Shown piece after piece: positions 1 to 64,000 of a stretch of 64,000 nucleotides of DNA. The stretch is taken from positions 14,818,001 through 14,882,000 of the forward strand of contig NW_027361825.1 of assembly GCF_039654945.1 (NCBI RefSeq), read 5' to 3'. This DNA is from Dendrobates tinctorius (Eukaryota). Within the stretch, counting starts at the first letter, position 1. Each line of letters begins with the position of its first letter. Position numbers and translations under genes: made by a program. The notes under the pieces are model-generated. The model had not been told where the DNA came from. It saw only the letters and a program-made list of their open reading frames with translations, and made no database searches.

Positions 1-3000
1 ACAGGGCCCCTCATAGTACGCTGGTGTGTTTGACGGCGAGTGGGTCCCCCCACCATCAGAGACACTGTGTTGTTCTATGAGGGGCCCTGTGCCAGTGCAG
101 TCCGCCATCAGTGGGCCCATCCACCTGTTCAGAGCAACGGCACTTGCCCGGGTGCGCCAGGTGTTGACCCCCGCCCTTGGGAGGGTGGGCAGTCCAGTTA
201 GGGAGGATTAAAAAATGGCATATGTTGATGTGTAGGCTGGACATTCAGCAGCTGTAAATGGCGGAATTGGGCAAGTCAGAGGAAGAGGAGAACAAAAGCA
301 AGGCAGTTTTCTGGCAACGTAGGTGTCATCAGGGGATGGTGGGACAAATTCCTTGGAAACCCATGCATGGTTCATTTTAATGAAGGTTAGATCATCAACA
401 TTTTGGGTTGACAGACGGGTCCTTTTTTCAGTCAGGATTGATCCAGCAGCACTGAAGACTCTTTCAGATAACACACTAGCAGCAGGGCAAGCGAGCTCCT
501 GTAAGGCATATTGTGCCAATTCCGGCCAGGTGTCCAGTTTAGAGGCCCAGTAGTCAAAGGGGAATGACCTGTGCGGGAGAACATCGATATGGGAGGAGAA
601 GTAGTTTGTAACCATAGTTGACAACTTCTGTCTCCTGTCATTTTTAATCGATGCAGTATTAGCAGTCGTGTGAGTGGTACTTGAGAAATCAGTCCACAAC
701 ATGGTCATGAAACCCGTTTCCAATGCCACTTCAGGTGTGTGGACCACGAACACCTCTTCCATTGTACCCACTACGGCTCGTGGGAGAAACAGCACCGCTG
801 CTGTGTGCTGGGAAAGCCTCAAACAAACGGTTTACCAAAGTTGCTTGTTTGTGAGACAATATTATCTCTAGGTTCTCCTGTGGTAAGATGTTGTGCAATT
901 TGCCTTTGTAGCATGGATTGAGGATGCTGGCCAGCCAGTAGTCATCATCCTTCATCATTTTGGCAATGTGGGGGTCCCTTTTTAGGATCCACAAGGCATA
1001 ATCGCACATGTGGGCCAATGTTCCAGGTGTTAATAATGCACTGCCACTGCTGGGTGGAGGAGCACTTTCTGGAAAATCCACATCCCTACAGTCACGCACA
1101 AACCCTGTACCTGACCTTGCAACGCCAACATTTTCTCTTGCCCCCTGAGAAGCATCCTCCTGCCCAAAATAATCATCCCCCTCATCCTCCTCCTCCTCCC
1201 TTTCCTCTTCATCCACCTCGTCCAGGACAGTTCCCTGACCAGACAATGGCTGACTGTCAGGATGGCCTCTCTCCTCCTCCTCCTGTTCCTCCTCCGCTGC
1301 AGATGCCTGTTCTTTAATGTGCATCAAACTTTGCATGAGCAGATGCATAAGGGGGATGCTCATGCTAATGATGACATCATCAGCGCTTACCAGCCGTGTG
1401 CATTCCTCAAAACACTGAAGGACTTTACAGTGGTCTTTCAGCTTTGACGACTGCACACCCGACAATTCCATGTCTGCCCTTAAACTGCCTGCCCATGTAT
1501 TCTCCCACAAATGCATTACAACCTGCCTTTGTTCGCACAGCCTCTCAACCATGTGCAGGGTGGAGCTCCATCTTGTTGCAAAGTCTATAATTAGGCGGTG
1601 CTTGGAGAGGTGGAGCAATAGCTGCAGCTTCTGAATACGAGTGGAGTGTATGGCCGAGCGATGGATGTGCGAGCACAGTCTTCGCACCTTATGGAGCAGG
1701 GATGTTAACTCCGGATAATTATCAAGGAAGCACTGCACCACCAGGTTCAAAGTGTGAGCCAGGCAAGGTATGTGTGTGAGTTTTGCAAGGCCTATGGCTA
1801 CCACAAAATTACGGCCGTTATCACTGACTACTTTGCCTGGCTCAAGATGTAGACTGCTCAGCCATGACTCAGTTAGTCGCTGCAAGTAGTCGGCCAGTAC
1901 CTCCGCGGTGTGTCTGTTGTCGCCCAAAGACATCATCTTTAACACAGCCTGCTGACGCTTACCACTAGCTGTTCGATAGTGGGACACCTCATGTGCAACA
2001 CTGACAGCTGAGGATGGAGTGCTCGTGCAACTGCTCTCTGTGGACGAGCTTTCGCTTATAGAGGAGGAGGCTCGAAAGCTTACAGGCAACTGTTTTCTAT
2101 ACCGTGGGCTAGGCAGCACTGTTCCACCGCCACTGTGCCCTGTGGAGCCTGCATCCACCACATTAACCCAGTATGCAGTGATGGACATGTAACGGCCCTG
2201 GCCATGCCTACTGGACCATGCATCTGTTGAGAGGTGCACCTTTCCACTCACTGATTGCTTGAGTGCATGGACAATGCGGTCTTTCACATGCAGGTGGAGG
2301 GCTGGGATGGCTTTTCGAGAAAAGAAGTGCCGACTGGGTAGGTCATATCGTGGGACAGCGTAGGCCATGAGGTCGCGGAAAGCTTCGCTTTCAACCAAAT
2401 GGTAGGGCATCATCTCTAATGAGATTAGTTTGGCAATGTAGGTGTTCAAACACAGTGTATGCGGATGAGAGGATAAGTACTTTCTTGTCCAACTCAGAGT
2501 GTCTGGTAGGGTGAGCTGTACTGGAGAGCTGCATATGGGGGAACTAGCGGTGGACCGGATGGACTGAGAGGGGGTTAGTGATGGTATTGGTGGTGATGGC
2601 CTAGATTCAGTGTTGTGTTGCAAAACCATTGTGATTCCCTGAGTGCTTTGGCCTTGCGACGACACCTCAACATTTAATGCTGGTGGTGTGCTGTATGGTG
2701 GCAGTGGTGTTACAGTGGGGGAAGTGATGGAGTGTTGCTGGCTACCTTCAGTTGGAGCAGGTGCACATGTGCTACCTGACGTTTTGTAGTCCGTCCACGC
2801 TTGCAAGTGCATGTTGGTTAAATGTCTAAGCATGCCACTGGTATTCAAATTTCTGAGTTGTTTACCTCGGCTAAAGGTTCTTCTGCACTTCTTACAGGTA
2901 ACCTTTGCTGTAGGATTTTGGACAAAGAAGTCCCACACTGCACTTTTCCTACTATGGTATACATTTTCTGGCCTTGCACTCTCTGCTAACTTGACCGTCT

Positions 3001-5218
3001 GGGCAAGCTGTCATGCAACTCTTTTATTTTTTGGTCCACGTTTTTGGACAGCTACGGGCCTGCCAGATAACCGCTGCTGCAATGTCAATGCCTGCTGCGG
3101 ATCCTTCTCCTTATCTGAACTATTGCCAGCGCCACCCTCCTCCCCCAAAGGATGCCAATCCAGGTCAAGAACTGGGTTATCCATCACCTCCTCTTCAAAG
3201 TCATCTGCACCTTCCTCTTTACCTTCCTCTGTGTCACCGTGTAAGATGGCATAGTATGCGGGAAGGGGCACCTGAGTTTCCTCTGTGTCAGATTCTGTCT
3301 CATTAGACTGCGAGGGCAATGTAGTGCTCTGGGTCAATGTACCAGCAGAATCATCTAGCAGTGGCTGTGCATCAGTGCACTCCATGTCGGATTCATCTTG
3401 GACTGGGGAATTCAGGATTTGACTGGATAACCCAGGCATGGTATGTGAAAAGAGCTCCATAGAGTAATCTGAAGTGTCGGCTGCCGCATCCTTCGTTTTT
3501 GGTGGGGGTGAAGGACACAAGGAAAGGTGTTTTTCCTGACCAGAACCCTGCACTGACGACTCCGTGCTTGCAGGTTTGGAACGTTCAGAAGAGGAGGCAA
3601 TAGAGCTGATGGCTGTTTCGACAATATGCACCAAAACCTGTTCCAGATGCTCCAGCTTTAAAAGCGGTTTTCCTACTCCAAGAAAAGGGAACCTTACAGG
3701 CCTTCTTGGGCCAGACGATGATGCAGGCTCAACACCTCCTGCCTTAGCTGCTATTGTGCTTTTGCCAGAACCAGCCAATGCACCACCGCCATCAGTAACA
3801 GCCGCGCCCCCCTGCCCACGTCCACGGCCTCTTCCACCAAACTTCCTCACGTTTGGGAAAATGTACCCAAAATACCAGCAGAGAGATGGTACTGTATGAG
3901 GAGCGTCCAGCTGTGTAAGGTTTATTAAAAAAATTAAATCTACGTATATTTTTTGTTAGTCACAGACGCTCTCACAGTATGTATTTGACCGTAATACAAC
4001 AAGCAGATATACGGAACTGTATCAGAAGTGTACAGCTGGATACGTTTTTTGTGTAACTAACAATCTCCGTATATGTATTTACAGAGTGTCACACACACAC
4101 ACGCTGACTCTGTATAGATGTGACTGTAATGCGAACAGCAGATATACAATACTGTTTGAGAATTGGACAGCTCAATACGATGTAGGTCTGGAAAAATGGA
4201 AAATCTCTTTTTTTTTCCAGAAAAACACACAGATAGCTTGTATTTGTCCGTGATACCAGCCGGTACACGGTAGTGTGTGAGGAGCGTACATCGCTATACG
4301 GTGTCTGTATGGAAAATTGTAAATCTCAGGCTATGTTTAAACGGAGTGACACACGCTGTCTCTGTATAGTTTGGACCATAATCAAACCGCAGATTTACTA
4401 AACTGTTTGAAAAGCCGACAGCTCTATACAGTGTAGGTCTGGAAAAATGGAAAATCTCCTCGGCTTGTTTTTCCAGAAAAATACACAGATAGCTTCACTG
4501 TTTGAAAAGCTGACAGCTCTATACGGTGTAGGTCTGGAAAAATGGAAAATCTCCTCGTTTTTTTTTCCAGAGTCACACATAGATAGCTTATATTTGTCCG
4601 TGATACCAGCCGGTACACGGTAGTGTAAGGAGTGTACACCGCTATACGGTGTGTGAAAAAATGAACGCTCGGTAACTGAGCAGAACAAAATACTAAAATT
4701 GGAGTGCTTTGAAAAAAGCAGTTTGAACAACAGCCTAATCACCACCAGCGCTGCTGCATACAACTAAAATCCTCCACTTTCACTGCACACTAACTGTACA
4801 GTGAAAAGCGCTAGCAGCAGAAGCTATTTTTTTTTCTTCTTCCCTGCCTAACGCTCTCCCTATTCAGAATCAGCAGCAGCACCTCTCCCTGTTTTAAGAT
4901 CGGCAGAAGTAAGATGGCGGTCGGCAGTCACGGCCTTTTATAGCCCCTGTGATGCCACACAAAGCCAGCCAATCACTTCAATGCCCTTCTCTAAGATGGT
5001 GGTGGCCGCTGCACTTGTCATCGCGCTGCCCACAGTGTGCGTCCTCCATCATTGGCTGCAAAAAGGGGCTGGAAGCATCATTTGAAACGCGACTTTGGAG
5101 CGCGGATCGGCGACCTCATGGCCGACCTCACGCTATGGTCGGGTTTTGTTTTATGAAACCCGACTTTGGCGAAAGTCGGCGATTTTTGAATTTGACCGAC
5201 CCTTTTTGCTCAACTCTA
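1..5218 (-). mobile_element. hAT DNA transposon (other end lies beyond the window start)
   Basis: Carries the transposase above and subterminal tandem repeats at about 3950-4660. Ends in GCTCAACTCTA at 5208-5218, the same terminus as the TSD-verified hAT foldback at 25060-28649. Confidence 0.75.
208..3850 (-). pseudogene. hAT-family (ZBED-like) transposase, disrupted by one in-frame stop and one frameshift
   Basis: ORF 3011..3850 and ORF 731..2938 share a frame, separated by a single TGA at 3011-3013. Motifs: BED finger (WDFF..CKKC..HLTNMH), catalytic region (LSTDAWS, VSDNGRN, CLAHTLNL, TRWSS), and after a frameshift near 760-820 the hAT dimerisation domain (CPAASVLSERVFSAAG...LTFIKMN, ORF 208..822). 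Confidence 0.9.
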
Positions 5219-5693
5219 GTTATAATCCTAAACTGATCATCATTTCTATGTTGATGACCATTAGATAAGCAGTAATGCCGTACTATCCTTGTGAAAGTGA
5301 TGCACATTATTAATAAGTTTCCAATTTCTTCTTGTATTTTCTCTGTTATATTTTATATGAAAGATCAAATAATATTTTTCAAAGATAAAAACCATAAAAC
5401 TTCTTGTGTCAGTCCTGGCTACCATGGGATAAAATATCTCACTATTGGGTGTAATGTAGGGCATTTCAAATTCACATGTCATAGTAAAAAAACATATTAC
5501 CCATAAATGTAATCGGTAAAACAAATATGACATTATAACGTACTTTTGGGCTATGATGTACTAAAATCATTTAACATTACATGCAATTCAAAATTAAAGG
5601 AGGAAAAATTAAAATTTTACACCATTAAACCATTTATTGCACATGGCAGAATGTTACTGGACAGTACATAAAAAACTGAGGAAACAAAGTAAC

Positions 5694-6858
5694 TGTCATG
5701 ATCCAGTGTGGATCTGACAGATTAAATGGATAAGTGAACTTTTTTCCTTTGGCTAGGTGCCAAAGTGATGTGATTGCCCCCGGTGGCCATTAGAATTATT
5801 ACACGTGGTGTCGCTCATTCTAAGTTGCCCCGGTGGTGGTGAGTGGTAGTGCACTTTAGTTTCTTTGGTTTAGTGCACGTAATTATAAATCAGGTGTGAG
5901 GCTCTTTAAAAGAGTTCAGGTGGGTTTGATGACTGTTGGTGATATAGTGAGTTCATCATTTGGGAAGGAAGCCTGGGTGATGAAGGAGCTGAACATGAAT
6001 CCTGCGCAGCCCAGCCAGAGGGGACGAGTGGCAGCTAGGTGGTCTGCAAGAAGGGCTGGCATGGCGTGGTGGAGTCACAGTTTATGGTGTCGGCAGGAAG
6101 TGCTTGCATGGCTTGGTGGAGTGACGACTATGGAGAGAGTTGCACTCAGCATGCGGGACTTGGTTGTTGAGAGCTGGACTCAAGCATGCTTGACTTTTAG
6201 GGCAGGAGCTGAACTCATCTTTGGGACTCTGTTACTGGACAGCTGCAACTGGTGGTGGACTCTGCTCCAAGGCTGCACTATGGTGAAGGATCCAGTTATG
6301 GTGATGGATCCGGGTGGAGGAGAAGATGCACACAGGTGGTGGACTCTGTTGGTAGGAGCGTACGCAACAGAGCCAAGCTAAGTGGTGTTTCCCCAGTATT
6401 GTCATTTTCCATCATGTGTGTTTAGTGCAGTGGTGGGATTAGTTTCCGCACCGACCAATTCCCTAGTGAGGGTTTAGGTTCAGGGCGAGCTAGGGTTTTT
6501 AGGTTCCTGTGTGTGGCCCGGTGCAGAACCGGCATAGGGAACATTAGGAGTGCAGGGACACTGGCTCAGGGGAGTTCAGGAGGTCTCCACTTCCCTATTC
6601 CCTATTGCAGGGCCCACCATTGTTAATGTTACCCAGGTTCCCCCTTTATTATTTAAATTCGCCTTACTGGAGGCGGGGTTTCCAGACTACTGTATGTATA
6701 TCGTGTAATACCTAAATTCGCCAGTTGGAGGTGACGTATCCAGCTGCACGTTTTATTATTTAAATTCACCCCACTGGAGGCGCTGTATCCAGGGTCACGG
6801 GTGTCTTATGGGTTCGCCTTGCAGTAGTCGCTGCGTCCAGACACACGTGACCGTGACA
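5694..6858. mobile_element. Solo LTR (Gypsy-type)
   Basis: TGTCA...TGACA ends flanked by the 5-bp direct repeat GTAAC (5689-5693 and 6859-6863). Confidence 0.8.
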
Positions 6859-7217
6859 GTAACCTTGTATGACATCATATCCTGCTCTACCTAATCTACT
6901 CAGAGTTTTCAGGTAACACTCTTTGCTTAGTTATCCAAATGGAGGAAGCAACTAAAATGTAATGGAGAGTTCTCTGTATTACTTAAATAATGTACTGGGG
7001 TACCTCCAAAGCAGAAAATGACATCTAAGTGTTCTGGAAACTTCTCATGTACAGCTCATTAATGTCCAGGTAGGTTGCTTTTTTCTGATATTTCAAGGGG
7101 GTTCTGCCAGCTCAGCAATTATCAACTAATCAAAGAATTGCTAATAACTTACTGATTGCTATGAGTCTCACCACGGGGACCCCCTCCCAACAGATTTTGG
7201 CAATGGCGCTCTTAAGC

Positions 7218-9380
7218 AGTGATGAGCGAACTATTCAAAATTTAGTTTGGTTCAATTCTCCAAACGTCCCAATGTTCGCTGCATGGTTCAACGAAAATAC
7301 CTGAACCCCATTAGATTCAATGGTAGGCCAAACCTAATGGATATGCAACGCCTTAAGTGGTGACAAGAAGCTTCCCATACAGCTAAAATTAGGGGCAGAC
7401 ACCATGAAAAGTGGCAGCAATTTACTCACAGTAGAACATTTTATAATCGCACAGAAGCAGTCAACCATGGGCCGTACATGAGGTATCAGGGTCTGGGCCA
7501 ACATTTACAGATTTGAACTGAAGTTTCAAGGAGGACCTGGTGGTTAAGGGAGCGGTGTAAGCATTCATTCCTGGGAACCTTGATACCTCATGCAATAGCT
7601 CCAGTTTTTTTCCCCGCCACACTCATAAACCACTATTGGTAGAAAAATTCAAGGATAGTAACACAGGGAGTGATAGTAATTGCAGGCCTGCCTGTCTGGA
7701 AGCCCTACTTTTACAGGCAACACACATGATGGAGACTTAACTTTAAAAATTATTCTCACACATCACTAAAGTGGCATAAATTTCCATGGAGCAGAAACAG
7801 TATAATAGGCCTCTGACAAACCTTCCACTACAGGCAACCCACCAGATGGGGGCACAACTTGGAGTCTCCACATTTCTAAAAATAATTGTCACACTCCACT
7901 AAAGTGGCATCAATTTCCACAAAGTAAAAACACTATAATAGGCCTCTGACACACCTTCCACTACAGGCAACCCACCAGATGAAAATTCAACTTGGAAACT
8001 ACACATTTCAAAAAATTGTCACACACCTCTAAAGTGGCATCAATTTCCAGTATAATAGACGTCTGACGCACATTCTAGTACAGGCAATCCACTGAAGGAA
8101 ACCAAAATTGGATTTTCCACATTTCAAAAAATTATTGTCACACACCACTAGAGTGGCACCAATTTCCACAGATTAGAAACAGTATAATAGGCATCTGACA
8201 TACCTTCCACTGCAGGCATCCGACCAGATGGAGACCCAACTTGGAGTCTCCACATTTCAAAATATTGTTTGTAACATCAGCATCAGTAGGAACAGCAGGC
8301 ACAGAAGCCACGACAATGGTGGCACAGATTGCAATAACGCAACAACATCGCCTAGTCTGTCCAGTCTGTGACTTGGGTGCAAAAGTAATTGGAGATCCAT
8401 GACTTGTTCATTTTGATGAAAGTTAGGTGCTCAACGCTTTTAGGAGACAGTCAGCTGCTCTTATCCGTCATGACAGCACCAACAGCGCTAAAGACACGTT
8501 CTGAGAGAACGCTCACTGCCGGGCATGACAAAAACCTCTAAGGTTTGACATTCGAGCTCAAGCCACTCTTACATTTTTGAAGACCAAAATACAAAAAGGT
8601 CCAAATTCTCTCTGATGGCATTTATATTGAGCTCAAGATACTGGTGCATCCTCTAGTCGTTCACAATGTGTCTGATTTGTACTCTGTTCTGCTGGTGCAT
8701 GGGCTGGGCTAAAAAATGTGTGATATGCCTCACAGAAATTTCTTATGCCACTCACACCTCTGCTGCTTATGTGTCTGCAATGACGCCTTAATAATCCCCA
8801 GGTTAAAAGTCTAGAACTGCGATGCACACGCACTTAAGAATGTGTATAAGCATGTTTCAATACTCCAGGATACATGCGTCCCTTTCCAGAGGGAGAAGCA
8901 TTTGACAATATTTACTCTTGTACCATGGATATAACAGAGTGGCAACCCAGCAGACAGCACTATTTCTAATCCTAAGAATACAGGCATCATGTTGAAGATA
9001 GTACAGCAAGAAGGCGCTCATGTGTCAGATACTTTCATGAGATCCAAGTCTATGGTGTGTTGGTGGTGGGGTAACAATTAAGGTTGCTTCCTCCATCCCC
9101 TCCCACCAAGCACGGACAACAGAGAGGAAAAAGAAATTAAACTCTGCAGCTCCTCTAACCTTAACACACCCCTCCCCTCATAAAACACATACAACACCAC
9201 TATCCTAGACAAAGTGAAAACAAAAGCATTAGTGGAAACACAATCATTTACTGACCTGTGACCGAATTTTGCAGACTTTGAAGATAAATGCTAGGGAAAC
9301 TGAACACGAATCCGAATGCGCTACATTTGTGGCGAATTTGAGATTGGCAAATGTTTTCTGAATAAATTCACTCATCTTGA
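7218..9380 (-). mobile_element. Degenerate second hAT element with transposase C-terminal remnant
   Basis: Reverse complement of about 8400-8545 reads ...CPAVSVLSERVFSAVGAVMTDK..LSPKSVEHLTFIKMN (hAT dimerisation domain). There are ~120-bp internal repeats at about 7700-8270 and decayed AGTGATGAGCGAA / TTCACTCATCT ends. Boundaries approximate. Confidence 0.6.
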
Positions 9381-10804
9381 CTCATAAGAAGAGATGGGTG
9401 AACCTGAACAGTAAAGTTCTAGGGTTCGTACCTAACACCTAGTGTCCATGCACAAACCCCAAACAGGACTTCTCCAGGAAGTCCAAGTTGCTGTTTGGGT
9501 TCGGCACCCTGGTAAGTCTTGCAAAAGACTATAGTTAGTCCAGCCCCATTTCCCTCCAGTTCTCCATTTTATCTCAGCCCTGCATCCTGGAAGCAACTCA
9601 TTCCTCTCCTCCCCTTGTGTCAGCATCGCTGGTACATAATCACGCTTCCTATATCTAATTCCTGTCTCAGATCAACCTGCTCAGTTAGTTCCCCCGGTTA
9701 GCTATTAGTGCAGGTAATGTTATGTATATTATGTATCCCTGATGTACCCTGTATTGACTTAGTGTATGTACTGTATATGTTTTACTTGTAGTTTCACCGC
9801 ATCAATATACCACTACGTTCAATAAAGCACCTCTCCATATCCAGCGGTAATGGCGTCTCGCTGTCAAGCATGTTGTCTGACTTCTTCGGGTCCCACCCAA
9901 TCGTGGATGGGACCACACTTCTCTTTTCCACCTGTTTCCTTGGATTCTGCTGCACGGGCGGGAAATCTTTCTTCGCCAACGTGCATTTAGGGCAGGCATT
10001 CTTCTCAAAGGGGTGTGGCTTTCTTTCTTTGGGTGCCAAAATGCTCCTTTGACACCCATGACAGGCAGCCTCATCCTTACTTTTCGTGCCAATGGCCGCC
10101 ATCTTTTCAGCAGTGGTCAGCGTCATCTTGCAATTCATGTTCTCCGCTGTCTGCAAGTCTGTCACGGCGGGTGACAAAACACAAGTCCCAAATTCAAAAT
10201 CAAACTCTCAGGCACTTCATCACAAATCCCACATTGAAAATCACAAGTCTCAGGCATTTCTTTCATTACTCTCAGGATTGCAGGGTTGTAGGGGTTCATC
10301 CTGCTGACTACACCAATTGTAACAAAGTGGCATGGAGTGGTAGTTATGGCCAAGTCACTTAAAGCTACCATCCATGAACAGAGTCCACTGAGCTAACAGT
10401 CAGTGAGCACCCCACCCCATTGCATATAAAATATACAGGAAAGATGAACCCCTGGCAATTTACCTCTTCTCCACAGTAACTGCAACACAGCCAATCAGGA
10501 TCCAGGAATACTGTTAAAATCCAACAGGGCTAACAGTTTATTGTAGAGTAGAGAAAAGGCAATAAAAGTAGAAAAACATAAAAAAAGGTAGTTACAGTAA
10601 TTCAAGTACATTTCCTGCTCTTTCCCTAGTTCCTTCATTGCCATATCAGTGGCAGCAAACAAACAGCGGCAGCAAATGCGGCAACGGCAGCCGCCGTACA
10701 GTCACAGTCCTCAAGCCAATTACTGGACACTTATAGTCCTCGGTGGGGCACTACTAAGTCCCTGTGCCTGACAGTCCTGGCAGCCAATATTCTACCCAGC
10801 CGGC

Positions 10805-10985
10805 CGGGTGCCCTTCTGTCCCAGACAGGGATCCACTTATACCCCAAATGGGGGTCCTCACTGTTCCAGACAGGAACACACTTATACCCCAGATGGGAGT
10901 CTCTTCTGTCCCAGACAGGGACACACATATGCCCCAGACAGGGGCTCCTTCTGTCCCAAGAGGGGACGCATCTGTGCCCTAGACA
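10805..10985. repeat. Short ~31-bp minisatellite
   Basis: Repeated TTCTGTCCCAGACAGGG / CTTATACCCCA units. Confidence 0.6.
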
Positions 10986-13703
10986 AGGACATGCACCTTG
11001 CCTCAGGACATCCTGCCTGGGCCCTGACCAGGAAGTAAGAGCTTTCTCTTCCCTAAAGGCTGCTGGCTCATTCCCCTAAATTAACACCTTCTGTCCCTGC
11101 CTCTAGCATGTGCATACAAATATGGCAGTGTAAAGCATAGAGAACAATACAGAATAAAATGGGCATCATACATTGCATTAACACCAGCAAAACATTAATG
11201 TATATAAATACACCATTCGGGTGCTGCATAAAGTGCACAGGCCCAGCACAAGGGGTTGAGGGAGCAGACAAGGGTTTCCGCCAGCTCCTTACACCTGCTC
11301 TCTCTGTTATCAACTATAGCAGGCATACACTGATGAGAGTAGTTTTCTCTCACCAGCCAACACCTGTGACCATTGGTAATTTTTTTACCGTCGATCACAG
11401 CTTCTAGCTTATGCTGTTATCTGAAAGTATGGGAACCACATCAATTTGACCTGTGGTAACGATTTTACCACTGATCAGAGCCCATGTTTGCCGTGCTGTG
11501 ACACAGATGACAGAGTGACAAACAATAGATGTTCGGGCCCCCCCCCATTCATGGGAATAGGTTCTGGTACACAAACCAAACTTTTTTTAGATGTCCTGCC
11601 GAACCCGCTGGACCCAAACATCCACAGCATTGCCCATCACCACTCTTAAGAGCTCTAACTGAAAAGAGAAGTGACCGCTTGTGAGCAACAACTTTCAATT
11701 TATCGTCTATAGGAATGCCAAAGATCACGGATGTGATGACACAGCATTTCTTCTTAATTATACCAGACATGAATTGAGTAGGTCCAGAATCATAAACTGT
11801 TGTCGGAAGTATTGACTCTTCTTGTAGGATGAATATTTACCTCTAATACGTTATCTCCCACAGTTTATCTAATGTTACTTTTGTAAAACAGCAAGGCATA
11901 GCCACTGAATAATGATGTGTGCTGATATGATGATTACTTACATTATGCCAGCCAGTTTCTTGGTATTCCCAAACAGAGAAGGGAAAACTATGCAAATAGC
12001 TTACATAATTGAACAATGCAGGTTAGCCTCATTCATCTCTCTCTCTGACCTCTGGATGATGGTTTACGGCCAGATGACAACTATATACAGAGCCTTTTTT
12101 TCTGGTCCGTGTGACTCTTCAGGATTTCAGCTTAGGGTACTACGGACCCGGCTGGAAGAACACAGGACTGCTTCACTGACCATCATTGAAACCCCAGAAA
12201 TGTCTTAAAGAATCCAGGTTGAGACAATCGTTTCACCTGGCCACATACCTCTTTGCTCTCGGTTAGCTTCCTAAGCTTGTCGTTACCTACTCGCTGTGGT
12301 GGCCCGCTAAAAGCAGGTTTTGCCACTGGTTTGGGTATGCGACACTGGAAGCAGCTGTATCCCGGCTAGTCAGCAAAAGGGTGAGACTCTATAACTTGCA
12401 CCATCTTGGATATTTGCTTTTACCATCACCCTGTGTTGTCTGAGTAGTGTTCTGTCCATGAGGAGAGAGAGCAGGCGTTCGGTGGTATGAGCCCTGGTCC
12501 ATGCAGTCTCTCTAAAGACAGCTGGGCCAGCGGACCAGAGCACCGACTGTCCCCCGTGTCTACACAGCGGAATGCAACACTGAGGTACTGTACTGCAGGC
12601 AATCCTATAGACAGTGCATGAAATGTAGGTGTGCATTCTCAATCTCTGCTGCATTCAGACAGGCCTGTTCTCTAGATCTTAAGGATTCCAGTGGACATCC
12701 CATTAGTGATCAGTAAGTTTTCTGTTTTCGCATGGGGATAACTAATTTGCTATAACCCCTTAAAGGCACAAGATCAGTGTAAAACAACTAATTAAAAGCT
12801 TATACATATGATAAACACATTTTTAATATTCTATATTGTGTAGCATGGAGTAACTTTTCTGTATTTGCCCAGTAATTTAATTCATGGAGGTTTATAAGCC
12901 CAACCTTTATCTATGTAGAACATGAACTCTACACGTCCAGATTATGATAATCCAGCAGTCCATTTCGGTTGACTCTGTATAGTGAGAGGAAATCTCAACT
13001 CACAGTTTAATTATAGAAAGAGTAAGCCATAAGACACTGAACAAACTATGCGTAAAGTGTGTGACAGGAGAGCAGTGAAGGACTTTAGTGTGTGAGCAAC
13101 AGGCCGTTGGTTAACTTCAGTTACTATTTATTTATCCATAGCACTATATGTTGAGGTCACTTTTATATTACTAAGGTCGAGTTTCCGTTAAAGAGCTTGA
13201 AAGGGTTTGAATGGAGCATAGACGGGAGAATGCATAGAACTTACCTGTGGTCACTTGACAGTGCGTAGCGCATGAGATGAGAGGATTTGCAAGTCTGCAG
13301 TCACATAGAGTGACTGCTGACTGATAGGATAAGACCAGACATAACCCCTTTAATATGTGCTAATAATATCAACTTTAAGAAAACTATTGCCTTTAAATAT
13401 TACATCTCTCCTTGAATTTACTCTGAAAATCACATTTCCTTTTACAGCTGCTGCTTGACATTGAGTACCACTGCGTTACTGACTTTTGACCAGTGTACCC
13501 AGGACCTTTTCACACCCTGTTATCTACATAACATATATGCAGTAATACTGCTTCTGTATTTAGTTAATTTACTTTCATTGATCAACAGTAATTCTCTGCC
13601 AAGATTTGCCCACAGCATTGAGTATTAATGTTTCCTATACAGATTTGTTAAAAAAAAATCACATCCGTTTTACAATATCAATATATAATGAAGACTGATT
13701 GAG

Positions 13704-14636
13704 TTAAACAGATATATTACACCTGGATGTCCTCCTTCTCCTTAGAGCATTTTTTATGTCTTTGTTTTTCAAGCTGTAGATCAGTGGATTTAGCAAAGGG
13801 ACCACAACTGTGTTGATCAAAGTGTAAAGTTTTTTGTATTCTAGATTGCTGGGTATCATATATTGCATAACATTCATTGTATAGAGAAGGATGACAATAG
13901 TGAGGTGTGAGGAGCACGTGTAGAAGGCCTTAGATCTGCCTGTGGTGGTACGGATCTTCATGATTGCAATTATTATAAAAATATAGGGCACAAAAGTGAG
14001 AAGAAATGGGGAAATAGTAAAAAGAAGCCATCCTTCAATGAAGAATAATATTTCCAATACAGAGGTATCACTGCAAGTCATCTTCATTAGAAGGATGATG
14101 TCACAGAGGAAGTGGTTGACTTTAATGGAGGTATAACATGAGAAACCTGATAGTAGTAAAGTATGTGGACATATGAAAATAAATCCTAAGGTCCAGCAGA
14201 AAGAAGCCAATACAACACATGTTCTCTGGTTCATAATCAATTTGTACCTCAATGGAATACAAATGGCCACATAACGATCATAGCTCATGGCCGTCAGTAT
14301 GTACAGCTCATGAATTGTGAAGGATCCGGTCATGAAAGATTGTATCATGCACCCATGGAATGAAACCTTTTTATTCCCAGTCATGAAACTAGTGAAAATT
14401 CTATGTAACACGGAGGTGGTAAAAAAGACGTCAATGATGGACAGATTGGCCAAGAAGAAGTACATGGGAGTGTGGAGATGATGTTCTAAGCAGATCAGTA
14501 TGAGAATCATCATGTTTCCTCCAAAAACAATCAGATAGACAAATAGAACTACAACAAAGACCATAATCTGTAATTCTGAGGTGTCCGAGAATCCTTCCAG
14601 GATAAAATATTCAATGACGGTTTTATTCTTGTACAT
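13704..14636 (-). CDS. Olfactory receptor, intact single exon, 310 aa
   Basis: OR motifs FILEGFS, LHTPMYFFLANLS, MSYDRYVAICIPLRY, HFLCD, KAFYTCSSHL, PLLNPLIYSLKNKD; N-glycosylation site NKT near the N-terminus. Confidence 0.95.
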   Translation of the reverse strand: MYKNKTVIEYFILEGFSDTSELQIMVFVVVLFVYLIVFGGNMMILILICLEHHLHTPMYFFLANLSIIDVFFTTSVLHRIFTSFMTGNKKVSFHGCMIQSFMTGSFTIHELYILTAMSYDRYVAICIPLRYKLIMNQRTCVVLASFCWTLGFIFICPHTLLLSGFSCYTSIKVNHFLCDIILLMKMTCSDTSVLEILFFIEGWLLFTISPFLLTFVPYIFIIIAIMKIRTTTGRSKAFYTCSSHLTIVILLYTMNVMQYMIPSNLEYKKLYTLINTVVVPLLNPLIYSLKNKDIKNALRRRRTSRCNISV

Positions 14637-17595
14637 CTGTAGGGCCTAAGATGTATGGATAAGTCATTGGTTAGTTTAAGGGAACGTTAGAATAAATTGT
14701 AACATACATGCGGATAAGGATCAAATGTAGTTTTGCAAAAGATGGGATTTTCAAACCTGCATATTTCAAGGTCTCTTTAATGTACTGTTGATTCAATGTG
14801 ATTCATACAGCAATTATAGTGTGTCACCATGTATTATAAAGTGAACCTGACAGTAGAAATTAAGATAGCATGAATCAGACAATGATTGTGTTAATGCATC
14901 CGGATGTGTTTTACATATAATTTGAAAAGCAGGATGAGGACCACATATCTTGGATGACTAGTTTAAGACCAGTCCATGGAGGCTTCAACCCACCTGGTTC
15001 TCCTAAAGTGACAGGTCTCTCCCTATGTGTGTATACCTATTAGTGTAGGGGATTGGGTGGGTAGAAGCTGCATGGAATTTGCCTTGAACTAGTCATCCCT
15101 GAAACATGGAGAATCCAGAATGGAAATCAAAATAATCATACCATTTTATGTCATGATAGAGCAGGGCCAACTTTTCAGGGAAAAAAGCTATGTGGCCTGT
15201 TGTAGTAGGTAGGTGACACTGTTGCAGATTCATTGCTTTGCTCTGTGTAATTGAACTGAACATTGAGACCACTAGGCAAAACATTGGTTGGGGTCTTTAT
15301 CCACTTTCATTAGTTGAAATATGATGGTGGCTATTTCCTATGACATAAATAATGAGTTATGATAGCACTATCATCTATTACATTCCGTGACATTGTAAAG
15401 CTCTTGCTTATGTGGGAAACATTCTGTTTTACAATGGCCAAGCTTTGTATCCTAGCGCTGCATGGTGACCTCAGTTAACAATTAACAAAATATTTAATAA
15501 TAAAACTTAATAAACTTTGTAGGTTGCTTACACTCAGCTGATTGAGAAATATTTAAATTGGGGTTGGTTGAAGCCCAAATAGACACTGAGATCATTGGCT
15601 AAGTTACCCTCACTACACTATATTCCATTCTTGCTAATCTATCATGTCCCAATCCAAAATTAGGGGCAATGCTTATTTTAGGAACAAGATCATCTAAATT
15701 CATCAATGATCCAAATAGGGCATTACCAAAGTAAAGTGGATTTAAACACTCGTAAACCTAGTGGAAACTAAACCTCTAAAAGGGCAAGAAAATTACTTTA
15801 CAGGTCAACTTTCATCATTTATCATGCTTAAGCAATCACTGCTGGTAATATGGACATCAGCATTACATTGTAATAGTTGTAAGACTACCCTGACCAGGTA
15901 GGACCACTGTGCAGGTGGCCGGCAAAACGTGATCTTCTATATATTTCATCTGTATTTCATATCGTTCATCGTCTATTGTATCTACCTCTTTATCTTCAAT
16001 ATTCTCATACATAAAGCTTTTTATGCAGCATTTATACTGTACCATTTAACTACTTGGAAAGGTGTTACTTACAGCACAAGAGGTCAAAGGAGCCCAAGGA
16101 ACGAAAAATAGAAATTACCAGACCAGAGATGCACCTGACGGATTAACTAACAGTTACTTCACTTTCTATAGTTAGTGAACACCACAATTGAATATATATA
16201 TACTGCATATATACTGGTAATTAAAATTAATGAGGTCCCCAGGTTAATGAATGGGGCAGATGGAAAACATTTACTCATTAGTAGGTGCTCATTGTTTGTT
16301 TGTGTAGCTCGGCTTCCACATGATTGACATTGAAAATCAATATTTAAGCATATTAGACTTAAAACTTTTTTTTATTAAATGATGAAACCAGTCTATACTC
16401 AAATAAGATCCATTAAAGTTCAAAATCCAGTATATAAACTTCTATTGATTCAGAAATAGTGGCCTATCTATTTATGGTAAATCTGAGTTAATGCAGGGGA
16501 CGCGTATCCAGGACCCTCATCTATTAGCCAGAGTGGTGGGAGTATATAAACACTGTTGACATAACACCCACCCGGACTTGACAATTGGGCTACTGGAAAT
16601 AAGCCGAAGGGAACTCCAGCTTGACTTCTAGTAAGTGGTAGAGTACATGCAAGAATCTGGATGTCAACTGAACGCCCCTGTCAAAGAGTATATACAGATA
16701 GTAACAAAAGATGCTACAAACAGAGAGGACAATTAGACTGCAGAGGGAAAACCAGTAAGAGGAACAAAATATTAAATTTTGGAGAAGTGGATTGTATCTT
16801 ATCTACGCAGGATAGACACAGGTTGTGGCTGTGGCTTTCTTTTACAGAAAGTTTGAATCAGGAGCTGATGACAGCAGAGGTCTTTGGAAATTAGTTGGTA
16901 GCTGATGAATCTGACAGATTTTCAAACCTGATGTCTATGAAATTGGTCAAAACTATAAAATCATCCAGAGACACTGGACAGTCACGGTTAGCTGACTCCT
17001 TGATTCACCCAGTCATTCTTCCCAGAAGCAAGCCCTAATAGGTTCAATACTCAAATTCAATTCGACAGCCAGTTTACAAAGCTGAATGACATATTGGCAG
17101 ACCATAGATGTGTATTGATAAAAATGAAACAAGGAGGATAATGCAGATTATGTCTCACCTGGCTCTTCAGATAATACTTTTCTAAAGGTCACTGAGAAAT
17201 GCTGCGCATTAGACATCACTGGATCACTTTTTTTTCCCAATGTGGGGTGGCCCAAATTAATGTTTCAACAGACAGCAAGGACACAATGTAAACCATGAAA
17301 GTAAAAGGCTCATTGGTTCAAAAACCCTCTGTAGGATTTAGGATTATTAATCTTATAAGGAGGAACTGGCATGCGGAACCCCAGTCACACTAGGTTCCAG
17401 GAGCATTTGATGGTACTGGACCAGCATTAGCAGAGGATGGTGACAATAGAGCATCCAGACTAGATGAAATGCTTTGTAAAGTCTGGAACAGCTGGTCTTG
17501 ATGGCTACAATTGACACAGTCAAGTCATAATCTTTAGACAGAGGTACGTCAGTGGGATGCATGGCTGGCGCAAACTGATGCAAGGCCTACATATA

Positions 17596-19200
17596 CAGTG
17601 GGGAAAAAAAGTATTTAGTCAGTCAGCAATAGTGCAAGTTCCACCACTTAAAAAGATGAGAGGCGTCTGTAATTTACATCATAGGTAGACCTCAACTATG
17701 GGAGACAAACTGAGAAAAAAAAATCCAGAAAATCACATTGTCTGTTTTTTTTTCATTTTATTTGCATATTATGGTGGAAAATAAGTATTTGGTCAGAAAC
17801 AAAATTTCATCTCAATACTTTGTGATATATCCTTTGTTGGCAATGACAGAGGTCAAACGTTTTCTGTAAGTCTTCACAAGGTTGCCACACACTGTTGTTG
17901 GTATGTTGGCCCATTCCTCCATGCAGATCTCCTCTAGAGCAGTGATGTTTTTGGCTTTTCGCTTGTCAACACGGACTTTCAACTCCCTCCAAAGGTTTTC
18001 TATAGGGTTGAGATCTGGAGACTGGCTAGGCCACTCCAGGACCTTGAAATGCTTCTTACGAAGCCACTCCTTCGTTGCCCTGGCCGTGTGCTTTGGATCA
18101 TTGTCATGTTGAAAGACCCAGCCACGTTTCATCTTCAATGCCCTTGCTGATGGAAGGAGGTTTGCACTCAAAATCTCACGATACATGGCCCCATTCATTC
18201 TTTCATGTACCCGGATCAGTCGTCCTGGCCCCTTTGCAGTGAAACAGCCCCAAAGCATGATGTTTCCACCACCATGCTTTACAGTAGGTATGGTGTTTGA
18301 TGGATGCAACTCAGTATTCTTTTTCCTCCAAACACGACAAGTTGTGTTTCTACCAAACAGTTCCAGTTTGGTTTCATCAGACCATAGGACATTCTCCCAA
18401 AACTCCTCTGGATCATCCAAATGCTCTCTAGCAAACGTCAGACGGGCCCGGACATGTACAGGCTTAAGCAGTGGGACACATCTGGCACTGCAGGATCTGA
18501 GTCCATGGTGGCGTAGTGTGTTACTTATGGTAGGCCTTGTTACATTGGTCCCAGCTCTCTGCAGTTCATTCACTAGGTCCCCCCGCGTGGTTCTGGGATT
18601 TTTGCTCACCGTTCTTGTGATCATTCTGACCCCACGGGGTGGGATTTTGCGTGGAGCACCAGATCGAGGGAGATTATCAGTGGTCTTGTATGTCTTCCAT
18701 TTTCTAATTATTGCTCCCACAGTTGATTTCTTCACTCCAAGCTGGTTGGCTATTGCAGATTCAGTCTTCCCAGCCTGGTGCAGGGCTACAATTTTGTTTC
18801 TGGTGTCCTTCGACAGCTCTTTGGTCTTCACCATAGTGGAGTTTGGAGTCAGACTGTTTGAGGGTGTGCACAGGTGTCTTTTTATACTGATAACAAGTTT
18901 AAACAGGTGCCATTACTACAGGTAATGAGTGGAGGAAAGAGGAGACTCTTAAAGAAGAAGTTACAGGTCTGTGAGAGCCAGAAATCTTGATTGCTTGTTT
19001 CTGACCAAATACTTATTTTCCACCAAAATATGCAAATAAAATGAAAAAAAACAGACAATGTGATTTTCTGGATTTTTTTTTCTCAGTTTGTCTCCCATAG
19101 TTGAGGTCTACCTATGATGTAAATTACAGACGCCTCTCATCTTTTTAAGTGGTGGAACTTGCACTATTGCTGACTGACTAAATACTTTTTTTCCCCACTG
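17596..19200 (-). mobile_element. Full-length Tc1 transposon
   Basis: ~210-bp terminal inverted repeats starting CAGTGGGGAAAAAAAGTATTTAGTC, TA flanks on both sides, 1605 bp long. Confidence 0.97.
17812..18834 (-). CDS. Tc1 DD34E transposase, intact, 340 aa
   Basis: N-terminal HTH region, GAPRK linker, WSDETK, FQHDND and SPDLNPIE catalytic motifs; no stops. Confidence 0.95.
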
Positions 19201-19359
19201 TATATTGGATCATCAGGATTGCAAAGGATGAAGGACAATCCTATAGTCAAGACTCCATGTGAAATGGATGATGTGAGGTTGTAAACATTACCCATCTGAA
19301 GTACCAAATCAGGAGTAGTAATATATAGTCAATCAGACAAAAGTGTAGGGCAAAGAGAA

Positions 19360-21780
19360 GCAACTGCTGCACTCAAGAGAGTCTTTGTTTTTGCAAAACA
19401 GTGCTTAAATTTATTCAAAGTTCACCAGAGGAGAAAAAAAGTGGCAAGATAACGAGGTAATGTTTCGACCCTGCTCCAGGTCTTTATCAAACCTCACTGC
19501 AAAGGATACAGAAATAAACCAAAATTAGCACACAATATTAACACACAAGGTATATAGGAATACACGTATAAATATTGGAATGCTGTAAACATATTTACAT
19601 GTGGGTATAACAAATATATAAAATAAAATAGAGATGGATATCAAAATAAAATAAAATAAACAGTCCCTAAAAATAGTGGCTATTGGGGCATAGGTAACCA
19701 AAAAAATAGCGCAAGGTTCATAATTACAACAGATAAATTCGGGAGAACGATCAATATTAACAATAATTATTAAGCCATCAATATTAAGCCATTCTGGTGA
19801 AGGGGGTGAGGTGAGCACATGCTGAAAGCAGGGATTCTGAGGATTATTCCCAAGGCTGTCTCTATAAATGGAATGAATCACCTACCTTCGGTTCCAGATG
19901 AGGAAACCCTGGTTCACAACGTCATGGATCTTACAGTACCAACAGCAACAGTTCCACCAACAGCCTTACCCAGGGGCGTTTTTTGTCCAGCCGCCAACCC
20001 ACAAGACACAATACTTGACCAACAGGAGGAGACCGACATGGAGGGCCTCCCGCAAGCACTGCCGATCGCATGACAATAAGATCGCTGGTAAGGCACCCAA
20101 CACGGTCATCTATATCTCCTTGCACACCCTCAACCCTGCAGAACTAACAGTTGTCCAGCGGGGCTTGTCCTGCCCCACTCCACCCTGGGACAAGTTCAAA
20201 TTGTCACAGGACCTCCAGAACTTTTACTACAATCTACGTCTCAAAACCCATTTCGGACTACAACAGGATGTCACTAGACACAGGGTAGCCACCTCAGTTG
20301 AAACCCCTGTCCCTGAATTATCGATTTTGTCATTAGGATTACGCAATAAATAATAGTTTCCACCCACCTCAGAATTACCATGCTACTGAGGCCTATATCA
20401 ACCTCATACTACGGGATATAAATCACATCCTACAACAACACTGTTGGGGGTCCCTTTCAACACATAATAACATCACTCCAATTAAGAAACAGGCCATCGA
20501 ATCCCTCAAGAACAACAAACATATCATCATAAAACCAGCGGACATGGGGGAGCTATTGCCATCCAGAATCTAACTATACCACCAAAATTTTGAACCAACT
20601 TTCTGGCATATCCAAGTACAAGAAAATTCCCCATGATCCCACTCCAGCTATCAGAATCAAGATAGAAGGGATACTCTCCAAACACTTATCTTTCAACACT
20701 ATTGACAAAAAACTGCCACTTTCTTGACCAACCAACATCCCATCACTCCCATATTCTATACGCTCCCTAAAGTCCATAAATCTCTGAACAATCCACCCGG
20801 TCGCCCCAACGTGGCCTCCACGGAGTCCATCCTGGCCCCTATCTCCATTTTTTGGGAAAAATTACTGACTCCATTGACCAAGAAAACCTGGTCCTTCATT
20901 TTAGACACTGGTCATTTCCTTAAAATCATCTCACAGCTCCCAAAGATCCCACCTGACTGTATCCTAGTCACTTTGGACGTAAAAAGCCTATATACATCTA
21001 TTAGACATGATCTAGGCCTAGAAGCAATACAAATTTTCTTGAAACATCTGAACTCATGCACAACTCAAAACAGCTATGTTTGGACTTGTTGTCCCTAGTT
21101 TTACATGAAAATGTCTTCCTCTTTGGAGACCAGTTCTTTTTGGAAATCCGTGGCACTGCAATAGGCTTCAATGTGGCACTGGCTTATGCAAACATTTACA
21201 TGGACTCTTTTGAGTGTTCCTACATTTACAACAATGTCCTCTTTACAACATATAGCAAATGTTGACTATGTTACATAGACGATGTCTTTTGTCTATGGAT
21301 GGGTACCCCCAACACTTTGTTCACGTTTACGGAACAACTCAATTCAATTACAATTATACCGGAACTGAATTTCACACTCAATTGGAATATGACCAAAATT
21401 TCTTTCCTAGATACCCTTGTTATCGAAGACACTGAAGGGAACCTTATTACCGATATCTTCACAAAACCCACAGACTCCAACAGGTTCTTACATTATGCTA
21501 GCTGTCATCCAGCATCAACTAAACACAGCTTACCTCATCCTCAATTTCAAAGAGTCGCACGCATAGTCTCTAACGCGAGTCTTCTACCTACCCGACTCAA
21601 TGAAATGTCAAAAAAATTCATTGCTAGACAATACCCCACACAAATCCTTGAGCGGGAGAAAAAGATGGTTCTCGAGCCACCGACCGATCAGATCCCAAAA
21701 CCAAAACAAGAACATATAGCTTTTGTGCACACCCACCACCCTGTTATGCCTAAGGTTTATGATGTCATCCGAAAATATTT
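19360..21780 (+). mobile_element. Degenerate Penelope-like retroelement (RT pseudogene, 3'-truncated before GIY-YIG)
   Basis: Frameshifted fragments: VIYISLHTLNPAELTVVQRGLS, IIIKPAD, PIFYTLPKVHK...PPGRP, LVTLDVKSLYTSI, GTAIG...ALAYANIYM, YIDD (~21272), FLD, KHSLPHPQFQRVARIVSN. An inverted pLTR-like segment lies at about 19360-19500. Confidence 0.85.
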
Positions 21781-22087
21781 TTTTTCATTCATTTTTTTTT
21801 CATTTTTTCATTTATTTGTTTTTATTTATTTATTATTATGATTTCTATTTTTATTTTTTATTTTTAGTTTCCTTTTTTATTACCTTGATTGTTGTTTTCA
21901 TTGATTTAATTCCTTTTTATTATTCTTTATTATTCTTTATTATTTTTTATTTTTATTATTTTTTTCTTTTATATTTATTTTTAATTTTTACCATGATTAG
22001 CATTATTCTTTATTATGTACTAGCTGAAGAGCTTGGCGCTGCCCGAGCATAGTAACTAACTGTAGTTAGTTATAGCAAATTATAATT

Positions 22088-22615
22088 ATCCTCCATCCCA
22101 TAGTCCCATGCCCATATACTCATCATCCATATCCACGATCCCATAGGCCCGTGCCCATATACCCATCATACATATCCTCCATCCCATAGTCGAGTGCCCA
22201 TATACCCATCACAAATTCTCCATCCCATAGTCCCATGCCCATATACCCATCATACATATTCGCCATCACATAGTCCCATGGCCATATACCCATCATACAT
22301 ATTCGCCGTCCCATAGTAGAGTGCCCATATACCCATCACACATCCTTCATCTCATAGTCCCATGCCCATATACCCATCATACATATCCTCCATCCCATAG
22401 TTCTGTGCCCATATACCCATCATACATATCCGCCATCCCATAGTCCCGTACCCATATGCCCGTCATACATATCCTCCATCCGATAGTCCAGTGCCCATAC
22501 ACCCATCATACATATCCGCCATCCCATATTCCCGTACCCATATGCCCATCATACATATCCTCCATCCGATAGTCCAGTGCCCATATACCCATCACACATC
22601 CTCCGTCCAATAGTC
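22088..22615. repeat. ~39-bp minisatellite
   Basis: Tandem CCATCCCATAGTCCCATGCCCATATACCCATCATACATATCCT units. Confidence 0.9.
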
Positions 22616-22989
22616 AACCATTATGACATCATAATGAGCGGTGGGGCTTGCAACCTATGATGACCTATGATGACATCAGCGTCGCCATGGCAACCATTAT
22701 GACATCATAATGAGGGGCGGGGCATGATACACACACTTTTCCCCCATTATGTAGATAGGGGCAAAATTGTTTGGTGAATTGGAACACGCGAGGTTAAAAT
22801 TTCACCTCACAACATAGCCTAGGACACTCTCGGGGTCCAGACGTATGACTGTGCCGTGTGACTAGTATACTATGGTTGCTGATGCTGCTCCGTTAAAACA
22901 ATAGTCCTTTTCAGGGCTAAATATATTCCTTTCTGTCCCATCATGCACATCATCACTGTCCCCATTGGGGCTCACAATCTAGATTCCCT

Positions 22990-23110
22990 TTCATTATGTC
23001 TTTGGAATGTAGGAGGAAGCCAGAGAACCCAAAGGAAACCCATTCCAACATGGGGAGAACATACAAACTCCTTGCAGGGAGTCAGCATTCCTAACCACTG
23101 AGCCACAATA
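22990..23110 (-). mobile_element. SINE fragment (V-SINE-like)
   Basis: GTCTTTGGAATGTAGGAGGAAGCC...GGAAACCCA...GGGGAGAACATACAAACTCC...TAACCACTGAGCCAC resembles the reverse complement of vertebrate V-domain SINEs (recognised from memory). Confidence 0.6.
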
Positions 23111-24599
23111 TTGCACTATGAATGATGAATGAGAATAATGTAGAGATCCGCTCTCCAAAAATTATAAAAAATAATGTTGTGGCATTGCTATGGACAGTAG
23201 AGATAAACTGCCATTTTAAGAGACAGAACCCCCTTGGCTAGAGCAATGGGACATTCGGCTCTCCCTGCAATAAGACTGGCTTTGGTTTGCCCCTCCAGCT
23301 ATGGAGAGGGGAGGGGCTGTTTTTCCAGTGAGTGTTCTGAACTGGGAGTCTGCAGGAAGCTGGTGTGCTGTGAGGAGAGAAACGTGCAGCTGGTAACTTG
23401 CTGAACTTGTGGGATTTTGTCACGAAGATCTACAAGGAAGAAATTCAGAGGAGACAATTCACCGTTTCTAGGAACAGGTTTGGAATCTTCACACAAAGAC
23501 AAGACCACGTTGCACAGAGCTTCCAGGGAGGACATCGCATCATCTTGCCGAGAACTGCAGGGGGCCCCCAGGAAGGAACTGAGACACCAACTTTACCATG
23601 AATGTTAACCCTGTGTGCGCACATGTTTAGGGCTTAGGATAGGCTGCAATAGACAGAGCACGGTAGCCATGCAGCCGAAGTAGCAGCGGCCAGATAAGCT
23701 ATTGTTAGAGTAGCAGCATACTGTACTGTATTGTATTGTTTTGCCTTCTGAAAAATGCATACACTGAACTGTAATAGTTGGTGATCCATTGCATTTGTAT
23801 GGCCCAGCTACAGAATATCACTTTTGTAAATTGTTTTATGTCATTGCATACCCCTGTTTACACTTTCCTAACACTGCATTCCTTGCCTGTAAATAAATTA
23901 ACCCTTTGATGTATGCACCTCATCTTGTGTAGCGTAGTCTCCCTGCCTTGTGGTGGTCCCACGGCCATCGCTTCAGAATCAACAATAGGATCATAGAGTC
24001 TCGGGTTAAGTCTACTCCTGTTAAAGGTTGACAGGAATGTGACAGTGTTAACTAATAACAAAAGGTTAGCCCATTTAATCTTTACTGTGAAGCACTCTCT
24101 CCTCTCAGCTTACCCCATCTCAGGACACTTGAATCTTTGAACGGCAGATATAAGCTTGAAAATTTGTACTAGATCAAAAATGTTGATGAGATATTTACCA
24201 GTCAAGGTTGGATCAAGTAATTTATATATATAAAGCTGAGTGTATGTATGTGTGTATGTGTCAAGCTGCGCCCACTCCACATAACCCCGCCCACTCCGCA
24301 TAGCCAGACTCACTCCACAAAGCCCCGTCCATGCGGCCCACGTTGTTAGCACACACGGGCAGAGACACATTCACCTCGAAAGCCACCCTGCAAAACTCAC
24401 CGGCTGCAACGTCCCAGTCGCTGTGAGCTACAATCAGGGCTGCTGCCTTCAGTGTATTGGTGCGCGGCAGGCACAGGCCACATCTAGCTCCGTTGTGTCT
24501 AGAATGGAGTTGCTCCTGTGAGGCGTGACATCAAGGGAAAGGGAGGAGCCTCATGGTTTACACCACTGTGCTTATAGCAGGAAGTTGCTATGCACGTGT

Positions 24600-24930
24600 G
24601 AGAGGAAGAGAGGAGTGAGGTTAAAATGAGAGTAGTGAGGGGAAAATGAGAGGAGTGAGGGGAAAATAGTGGAGTGAGGGGAAAATGAGAGGTGTGAGGT
24701 GAAAATGAAAGGTGAGAGGTGAAAATGAAGAGGTGTGAGTGGAAAATGAGAGGGGAAAATAGTTGAGTGATCGGAAAATGGCAGGTGTGAGGTGAAAATG
24801 ACAGGTGTGAGGGGGAAAAATGAGAGGAGGGGGAAAATGAGAAGTATGAGGGGAAAATGAGAAATGTGAGGGGGAAAATGAGATATGTGAGGGGGGAAAA
24901 TGAGAGGCATGATGGGAAAATGAGAGAAGT
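24600..24930. repeat. GA-rich ~19-20-bp minisatellite
   Basis: Repeated GTGAGGGGAAAATGAGA units. Confidence 0.85.
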
Positions 24931-25059
24931 GAAGTTCTGCTGCAGTATAAGGCTGTGTATAGAGAAGCGTGAGGCAATGCAGGTGGAGGTGTGTATAAGG
25001 CCACATTCACACGTTCAGTATTTGGTCAGAATTTTACCTCAGTATTTATAAGCCAAAAC

Positions 25060-28000
25060 TAGTGTTGAGCATTCCGATACCGCAAGTATCGGGTATCGGC
25101 CGATACTTGCTGTATCGGAATTCCGATACCGACTTCCGATATTTTTTCAATATCGGAATTCGGCATCGGAATCAGAATTCAAAGTTGATTGACAGACTGA
25201 CGTCATCATGATGCGCGGTGTGTGCGCATCATGATGCGCCGTCATTTCGGGCCTTCCGGGGGGCTGTGCCGGCCTGCCGGGGGGCTGTGCCGGCCTGCCG
25301 GGGGGCTGTGTGGACTGCCCGGGGTCTGTACCGGCCTGCCGGGGGGCTGTGCCGGCCTGCCGGTGGTCTGTGCACCCTGTGGGGGTCTGTACCGGCCTGC
25401 CGGGGGGCTGTGCCGGCCTGCCGGTGGTCTGTGCACCCTGTGGGGGTCTGTACCGGCCTGCCGGGGGGCTGTGCCGGCCTGCCGGGGGCTGTGCTGATGT
25501 CCGGGGGTCTGTGCAAGCATCGTCCGATGGGACTACAAGTCCCATCGGGCGATGCCTGCTACCATGACAGTGATTGACACATTAGCCAATGATGGGACAG
25601 TAGTAGTCCCATCATCCGGCTAATGTGTTAAATGTTAAAAAAAAAAAAAAAAAATACTACATACATACTACATGCATGCTACATACATACTACATACTAC
25701 ATACATACTACATATATACTACATACATACTACATGCTACATACATACTACATGCATGCTACATACATACTACATGCATGCTACATACATACATGCTACA
25801 TACATACTACATGCATGCTACATACATACTACATGCTACATACATACTACATATATACCACATACATACATACTACATATATACTACATACATACTACAT
25901 ATATACTGCATACATACTACATACATGCTACATACATACTACATACATGCTACATACATGCTACATACATGCTACATACATGCTACATGCATGCTACATA
26001 CATACCACATACATACTACATACATACTACATACATACTACATGCTACATACATACCACATACATACTACATACATGCTACATACTACATACATACTACA
26101 TACATACTACATGCATGCTACATACATACTACATGCATGCTACATACATACTACATGCCACATACATACCACATACATACTACATACATACTACATACAT
26201 ACTACATGCTACATACATACTACATATATACTACATGCATGCTACATACATACTACATGCTACATACATACCACATACATACTACATACATGCTACATAT
26301 ATACTACATGCATGCTACATACATACTACATGCTACATACATACCACATACATACTACATACATGCTACATACATACTACATACATACTACATGCTACAT
26401 ACATACCACATATATACTACATACATACTACATACAATACATTCATACAATACATACATAGACATACAGTACATATAACATAGAGTAACATCCTTACCAA
26501 TACTTGTCACATTGTTCCCCGAAGCCATTGTCGTCTACGGAATAAATATTAACATAACAAACCACAAAAATACTCACCCACGATCCGAAGCAGTCCACGA
26601 GTGTGTCCCACGACGATCTTGGGTAGAGAACTGCAGCATCAGATGATGCTGCCGTTCTCTACTGGCTGCAGGAATCCAATGTAGGAAGGTAGGTATCCTT
26701 CCGCACTGTATTCCTCCGCCACTTAAAAAAAAAAAAGTCCCTAGTCTCACTTTATGCCATTGCTGCGTGGGAAATTCCCACACAGCAATGGCATAAAGTG
26801 AGACTAGGGACTTTTTTTTTTTTTTAAGTGGCGGAGGAATACAGTGCGGAAGGATACCTACCTTCCGTCATTGGATTCCTGCAGCCCGTAGAGAACGGCA
26901 GCAACAGCTGATGCTGCAGTTCTCTACCCAAGATCGTCATGGGACACACTCGTGGACTGCTTCGGATCGTGGGTGAGTATTTTTGTGGTTTGTTATGTTA
27001 ATATTTATTCCGGAAAAGACAATGGCTTCGGGGAACAATGTGACAAGTATTGGTAAGTATGTTACTCTATGTTATATGTACTGTATGTCTATGTATGTAT
27101 TGTATGAATGTATTGTATGTATGTAGTATATATGTGGTATGTATGTAGCATGTAGTATGTATGTAGTATGTATGTAGCATGCATGTAGCATGCAGTATGT
27201 ATGTAGCATGCATGTAGTATATATGTAGTATGTATGTGGTATGTATGTAGCATGTAGTATGTATGTAGCATGCATGTAGTATGTATGTAGCATGCATGTA
27301 GTATATATGTAGTATGTATGTAGCATGTAGTATGTAGCATGCATGTAGTATATATGTAGTATGTATGTAGCATGTAGTATGTATGTAGCATGCATGTAGT
27401 ATATATGTAGTATGTATGTAGCATGTAGTATGTATGTAGCATGTATGTAGCATGCATGTAGTATGTATGTAGTATGTATGTAGCATGTAGTATGTATGTA
27501 GCATGCATGTAGTATGTATGTAGCATGCATGTAGTATGTATGTAGCATGCATGTAGTATGTATATGGTATGTATGTAGCATGTAGTATGTATGTAGCATG
27601 CATGTAGTATATATGTGGTATGTATGTAGCATGCATGTAGCATGTATGTAGTATGTATGTAGTATATATGTAGTATGTATGTAGCATGTAGTATGTATGT
27701 AGCATGCATGTAGTATATATGTAGTATGTATGTAGCATGTAGTATGTATGTAGCATGCATGTAGTATATATGTAGTATGTAGCATGTAGTATGTATGTAG
27801 CATGCATGTAGTATATATGTAGTATGTAGCATGTAGTATGTATGTAGCATGCATGTAGTATATATGTGTTATGTATGTAGCATGTAGCATGCATGTAGTA
27901 TGTATGTAGTATATATGTGGTATGTATGTAGCATGCAGTATGTATGTAGCATGCATGTAGTATATATGTAGTATGTATGTTGCATGTAGTATTTATGTAG

Positions 28001-28649
28001 TATGAATGTAGCATGTATGTAGTATGTAGTATGAATGTAGCATGTATGTAGTATGCATGTTGTATGTATGTAGCATGTAATTTTTTTTTTTTTTTTTTAC
28101 ATTTAACACATTAGCCGGATGATGGGACTACTACTGTCCCATCATTGGCTAATGTGTCAATCACTGTCATGGTAGCAGGCATCGCCCGATGGGACTTGTA
28201 GTCCCATCGGACGATGCCTGCACAGACCACCGGCAGGCCGGCACAGCCCCCCGGCAGGCCGGCACAGCCCCCCGGCAGGCCGGCACAGCCCCCCGGAGCC
28301 TGCACAGCCCCCCGGCAGGCCGGCACAGCCCCCCGGAGCCTGCACAGCCCCCCGGCAGGCCGGCACAGCCCCCCGGAGCCTGCACAGACCACCGGCAGGC
28401 CGGCACAGCCCCCCGGCAGGCCGGCACAGCCCCCCGGCAGGCCGGCACAGCCCCCCGAAAGGCCCGTACAGACCCCAGAGAGGCTGTACAAGGGCAGGAA
28501 AGGGTTTTTCTTATTCCGATACCGGAAGTCCCATAGACTTGAATGGGACTTCCGGTATCGGAATCGGCGATACCGATACTTTTTTTAAAGATCGGCCGAT
28601 ACCATCCGATACGATACTTTGAAGTATCGGACGGTATCGCTCAACTCTA
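25060..28649. mobile_element. Non-autonomous hAT foldback element (3.6-kb near-palindrome)
   Basis: TIRs TAGTGTTGAGC / GCTCAACTCTA and a perfect 8-bp TSD GCCAAAAC (25052-25059, 28650-28657). Arms mirror around about 26774, each carrying a GC-rich ~19-bp minisatellite and a TACA/TACATGC microsatellite. Confidence 0.93.
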
Positions 28650-29594
28650 GCCAAAACCACAAGTGGGAGAAAAATACAGAAGTGGTGACGTGTTTCTAAT
28701 ATACTTTTCCTCTGATTGTTTTCCTCCAAGTTTTAGCTTACAAATACTGAGGTAAATATACTGACCAAATAACGTTTGTACGAGGTCTAAAGGAGAAAAG
28801 TGTGGTGCTGCTCAAGAAGTAGGCTGTTATACGATACACTTTATTGCAATTAGTGCAATTTCTCTCGGGATCGTGTTTCCAATTGTATATGGAAGAGGAG
28901 TGTGAGGTGCTGCAGGAGGAGGTGACTATAAAGGAGAAAAGCTGTGCTACAGAAAAAAGCTGTGTAAAGGAGGAGTGTGAGGTGCAGGAAGAGGCTGTGT
29001 AAAAAGGAGCATTAGGTGCAGAAGGAATAAGGCCCCATAACTGCCGCTGTTAAAAGTTGTATCGGCAGTCGTTAAGGGGTTAACATTGTGTAAAAAAAAA
29101 AAAATTGCTTCGACAAAATGACTCCAGATGTGTTCCATGTACCATGTGGTAGTGTTGCTATGTTCAACAGTGGCAATTTCTTTGTCTTGTGCGCGTTCCC
29201 ACACTGTCCTCAGAATACAGTGGGCTGCGCATGTGCAGACTGAGAGCATTGCTTGCCGATAGATGCTATTGCGCATGTGCCATCACCGTTTTGTTAAAGC
29301 AAAATTTTTCTTTTTTGAAGACTTTGCATCAGAAGGAAAAACCAAAAATGTTATTTATTAGAAGGCTTTTGAATGAGCTGAATATAAAATACTATCAATT
29401 CTTAGGTAATCATTTAGTTAATTGGTGTTGAAAATCTGTAGTGTTGAATATATGATGTGAAATGTTTTTATGTGTAATATAATCATTATAATTTGTTATA
29501 ACTAACACCAGTTAGTTACTATGCCCGGGCAATATAGGGGTCTTTAGTTATTAATGAATATTACTATGATAATTATCTTTTATCCAGCTGCACC

Positions 29595-30842
29595 TGTCAC
29601 TTGTGTGTCAGAGGTTGCAGACAGTCGCACTGCATCTAGCTGTAGAAGGTCTTAGCGTTTAGCTTTGCAGACATCTTCTTAACCCTTCTGACTGTTTGAC
29701 CCAGTGGCAACCTTTCTCCAGTTCTAATTGATAAACCTGGACCTTGGTGTTTATAGACTCCCAGCCTGCTGCTGGGAGTTGCCGGGGATGTTTCCATATC
29801 ACCCATTGAGGCTTGGAGTTATAGCCATTGGCTATCTTCCTCTTTGGTGCTGCTGGAGGACGTCTGTGTTACATCTCTGAGCCGTCCTATACTTAGTTGA
29901 CCCGATGTTTCCCAGCCCTTTGTTGTGGAGGCTGATAATTCGGAGGTGGGGGTTGGGGCTGTGTTGTATTAGGGTCCATCCCCTGGTAAATGGCATCCAT
30001 GTGCCTTCTTTTCTAAAAAAATTTTCTTCAGCTGAGAGAATTTATGACATGGGTAATAGGGAGCTTTTGGCAATTAAATTGGCATTTAAAGAATGGCAAC
30101 ATTGGTTGGAGGGGACTGTCCATCCTTTTACTGTTACTATTGTCCGTATGAGCTTCCCTGGTGGTGGTGACCATGAGGACCCTGTCCCGATTTTAGAGAA
30201 GGGGTAGTTATTTTGGCATTGTACTCTTATTTGTGCCACCAAATCTGCACCAAAAAGTAATTGGGGAACATCGCATCTCTGTGCTTGCTGGTCATCCAGG
30301 TGGTAAGGCAACCGTGGACCTCCTTTTTCTTCATTTTTAGTGCCCGGGGTTGAATCGGGACGTGGTTGAACAAGTAGCTACTTGTACTATCTGCGCACAT
30401 TCTAAAGTATCCCATACCCGTCCATCTGGTACCTTCTTCCGCAACCTAGTAGACCATGGACACACTTTTACATGGATTTTATTACTAACATAGCGTAATC
30501 TGCAGGCAAGACTGTGGTTCTGTTGGTTGTAGATAGGTTCAGTAAAATGGTTAATTTCCTCGCATTACCGGCACTTACGAATGCCAAGACTCTTGCTCAG
30601 GTGTTTATAAATGAGATTGTGAAGCTTGTGATCTTGATTTCTTAAGTAGGGCTTATCTCCAGGGTCAGGCAGAGATTATATTCCTGCTCGGAGATAGGTG
30701 CAGAACCTATATAAGGATGTTTAGGGCAGACAAGGTGACTTTAGATATCCCTAGGGGTCTCCAATCCCCCTTCCCTAGTGTTGGACTCCCTTCTCATCTT
30801 CCCTTCATGTTGCTTTTAGTCTTTCCTACACTGAGTAAGACA
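29595..30842 (+). mobile_element. Internally deleted Gypsy LTR retrotransposon
   Basis: TGTCA...GACA ends with 5-bp TSD GCACC. RNase H remnant ([28 protein letters not shown]), integrase zinc-finger remnant and core (RPWTH..MDFIT...LLVVDRFSKM). Confidence 0.85.
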
Positions 30843-31086
30843 GCACCTTTAATTAGGTAATGCACGTGTTAACTAAAGGAATAATATTCCCATCTTGCAG
30901 TGGTGGAATGCCGCTATGTCATGACTGCATAACTGATGGGGGTCAAACCTCTTGAACGCTCACTGATTCTAAAAATGAAGGGGTCATAGATCTACTTAAG
31001 AACCATGTTGTCTTCACAGTTTTCCTCTGCATAATGGCGCTCCAAACATCCACTGTGCAGAACTGAGTTACTAGAAATGAGCGAAT

Positions 31087-31740
31087 ACCTTGTCAGATTA
31101 TAAGATGCAATTTTTTCCTCCCAAATTTGGAGGGAAAATGAGGGTGCTTCTTATAATGCGGATATACCTTATAGGTACTGTTGCTGCAGGCCGCACGCTG
31201 GGATGAAGCGTTGTCTGGCAGTGCTGCGGGGTTGTCCGGTGGTGCTGTGGTGGTATCTGGCAGTGATGCAGGGGTGTCTGGTGCTGCTGTGGGTGCCTCC
31301 GGAGCTGCGCAGGTTCTGCTGACATTTTGTGGAAGGGCAGAGCCCCCACAGTTCCATGGCTTCCTATGCGGTGGACTCTGGGAAGATAGCCGCCGGGGCT
31401 GCGCATGCGCAGATGGAGATCTCGGCACCAAGATCTCAGGAGATGAGCTCTCAACGCTGATCGCACTGGAGACACCTGCAGCAGCAGCAGAGACACCCAC
31501 AGCAGCATTGGACACCCACAGCGGCGCATCGCACGTCAGAACACTCCTTCATCCCAGCCTGCAGCCTACAGCATCACCCCACCCGTCTCCTCCAGCAGTG
31601 ACACTGGGACCCCGCTTCACTGTAGCCACCACCCCCGGTAAGCGATAAGATGCATGGATTATAAGAAGCACCACCATTTTATTTTTTTTAAAAAAATTCC
31701 TATTTTTCTCGTGTGCGTCTTATAATCAGAAAATACGGTA
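31087..31740. mobile_element. Tc1/pogo-type MITE
   Basis: Right end ...GCGTCTTATAATCAGAAAATACGGTA, decayed left end TACC...GATTATAAGATGCA, internal TATAAGA repeats. Confidence 0.55.
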
Positions 31741-32680
31741 AATTCTAGTGAAACTGAATTATATTCGAATTTTTACAAAAATCCGTATTTGCCAAAGTGC
31801 AGATTTTCCATAATTAGTTTCTATGTAGATTCAGCAAAATGATGATTGCTGGTTCTAATTTTCCAAACTGCAAAATGCCATCAAAATGTTATAAAAAATT
31901 CTTATTCTCACCTCTCCGGCCCCTTCACATAATTCATTCACTCTTCGCTGTATCTTTAGAATCACTCAGATGAAATCCCAGAGAAAGGTCACAATGTCAT
32001 GATGTCACACATTGTGCTATGACCTTGCACGTACATGTGCAGAACCCTCCTGGGCTCCACCAAAGCTGGAGCAGCATGAAATTCCCTAGGACCTCAGGGC
32101 GAGTGGCGGCAATCTAAAGATGCGTGGAGGACCAGACTGTGACGAATGGAGGGGCAGGAGAGTTGAGCGGTGAGTAAAATGATTTTTTTTTCCAATTTTT
32201 TATATATTGCGTTTATTATGCCCTGATGTCTAAAGAGACCCCAGACCATAATAAGGGACATTAAATTTGCGGAGAATAATTATCCGCAAATCGAATTTCC
32301 CAGGAATAAATGCACAAACACTCCTCTCTATGAATTGCACCATAGATATATTTAAGTAGCTGATGCGTTGCTGTGCAGGTATGTACGAGAAAAACTGATT
32401 GCAGGAAAGAGTATAAGGACAAAGAGGTGTTTATAAAGTAAAAATACCTTTATTAACTAGTACGGTAGGTGGCGGCACAGAAGGCGCTCACAAACAACAT
32501 AAATAAGTAAAAATTATATATATATATATATATAAAAAGGAATGATAAAATATCATAAGAACACAGCAGCAGTTGGTATATAGAAATGGATATTACCCAC
32601 AAATAAAGTGCAATGTACAAAAGGTGAAAAATATGTGTGTAAACATAGGTGTGCACAGCTAAATATCAGAAATGTAAATA

Positions 32681-33015
32681 CAGTTGTGCTCAAAAGTTTA
32701 CATACCCTGGCAGAATTTTTGCTTTCTTGGCCTTTTTTCAGAGAATATGAATGATAACACCAAAACTTTTTCTCCACTCATGGTTAGTGGTTGGATGAAG
32801 CCATTTATTGTCAAACTACTGTGTTTTCTCTTTTTAAATCATAATGACAACCCAAAACATTCAAATGACCCTGATCAAAAGTTTACATACCCTGGTGATT
32901 TTTGCCTGATAACATGCACAAAAGTTGAATGGGTTTGAATGGCTACTAAAGGTAACATCCTCACCTGTGACCTGTTTGCTTGTAATCAGTGTGTGTGCGC
33001 ATTAAAGCTGAGTGA
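32681..33015 (+). mobile_element. Tc1 5' terminal fragment (a second family)
   Basis: TA|CAGTTGTGCTCAAAAGTTTACATACCCTG, with the AAAAGTTTACATACCCTGG motif repeated at about 32877 (IR/DR architecture); truncated. Confidence 0.75.
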
Positions 33016-33379
33016 GAAATGGGTGTAATCAGATAGTGTATAGGGAGGTACTCATCACACGGAGTACATACCAAGGTCTGGTCAGGTTCAAAACGCGCAT
33101 CAGGGTTTGGCGCCACAAGTCTCCTTACCCAGCACAGCAGCCTCTTTGTCCTTATACTCTTTCCTGCAATCAGTAACCTGTGTCTCGGGGCCTCTCCTTT
33201 TGGTTTACCTTTTTTTTCCAAGTGATTTGTTCCATTCTCTGGTCCACACTGACACCAGTATACACTTTTATTTTGTTACTACAATAAATTTTGCTTTTCC
33301 CGGTGTCTATCATTCTCTTACATGTTAAGTCTAAAGGTATGTACCGGGACCATTGTCTGTTCTAAAAGTTTCTTCAAAC

Positions 33380-34284
33380 CATTTTCTAAGATTCTAAGGA
33401 TGGTGAAGATTATGAAGACTTATGGAGTAAAGGTGAGGATAAAGGGAATAATATTTAAGAAAATGAATCCTGTTGTGTAGATTATTATTTGTAAGATGGC
33501 TATGTCTTTGCAGTAGATATTACATCTTGGACCAGTAGAAGCGCTATCCAAGCATGAAACGGCCATTGTCCACCCATCTCCTCACATGTCTCCCTCCACA
33601 TACTTACGCACTGCTTAATGGATGTCCATATGAATTACAAATAAAGGACTTTTAACCACAAAGGAAAAGGTGGGTGCTGCTTTTCTGCTTTCTGTATGAT
33701 TACTTACCACAATTGTTGGCCTCTGCACCACAAGAAAATAAGTTTCCTTAGCAGCCATTGCTGTCTAGAACAGAAAACAAAGCACTGGTGCCTCCCTATT
33801 CCTTATCTCCATATGCTCTTGTCATGAAGATAATTGGTGGAAGGACCTTTACAAAACTCACCAGACAGTAGGTAACGGCCAATAGACCTCAGACTTCATC
33901 ACTCATGAGTCATGACCACATGATATAGTAGAGGGTTACAAATAGCCACATATTGATCATAGCTCATGGCTCCCAAAAACATTTGTCCTTCAACAGTAAA
34001 AGCTGAGTAGAAATAAATCAGAATCATGCAGCCGACATAGATGACCTTCTTTCCTGTTATAAAATTAGGAAGGATTCTGTGCAGAGAAACAGCTGATATG
34101 TTCACTATGGACAGATTGGACAGGAAGAATAAATGAGGGTATGGAAATAGGAATCAGAGAAGTTTAAAGATGATCAGAGATGGCCAAGTTACTACTAGCA
34201 CTGATGAGATAAATCAGTAGAACAAGGATGAATATTAGAACTTGACATTCAGCAGAATCTGAAAACAACTAAATTGTTCACCAT
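33380..34284 (-). pseudogene. Olfactory receptor pseudogene, interrupted by an insertion at about 33520-33790
   Basis: FFLSNLS, AMSYDQYVAICNPLLYHVVM and FIIFTILRI remnants with frameshifts and stops; the 3' end was not recognised. Confidence 0.8.
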
Positions 34285-36059
34285 GGAGCTAATTCTAGGG
34301 TCCAAAATTTTCTTCAATTTTGAGACGTCTGAAAAGTATGTAATATTGACTTAGAATAAATCTTTCTTCAAGAATTAACATTTTTATTGCTACAATTAAA
34401 AATGTGTACAGCTCCAATGCAGACCTACTTGTCAAAGGAGTATTTTGGTCTACAAAATTATTACCTATCCAATAGATACATTTGTTAGATCTGGTTGGGT
34501 TTCTCATCAGTCTGCCCTCATCAATTTCCCAAATGGATGACTTAATTCTGGTGTTCTTCTATGGTTCTACCATAGATATGATACTTGTTCCATGAAGACT
34601 AAAATGGAGTTGTGGCTCGAGGATAGAAAGTAAGCTTTGTGTTCTGCTAACTTCCTTAGAACCTTATTGAATGGAGAGGTAGAGCGCACACAAGATGAGT
34701 ATTTGGTGAGTTTTTGATGATGAAGATGTAAACAATGTTACTTGCATTTTATTTATATTGCATTTTTTTTGCATTTTTGACCAGTACCCATAATAGTAAT
34801 TGACATGTTGCACATTTCAATATTGCACCGCAGGTCAGTTTACGCAACATATAAAAGGAGTCTTACAGAAATTCCATCCACTTTGGTGGAACTGTAAGAA
34901 AAATTTGTTGCTCAACGAAAATGTGCAGGGTCAAAAATACACCAAAGACTCCGCTTGGGAACTTACCATAAAAGTAATTTTTTAGACATCCCTTGAGTCA
35001 TATTAACATCAAACATCCTAGTAAATACATTAAATCAATGGCAAAAAAATACACTGAGTAGTTAATTAATAACATATCCAGCAAATTATTTTCTTCTGTG
35101 GGGAAATTCTTAAACAAATCTAAATTTTTTTTTAGAAAATTCAAAATTAGGGAATTATTAATTCTACAAAATTACTAAGTTTCTAAAAGCCAATGAGTTG
35201 CCAATGTATCCAAGGCTTCTCAGAGTATGATATGATGTTCTATTCATTTATCTTACATGTCCTATATCACTATGATGAAATGGGAAATTTGATAAAATGC
35301 CAGTGATACTAAATTATCTAAAGATAACTTATGAGTTCTAATATAGTTTGGTCATTACATGACCATCACAGATGTCACCCAGCCCTCTATTACCAAGACC
35401 ACCTCAACCAATCAGTGAGTCCAAAGTCCTGACTCGGTTCCCTGACAAGCCATTCATTTTTGCAGGCCTTATGAGATGCTGGGACTAGAGCGCAGTGAAG
35501 GAGCAATGCAGTGGTGTCACCAAGGCTATCGGATTGTTTCCTTTTAATGTGAGAACTGAGCTACTGAGTATTAAAGTGTTTTTTTCCCATTTATAGAATT
35601 TCATAGGATGATAACCTGCTGATTGGAGGGATTTCCACCACTGGGACACCCACCTAAAGATGGTAATAACTAGAGATGAGCAAATCAACCCACAGAGAAT
35701 CAAATTCGAGTCAAATTTCTGGAAATTTGCGGTTTCATGAGAATTCAAAACTTTTCAGATTCCATTCATGGTTTACAGAAAATAAAATGGCATAGCACAA
35801 TTTATACACTCCTGACACATTATAAAGGGGTTAATGCCTTTCTGTATTGCCACATGGACTTCCCCATAATGCCCTGCAGCTACGACGACTAGTTTATTTT
35901 CCTACATTGTAAAGTGATGGTTCACACTGGCGCAGTAACTTTCCATACTGACAATCAATGAAGCAGTGTAACTCACTGGAGCCGACTAATAAAATTGTGT
36001 TTCTCATTTTTTCCATTAAGATATCAAACAAATTATAACAGTGTACCAATATATACAAT

Positions 36060-36450
36060 GATGAAGGCACTCATATGGGGCACTATGAGACACTCATATT
36101 ATGACTGCTACTCATATGGGGCACTGTGGTTAACACTCATATGTGGCATTGTGGGTGACACTTATATGGGGCACTCGTTGACACTCATATGGGGCACTGT
36201 GAGTGACTTATTTGGGGCACGGTGACTGACACACATATGGGGAACTGTAGTTGACACATATGGGATACTGTGATTCATACTCATATGGAGCATTGTAGCT
36301 GACAGTTATATGGGGCACTGTGGCTGACACTCATATGGTGTAATATGACTGACACTCATATGGGTAACAGTGGCTGACACTTATATTGGCACTGTGGGTG
36401 ACACGGGGTACTGTGGCTGATACTTATATGTGGCACTGTTGCTGACAACT
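36060..36450. repeat. ~25-bp minisatellite
   Basis: Repeated GACACTCATATGGGGCACTGTGGCT units. Confidence 0.85.
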
Positions 36451-36890
36451 GAATGAGGTCCTGGGTTTTGACTCTTATGATTGCATTTTGCATGTAATGT
36501 AAAGTAGAGTAAACAGCTAAGCATTCTCACCGTTCATTTCAGTTCCTATACCTCAGACCCACAATCAGTATTTTTTGAACTGGCAGAATGTTAAGCAAAA
36601 TATCAAAATTTTCTTTATTCACTATTATCAAGAAACAAATGGTAAAATATATTAGTATATTAGTACAAAATATAGAAAACATAAATGAATACGAAGCTGC
36701 TATCATTGTACATAAAGTCAAGGAGACTTGAACGTCATTAGTGGTGACGTAGCATTTAAGTAAAGCTTCAACCTTCCATCATAAACCACTTATAACACAC
36801 ACTCAGCTCTAGCAATTACACATAATCCACCTGTATTAGCCTCTCATACAGGCATAATAATTTTGTTTTGTCTTTTTTTCGATTTTCGAT

Positions 36891-37832
36891 TTATGCTATT
36901 ACTTTACAAAATTTAAGCCTTCGCTTTATTGCTAATGTCATATCTTTATTTTTGAAGCTGTAGATCAATGGATTTACTATGGGGATAAAGACAGTATTAA
37001 ACATAGAAAACAATTTACTTGATTCTGTCGATCTTTTTGATTTTGGAGTAAAGTATTGCAAGAAGATAATCAAATAGAGAAGGATGACAACTGTGAGGTG
37101 GGAAGAACAGGTGTAGAAGGCTTTACGTCTTCCGGAGCTGGCGCGGATTTTGAGTATGGAGATGATAATGAAAATGTAAGGTGTGAAAGTAAGGAGGAAA
37201 GGCAACAGACCAAAAAGAGAAATCCCTACTGTGAAAATGACAATCTGTAGGGTGGCAATGTCATCACAAGTAATTTCCATGAGAGGGACAAGGTCACAGA
37301 AGAAGTGATTGATCTCATGAGACCTGTAACAAGAAAAGTTCAAAACCAAAGTAGTAGGTGGAAGGACTAAGAAGAAGCCAGAAATCCAGGAGATTATGGA
37401 CAACCATATACAAACTTTTTGGGTCATGACTGTGTGATATAGTAATGGATTATAGACGGCTATATATCGATCATAACTCATCACTGCTAGTATTGCAAAT
37501 TCATCAAATGTAAAAGATGCAAAAAAGTGCATTTGTACCATGCAAGCGAGGTAAGAAACTGACTTGTCCCCGAGTATGAAATTAGCAAAGATCTTGTGGA
37601 GTGATACGGTCGAACAAGAGAGGTCCACCAGTGACAAGTTGGCTAGAAAGAAGTACATAGGAGTACGAAGTTGACGGTCAAAACAGGACACTGTGATAAT
37701 GGTCATGTTGCCTCCAAGAATGATGATGTAAATAAGAAGAACCAGAAGGAAGATTGGAAGCTGAAGTTCAGGAACACTTGAAATCCCATTAATAATGAAA
37801 TAGGTAACCATGGTTTGATTTGGTGGATTCAT
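36891..37832 (-). CDS. Olfactory receptor, intact single exon, 313 aa
   Basis: NQT site, LRTPMYFFLANLS, MSYDRYIAVYNPLLY, HFFCD, KAFYTCSSHL, PIVNPLIYSFKNKD. Confidence 0.95.
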   Translation of the reverse strand: MNPPNQTMVTYFIINGISSVPELQLPIFLLVLLIYIIILGGNMTIITVSCFDRQLRTPMYFFLANLSLVDLSCSTVSLHKIFANFILGDKSVSYLACMVQMHFFASFTFDEFAILAVMSYDRYIAVYNPLLYHTVMTQKVCIWLSIISWISGFFLVLPPTTLVLNFSCYRSHEINHFFCDLVPLMEITCDDIATLQIVIFTVGISLFGLLPFLLTFTPYIFIIISILKIRASSGRRKAFYTCSSHLTVVILLYLIIFLQYFTPKSKRSTESSKLFSMFNTVFIPIVNPLIYSFKNKDMTLAIKRRLKFCKVIA

Positions 37833-38175
37833 GCTTAGGGTTGAATTCTGTAACTTAGAAGAGATGAGTTATCACTACACAGAAAAAGAAAAATGTAAGA
37901 AAAAAACACTATTGGTCCCCACCTTGGACAAAGATGTATAGCTAGAAATACTTAATTATAGAGCATTAGTTGCATTTTTTAGACCTTAAACATTGTATAA
38001 ATCTTATTAGGACATCAATGTTTATGACTCAAAGAACCCCTTCAATTAGGAAAAATACATTTTACCAAATAACCGTAAACAAGTTTTGGAAAAATATACA
38101 AAAAATATAAAAATATGCAAAAACAGCGCTAAAGGGTTGTCTAGCCTTATGATAGTGAAGACCAATCCTTAGGAT

Positions 38176-39054
38176 ATCTAAATATAAACTTGGCACACAC
38201 ACGTGGAATCCAATGCAAATGGTGGTTTCATAAGGTACAGTACATACAGTGACGTTTCGGTCTATATGACCTTCATCAATGTACTAAAAATAAAAAGTGG
38301 ATATAAGTATCAAATAAATCAGGTATATACAAACATTGTACAACACATGGTTAAGCCATAATACAGAGTGTAATTGACATGATTCATATTCAGAAACCAT
38401 TATGGCTGTTAGTTTAATATATTAAATAGATCAAATATATACAAAGGTTGTACAACACATAATTAAGTCTGGGTATCAGGTGTGGTTTCCATGATATATA
38501 TGCAAAAAATGGTTAATGAGAGAGGCACATACCCCTAGGAACCACAGTGATTTTTAGGGGTATGTGCCTCTCTCATTAACCATTTCTTGCACTTTAGATT
38601 GTTGCATCGCTATGTCTAAAATAGTATGCTACTAGCCATAATGCTGCACATGTTTTTTGCATATATATCATGGAAACCACACCTGATACCCAGACTTAAT
38701 TATGTGTTGTACAACCTTTGTATATATTTGATTTATTTAATATATTAAACTAACAGCCATAATGGTTTCTGAATAAGAATCATGTCAATTACACTCTGTA
38801 TTTTGGCTTAACCATGTGTTGTACAACGTTTGTATATACCTGATTTATTTGACACTTATATCCACTTTTTATTTTTAGTACATTGATGAAGGTCATATAG
38901 ACCGAAACATCACTGTATGTACTGTACCTTATGAAACCACCATTTGCATTGGATTCCACTTGTGTGTGCCAAGTTTATATTTAGATTTGTCACGGATTGG
39001 GGATCCTACTTGTGCACCACAATTAGAGAGTTGTGCCATCGGTTTGCACTTATC
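38176..39054. mobile_element. Palindromic Penelope-type insertion (inverted pLTRs)
   Basis: ~330-bp inverted arms 38176-38509 / 38654-38986 with a nested hairpin at 38511-38581. Flanked by the direct repeat CAATCCTTAGGATA (38163-38176, 39055-39068). Confidence 0.65.
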
Positions 39055-41285
39055 AATCCTTAGGATAGGTCATCAATACCATATTGTGGGGGTCTGATAC
39101 AAAAGATTTGCATTGATTGGCTGTTTTCAGCTCTGGATGTATACATTAAACTGCAAGACTTCGTTCACTGATTGATGACCGTAACTGAGACGCTCAGCTC
39201 CTATTCAATTTAATATGAAAAGAATAGGTCATCAACATCAGGTCAGACAGTCCTTTAAAGGTGACAAATATTTTTTCTACATTTATGTCATGAATCATGA
39301 TATAAAATATAGATTTTTGAGGGTCCGGTATTAGTAACAATGAACAATCTCAAATATTGGGGGGGGGTTTCCATTTTTTTTAAATAAGGAAAGAATAGGG
39401 AATGTTAGACTATAATAAAACTGCCCCTTGAATCCCAGTCATCATAATACTGGCCTCAGTGGTGATGCTGGCATCTACAGCAAGTGACCGGTCTTCGTGA
39501 TTGATTCAAAGACATTATGCCATGGGGATTTTTTGTATATTGTAAAGGGTCGTGCCAAACGTTAGCAAAATTTTAGGATGTCTGCGAGTTTTGGTTCAGA
39601 TGTTCATAAAAATTTGCAGAGTAGGTTGCAACCTTGATGGTAAGTTATTTTTTTTATTTCAAAACATTTCCTGGTCTTTAATAAATTTTGAAAAATCCCC
39701 CCCCCCCACAAAACCCTACGTTAGTCGCCTTACTAAATTTCAGTGGAAGAAATTCAGTCTATTTCCTCTACAATAGGCCAGTTAGAAAGACTCATGAGAT
39801 AATGACATTTGGCACAACTCAATCACTGAGGTGCCGGACATGATGGAAAATTATTGTGAACTTCTGAAGGAATGGACTTTTTTCATAGCAGAAATTATTC
39901 TAAAAGACGAGGGGCTTCGAATCAATTACACATAGCCTATTTCTACGAATATATCACAACCTGCATTTCTTTTCATCATTGCTAGTATTGATTTCAGCCA
40001 CAATGCCAAGGGAAAATATGCGACAATTTTGCCCCTATATGTTTTTTTCTTTCAAGATTCATTAGTCAAAAAGTCAGTAGCCCCATAATGTAGGCAGAAG
40101 AGTGAAATCATTGAAATCTGTGCCTTTGAATTTTCAAAGAGGTTTTATAAAAAAAAATTGTGAACAAAAAAATAAATGCCATAACAAATAAAACAAAAGA
40201 ACCATTACTCATCTGAAAAGCACACATTACTCCAGCAATTCCAGTGCTTTGATTTGTTGATTTTCCTGTATATTGACGTGTCTACCGATGTGACCTCTGC
40301 AGTCAATCACTTGGCCTCTGCAATCTTGTGCTAATACACCTTAGCATCACTGCAGTGACCAATGATTGGCTACAGTAATCCCAGGGGTAGATTGCACATC
40401 AAAGCTGTAAGTTAATCAGCAAAGACTGTCAGGAAGTATTAAAGCCGCAGACATTTTATCAAGCAATAGATTTTTGCACTATTTTCTACCTTTGGACAGT
40501 TTTCTTTAAGTCTTGGATTGAAAGGTTGTTGACTTTCCATATAACCTCTTATCTAGAAAAGGTCTCCCAAAATGATTTGCTGCTGGGCGCCCTAGTGTAA
40601 TATACCCGGGAACCTAGCAGCAAGTGCTTAGTCTCCCTGCAGCGTCACCACAGGGCAAATAAAGCATTACATAACATCTCTTATAAATCATTGGGCTTTC
40701 TACGTGTACTGCATTGGCCTGATGGGCCCCCTGAAAAAACTACTCTACAACGAGGGGATTCATTAAGTTAGTATTGCCTACTTACCAGATCTGGTGGCCA
40801 GTGCTCACAAAGTTGTACAATTGCTTTAGAAATTTGACATCCGCTTTTTATCAAACTTTATAACCTTCTGTCAGGATAGAAGAAAAATGGCAGCTCAAGA
40901 CCTCTCAACATCTTTCTAGTAAATCAGTATAAGAAAAAGTGTCTATTTACAAAAAAATATTGCAGGGATTTTATAGTCTTCGGATGGGTAGGGTAAAAGA
41001 TCAGCGCCACTGGATTGTGAATATTAATTAATCTCTTGAGTATAAATCCCTTTGTTTTGAATCTTTAATTGATGATTAAGTATCAGATCACAGTTACATA
41101 GAAAAGGCATGTAATGTTACTGTACTGAAAGCCTTGACACATTGGATGTTGTCTTTTGCAACTTGTTCTTTTTTATTGTCCCAGAGCATATGAAAAGAGA
41201 AACTGAAGAAACTTTGCAAATAGTCGCAAATGAAAATTTCTTACTGATTCTCCAAGGATAATAAGGCTGTAATGTACATATGATA

Positions 41286-41974
41286 TGTAAGGAGGTGGTG
41301 GAGAACCTCATTGCTTCCCCTCTCTCCCGTGTGCTGGTCCCGTGCACTTTATGCAGTACATGTGTGATGTACCTGTATGTTATGTACCATTTATGCACAA
41401 GTTGAACTGTATTGTGTTGCCCTGTACATGTTAAAGGCAGGGACAGGAACGGTTAACATGTGGACTGGCGGCAGGAAGCTCCTGCTTCCAGTCATTTGCC
41501 CGGGCACATTTGCCTAGGGCAGGTGCTCAGGACTATGAGGAGGAAAAGGCTCGCCTGGAGGGCAGAGAAGTGCTGCCCCAATCCCATGGGCAGTGAAGAG
41601 GGCAATAGGACTTTGTGAGTGCTCCGCTGAAAGGACTATAAGCGTCCAAATACCAGCCACTGAAGCAGTCCACTTCTGCTGCTGCTGACACTGCAGTGAC
41701 TAGCAATAGGGACAGAGCAGGAACTTGTATTGGATTACTGCAACTACTTTTTCTACCCTTTTCTACCTCATTTGTTCACAAATAAATAATTTCCCTGTTG
41801 GATCATAACTGTGCTTCTGGATTCTGATTGCCTGGGCTACAGTGACAGAGGAGAAGAGGTAAATCCCCTGGGGTTGTATCCGTCCTGTTAATTCATGTGC
41901 AAGGGGTCGGGGTGTGGACTGACTGTGCCTTAGTGACCTCACCTACAACTACAACCCTGTGCCACCTTGTTACA
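41286..41974 (+). mobile_element. Probable solo LTR
   Basis: TGTAA...TTACA ends and an internal AATAAA at about 41781; no clean TSD. Confidence 0.45.
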
Positions 41975-42269
41975 TATTATCTCCTGTTTATAGCTAAAAA
42001 GCTCTAATAGCCTCACATTGTGTAACTAGTATAAAGCAAAAGGACTGGAATCTATTATCTACCATCAGGCATTGTATCCTATTGTGTACTTTCTAATGAC
42101 CAGAGGACTGAAGCGCTTTTAAAATAAAGAAAGAACTTTCCAACATGCTTCACTCTTATGGGCTTCATAAAATGACTTATTACCCTGATGAAGCCTGTGA
42201 GGGTGAAACATGGTGGGGAGGTTCTTTCTCTATTTTAATAGCAAATTGTTCCTCTGGCAAATAGATAAG

Positions 42270-43065
42270 GAATAGCGTGTAAGCTCTTATGGTCAGTGTC
42301 ATCAACTCTCCCTCTCTCTTCTGGAAAGTGTAAGCTCTTATCAGCAGGGTCCTCTTTCCTGTAGAGTGTAAACTCCTATGTTCAGTTGGATCCACTCTCC
42401 TTTGTAGAGTGTAAGCTCTTATGGTCAGAGCGGTCCTCTCTTCCTATCCTGTAAAGTGTAAGCTCTTATAGTTAGCTTGGTCCTCTCTTCCTCTCCTGAA
42501 GAGTCTAATCTCTTATGGTCAGTGGTTTTCTTTCTCCTGTAAAGAGTAAACTCTTATGGTCAGCAGGGTCCTCTCTCTCTTCTGTAGAGTGTAAGTTCTT
42601 ATGGAGAGCAAGGTTCTTTCTCTCCTGTAGAGTTTAAGCTTTTATGGTCATTGGGTCCTCATTCTTTGCTGTAAAGTGTAAGATCTTATGGTCAGTGGGG
42701 TTCTCTCTCTCTCTCCTGTGCAGTGTAAGCTCTTATAGTCAGAGCGATCCTCTCTCTCTCCTGTAGAGTATAAGCTCTTATTGTCAGCGAGGTCTTCTCT
42801 CTTTCCTATAGAGTGTAAGCTCTAATGGTCAATGTTATCATCTCTCTCTTTCCTGTAGAGTGTAAGCTCTTGTGGTCAGTGGAGTCCTCTCTCTTTCTCT
42901 CCTGTAGAATGTAAGCTCTTATGGTTAGCAAGGTCCTCTCGCTTTCTCCTGTAAAGTATAAGCTCAGTAGGGTCCGCTCTCTCTGTAAAGTGTAAGCTGT
43001 TATGATCAGCAAGAACGTCTTTCTCTGTAAAGTGTAAGATCTTAGGGTCGGCGGGGTTCTCACTC
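42270..43065. repeat. ~40-bp tandem array
   Basis: Roughly 19 diverged copies of TAGAGTGTAAGCTCTTATGGTCAGCAGGGTCCTCTCTC. Confidence 0.9.
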
Positions 43066-43262
43066 TTTCTTCTCCCCATGTGTATTTTCTGAGCATTTAC
43101 AAGCTTTCCCACATCGAAATTGAGCAAATTTTTTTTCCGTAAATTACATTTATTGGGGAAAATTTGTTGAATTTGAATTTCAAAAGATCTGCTCATCTTG
43201 AATCACTATTGTATTGACCGGTAGAATAACATTCACATGTCTCTTTTCCTGTGTAGTAAGTG

Positions 43263-43731
43263 CAGTGGCGTAGCAACTGTTTGTGGCGCCCAGGGCGGTC
43301 GAAAATTTGCCGCCCCTTTGGTCGTTGATAATCCGGAAGCATCCGAAGAGCCCACACTACACTCAAAGATCTAATTTTTAGTCTGCTACTAACTCTGCTG
43401 TTATTATGTCTACATTTCAAGACTTTCATCTTCTTGCAGTTCTCTATATATATATGTATGTATTAGCTTGATGATAATGGATGAAGACCTAATGGCTTTT
43501 TTAATAATAATTTTTAATAATGTGACAGAAAAAAAAACAGAAAGTACAAATTCTTTTCGAAACTTGGGAAAAGTTCAGCGGTGTTCGCCGGGCCGGAAGT
43601 GCGCTGCCACGCCCACGGTGGAGACACACAGATAGGTCCTGCTGGCTGCTGCACTGTGCCTCCGCGCTTCTCCCACAGAGGAGAGGAATTGCTGCTGCTA
43701 CCACGCCGCCCCCACACACGTGCCGCCTGGG
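43263..43731 (-). mobile_element. hAT-type MITE, truncated copy (inverted relative to 46028-46538)
   Basis: Begins with TIR CAGTGGCGTAGC; near-identical reverse complement of about 46058-46538; the inner TIR is missing. Confidence 0.85.
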
Positions 43732-43829
43732 AATACATTTTATTTTCTAAGGTCTGTGACAACCACGGGCGGAGCACACGTGTGCGCACACGGCCTCCAC
43801 CACAGTATATCAGCAGTGCATGGGTTACT

Positions 43830-44070
43830 TGTGGTCACGTGATACCAGTTCCACTTATTCCCTCCCACTTTCCCAGAGCGGTTTCCATAGGCTTGACGTA
43901 ACGCCTAACTCCGGTCACATGTCTCCTGTTTACGTTCATGCCTAGCTACTACAACTCCCAGAACACCCCGCGCCTTTAGCTTGTGGGATTTGTAGTTCTA
44001 GGTGCCATCAGGACAATAGACAACGGCTTCCAAAAGAACTACATGTCCCAGGATCCCGGGCGGGGATGAC
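43830..44070 (+). promoter_or_regulatory. Housekeeping-type promoter and putative exon 1 of the STK25-like gene
   Basis: Three ACTACAnnTCCCA (ZNF143/THAP11-type) motifs at 43948, 43984-43996 (reverse) and 44038. TGACGTAA CRE-like sites at 43894 and 44067, CACGTG E-box, GGGCGGGG GC box, and consensus donor GTAAGT at 44071. Confidence 0.7.
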
Positions 44071-44455
44071 GTAAGTACGTGTGTGGTATCAGGGAGGACT
44101 GTTTTGCTCTCTGTATAGAGCAGGCCAGCTATTAGGACCCTGTGTATTGCTGTGCTGAGTGGCTATGGCTCAGTGCTATGGGTTGCCATAGATTAGTATA
44201 GGAGGGAGCTGTGGTGTACTGGGCTCCATACATCCCAGCAGTAGGGACATTTTATCTCTGCACATTGCAGCCACTGCCTATGACTATTGGTAGCAGAACA
44301 GTCTCACAGCTGCTGCTTCTTGTCAGTGTGTTGCATTCAGGGCTGTGCAGATTATAGAGGGGGCGAGCGATGTGGGGCAAGTTGTGTGCGCTGTGCCGTC
44401 ACCCCCAGTCTATGGGTCACTGATCTGTCACTGAGCGGAATCAGATTGCTCCAGA

Positions 44456-44485
44456 ATGGCGCACCTACGGGACTTCCCATCACAG
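44456..44485 (+). CDS. STK25: STK25-like kinase, first coding exon portion (MAHLRDFPSQ)
   Basis: 10 codons resembling the STK25 N-terminus MAHLRGFANQ, ending at phase-0 donor CAG|GTAATT; likely acceptor TTCAG| at 44340. Confidence 0.85.
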
Positions 44486-45079
44486 GTAATTCTCACTCTT
44501 AATGCAGTACACCGCTATTGGGTCGCCCACCAAGAAGCCGCGCTAACTCCGCCAGCCTCCAGATCTGATAGGTAACGTGGCTTCTTCACGGGTCTGTTTT
44601 CGTTGCATCGTGTCTGTTGTGCACTAGTCTCATGAGCTGCACCTGCACTAACCGGCTCCAGAGTTGCGCACTCAGCACTGATCCACGTACAGCAGTACAG
44701 AATGAGCCTCAGGGATCAGCTGAAAGAATGTCGCCTTCAGGCAGTCGTTATTTTTCCCATGCAGATTGGAAAGTGAAGACCGTTTGTGGTTGATTTCAGA
44801 AAAACAAAACTGATTGTGATTTAATATCAAAGTGACTGCTGTCTGTACACAGAATCCACCACTGGTTATTGCTACACGAGGAGGACTGTGACCGGTATAA
44901 CTGCCCGGCGCAGCCTGCATTACGCCACCACTTGCCCCGGGCTTTGTATACAGAATTCAGTAAAGGAAATGGGACGGGGGGACGGAGGGAAGCAGCTGCT
45001 GTCATGTGACGACTCATCTAGAAAGTAAATGGCAAAGGCACTAGGTATTGTGGCTTTCTGATTATTTCTTCCTCTGTAG

Positions 45080-45310
45080 GGATCGAGAATGGACCCAGAA
45101 CGCCTCTTCACCAAGCTGGAGCGCATTGGGAGGGGATCATTTGGAGAAGTGTACAAAGGTATAGAGAATCGCAGCAAAGAAGTGGTGGCCATCAAGATCA
45201 TAGACCTGGAAGAGGCAGAAGATGAGATTGAGGACATTCAACAAGAGATCACTGTTCTGAGCCAGTGTGACAGTCCTTATATCAATCGCTATTATGGCTC
45301 CTACCTGAAG
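45080..45310 (+). CDS. STK25: STK25-like (GCKIII/YSK1) kinase, second coding exon (N-lobe)
   Basis: 231-nt phase 0/0 exon bounded by CTCTGTAG| and |GTAACG. Encodes GSRMDPERLFTKLERIGRGSFGEVYKG...KEVVAIKIIDLEEAEDEIEDIQQEITVLSQCDSPYINRYYGSYLK; VYKG, KEVVA and PYI.RY favour STK25 over STK24/26. Confidence 0.92.
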
Positions 45311-45374
45311 GTAACGTCCTAAACCTTTATTAATGCGCTCTGTACTAGGAAACTGAGTCTCGATGGGAGACTTA

Positions 45375-45780
45375 GGCCAGCGTCACACTACCGTGGAATA
45401 CGGACAAGTGCTATGCGAGAAAACATTGCATAGCACTCATTCTAGTGTTATTCTTTGGGGCAGATCATATCTGCGATTTTCTCATGCTGAATCGGTCGCT
45501 GCATGCTGCGATTGGCAATGAGACTTGGCCGAGTCTTGGCTCACTTGCATCTATGGGTGCGAATGACACAACGCACATCACTCGGATATAATCTGAGTGC
45601 GGTGCGATGTACGGTGACGCCGGCAATGGAGGAGATGGAGAAACTACTTTCTCCACCTCCTCCGCAGCTGTGCTCTGATCAGCTCTGTGTGAGAGGATGG
45701 GAGTGCAGTAGCAGGACACTCGACTCACACTCGCAGCAGAGCTATCGCATCGGATGCCATACGCTAGTGTGACCCCAGCC
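45375..45780. mobile_element. PIF/Harbinger-type MITE
   Basis: TIRs GGCCAGCGTCACACTA / TAGTGTGACCCCAGCC flanked by TTA. Confidence 0.7.
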
Positions 45781-46027
45781 TTAAAGGGATTGTTCAGCCC
45801 AAAGTGTTGCAAAGCACAAAGAAATTAAACTTTCTTATCCTCAAAGTGTCCTGATTTCTATGTCAGTTCAGGGAGCTTCACTTCCATTTTCGTTTTCAAC
45901 CAGTAGAGCGCTCCCTGTCTATCTCTGCGCAACACGTTGGCTAATATTATGAGCACCCAGATTTCTTAAGACGAGCTGATGGCTGCTATCAAAGCAACCT
46001 GGGCTTCCATAACACCTCAGCAGTGCC

Positions 46028-46538
46028 CAGTGGCGTAGCGTGGGGGGGCGGTCCGCCCCAGGTGGCACGTGTGTGGGGGCGGCGCGGCAGCAGCAGCAAT
46101 TCCTCTCCTCTGTGGGAGAAGCGCGGAGGCACAGTGCAGCAGCAGCAGCCAGCAGGACCTGTCTGTGTATCTCCACCGTGGGCGTGGCAGCGCACTTCCG
46201 GCCCGGCGAACACCGCTGAACTTTACCCAAGTTTCGAAAATAATTTGTACTTTGTTTTTTTTTCTGTCACATTATTAAAAATTATTATTAAAAAGCCATT
46301 AGGTCTTCATCCAGCATCATCAAGCTAATACATACATATATATACTGTATATAGAGAGAACTGCAAGAAGATGAAAGTCTTGATGTGTAGACATAATAAC
46401 AGCAGAGTTAGTAGCAGACTAAAAATTAGATCTTTGAGTGTAGTGTGGGCTCTTCGGATGCTTCCGGATTATCAATGACCAAAGGGGCGGCAAATTTTTC
46501 GACCGCCCCGGGCGCCACAAATAGTTGCTACTCCACTG
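46028..46538 (+). mobile_element. hAT-type MITE, complete copy
   Basis: TIRs CAGTGGCGTAGC / GCTACTCCACTG; abuts a Tc1 3' fragment (about 45965-46027); no 8-bp TSD. Confidence 0.85.
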
Positions 46539-47142
46539 ACTTTATGTAACATTGATCATAATTATTCTCTTAGGAATTGCTATTAATACAATATTTAATT
46601 TACCGTACATTAATATTTCATCCCCAGCCTGAAGATGTTTTGCTCATCTAGATAGGTACAATTTGGCTCCTTCATGTGACACGTATTAGCACTGCCAAAT
46701 ACTTTTAGTTTCCTTTTCATTAGAGTCACTCACATCCTTCTGCTGTTCATATGTCATTGGGTAGACAATACTTTATTTGTACATCATAATCTGGGCGTGA
46801 TCGGCGCAAGAAAAAACTAATGAAGGAGACTTTAAATAGACATAAAGACTAAACTGCCAATGTATGCATCATCCATAAATACCTTTTGCATCATAACTAG
46901 ATAAACAAGCTACCTACTAACTGAATAAAAGCTGGGTTATTTCTATAGTGACAGTAATAGAAGCACAGCAGGTGATACAACACTTCATCAGGTAAGTGCA
47001 TGTCTGCTGATAATATGTTGATATAGTGGTGGAGAACATTACTGCTGGAGAAATGGGCAAAAACCAGCAAAAAAAAATCTACTTCAAAATCAATTCAAAT
47101 CTACAAATATTATTAATTAACGGCAGGCACAGACGCGATTAT

Positions 47143-47825
47143 CTCCCATCCTGGAATATGTCCCTTATCCTGGCCCCATCCTGGTATATACATCCCCCAT
47201 TGTGGTATATGTCCCCTATCCTGGCCCAATCCTGGTATATACATCCCCCATTGTGGTATATGTCCCCTATCCTGGCCCAATCCAGTTATATATATCCCCC
47301 ATCCTGGTATACATCCTGGTATATACATCCCCCATCCTGGTATACATATCCCCCATCCTGGTATATGTCCCTTATCCTGAACCCATCCTGGTAAATATAT
47401 CCCCCATCCTGCTACATATATCCCCCATCTTGGTATATATACCCCCTATCCTGGTATATATATATCCCCCATCTTTGTATATACAGTATATATTCCCCAT
47501 CCTGGTATATGTCCCTTATCCTGACCCCATCATGGTATATATATCCCCCATCTTTGTATATTATTATTATTGCTTATTATTATTATGCATTTATATAGCG
47601 CCATTTATTCCATGGCACTTTACATGTCAAAAGGGGAATAATAGACAAGTGTAATATATGCAAGAATAATAAACAAGTGTAAGACAAGGGACACACAAGT
47701 ACATAAGGAGAGGGGACCCTGCCCGCGAGGTCTCACAGTCTACAGGGGTATATACAGTATATATTCCCCATCCTGGTATATGTCCCTTATTCTGACCCCA
47801 TCCTGTTATATATATCCCCCATCCT
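47143..47825. repeat. ~21-bp minisatellite with an inserted L2-type 3' fragment (about 47560-47745)
   Basis: CCCCATCCTGGTATATAT units, interrupted by (TAT)n-ATTTATATAGCGCC...GACCCTGCCCGCGAGG, which resembles the L2 tail at 53120-53285. Confidence 0.75.
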
Positions 47826-50800
47826 ATATGTTCATTGGATTTATGCCAAATGTTTACAATTTTATTTTAATTGCTTGTCCAAATACATGAAACAATAAAT
47901 TAGACCTGTTTCACTTCCTCCCCCCTTTGCAAGAGTCATGATTTTTTTATTCTTCCATCCACATCACTGTATAATTTTTTTTGTTTTTCTTTTGAGGTTT
48001 GAGTTGTAGTTTTGAATGACATCATTTAATCAATTGATAGACTGGAAAAGGGCAAATTGATTAAAATAATTCCAAGTGTTGTGAAATTGCACAAAAACCA
48101 CAATTTCACTAATTCATTGTGCAGTGAAAATTAACCTGATAATATACCACAGATCAAAGAAATGACAGAGATACCTAACTTGTATAGAATTTTTTTTATT
48201 TAAGTGGTGAAAAAAATATAGAAATTTTGAAAAAAAAATCCACAATTTTTTAAGACCTGTGACGTTTTCATTTTTACATCGGTGGAGATGTGAGGATTTT
48301 TTTGCATGGGCAGTTTATGTTTTTATTGATACCATTTTGAGGTTGATGCACCTTTTTGATCGCTTCATAATGCATTATTTTGCGGTGCTGTTAAACCTGA
48401 AAAAACACAATATTAGCATTTTGATTTTTTATGTGGTTAATCAATAATTTATTTTCATATATCAGACTTACTGACACTGCGATGCTACAAATGAAATATT
48501 CTACTGAAGAGGTTCAAATGGAGAACTGTTAAAATGAAGGAACGCCAAAGAATATATAAAATATAACTTTTAATCAAAATCAATTAAAAAGGACAAACAA
48601 CGACCAACAGACATAGACACCACACTTAAAAGTGCATTCTGAGTTCTCCCAGTGATAAGCGACCAAAACTGAGCACTTGCCTACCAGCAGAGGTTGGCAC
48701 CTTAAATGATACTGCATGCAATAGGCGGCCCAGCTCCTCAGTGGCTGTCCCACTCTGCCCTGGAGCACCCTATAAATTGGTCATGGAAAAATGACCAGAA
48801 TGACTGGGTAACATGTGGAGGTATATGGTGTTGGTCAATTAATGGGAGAAAAATAGTAGAAAAGAACGGCACTCACCGGGTAGTATAGTCAAGGCTTTAT
48901 TGTAAAAGCATATCAGCGGGAGAACGGGTGCAAAAAGGGAATTAGACCTACCGGTAATTCTGTTTCCTGTAGTCCCTCAGGACAGCACCATGGAGGACGT
49001 CCTTCCTTGCCCTATAGTGGGACAGGATCAGAGAGAGGTTAAAAGGCCCCTCCCACCTCCACCCTCCAGCGTTTTTTCAAAGTACCACCGTGGATGGATG
49101 GAAATGGTCTAAACACGCCCTTACAAACGCGTCTGTAAGACCCTTTAGCGGCTCCATCCCCATCTCGAGCCACGATGACCTGATGGATGAACAATCTGCC
49201 GATCGATTCCATGCAAGCCTAAAGACAAACATAAGGGAGGGAACTAAGGGTGCTGTCCTGAGGGACTACAGGAAACAGAATTACCGGTAGGTCTAATTCC
49301 CTTTTTCCCTTACGTCCCTCCGGACAGCACCATGGAGAATACCAAAGCAAAGGTCTCAGGGTGGGTACAGAAGCCCCCAGATCAAAGTTCTAGGTAAAAA
49401 CCAGTCTAGATCTAGACATTATCTATAAGATGAGAGGAAATCTAGATATCGAAAGGGATCTACAAAGGTAATCACCGTAGTGAGTGTCTGATATATGTCT
49501 ATAATGGCCAATTTCAGTATGAATGTGGCAAACAAGATTTGCAGTGGAACAACCTGTTGCACCCCAATACCACTAATAAACTGCAGTGAATTACAGTTAT
49601 TGTGATAGATACTTATGAACACCGCAGTCACAGAAATAGGATTAAAACCTTATTGCCCAGCAAAAGGTATGGTGATAACTACAGCCATAATACAAAGAGG
49701 ACTGTACAGACCGTTAATTCGCTGTATGTGCTTATAATACAGGATAGTTCCTTCGTCGGTCCTCCTGGGCTCGGCTTAAACCTTGGCTAGAGACCACCTT
49801 ACCATACTACAAGGAAACCTGCAGGCCAGAGACCATGCTCCGCTGGAAGATCAGAGCAATAACAGTACATGGAAAATAGCGGAGTATTGAGACGTATGTA
49901 CCCTACTCATCCAGGAGATCATGTGTATTCTGAATCCTTTACATGTCCAAACCTCAAGAAAGGGTTGGCTATTATTTAAGACTAAGGAAATACTCCATCT
50001 GGCAGGTAACTAGTCCTGCCACTACCAACATTGGCTTTTCATTAGAAGCATTGAAAGGGAAATGTGGATCCTCACGCCTGTTTTACTGATGTTAGACACT
50101 GGAGTCTGGACTTTGGAACTGAGGAGAGTAAGTGTGTGCTTCTATACAAGTCATTAGCCCAGACACTGTAAATGTGTCAACTTATTCATATGTTATATCC
50201 TAAAAGGCAATCTTCTTAGAGATATTTATACCACTGACTGCTATGGTGCGAGGAACCACACTCTATAACTAGAGGGAAGTAGGTTTCCTCCCATCGCAGA
50301 GGGGATTGACTACTGCGAGGCAGATGGGCTATGGGTTCTCGACTGCAAGAGTCATGGATACCGCTTCTTTACGTTAGGAGCCCTGACTCCCGTAAGAGCA
50401 GCGAGTATGGGATCCTCTGCCACCTGACGCAGGGCTGCTGAAACGCCACCAGGTACAAAAAGTAGTGATGCCACCCCTGGTAAACATAATACAACTGATT
50501 TATAGGACAAGAATCTGCCTAATGGGTCTCTATCAAGGAAACCAGTCCGACTGCTCTATGTGGAGTCGGGAAGAATTGTTTCCTCCCACCTTATGGGATT
50601 TTCTGCACCCAGACTATGTCCACTTAAAGGATGAACCCCAAAGACGTATGTCTCCCTTTAAAAGTTAACTATGAGAGGGACCTGCCTTTAGCCCTGAAGA
50701 CAGTAACTCACTTGAGGGTTCTGTTCCAAATAGAAGAAATGTTAAGTTACTAGGCCAATTCAAGCATAACTGTTCGTCTGGCTAAGTCCAGTTGCCAACA

Positions 50801-51039
50801 ATGAAGCAACAGAAACTGGGTCTAGGCCCGAAACACAAAGACCAGAGTTGGGGCCTGAGACAAAATGTGAAGTGGTAGGCCAACCATACAAGGTGTGGCC
50901 CACAAAAATGCCCAAGTCAGAAGGTCTAAGCCAGAGGCCCAAAGCCACAGCACCAGAGGTATTATGAAGCACAGAGGTATTAGGACCCATAAATGACCCC
51001 CTGAGGCGCAGGGGTACCAAAGCCTTATGACGCCATATG

Positions 51040-52080
51040 ATGCACAGAAGCCTTATGCTGTACAGAAGCGCCATGACGCAATATGATGTGCCAAGACACT
51101 ATGGGGCGCTATGAAGCAATATGATGCATAGAGCCACTATGAAGGCTTATGATGCAATATGATGCACCAAGGGACTATGAAGCTATATGATGCAGTATGA
51201 CGCACAGACACTATAGAGCTCTATGGTGCAGCACAAAGGCACCATGAAGCCACATAGTGGAATACGCTGCATAGAGGCACCATGATGCCGCATGGTGAAC
51301 AGAGGCACTATGCAGCCCCCTGATGCAGTCTGATGCACAAGGGAACTATGAAGCCACATGATGTACAAAGGCACTATGAAGCCATATGATGCACAGAGGT
51401 ACTATGAAGCACAATGATGCCACGTGAAGCGCAATGATGCAATATGAAGCGCAATGATGCAATATGAGGCACACTGATGCAATATGATGCAATATGAAGC
51501 ACAATGATGCAATGTGATGCAATATGAAGCACAATGATGCAATATGATGCACAATGATACAATATGATGCACAATGATACAATATGATGCACAATGATGC
51601 AATATGATGCACAATGATGCAATATGAAGCACAATGATGCGATATGATGCAATATGAAGGACAATGATGCAATATGAAGCACAATGATGCAATGAGGCAC
51701 AATGATGCAATATGAGGCACAATGTTGCAATATGATGCACAATGATGCACAGAGGCCGTATGATGCACAGCGGCAGTATGGCGCACGGCGGCAACATATC
51801 GTGCACGGCAGCAGTGTATCGTGCGCAGCGGCCGTGTATCGTGCGCAGCGGCCATGTATCGTGCGCAGCGGCCATATATCATGCAAAGCGGCCATATGTC
51901 GTGCACAGCGGCCATATGTCGTGCACAGCGGCCATATGTCATGCACAGCGGCCATATGTCGTGCACAGCGGCCATATGTCGTGCACAGCGGCCATATATC
52001 GTGCACAGCGATACGATGTTCAGCGGCGATACGATGCACAGAGACAAAACGATGCCCCTATGATGTAATATGATGCACAG
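51040..52080. repeat. Compound minisatellite inside the DIRS element
   Basis: GCACAATGATGCAATATGAT and GTGCACAGCGGCCATATGTC 20-mers. Confidence 0.9.
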
Positions 52081-53118
52081 ATTACAGCCCTGCTTGAAGG
52101 TGCCAAACAAGAGGCCAGGTCCCCAGCTACCTCCAAGAGAGCAATCAGAGATCCGGATAAACCTCCGCTCTGAATAGTATATCTCAATTGTCAGACCAGC
52201 TCCACCTGAAGGAGCTAATTAAAGAGACTCAGGTGGAGAGCAGATTCCCTGGAGACCCTGTGTTGCATTCCACCATGTGTCCAGCCATAAGGCTCTGTGC
52301 AGACCTGGTCTGCAACTAACTGAGGTCCCATTATGAGATGTAGCTTGGACAAATGGCCTTACTATAGCCTAGAGGTCCAAGGCCTAGCTGCTTATATGTG
52401 GAGCATATCTCAGCACATGAGGCTCTAGGCCCAGCTTTGGCACCAAGGCATGAGGCTAGTATTAACCCAGAGGCCAGGCCCTGAACATAACATTCCAGCG
52501 TGCACTCACCTGTGCTGGCTCCACACCTGCTAGAAAGACAGGGGGAGCTGGTAACGCCGAGAGCCTACCATGGAGGGAAGTGGCGTTCGGTCAGGAATGT
52601 TGTATTACTGCCAGTGATTTCCTTTCATGTGCCCCACGAGATCCAAGAAACTAGGCTGTTGCCTGTCTCGTTCTGCACTTCCGCGTTCTGCCGTGGAACG
52701 CACGCCGACCTTATGCTGACGTTGCCGGAGGCGCGGCGGCCTTCTCCACCGCATGTTTTCCGGAATTAGCCATGTTTTGCCGGCCGGCGTCCGAGCCGAG
52801 AGACTCCCACCGGGAGGAGCGGCTCAACCCAGGAGCACGTCCGCTCGACTGGTCTCTGGGGCAGAGGGACTCCCCACCGGAGAGTGTCGGCCCTGGGCCC
52901 CTTGACAGGGGGAAGGATTGGACGCGCCGCACGATCCCCCTGAGCCCATCATGCAGGCTGGCTGAGGAACTTCTCCAAGAGGTGTCAGCCACGGTCCACT
53001 TGACAGCGGGGAAGAGAGGGCTGAGACCCCCAATCCCGTCTGGTACAACGAATGATGGCTGAGGGACCTCTCCCAGAGAGGAATCAGCCACAGACCACCT
53101 GCCAGGGGAATGGAAAGC

Positions 53119-54558
53119 AATAAATAATAATAATAATAATAATTTTTTATTTATATAGCGCCAACATATTCCGCAGCACTTTACAATTAAGCGGGGACAT
53201 GTACAGACAATAAATTCAATACAAGTTAAGACAATTCAAACAGTGACATTAGGAGTGAGGTCCCTGCTCGCAAGCTTACAATCTACAAGGAAATGGGGGG
53301 ACACAGTAGGTGAAAAATGCTTGTTAATTCAGGTCTGGCAATTATAATAGGGATTTTCATATAAAGCTGCATGATCCGGTCATCAGCCCGTGTGTTTAAG
53401 TGCAATAGACAAGTATCAAGTGCAGTTATCATGTGCATGAAGGGTGGGGAGACAGATGAATAGTAGGGTGCAGATTCAGAATAATATTTGGAAGAAGGGA
53501 ACAGGGCAAAGTTAGCTTGCTGGGTAGTTGATGTGGTAGGCTTGTTTGAAGAGATGGGTTTTCAAAGCGCGCTTGAATAGGTCAGGGCTAGGTATCAGTC
53601 TGATCGCCTGGGGAAGTGCATTCCAGAGAGCTGGAGCAGCACGAGAGAAGTCTTGGAGGCGGAGGTGCGAGGTTCGGATTACGGGGGATGTTAGTCTTAG
53701 GTCATTTGTAGAACGGAGGGCACGTGTAGGGCGATAGACAGAGATGAGAGAGGAGATATAAGGCGGTGCAGAACAGTGGAGAGCTTTGTGGGTGAGAGAG
53801 ATGAGTTTATACTGGACCCTGTAGCGAATAGGTAGCCAGTGTAATGACTGGCACAAGATGGAGGCATCGGTGAAGCGGCTGGACAGAAATATGACCCTGG
53901 CTGCCGCATTCAAGATGGATTGGAGAGGAGAAAGTTTGGTAAGAGGGAGACCGATCAGAAGAGAGTTGCAGTAGTCCAGGCGAGAATGAATAAGAGCGAC
54001 AGTAAGAGTCTTAGCAGTTTCAAAGGTGAGAAAAGGTCGGATTCTGGAGATGTTTTTAAGATGCAGGTGACAAGAGCGACTGAGTGATCGGATGTACGGA
54101 GTAAAGGAAAGTTCAGTGTCGAATATGACCCCAAGACAGCGGGCATGCTGCTTGGGAGTTATGGTTGAACCCTCCAGGGTTATTTCGATGTTAGGTAGAG
54201 TGAGGTTAGTAGAGGGGAGAAACACAAGAAGTTCAGTTTTAGAGAGATTTAGTTTCAGATAGAGGGAGGACATGATGCTAGAGACAGCAGACAGACAATC
54301 CTTGGTATTTTGAATTAGGGTAGGGGTGATGTCAGGGGAAGAAGTGTATAATTGGGTGTCATCAGCATAGAGATGATACTGGAACCCAAATCTGCTGATT
54401 GTTTGTCCAATAGGGGCAGTGTATAAAGAGAAGAGGAGGGGGCCTAGGACTGAGCCCTGCGGGACCCCGATAGTAAGGGGACGAGAAGAGGAAGAGGAGC
54501 CGGAAAAAGATACAGTGAAGGAGCGGTCAGAGAGGTAGGAGGAGAACGAGGAGAGGGC
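53119..54558 (-). mobile_element. 5'-truncated L2 (CR1/L2 group) LINE nested in the DIRS element
   Basis: RT motifs [46 protein letters not shown] (ORF to stop at 53512); (TTA)n-type tail at 53120-53143; AATAAAT at both junctions. Confidence 0.93.
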
Positions 54559-55279
54559 TAATAAATGTCCATAGGCTATCTTCGCTCTAAGAGCAACCTC
54601 TCATACAACCGTCCCCTGCCGTGACAGGAAAAACACTGGAGGGTGGAGGTGGGAGGGGCCTTTTAACCTCTCTCTGATCCTGTCCCACTATAGGGCAAGG
54701 AAGGACGTCCTCCATGGTGCTGTCCGGAGGGACGTAAGGGAAAAAGGAGATAGCAACGACGATCGTTTTGCTATCTCCTTTTTGCACCCGTTCTCCCGCT
54801 GATATGCTTTTACAATAAAGCCTTGACTATACTACCGGGTGAGTGCTGTTCTTTTCTACTATTTTTCTGCTATGTGGATTAGCTCATTTTCTATAAATGT
54901 GCACCTAAGGGTTAAACAGTTGTATTGCCGGCTGCATCTCTTTTATACACATATGATGGTTCGGATGTGTGGACTATTGTGATGGTGCTCGCCTTCTATT
55001 TCTGGACTTTGTATTGCCAATTAATGGGAGAGAGACTAGACAGAAAGAAAGAATAAAAAAAAAGTGAACGTGACCCCTCTGCACTGTTCCTATACTGAAA
55101 GCCTGCCTAGACAGCTGAGGTTGGCACCCTATTTAACAGCAGATATGGTGCCCTCACTCAATGACGTCTGATCCTGGGAGTCCTTGATGTAGATATTTAG
55201 TCCCAGGAGCAAATGGCAGCTGAATAAAGGCAACAAAATATAGCCTCACACAAACCGCAGGCAGATCCCACAATGATAT

Positions 55280-55939
55280 TGTCACAGAGTGACCACGACA
55301 GTGTGGAGCCAGAAGACCGCAGTGATTGCTCCTACTCTGGTGCTGAGATGATGCACTTCTTCATTTGTTTATTTCTTCTAGCAGAACAGTGGTTAATCGG
55401 CCATGTTGGAAATCCCTGTGCTCTCAGCTGAGCTCGGTTAGCCTCTCCTTTTCCCTTTATAATCTGGGCTCTGATACAAATCCTTGTCAGAGCTAGCTTT
55501 ACTGCTGCATGGCTAATGGAGGGAGAGTTCTTATGAGAAGGAGAGTTGGAGGAGTTATCAGTGACTGTTGCTTGGTTTGTATGCGTGGTAATTCCTTATC
55601 CTTCTCTTCTTTGGTTTAATTCCCTATCTTCACACCCCAGTGCATTCCTCTGTTATATGTGAGTAAATATTTTGTATGCCTGGAGTTTTCTGTTAACCCT
55701 TGCTTGTGTTGCCTTGTTTGTGAAGTTGGTGTACTACGGTGCACAGTAGCGCCCCTCTTACCTGGGTGGAGAAAGAGATCAGATGGAGGGCTAACTCAGG
55801 AGACAAGGCAAAGGTGGAAGCCCCAGCATCTTCACCTTCGGAAGTATCCCAGGGAGTAGGGTGAGCTAGGGCGCCCACTAGTGTTAGGGACAGGGAAGGA
55901 GTCCCTGGTCCTGGGTCACCCGACAGCTGTGTCATGACA
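55280..55939. mobile_element. Solo LTR (Gypsy-type)
   Basis: TGTCA...TGACA flanked by 5-bp TSD GATAT. Confidence 0.85.
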
Positions 55940-56672
55940 GATATTGTGTGGATCCTTCCCCTGTCTATGAAAAGATGGGGATAGCATGTGATCAAGCAAT
56001 AAATAGGGAACAGACAAAAAGGATACTCATCAGAAATATGTCTTGTGACCTCTACACGTTTGACCACAAAAGGCTCATCAGGAGGTGAGATAAATTTTCA
56101 TTAAAAGTTATATTTGACAATACTGTTTTTTCTTTCTTTCTTTTTAATAAGGGATATTAGTTGGTGATTTAAAGTTTTTAGATTTTTTACATTTTAAAAA
56201 CACATTTCTTTTTACTTTATTTTGTAGTCCACTTGGTGGATTTTAATATATGATTGTTTAATAGCTTATATTATATACTGCAATACCATACTATTGTGGT
56301 ATATAGCAAAAACCATGATCTTCTATTATGCCCAGCCACAGGTTGGTCTTCACAGCAGCACCATCTTGTTAGCAGGCATGGCTGCCATCAGCAGGCTGCT
56401 GGGTGTCTTGGAAACTCAATGGAACTCCACGATTGTAGCTTCCATGGTCACATGAAACAAAAGAACACTACAGGGTGCTGGGATGCACCACGATCACTCC
56501 TATGCACATACATTTGGATTGTCTCTAAGAAGTCAAAAATGTTCTCTGCCTCAGGATTTTACAATATGTAAAAGTCTTGAGCCACAGATTTGTAATACTT
56601 TTGATGATACAGAATTTCCGTTGTTTCAAAAAAAAATTCTGCTGTAACTTTGAAATTCTTTTTTTTTTTTAG

Positions 56673-57082
56673 GTTTCTTACTTTTACACTTTTCATCAAC
56701 ATGATTTCTATGTCTCCCAAAATGTTTTGCTCTCACTATGGACCATCTACAAGACCTCCGGCCACTCATCTCTGCTATGAGGTGTATGATCAGAACCAAC
56801 GTATTGATTGTGGTCACTTTACCAACAACGAAGAGTCTCAAGCTGAAGAGGTGTTTCTTGGAGATAGATTCAAAGATGCTTGGAGAAAATGCACAATTCT
56901 ATGGTACATCTCCTGGAGTCCTTGTGATGATTGCATTCAGATCTTGCTGAACACATTCATTCCCAGAAACCCTCATGTCAAGTTGCACATCATATTTGCC
57001 AAGGTCTACAAGGGCACTACTAAGACTAAGATCCGAGAACTTAACAGTAGAGGAGTAAAAATACAAGCAATGTCCCACGAAG
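56673..57082 (+). CDS. APOBEC/AID-family cytidine deaminase-like core exon (QAE instead of HAE)
   Basis: THLCYEV, GHFTN, SQAEEVFL, CTILWYISWSPCDDC, NPHVKLHIIFAKVY, LNSRGVKIQAM. Acceptor (T)nAG| at 56672 and donor GAAG|GTCAGT at 57083; 410 nt, phase 2 to phase 1, open throughout. Confidence 0.88.
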
Positions 57083-57172
57083 GTCAGTATGGTCCAGGAG
57101 AGTTCACCTAATGCTATCACATTTTTAAATGTGCAGAGTTTTCTGAATCTTAGAGGTTCTCCACTGCTTTAA

Positions 57173-60100
57173 CCCCTTCATGACCCAGCCTATTTTGACC
57201 TTAATGACCTGGCCATATTTTGCAATTCTGACCAGTGTCCCTTTATGAGGTAAATAACTCTGGAACGCTTCAACGGATCCTAGTGATTCTGAGAACGTTT
57301 TTTCGTGACATATTGGACTTCATGTTAGTGGTAAATTTAAGTTGATTATTTTTGAGTTTATTTGTGAAAAATAAGAAATTTGGCAAAAATTTTGAAAATT
57401 TTGCAATTTATTCTGTTAAACCAGAGAGTTATGTGACACCAAAATAGTTACTAAATAACATTTCCCACATGTCTACTTTACATCAGCACAATTTTGGAAA
57501 CAAATTTTTTTTTTGTTAGGAAGTTATAAGGGTTAAAAGTTGACCAGTGATTTCTCATTTTTACAACAAAATTTGCAAAACCATTTTTTTAGGGACCACC
57601 TCACATTTGAAGTCACTTTGAGGGGTCTATATGGCAGAAAATACCCAAAAGTGACACCATTCTAAAAACTGCACCCCTCAAGCTACTCAAAACTACATTC
57701 AAGAAGATTATTAACCCTTCAGGTGCTTCACGAGAACTAAAGCAACGTGGAAGGAAAAAAGGGACATTTTAATTTTTCCAACAAAAATTTTCATTTAGCA
57801 TAAATTTTTTCATATTCACATGGGCAGCAGAATAAAATGGATACTAAAATTTGTTGGGCAATTTCTCCTGAGTACACCGATACCTCATATGTGGTCATAA
57901 ACAACTGTTTGTGCGCACGACAGGGCTCAGAAGGGAAAGAGCGTCATTTGACATTTTGAATGGAAAATATGCTGGAATATTTAGCGGATGCCATGTTGCG
58001 TTTGGAGAGCCCCTGTGTGCCTAAACATTGGAGCTCCCCCACAAGTGACCCCATTTTGGAAACTAGACCCCCCCAAGGAACTTATCTAGATGCATAGTGG
58101 TCACTTTGAACCCCCAGGTGCTTCACAAATTGATCTGTCCAAAAAAAGTACTTTTTTTTCACAAAATTTTTCTTTTAGCCTCAGTTTTTTCATTTTCACA
58201 TGGGCAACAGGATAAAATGGATCCTTAAACTTGTTGGGAAATTTCTGCTAAGTACACCGATACCTCATATGTGGTCATAAACCACTGTTTGGATGCACGG
58301 CAGGGTCCAGAAGGGAAGGAGCACCATTTGACTTTTTGAATGGAAAATTAGCTCCAATTGTTATCGGACACCATGTCGCATTTGGAAAGCCCCTGTGTGC
58401 CTAAGCAGTGAAAACCCCCCACAATGACACCATTTTGGAAACTAGACCCCATAAGGAACTTATCTAGATGTGTAGTGAGCACTTTGAACCCCCAAGTGCT
58501 TCACAAAAGTTTATAACGCAGAACAGTGAAAATAAAAAATCATTTTTTTTCCACAAAAATTATTTTTTAGCACGCTATTTTTTATTTTCACATGGCTAAC
58601 AGGAGAAATTGGACCCCAAAAGTTGTTGTCCAGTTTGTCCTGAGTACGCTGGTACCCCATATGGGGGGGGAACCACTGTTCGGGCGCACAGCCGGGCTCA
58701 GAAGGGAATGAGCGACATTTGACTTTTTGAAATGAAAATTAGCTCCAAAATTTAGCTGACGCCATGTCATGTTTGGAGAGCCCCTGTGTGCCTAAACTTT
58801 GGAGCTCCCCCACAAATGACCACAGTTTGGAAACTAGACCCCCTAAGGAACTTATCTAGATGCATAGTGAGCACTTTGAACCCCCAGGTGCTTTACAAAA
58901 GATTATAGCCGTGAAAATAAAAAATCATTTTTTTCCTCAAAAAATGATTTTTAGCCCGCAATTTTTTTTCACAAGGATAACAGGATAAATTGGACCCCAA
59001 AAGTTGTTGTCCAGTGTGTACTGAGCACGCTGGCACCCCATATGTGGGGGGACCACTGTTTGGGCACACGTCGGGGCTTGGAAGGGAAGTAGTGACATTT
59101 TGAAATGCCGACTTGATGGAATGGTCTGCGGGCGTCATGTTACGTTTGCAGAGCCCCGATGTGCCTAAACTGTGGAAGCCCCCACAAGTAACCCCATTTT
59201 GGAAACTAGACCCCCCAAGGAACTTATCTAGATATGTGGTGAGCATTTTGAACCCCCAAGTGCTTCACAGAAGTTTATAACGCAAAGCTGTGAAAATAAA
59301 AAATCATTTTTTTCCTCTTAAAATGATTTTTTAGCTCGCAATTTTTTATTTTCACAAGGGTAACAGGAGAAATTGGACACCAAAAGTTGTTTTCCAGCTT
59401 GTCCTGAGTACGCTGGTACCCCATATGTGGGGGGGAACCATTGTCAGGGCTCAAAATGGAAGTAGTGACGTTTTGAAATGCAGACTTTGATGGGATGGTC
59501 TGCGGTCGTTGTTACATTTGCAGAGCCCCTGATGTGCCTAAAACAGTGGAAACCCCCCACAAGTGACCCCATTTTGGAAACTAGACCTTCCAAGGAACTT
59601 ATCTAGATGTCTGGTGAGCACTTTGAACCCCCAAGTGCTTCACAGATGTTTATAACGCAGAGCAGTGAAAATAGAAAATCATTTTTTTTCCACAAAAATA
59701 ATTTTTTAGCCCCCAATTTTTTATTTTCCCAAGGGTAACAGGACAAATTAGACCATAAAAGTTGTTGTGCAATTTTTCCTGAGTACGCTGATACCCCATA
59801 TGTTGGGGTAAACCACTGTTTGGGCACATGTTGGGGCTTGGAAGGGAGGGGGCACCATTTGACTTTTTGAGCACAAAATTGGCTGGAATCAATGGTGGCG
59901 CCATGTCGCGTTTGGAGACCCCCTGATGTGCCTAAACAGTGGAAACCCCTCAATTCTAACTCCAACCCCAACACACCCCTAACCACAACCTTAACCCCAA
60001 CACATCCCTAACCCTAATCCCAACCCTAACCATAACCCTAACCTGAACACACCCCTAACCCTAATCCCAACCCTAACCATAACCCTAACCACAAGCCTAA

Positions 60101-60963
60101 CCCTAATCCCAACCCTAACACACCCCTAACCCTAATCTTAACCCTAATTCCAACCCTAACCCTAATTGCAACCCTAACCCTAATTCTAATCCTATTTCCA
60201 ACCCTAACCCTAATTCTAACCCTAATGGAAAAATTTTATATAAAAATATTTTCTTTATTTTATTAGTTGTGCCTACCTATGGGGGTGATAAAGGGGGGGT
60301 TTATTTACTTTTTATTTTACTTTGATCACTGTGAGAGTTTCACAGTGATCAAAATGAATCAATGGAATCTGCAGCCGGCAGATTCGAACGGGCACATTAC
60401 GCATGTTCCCGCCATTTTCCAAGATGGTGGTGTCCATGATCCGGGACTGCGGGACACCGGGAGTGACAGCGGCACTCTAAATGTACCGGGGGTGGGAGGG
60501 GAGGTGATTGGAAGCTGGCGGGGAGTGGAGGGAAGGCGGGGAGCAGATGATGACAGTAGCGGCAGATCGCCGCTGTCATTCAGTGGCGGGGTGCAGATTG
60601 GCCCCATTAGCTGGTGTGGGGGGGGTCGGATCCGTGTCTCCAGCCATGGCCGATGCTATTTCAGCATCGGCCATGGCTGGTTTGTAATATTTCATCAAAT
60701 TTCATTGATGAAATATTACTATAGCTCTGATTGGCTGTTAAAAGTGAAACAGCCAATCAGTGCGATCGTAGCCACGTGGGGGCGAATCACCCCCCTGTGG
60801 TGAAGTACAAAGCCCCCTGTATCAGCGGGTCGGGTGACCTTTCATTGACCCCGGTCACCCGACCCGCAGGGGGGCTTTAAAGTCATGACACAGCATATGC
60901 GTCATGTGTCGGATTGGCACCAACTTTCATGACGCATACGCTGTGTCACAGGTCGGGAAGGGG
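57173..60963. mobile_element. Non-autonomous piggyBac-type element
   Basis: TTAA|CCCCTTC...GAAGGGG|TTAA; about five ~375-bp internal tandem units (GAAACTAGACCCC...GGAACTTATCTAGA); no transposase ORF. Confidence 0.85.
59955..60226. repeat. Degenerate telomere-like (CCCTAA)n tract
   Basis: CCCTAA mixed with CCCAA, CCATAA and TTCTAA variants. Confidence 0.85.
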
Positions 60964-62599
60964 TTAAAATGCTGATGACCTATACTTAGGATAGGTCATC
61001 AATATCTTATCAGTGGGGTTGTGACACCCACTACCCTGGGTAGTGCACATCCACGACATATTCAAATCAATAGGGGAAGGAAATGCAGTACCTGGCCATG
61101 GCCACACTGCCATGTCCACCGCCAGTATTGAGAACAACTGATCGCGAGGATGACAGGTGTCGCACCCCACTGATCAGACATTGATGATCTATCATAAGGA
61201 TAGCTGATCAATGTGAAAATAGTTGACAATATCTTTAAGCATTATACACACCTAATGTCAATCCCATTATTGATGTGACATAATATAGAGAAGTCAAACT
61301 TTTCATTATAATATTTTTCATTGCTGATTGAGGGTCATTTAATTTGTCCTTCGGATGAAGTTTACACAGCTAATATATGTATTTTTGCAGTCAAAGCCAG
61401 GAAAGTAACCTAAAATTATGAAAACATCACAGAAATACTTAGAACGGCAATCGATGTGAGCCAAATCTTGATCAAGCCAGGCTATTTCACAACAATGTTG
61501 TTACGGCAGCGGAACACGCTTAAAAAAATATAAATAAAGCGTGTTCGCCACCTGGGGTCCACCGTGCGGCAGGTGTAATAACCTCTGCTAAATAGGCAGA
61601 GCACAAGGACGGTAATGTGCACAGGGAAGAACTGCACCTAGTGCACAAAAGCAAGCTCTGTTAGAACTCACAGAGCTGCACACAAGAACACAAATACAAA
61701 AAACGCTGAGTCTGTATGTACTGCACAGATAATCAGCGGCACACGTGCGGTAGCCAGAGATCGGAGTAGTTAAAGACGTCACTACCACCAAATGGACTTA
61801 CCGTGACTGGACGTGTGCATGGCGTCGCAACTGCGGTCGCCAAAAATGACTGCAAGCGCAAATTAGCAGGTGCAATGCAAGATGCTGGCTGCTGTAACAG
61901 GTGGAGCTTGAGCGCGCTGGTGCTAGCACGAATACTGGCTGTATCCCAATCACTCACACAATCGTATTATCAGAGGGAAGGGGTTTCTTAATAAGTCATT
62001 CACCAGTCCAAGCATCCATCACCAAACACACAGCAGCAAGTATAGAAAAGACTAGCGCATGGCAGAATAGCCATGCGCACTTTTTATAGCATGCGGGACC
62101 TTCCGGAAATCTCCAGAGCCCCGAGCATAACCAATGAAATCAGGAGCAGGACCTGAGCACCTGACTCCTAAACTCCAATGAGAGCTCGTCCCGTGAGCAT
62201 GCTCAGAAGCAGGGAAAAAGGACTTAGCCTCTGGAGACAAATGTGAGAATCTGGGTTGCTGCATAAGCATAGAATGACCCAGATTCCTAACAAATGTAAT
62301 GGCTATATACTGTATCTTATTAATATATATCCCTTGACAGCAGAGTTTAGGGGAGAGAATGATCGGGAATGTTGAGTTGCACAATTCCTTTTGGAAGTAA
62401 CATATTTTCCTCTCGCCATTGAAACAAACATGTGGGAGAATTAACAAAAAAAAGAAAGAGAATAAGGAACATATTTGAGATGATTGAACCTTTTCAAATT
62501 CATATTCGCCATATTGGCAGAATTAATACCTCAGGACGATATGTGGTACTCTTGATGCTTTTCATGGACATGTGAATCCTGTGTCTGCTCTCCATAGAT

Positions 62600-62752
62600 A
62601 TGAGAAAGGGGATAGAGAGAAAGATAGAGAAAGAGAGAGATAAAAAAAGAGAGGGGGGAGAGAAAAAGAGAGAGTGGAAGAGAAAAAGATCAAACGATAG
62701 GAAGCAAGAGAGAAGGCAAGAAATAAAGAGAAAAAAGAGAGAGGGGAGACGA

Positions 62753-62792
<40 letters not shown>

Positions 62793-62795
62793 AAC
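62600..62795. repeat. GA-rich / (AAAG)n microsatellite
   Basis: Polypurine run ending in AAAG repeats. Confidence 0.9.
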
Positions 62796-63770
62796 ATGCA
62801 AATGTGTTATCTTTTTTTGAAACATTTATGAAAATGGTCTTTACAAGGAGACATTGAGGTTGAGTTAAGATACCTATTAATTTTTCAGAAAATTTTGGGT
62901 GATGCCATGTCCCAAAGACCCATAATTAATCTTGCTTAGGCTGAAAGACCCATCAAACCGCTCAGTGTGCACCTGTGGAAAATTATTGTGAGAATGGGGG
63001 GGAGTTATACATTTTTAGAAAACAGAAAATCCACAAGGAATTGATCTCCTATTAAAAGCTAACAAATGGCAACAAAAAATTGTGCTTTGTTTTCTTTTTC
63101 CCAAAACTAAATTTTGCTTTGCTTTTTCTCAAAACTATAGTGATACAAGTTGATAAAAACAAAAATCTTGGAAGGAAAATGTAAAGCCATACCTTAGGTT
63201 CTGTAGACATCTGTGCCAAAGCTTGTATTTAAAGTTAAGCAAAGCCAGATGATTCATTGTAGAACGGAGCTTAGTGCTGTCTGAGCTACTTCATTGGCTT
63301 ACAATTAAGTCTCTTGGGGTTCTCTTATATTAAAAAATGATGGAGATGCCAATGTTCATTCTAAATATTTATCATCTGAAAACTCGCTAATTCCTAAAAT
63401 TGGCTAATTTGAGGACTTGTTACATTTTTGCAGCATTTTATCATCCATATTATGACTGCAGGTCATGGACCACCCATAGTTCATGTAAACTCAACTTTGA
63501 AGACTATCGGATTCTACTATGACCGAAATTCAGTTCCGCTTCAAATCCTGTTGTAAAGACTCTAAGACTAGGTTCACATGACAGATTAAAATCTCCCATA
63601 GATTGGCCATTTGCATTGCTGCTGATCCTTACATCCATTATAATCCTTCAGTTTTTCTAAACAGAATCAGTTGGAAATACATAACAAGTGATATTATAGT
63701 AAATCTTTCCCCGGCTATGCCGAAAACTTGCATGAAAAGTGTTTAGCAAAACCTCAGAAAACACCATATA

Positions 63771-64000
63771 CAGTGGGGCAAAAAAGTATTTAGTCAGTCA
63801 GCAATAGTGCAAGTTCCACCACTTAAAAAGATGAGAGGCATCTGTAATTTACATCATAGGTAGACCTCAACTATGGGAGACAAACTGAGAAAAAAAAATC
63901 CAGAAAATCACATTGTCTGTTTTTTTTTCATTTTATTTGCATATTATGGTGGAAAATAAGTATTTGGTCAGAAACAAAATTTCATCTCAATACTTTGTGA
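63771..64000 (-). mobile_element. Second copy of the same Tc1 (runs off the window end)
   Basis: TA|CAGTGGGGCAAAAAAGTATTTAGTC..., nearly identical to 17596-17825, including the transposase stop region. Confidence 0.95.

Follow-up and report, generated by a model that had tools for sequence, protein, structure and literature searches.

The block at positions 43263-46538 (~3.3 kb) of the analyzed Dendrobates tinctorius DNA, a 64-kb stretch referred to here as the window, holds the stk25 promoter and the first two coding exons between two inverted copies of one MITE. We consider this block to be, with reasonable probability, a transposon-associated, dispersed partial duplicate of the stk25 5' end, which would have been captured between two MITE copies and subsequently spread. 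Two olfactory receptor genes (13704-14636 and 36891-37832) are located upstream of it.

The left arm (L, 43263-43731, plus strand) and the right arm (R, 46028-46538, minus strand) form the near-identical inverted pair that a first-pass annotation of this DNA had described. Their alignment contains 450 matches, 16 substitutions and 5 indels (96.6% identity at aligned bases, 93% with gaps counted). R spans the full 511 bp; its 'B' terminus (46028-46039) faces inward and its 'A' terminus (46527-46538) outward. The two ends read CAGTGGCGTAGC at 46028 and, as the reverse complement, CAGTGGAGTAGC at 46538, and they match at 11 of 12 positions. L starts with the outer 'A' terminus CAGTGGCGTAGC at 43263-43274 and, as had been noticed earlier, lacks its inner end: 29 bp of the 'B' side are missing, including the terminal repeat. 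A search for the 12-mer CAGTGGCGTAGC allowing at most one mismatch returned three matches in the 64 kb (0.19 expected), all three being the arm ends. Neither sequence comparison nor a fuzzy search for degenerate ends detected another copy of the family within the 64 kb. Likewise, blastn found no second copy in the window of the left flank, promoter, exons, internal PIF-like MITE, Tc1 scrap or right flank. Judging from contigs of public sequencing runs, the family has roughly 10^3 copies. In these runs the family terminus at 46027/8 is represented by at least 12 family contigs with diverse flanks, and the terminus at 43262/3 is backed by the loose end of another family copy.

The MITE is most consistent with a hAT-like, non-autonomous element. 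R carries short terminal inverted repeats of the hAT type (YARNG/CAG..) at its two ends, and L carries one at its outer end, which is a weak criterion on its own. Tc1-type ends also begin with CAGTG. TA or TTAA duplications of the Tc1 or piggyBac/Kolobok type are absent at the arms. A frameshifted hAT transposase with a zf-BED and a hAT dimerisation domain is encoded at 208-2938 on the minus strand; the fuzzy end search revealed no CAGTGGCGTAGC terminus near it. A literature search with the terminal-repeat string gave no match.

L and R are sister copies. They have G43408, C43413 and A43419 in common, while the family contigs listed in four runs read T, A and T at these positions, and the sharing of three rare variants indicates that the arms are not random members of the family. 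Since inverted repeats can mislead assemblers, one might ask whether the 470-bp inverted repeat produced the block as an assembly artefact. We regard this as extremely improbable. The stretch 46502-47120 is covered by an independent short-read contig without any difference, the block interior likewise has contigs with 0 differences, and the 16 substitutions and 5 indels between the arms imply that these are not collapsed copies.

The segment between the arms (2,296 bp) encloses stk25 exon 1 and exon 2 together with the promoter, in line with the initial description. The upstream/promoter part (43732-44116, plus strand) has a GC content of 0.51 and a CpG o/e of 0.73, and the depth of RNA-type contigs is 0 across 43750-44019. 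Exon 1 (44117-44486, plus strand) is transcribed from at least 44117, as seen in a spliced contig; its coding part (44457-44486) reads MAHLRDFPSQ and is followed by a GT donor. Exon 2 (45080-45310, plus strand) contributes 77 codons to the kinase N-lobe and includes its glycine loop, IGRGSFGEV. Its donor, AAG|GTAACG, is intact, and read-through adds VTS before a stop. A spliced RNA-type contig links 44486 to 45080 with GT..AG borders, and at least one copy of the cassette appears to be transcribed with read-through.

Intron 2 contains an unrelated PIF/Harbinger-like MITE (45376-45783) with ends GGCCAGCGTCACAC and GTGTGACCCCAGCC and TTA on both sides. Loose contig ends of this element occur at 45783, and the stk25 contig of a more distant relative (organism E) skips 45340-45779. 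Its absence from that contig identifies it as an ordinary insertion, which serves as an internal control. The last low-copy piece of stk25 intron 2 (45784-45968, plus strand) has a contig depth of 18.8. It is followed by a 59-bp internal scrap of a Tc1-like transposase gene (45969-46027, plus strand), which is cut at both ends and reads DELMAAIKATWASITPQQC. Other genomic copies of the scrap extend on both sides as the C-terminus of Tc1 transposase; its contig depth is about 190,000, with loose ends at 45969 and 46027. Beyond R (after 46538) the Tc1 sequence does not resume, as had been observed before.

The gene was assigned from its product. The 90-aa product of exons 1 and 2 matches STK25 from residue 1, exon 2 has a Pfam Pkinase match (2e-14), and residues 1-89 of the NCBI 90-aa model match the STK25 structures 2xik, 7z4v and 4nzw at 5e-45, compared with 7e-39 for STK24. 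An exact look-up of the 77-aa exon-2 reading frame returned no record. In a six-frame scan of the 64 kb, the exon 2 glycine loop was the only kinase motif, the HRD, DFG and APE motifs being absent in all frames. No further kinase exon is present in the window, including the 18.7 kb downstream.

The cargo is multi-copy. NCBI annotates two 90-aa 'STK25-like' genes in D. tinctorius, located on separate contigs of 42.8 Mb and 29.4 Mb. The two models differ at 4 of 90 residues, one of them being identical to the present locus, and their neighbours are different (an olfactory receptor gene versus a Ribosomal_L19 gene). Contig depth is 15-28 in the block and 8-9 in the right flank (about 2-3x), bearing in mind that contig depth does not equal copy number. 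In the block interior, contig versions are paired, and three versions occur at 43853 among the contigs listed. In a close relative (organism B), contig homology to another copy of the cassette ends at 43730, where L is truncated. The organism B contig extends 296 nt further left of this point; the extension has low depth and is therefore unlikely to be the high-copy MITE. In a second contig of organism A, MITE sequence meets the cargo at the same nucleotide, 43729. A single-copy contig that connects 46124 with 43729 may represent either two cassettes arranged head-to-tail or a left arm with a deeper truncation.

Collinearity is lost in organism E. Its stk25 intron-2 contig matches up to 45962 and then continues for 551 nt without a match, and its counterpart of the right flank is on a separate contig. 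The first-pass annotation had proposed that the block bears scars of a rearrangement by which an STK25 5' cassette might have been relocated or duplicated, and had named in advance the outcome that would speak against it, namely a cassette that occurs once and keeps its collinearity in relatives. Neither of the two is seen, and the proposal gains support from the two annotated loci, the raised depth and the non-collinearity in organism E.

The same data bear on whether this might be where the genuine stk25 gene begins, with an intron 2 of great length, the other locus then being the copy. Introns of poison frogs are large (PMC11152451), and at this locus the reading frame, the promoter and the two splice donors are all undamaged; exon 2 is also identical to an expressed contig. 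Against this, the 18.7 kb downstream have no further kinase exon, the NCBI model is a 90-aa read-through product, and intron 2 of organism E does not run on into the present right flank. In addition, the 5' UTR of the RNA-type contig differs by 14 substitutions and 17 gap positions, which indicates a transcript from another copy. We therefore consider a genuine 5' end very improbable, and the stk25 fragment is best explained, again with a probability above even, as a partial duplicate and not as the start of a working gene.

Target site duplications provide another view of how the block arose. As the first-pass annotation had stated, no 8-bp duplication accompanies either R or the composite. 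The 8-bp flanks of R are unequal (GCAGTGCC vs ACTTTATG), and those outside the pair, AGTAAGTG at 43255-43262 and ACTTTATG at 46539-46546, match at only 4 of 8 positions; L alone is not scorable because its inner end is missing. This result counts against canonical macro-transposition at the present locus. The outer flanks also differ in kind. The left flank (43075-43209) is a mid-copy repeat according to contigs of public runs, whereas the right flank (46585-47120) occurs as a single copy in three species among the contigs listed, so that there is no clear sign of a simple insertion into uninterrupted DNA. Both the lack of a duplication round the pair and the unlike flanks count against the explanation that we prefer. 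The two flanks of R are unrelated to each other as well, the inner one being the Tc1 scrap, which continues differently in other copies, and the outer one unique DNA. As expected of a macro-transposon, R is not accompanied by its own duplication, and its flanks are of different origin. However, the cargo is not collinear with the donor up to the natural insertion junctions of both elements: the junction between L and the cargo is the 29-bp truncation, and the joint between cargo and Tc1 (45968/9) falls at a Tc1-internal point.

The breakpoints can be accommodated by the following scheme. Two sister copies of a 511-bp hAT-like MITE, with 'B' ends inward and identical 'A' ends outward, would have come to sandwich 2.24 kb of stk25, reaching from the upstream region through exon 1, intron 1 and exon 2 into intron 2, plus the unrelated 59-bp Tc1 scrap. 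The inner junctions at 43731/2 (inside the MITE) and 45968/9 (inside the Tc1 gene) look like break-repair joints rather than insertion joints, and would most likely go back to a break made by transposase where one of the MITEs has its inner end. Repair of such a break with DNA copied from the stk25 locus would amount to Pack-type capture. The resulting unit, or at least its cargo, may then have reached at least two or three loci. Both outer junctions lie exactly on family termini, suggesting the action of transposase, and movement would probably have proceeded via the outer MITE ends. The absent 8-bp duplication might reflect a later adjacent deletion or a non-canonical insertion. In Ac/Ds macro-transposition one 5' end and one 3' end are used, and a pair of identical 'A' ends might not be accepted by the transposase.

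An alternative without any role of transposase in the move is ectopic recombination or gene conversion between dispersed MITEs, or templated insertion at a break, with the MITEs acting as homology or fragile sites. The lack of a target duplication and the contrast between the repeat on the left and unique DNA on the right are compatible with it, and a family of roughly a thousand copies offers ample homology. Yet both outer junctions coincide with the exact terminal nucleotide of the family, and the arms are sister copies. Moreover, homologous exchange would place the junctions inside the MITEs and leave each MITE with its native flanks, whereas R lacks a duplication of its own. Taken together, we view this alternative as somewhat unlikely.

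The arms might also represent two independent, ordinary MITE insertions around a cassette whose duplication had an unrelated cause, the inner end of L and the target duplications having been lost in later deletions. Local hopping is typical of hAT elements. The hAT class is also abundant, accounting for 3.9% of the D. tinctorius genome with ~265,000 annotated pieces (PMC11152451). Nevertheless, at ~10^3 copies in 6.3 Gb we estimate that fewer than one such close pair would be expected genome-wide. The truncation point of L is within 1-3 nt of the end of homology between cassette copies, the inner and outer flanks of R are not contiguous, and three rare variants are common to both arms. Independent insertions thus seem unlikely. 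The explanation that we favor, capture followed by spread, has counterparts among known systems.

A close parallel is Tam3L at the maize White Cap (Wc) locus, a macro-transposon bounded by two hAT elements, together with the composite Tam3Lc, which has two 'left' termini with two unrelated fragments between them (bioRxiv 10.1101/082677). In both maize and frog, like termini point outward, a gene-flank fragment and a transposon fragment are sandwiched, and a boundary element is intact, lacks its own duplication and has non-contiguous flanks; both can be read as abortive or alternative hAT transposition with break repair. The differences are that the Wc macro-transposon has a matching outer 8-bp duplication, which the frog block lacks, that the maize elements are 4.5 kb and the frog MITEs 0.5 kb, and that the maize cargo consists of whole genes over tens of kb, compared with a 2.2-kb promoter-plus-exons fragment in a vertebrate. 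Composite Insertions produced by Ac/Ds alternative transposition (PMC4270019, eLife 2014; PMC3744419, PLoS Genet 2013) resemble the frog block in that transposon termini enclose a duplicated stretch of host DNA, inside which there is a non-homologous joint. However, in those insertions the host DNA naturally adjoins each element and 8-bp duplications occur, whereas in the frog the stk25 fragment abuts a truncated MITE and a Tc1 scrap with no duplication seen.

Pack-MULE, Pack-hAT and Pack-CACTA elements (PMC8903248, PMC5861414) and Turmoil-1 transduplication (PMC2572040) share with the block a non-autonomous element that holds a host gene fragment between long inverted ends. Here, too, a host gene fragment lies between transposon ends, with a second annotated locus and further contig versions, and contigs point to the parent gene. 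A further likeness is that the cargo occurs in several copies and may be transcribed; the other copies may carry the same termini. Pack-type elements are mainly reported in plants, and each 'long terminal repeat' in the frog is a whole MITE. A vertebrate promoter and 5' exon carried by a DNA transposon are also known from vesper bats, where the Helitron cargo is reportedly the NUBPL promoter and first exon. That Helitron capture (PMC4224331) differs in its rolling-circle mechanism, its thousands of copies and the lack of an inverted MITE pair. The bacterial composite transposons Tn5 and Tn10 similarly have two inverted copies of a small element round a cargo, and it is the outer ends that are active, but they involve unrelated enzyme families, and the frog block has no duplication and only putative mobility.

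Transposon-linked gene-fragment capture is a known kind of event that is rarely reported in vertebrates; capture and dispersal of gene fragments by cut-and-paste transposons are well documented in plants. The present block is a natural vertebrate locus with the types of scars that maize geneticists ascribe to hAT transposition of the abortive or alternative kind: like ends point outward, one inner end is truncated, unrelated fragments are sandwiched and a duplication is missing. One could further imagine that the MITE pair is a still-mobile macro-transposon, a vertebrate 'promoter and exon trap' moving the live promoter of stk25 together with its start codon and two splice donors. We think this quite improbable. 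If true, the pair could drive the expression of genes downstream or become fused to them, in this case to an APOBEC-like exon ~10 kb away, and would be a source of chimeric genes in poison frogs. The captured piece consists of a complete promoter, a start codon and two splice donors, and is annotated as a gene at two loci. As a practical consequence, the 90-aa 'STK25-like' models in this assembly would be transposon-borne stubs and not kinases.

The segment at 43263-46538 is a real, well-delimited, transposon-associated partial duplicate of stk25. A repeat search, with pieces joined by blastn, returned a single inverted pair around it, the left (L, 43263-43731) and right (R, 46028-46538) copies of one MITE, as described in the first-pass annotation, all of whose factual statements held up. 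Aligned, the two agree at 450 positions and differ by 16 substitutions and 5 indels. R is the full 511-bp element, opening with CAGTGGCGTAGC at 46028 and ending at 46538 with the inverted copy of this 12-mer (one mismatch). The same 12-mer opens L at 43263, and L stops 29 bp short of its inner terminus, which agrees with the earlier view that this end is missing. Allowing up to one mismatch, the 12-mer occurs three times in 64 kb (0.19 expected), always at arm ends; no degenerate copies of the family were found elsewhere in the window. We aligned the contigs of four public sequencing runs to 43075-47120, the source organisms including A, the close relative B and the more distant relative E. 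Sequence shared with other family copies in these runs breaks off at precisely 43262/3 and 46027/8, which makes these positions the true family termini. Both arms read G, C and A at 43408, 43413 and 43419, where every family contig of all four runs reads T, A and T; L and R are therefore sister copies within a minor subfamily. The depth of the family is roughly a thousand times the single-copy depth in organisms A and B, while in E only the terminal ~80 bp are abundant, and the 511-bp form with the R-type interior seems confined to A and B. A mini-form in organism E keeps the two termini and skips 46054-46477 (422 bp). With about 10^3 copies in the 6.3-Gb D. tinctorius assembly (PMC11152451), chance alone would put fewer than one pair of copies within 3 kb of each other in the whole genome. 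Elsewhere in the window, a hAT transposase remnant (208-2938, minus strand) is frameshifted: its zf-BED finger lies in a 735-aa frame and its hAT C-terminal dimerisation domain in a second, overlapping frame of 204 aa. No termini were found for it, and it carries no CAGTGGCGTAGC end.

The arms enclose the promoter and both coding exons, in line with the original description. Splice donors (GT) and acceptors (AG) are intact at exon 1 (coding part 44457-44486) and exon 2 (45080-45310), and exon 2 matches Pfam Pkinase at 2e-14. For structure comparison we used P0121, the NCBI model of this locus obtained by word search, whose 90 residues comprise exon 1, exon 2 and a three-codon read-through. Its best matches among solved structures were those of STK25 (5e-45, aligned from residue 1), with STK24 and MST4 ranking behind. 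None of the kinase motifs HRD, DFG and APE occurs anywhere in the window. Intron 2 also holds a PIF/Harbinger-like MITE (45376-45783, TTA on both sides), present in organisms A and B; the family to which it belongs is very abundant in A, B and E alike. Next to R lies a 59-bp Tc1 scrap (45969-46027), a piece of a very abundant repeat. Together with the family continuation from its loose ends it reads KMRDTRPNNADELMAAIKATWASITPQQCHRLIASMPRR, a match to the C-terminal end of the Tc1 transposase encoded in the window itself. On its left the scrap breaks off inside the transposase gene, and on its right R interrupts it; no Tc1 sequence was found to resume beyond 46538, as reported before. The Tc1/Sleeping-Beauty-type transposase at 17812-18834 (minus strand), an uninterrupted 340-aa frame with HTH_SB, HTH_Tnp_Tc3_2 and DDE_3, belongs to another Tc1 family than the scrap.

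The MITEs would have been read as independent insertions had the cassette been single-copy and collinear in relatives. This outcome did not occur: there are two annotated loci, contigs in several versions and a diverging contig in organism E. The contig depth in organism A is 8-9 on the single-copy right flank (46585-47120) and 15-28 in the cassette interior; contig versions come in pairs at the same place (records 2/3 and 4/5), and 43853 is covered by three. Contig depth does not equal copy number, so the figures are read only as more than one cassette in organism A, probably three. A second left junction in A, in a contig of single-copy depth, links MITE-type sequence (46124) through six extra letters, AGCGCA, to cargo nucleotide 43729. 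Two cassettes joined head to tail could explain it, as could the left arm of another copy cut 64 bp deeper. Organism B is 96-98% identical to the window in the flank, and its cassette contigs bear variants of a different copy. In its record 16 (652 nt, low depth) the match ends at 43730 and a further 296 nt extend leftward; this stretch is unlikely to be high-copy MITE and probably represents the upstream region of the parent. Organism E is about 88-92% identical to the window. One of its contigs spans intron 1, exon 2 and intron 2 up to 45962 and precisely lacks the PIF-like MITE, a clean control for the contig method. Past 45962 it runs for 551 nt without a match in this region, and the ortholog of the right flank is on a separate contig ending near 46547. 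Homology among the copies, or to the parent, thus stops on the left at the truncated inner end of L and on the right at or before the Tc1 scrap.

Two 90-aa NCBI proteins under the name 'serine/threonine-protein kinase 25-like [Dendrobates tinctorius]' came up in the word search. P0121 corresponds to the window locus, lying on a 42.8-Mb contig with a 313-aa olfactory receptor gene upstream at a matching distance. The other, P0009, is on a 29.4-Mb contig, where a Ribosomal_L19-domain gene follows 10 kb downstream. They differ at 4 of 90 residues, conserved positions among them (Y>C, C>F), and the gene span is 882 bp for P0009 versus 867 bp here. The P0009 changes at conserved kinase positions are GEVYKG>GEVCKG, SQCD>SQFD and SYLK>SYLN. 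Such substitutions fit relaxed constraint on a stub, though it is annotated as a gene. One run, X6, behaves like RNA. It contains a contig spliced at 44486/45080 (GT..AG), which must come from another copy, since 14 substitutions and 17 gap positions separate its 5' UTR part from the window copy. X6 has no coverage on the promoter or intron 1, and none was seen on 46585-47120. Its coverage runs beyond the exon-2 donor to about 46010, and this read-through fits the NCBI stub models. The run contigs on 43075-47120 gave no sign of a transcript towards the APOBEC-like exon.

Unrelated DNA meets at three joints: a MITE-internal point and the stk25 upstream region (43731/2), stk25 intron 2 and a Tc1-internal point (45968/9), and a MITE terminus and unique DNA of unrelated origin, where no duplication is seen (46538/9). 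Joints 43731/2 and 45968/9 are of the break-repair kind, and they fit a history in which L broke at its inner end, was resected and was filled with DNA copied from stk25. Joint 46538/9 and the outer junction on the left coincide exactly with family termini, an indication of transposase cleavage. Among described structures, those at the maize White Cap locus come closest (bioRxiv 10.1101/082677), and the Composite Insertions of Ac/Ds alternative transposition are also close (PMC4270019). At White Cap, the composite Tam3Lc has two like termini with two unrelated fragments in between, and the boundary element Tam3La is intact, has no duplication of its own and is flanked by non-contiguous DNA (bioRxiv 10.1101/082677). 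However, the White Cap and Ac/Ds cases have matching 8-bp outer-flank duplications, and the window locus does not. As noted at first pass, no 8-bp target duplication is found for R (flanks GCAGTGCC / ACTTTATG) or for the L-R pair (outer flanks AGTAAGTG / ACTTTATG); TA or TTAA duplications are likewise absent from these flanks. The locus thus gives no demonstration of canonical macro-transposition into this site; it may reflect an adjacent deletion at a later stage, an insertion of non-canonical type or recombination between MITEs. The case is of moderate interest, as vertebrate examples are rarely reported and its scars can be read unusually well. Neither stk25 nor gene-fragment captures of this kind are mentioned in the D. 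tinctorius genome paper (PMC11152451).

Long reading frames at 25632-26483 (plus strand) and 27067-28014 (minus strand) occur in several overlapping frames with sub-threshold hexapeptide-repeat matches, and are probably repetitive DNA, not genes. The block lies between two tandem arrays: to its left a ~47-bp satellite with about 15 units (42270-43073), to its right a ~51-bp array of the CCCCATCCTGGTATATA type (47123-47834). The 190 bp separating the left array from L are a mid-copy repeat, of which a variant with a 60-bp internal deletion is common.

Follow-up and report, generated by a model that had tools for sequence, protein, structure and literature searches.

Poison frogs appear to carry a tandemly duplicated AID/APOBEC gene in which the histidine that should hold the catalytic zinc is replaced by glutamine, and this Gln copy has been kept under purifying selection since the histidine was lost. 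We examined one exon of this gene in a 64-kb stretch of the Dendrobates tinctorius genome (hereafter the window) and compared it with orthologs, paralogs, and more distant relatives. With moderate confidence, we read the gene as a selectively maintained tandem duplicate with a crippled or altered zinc site, the product of which would most likely be a non-editing binder of nucleic acids.

The first-pass annotation described an open exon with good splice sites, and the sequence, its conservation among orthologs, and the boundaries of transcripts all agree with this description (Table 1). Inspection of the sequence and of its open reading frames showed that the spliced exon of 410 nt lies in a frame that stays open from 56650 to 57111. 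The exon consists of 28 nt of probable 5′ untranslated region, 127 codons, and the first base of codon 128. The untranslated region is assigned because the probable start ATG lies inside the exon, and the ATGATT at this position is conserved in all seven frog copies compared. The phase-2 exon start proposed earlier is therefore moot, as the frame most likely begins at the internal ATG, as it does in the NCBI model of Phyllobates terribilis. The translation reads TN-x3-S-QAE-EVFLG and, further downstream, WYISWSPCDDC. A GCT codon sits between the Gln and Glu codons, and the QAE motif noticed earlier, together with the intact catalytic Glu and PCxxC, can be read directly in the sequence. The acceptor is also kept in the orthologs of P. 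terribilis and Ranitomeya imitator, and it is the point at which the transcript contigs of three species cease to match the genome. The three Gln orthologs share the acceptor, the donor (AG|GTCAGTATGG), and the sequence context of the ATG. Three open reading frames located upstream of the exon have no match to any Pfam model.

Table 1. Positions in the D. tinctorius window of the core exon and of its main sequence features.
Feature	Position	Strand	Basis
3′ splice site: polypyrimidine tract and AG acceptor (AG at 56671-72)	56655..56672	+	Sequence
Core exon of the Gln-type frog AID/APOBEC gene	56673..57082	+	Pfam, PDB, ortholog alignment
Probable start codon ATG (protein begins MISMSP...)	56701..56703	+	Equivalent to residue 1 of XP_073497820.1
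CAA, Gln replacing the zinc-ligand His of HxE	56839..56841	+	Sequence
GAA, catalytic (proton-shuttle) Glu of HxE, intact	56845..56847	+	Column invariant in two alignments
SWSPCDDC: SWS lead-in and both zinc-ligand Cys of PCxxC, intact	56911..56934	+	Sequence, alignment
5′ splice site, GTCAGT donor (AAG|GTCAGT), phase 1	57083..57088	+	Sequence; identical in two orthologs
Intron, extends past the window end	57083..64000	+	High-copy repeats inside; last coding exon absent

The closest protein is XP_073497820.1 of P. terribilis (P0001; 168 aa, 90% identical), which also has QAE and begins at the Met equivalent to the ATG at 56701. At its locus (L001), the core exon is followed 5.4 kb downstream by a last exon of 125 nt that encodes the D-F-x-x-C-W helix region and the C-terminal helix. 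A further ortholog, CAJ0966896.1 of R. imitator (P0160), belongs to the 90% cluster of P0001 and again has QAE, and its core and last exons are intact at locus L004. The window is collinear with L001 on both sides of the exon, and also with L004, so we regard the three genes as orthologs. In all three, QAE is encoded with CAA, the frames are open, and the splice sites are intact. Identity to the orthologous exons is 91.7-92.7%, higher than the 82-86% of the adjacent upstream intron. Based on these loci, the gene is predicted to have two coding exons and to encode a single-domain protein of the AID/APOBEC fold with about 168 residues. A tblastn search did not find the last coding exon within the 64-kb window. 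The window and the orthologous loci cease to be collinear near 63775, about 160 nt short of the orthologs' last exon, which suggests an insertion in D. tinctorius.

The annotation of this gene in R. imitator is irregular. The deposited model CAJ0966896.1 (394 aa; L004 10001-26304, GCA_958301615.1) is a fusion of the deaminase core exon with a Tc1-like transposase fragment and a small exon of 72 nt (24975-25046). We found no counterpart of this 72-nt exon in the window. The fused model is probably an annotation artefact; alternatively, it could hint at a 5′ exon derived from a transposable element. The newer annotation of the species contains no gene model for the Gln copy, and in the newer assembly (L002) the copy was not found within 10 kb upstream of the His-type paralog P0004. 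At L004, the Gln core exon lies about 16 kb upstream of the His-copy core exon.

Several other differences and repeats were observed around the exon. A 3.3-kb segment of the window (43263-46538) is not found at the corresponding position in P. terribilis; its flanks (42936-43262 and 46539-47108) match L001 6910-7226 and 7491-8052, two blocks separated by only about 265 nt. By this comparison, the segment was either inserted in the lineage of the window or deleted in Phyllobates. A second region of about 7.6 kb (48490-56133) is absent between matching blocks of the P. terribilis locus. It holds a 253-aa open reading frame on the minus strand (53512-54273) without a Pfam match and coding-like low-complexity repeats (51346-52110), has high read depth in parts, and probably represents transposable-element insertions. 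Within the intron, a very high-copy repeat spans 57168-59950, with read depths of thousands to millions, and includes a tandem array of a 375-nt unit (3.8 copies, 58379-59817). The same repeat is found inverted in the intron of the P. terribilis His paralog (L001 22384-24066) and in direct orientation upstream of the His-paralog core exon in R. imitator. Also, degenerate interstitial telomere-like repeats (CCCTAA variants, about 250 nt) are located at 59977-60226.

A His-type paralog follows the Gln gene downstream in head-to-tail orientation in both P. terribilis (P0002) and R. imitator (P0004). The His paralog of P. terribilis is followed by a MABP-domain gene on the opposite strand, and Bufo gargarizans has one family gene followed by the same MABP gene. 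In the nucleotide tree of the core exon, the Gln copies are monophyletic (98% support) with the topology (P. terribilis, (D. tinctorius, R. imitator)) and are sister to the dendrobatid His copies, which form a clade of their own (100%). The Bufo copy and the transcript L005 group apart. Taken together, the tree and the head-to-tail synteny indicate that a frog-specific deaminase gene was duplicated in tandem within the poison-frog lineage and that the His-to-Gln change occurred before the genera split. The His codon is CAC in P. terribilis, R. imitator, and Bufo and CAT in L005, and all three Gln copies have CAA, so the likely origin of the Gln codon is one C-to-A substitution (CAC to CAA) in an ancestor that the three species share. 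This pattern points to a replacement of the zinc ligand that predates the divergence of Phyllobates, Ranitomeya, and D. tinctorius, with the Gln in place over millions of years. Since then, the Gln gene has remained intact, spliced, and transcribed, under constraint as strong as that on its His neighbour. The tandem pair, together with the placement in a frog clade described below, bears out the earlier suggestion of a divergent amphibian AID/APOBEC paralog of tandem origin.

The NCBI model of the Bufo gene (P0006, 159 aa) has an unrelated C-terminal tail, and a canonical last exon (DFRWCW...WLLDALISH) with a good acceptor lies at L006 11569-11690, 1.2 kb after the Bufo core exon; the deposited model therefore seems to have missed it.

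For family placement, the 136-residue translation of the exon matched eight AID/APOBEC Pfam models above their gathering cut-offs. The best was NAD1 (86.7 bits against a cut-off of 27, E=2.6e-24 for the exon alone), and the full-length P. terribilis ortholog reached 115 bits. Among solved structures, chains of APOBEC3G, AID, A3A, A3B, A3H, and A1 were matched, the best being rhesus A3G (6wma, E=5.6e-19). These Pfam and PDB matches are far beyond chance, and the AID/APOBEC catalytic core recognized in the first-pass annotation is thus secure. The Pfam clade names were rejected as a guide to identity. The frog proteins score alike, at 100-127 bits, on the NAD1, APOBEC2, APOBEC_N, and 'NAD2' models, with models within a few bits of each other, whereas mammalian A3 and AID reach 190-225 bits per domain on the same models, about twice the frog scores. 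Furthermore, PF18782 is called 'NAD2' in one Pfam version and APOBEC3 in another, and mammalian A3 proteins are its top-scoring members. NAD2 was described as an amphibian-restricted clade (Krishnan et al. 2018, PMC5889660), and the frog family may correspond to it.

A profile search of 1.84 billion representatives recovered 319 relatives, among which only frogs (R. imitator, Spea bombifrons, and Rhinophrynus dorsalis) scored 222-304 bits; all others scored no more than 90 bits per domain. In a midpoint-rooted FastTree phylogeny of 127 domain pieces, the frog proteins (from Spea, Rhinophrynus, Leptobrachium, Bufo, Leptodactylus, and dendrobatids) form one monophyletic clade on a long stem. The neighbours of this clade are the Z domains of APOBEC3, AID, and AID-like genes of fish, and APOBEC1 falls on the opposite side. 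By sequence, then, the gene is placed in a frog-only clade beside AID/APOBEC3. The likeness to APOBEC1 proposed earlier is not supported, as the APOBEC1 proteins of lungfish, sauropsids, and mammals group separately in this tree and the best fold match is AID. An APOBEC5/NAD1 identity was also rejected. The published APOBEC5 signature is HAE-x3-L-x24-SxSPCxxC-x6-F-x17-Y..., followed by a long disordered C-terminus with PxK and KRKL motifs, and none of eight family members matched it in a regular-expression test. The spacing from HAE-x3-L to SxSPC is 17 residues instead of 24, there is no KRKL, and the sequence after the CW motif is only 29-38 residues long. APOBEC5 equals UA2 and, by its taxonomic distribution, probably NAD1.

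The last exon of D. tinctorius lies outside the window, so the structure modelled is that of the P. terribilis ortholog P0001. The AF2 model (pLDDT 94.5, pTM 0.90) is predicted to adopt the deaminase fold, a five-stranded sheet flanked by helices, and Foldseek aligned it to AID, A3B, and A3G with TM scores of 0.85-0.90, with AID the best (0.90). The gene is therefore a member of AID/APOBEC by descent and fold. It is not a canonical catalytic member, since the Glu, the Pro, and both Cys are present and the His is replaced by Gln.

Among 157 aligned domains that cover this site (the family and its 150 best relatives), His is found in 154 and Gln in only one, which is the gene under study. The other two domains without His are an APOBEC-3C-like protein of Carlito syrichta (P0025) with YAE and a Logan protein (P0058) with DAE; both keep xAE and PCxxC despite the loss of His.

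The Gln copy has been constrained at the protein level. Over 127 codons, D. tinctorius and P. terribilis differ at 12 synonymous and 17 nonsynonymous positions (Nei-Gojobori dS 0.178, dN 0.058, omega 0.32; Fisher p=0.006 on site counts). A codon maximum-likelihood branch model (GY94/F3x4, seven-taxon tree) for the same 127 codons gave an omega of 0.45 for the Gln crown, 0.41 for the His clade, and 0.42 for the background. Fixing omega at 1 in the Gln crown worsened the fit (2dlnL=5.46, p=0.019), and a separate rate for the crown was not needed (p=0.87). When the last exons were added (168 codons, with D. tinctorius coded as missing there), omega of the Gln crown was 0.455, and omega=1 was rejected with p=0.0086, or p=0.0026 with the stem included. 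The crown and the background again did not differ (p=0.58), and the rate of the Gln copies is no different from that of the neighbouring His paralog (0.39) or of other copies in frogs. All divergence within the crown is later than the Gln change, so these values describe a protein constrained without the zinc His. An omega of 0.45, significantly below 1, is moderate and typical for the fast-evolving AID/APOBEC family. With 127-168 codons and three Gln lineages as its base, the case for purifying selection after the loss of His is solid but not overwhelming.

Members of the cytidine-deaminase superfamily coordinate their zinc through three residues, the His (or Cys) of [HC]xE together with both Cys of PCxxC, and a zinc-bound water that is activated by the Glu attacks C4 of cytosine. 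Gln would be a much weaker, neutral ligand, and both zinc occupancy and catalysis are predicted to fall sharply. A Gln-Cys-Cys site is thus expected to bind zinc weakly and to support poor or no deamination, and we infer a loss of zinc binding or activity. The residues of the pocket and of nucleic-acid contact (TN, E, SWSPC, and the loop-7 Tyr) are retained. With the zinc ligand lost, the remaining pocket conserved, and selection persisting, an editing-independent role appears most likely. The protein may be a binder of single-stranded nucleic acid from viruses or retroelements, a decoy for an antagonist, or a partner or regulator of the canonical copy next to it. That the AID/APOBEC fold can bind DNA without zinc is indicated by PDB entry 8fil, 'Zinc-free APOBEC3A (inactive E72A mutant) in complex with TTC-hairpin DNA substrate'. 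In addition, inactive AID/APOBEC copies are known to emerge repeatedly, and decoy or binder roles have been proposed for them (PMC5889660).

The Gln copy may alternatively be a still active cytidine deaminase in which the side-chain oxygen of Gln serves as the third zinc ligand, perhaps with altered affinity, pH profile, or regulation; we consider this unlikely. All three Gln orthologs strictly conserve the catalytic Glu, the Cys pair, SWSPC, and the residues that form the pocket, as catalysis would require, and selection is equal to that on the canonical copies, but nucleic-acid binding alone would likewise conserve the pocket residues. Carbonic anhydrase II variants in which a zinc-ligand His is changed to Asn or Gln reportedly keep some zinc binding and measurable activity, so 'dead' is not certain for a carboxamide ligand. 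Against an active enzyme, His mutants of AID, APOBEC1, and APOBEC3G serve as catalytically dead controls, and no domain other than the frog Gln copy has Gln at a site where 154 of the 157 related domains have His. In a more specific version, to which we give a somewhat smaller chance, the Gln-Cys-Cys site binds zinc with a metal affinity tuned such that deaminase activity follows zinc availability. If true, an active Gln-Cys-Cys site would give the cytidine-deaminase superfamily its first carboxamide zinc ligand of natural origin, and zinc-dependent activity would be a safety switch built into a mutator.

Transcript contigs also support the reading that we favour. We aligned contigs of four public sequencing runs to positions 55200-58200 of the window. 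Run X1, which bears the same species label and comes from a study other than the likely source study of the assembly, provided a 565-nt contig that covers 56671-57082 with no differences and extends past the exon by 24 nt of 5′ and 129 nt of 3′ sequence that are absent from the flanking genome. Runs X10 and X18, which bear two other species labels, provided contigs with identical exon boundaries and 6 and 13 differences, respectively, that continue for 189 and 357 nt beyond the donor with sequence not on the adjoining genome. The 5′ sequence carried by the boundary-respecting contigs is 22-25 nt long. Because the match stops at both splice sites and the extra sequence is located elsewhere, these three contigs are spliced transcripts; the evidence for transcription is this spliced structure, the RNA label of the runs being only a guess. 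Run X11 provided an ordinary genomic contig that continues through both splice sites. Contigs of three other species labels are 98.5%, about 96%, and 96.8% identical; the CAA codon itself is read in D. tinctorius, P. terribilis, and R. imitator.

The first-pass annotation had offered a dead binder and a young pseudogene as alternatives. A conserved and possibly non-catalytic protein fits the data; a young pseudogene does not, given the Gln shared by three species, the intact frames and splice sites, the spliced transcripts, and the dN/dS of 0.45. Neither CAT or CAC in reads nor a missing transcript, a missing downstream exon, and a neutral dN/dS were seen. A transcribed pseudogene in decay, in which the loss of His was the first hit and the frame stayed open by chance or through gene conversion from the neighbouring copy, is in our view improbable. 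The loss of a key zinc ligand in a tandem family member within a repeat-rich region, with no model in the newer R. imitator annotation and a Tc1 fusion in the older one, would suit such a history. The frames and splice sites are nevertheless intact in three species that have diverged to a dS of about 0.18, an omega of 1 is rejected (p=0.009) with no relaxation relative to the His copies, the exon is better conserved than its flanks, and spliced transcripts exist in three species. The monophyly of the Gln clade also speaks against recent conversion. A processed or decaying pseudogene was accordingly rejected, with no frame disruption, splice-site loss, omega near 1, or transcript absence seen. 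An assembly or sequencing error that hides a true CAT or CAC codon has next to no chance of being correct, as the same-species contig from another study shows no differences over the exon and the assemblies of two further species have the identical CAA.

Compared with known systems, the His-type frog paralogs (P0002 and P0004) are the nearest to the Gln copy. They belong to the same frog clade and share 68-75% core identity, the layout of core and last exons, the splice phase, the tandem head-to-tail position, and a similar omega. They differ in having the canonical HAE (CAC), a shorter last exon, and a length of 162 aa from the internal ATG, which rises to 213 aa in gene models that include a further coding exon upstream; a few clade-specific sites also set the Gln copy apart. 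In NCBI, these paralogs are named 'APOBEC-3H-like' and 'single-stranded DNA cytosine deaminase-like'. AID (PDB 5jj4 and 5w0z) is the best structural match to the ortholog model (TM 0.90, rmsd 1.8 Å, about 28% identity), and it is likewise a single-domain protein of similar size with SWSPC and the C-terminal D-[FY]-x-x-C-W helix. However, AID retains its zinc-binding His, acts as a proven mutator of ssDNA, and is found throughout jawed vertebrates, whereas the frog clade is separate, long-stemmed, and restricted to anurans.

The pseudo-catalytic N-terminal domain of A3G (6wma and 5k83), the best match by sequence in PDB, keeps its fold for nucleic-acid binding rather than catalysis, which is the function proposed here for the frog Gln copy. 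This domain retains the His-Cys-Cys site and zinc and is fused in cis to an active domain, whereas the frog copy has lost the zinc His and is a separate gene in tandem with a canonical copy. Predicted inactive copies in Ciona, sea urchin, and some APOBEC3s (PMC5889660) have also lost catalytic or zinc residues within lineage-specific expansions. Those copies belong to other clades and taxa, and the frog gene adds cross-species conservation and purifying selection after the loss. APOBEC5/NAD1/UA2 provides the top Pfam name by a few bits and also occurs in amphibians, but it differs in signature spacing and in its disordered tail, and the Pfam scores of the frog proteins are about half those of true members.

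The first-pass annotation also considered the paralog possibly undescribed. A literature search yielded no publication about the frog family or the His-to-Gln substitution, and nothing on His-to-Gln mutants of cytidine deaminases or on dendrobatid APOBEC genes. The claim holds in this sense and fails for the sequence itself, as the P. terribilis Gln protein is already auto-annotated in NCBI as 'APOBEC-3H-like'. Inactive AID/APOBEC paralogs are already known as well, and what the frog gene adds is a conserved, expressed, and constrained case paired with its canonical twin.

AID/APOBEC enzymes are the vertebrate genome's own mutators, and those of amphibians are little known. In poison frogs, a copy without the zinc His has been kept intact, expressed, and constrained across species beside its canonical twin, which makes the locus a natural experiment. 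This is not a new kind of system, but it is a dated case of the origin of a pseudo-enzyme inside immune gene clusters. The pair of Gln and His copies allows one to ask which APOBEC functions are independent of the canonical zinc chemistry.
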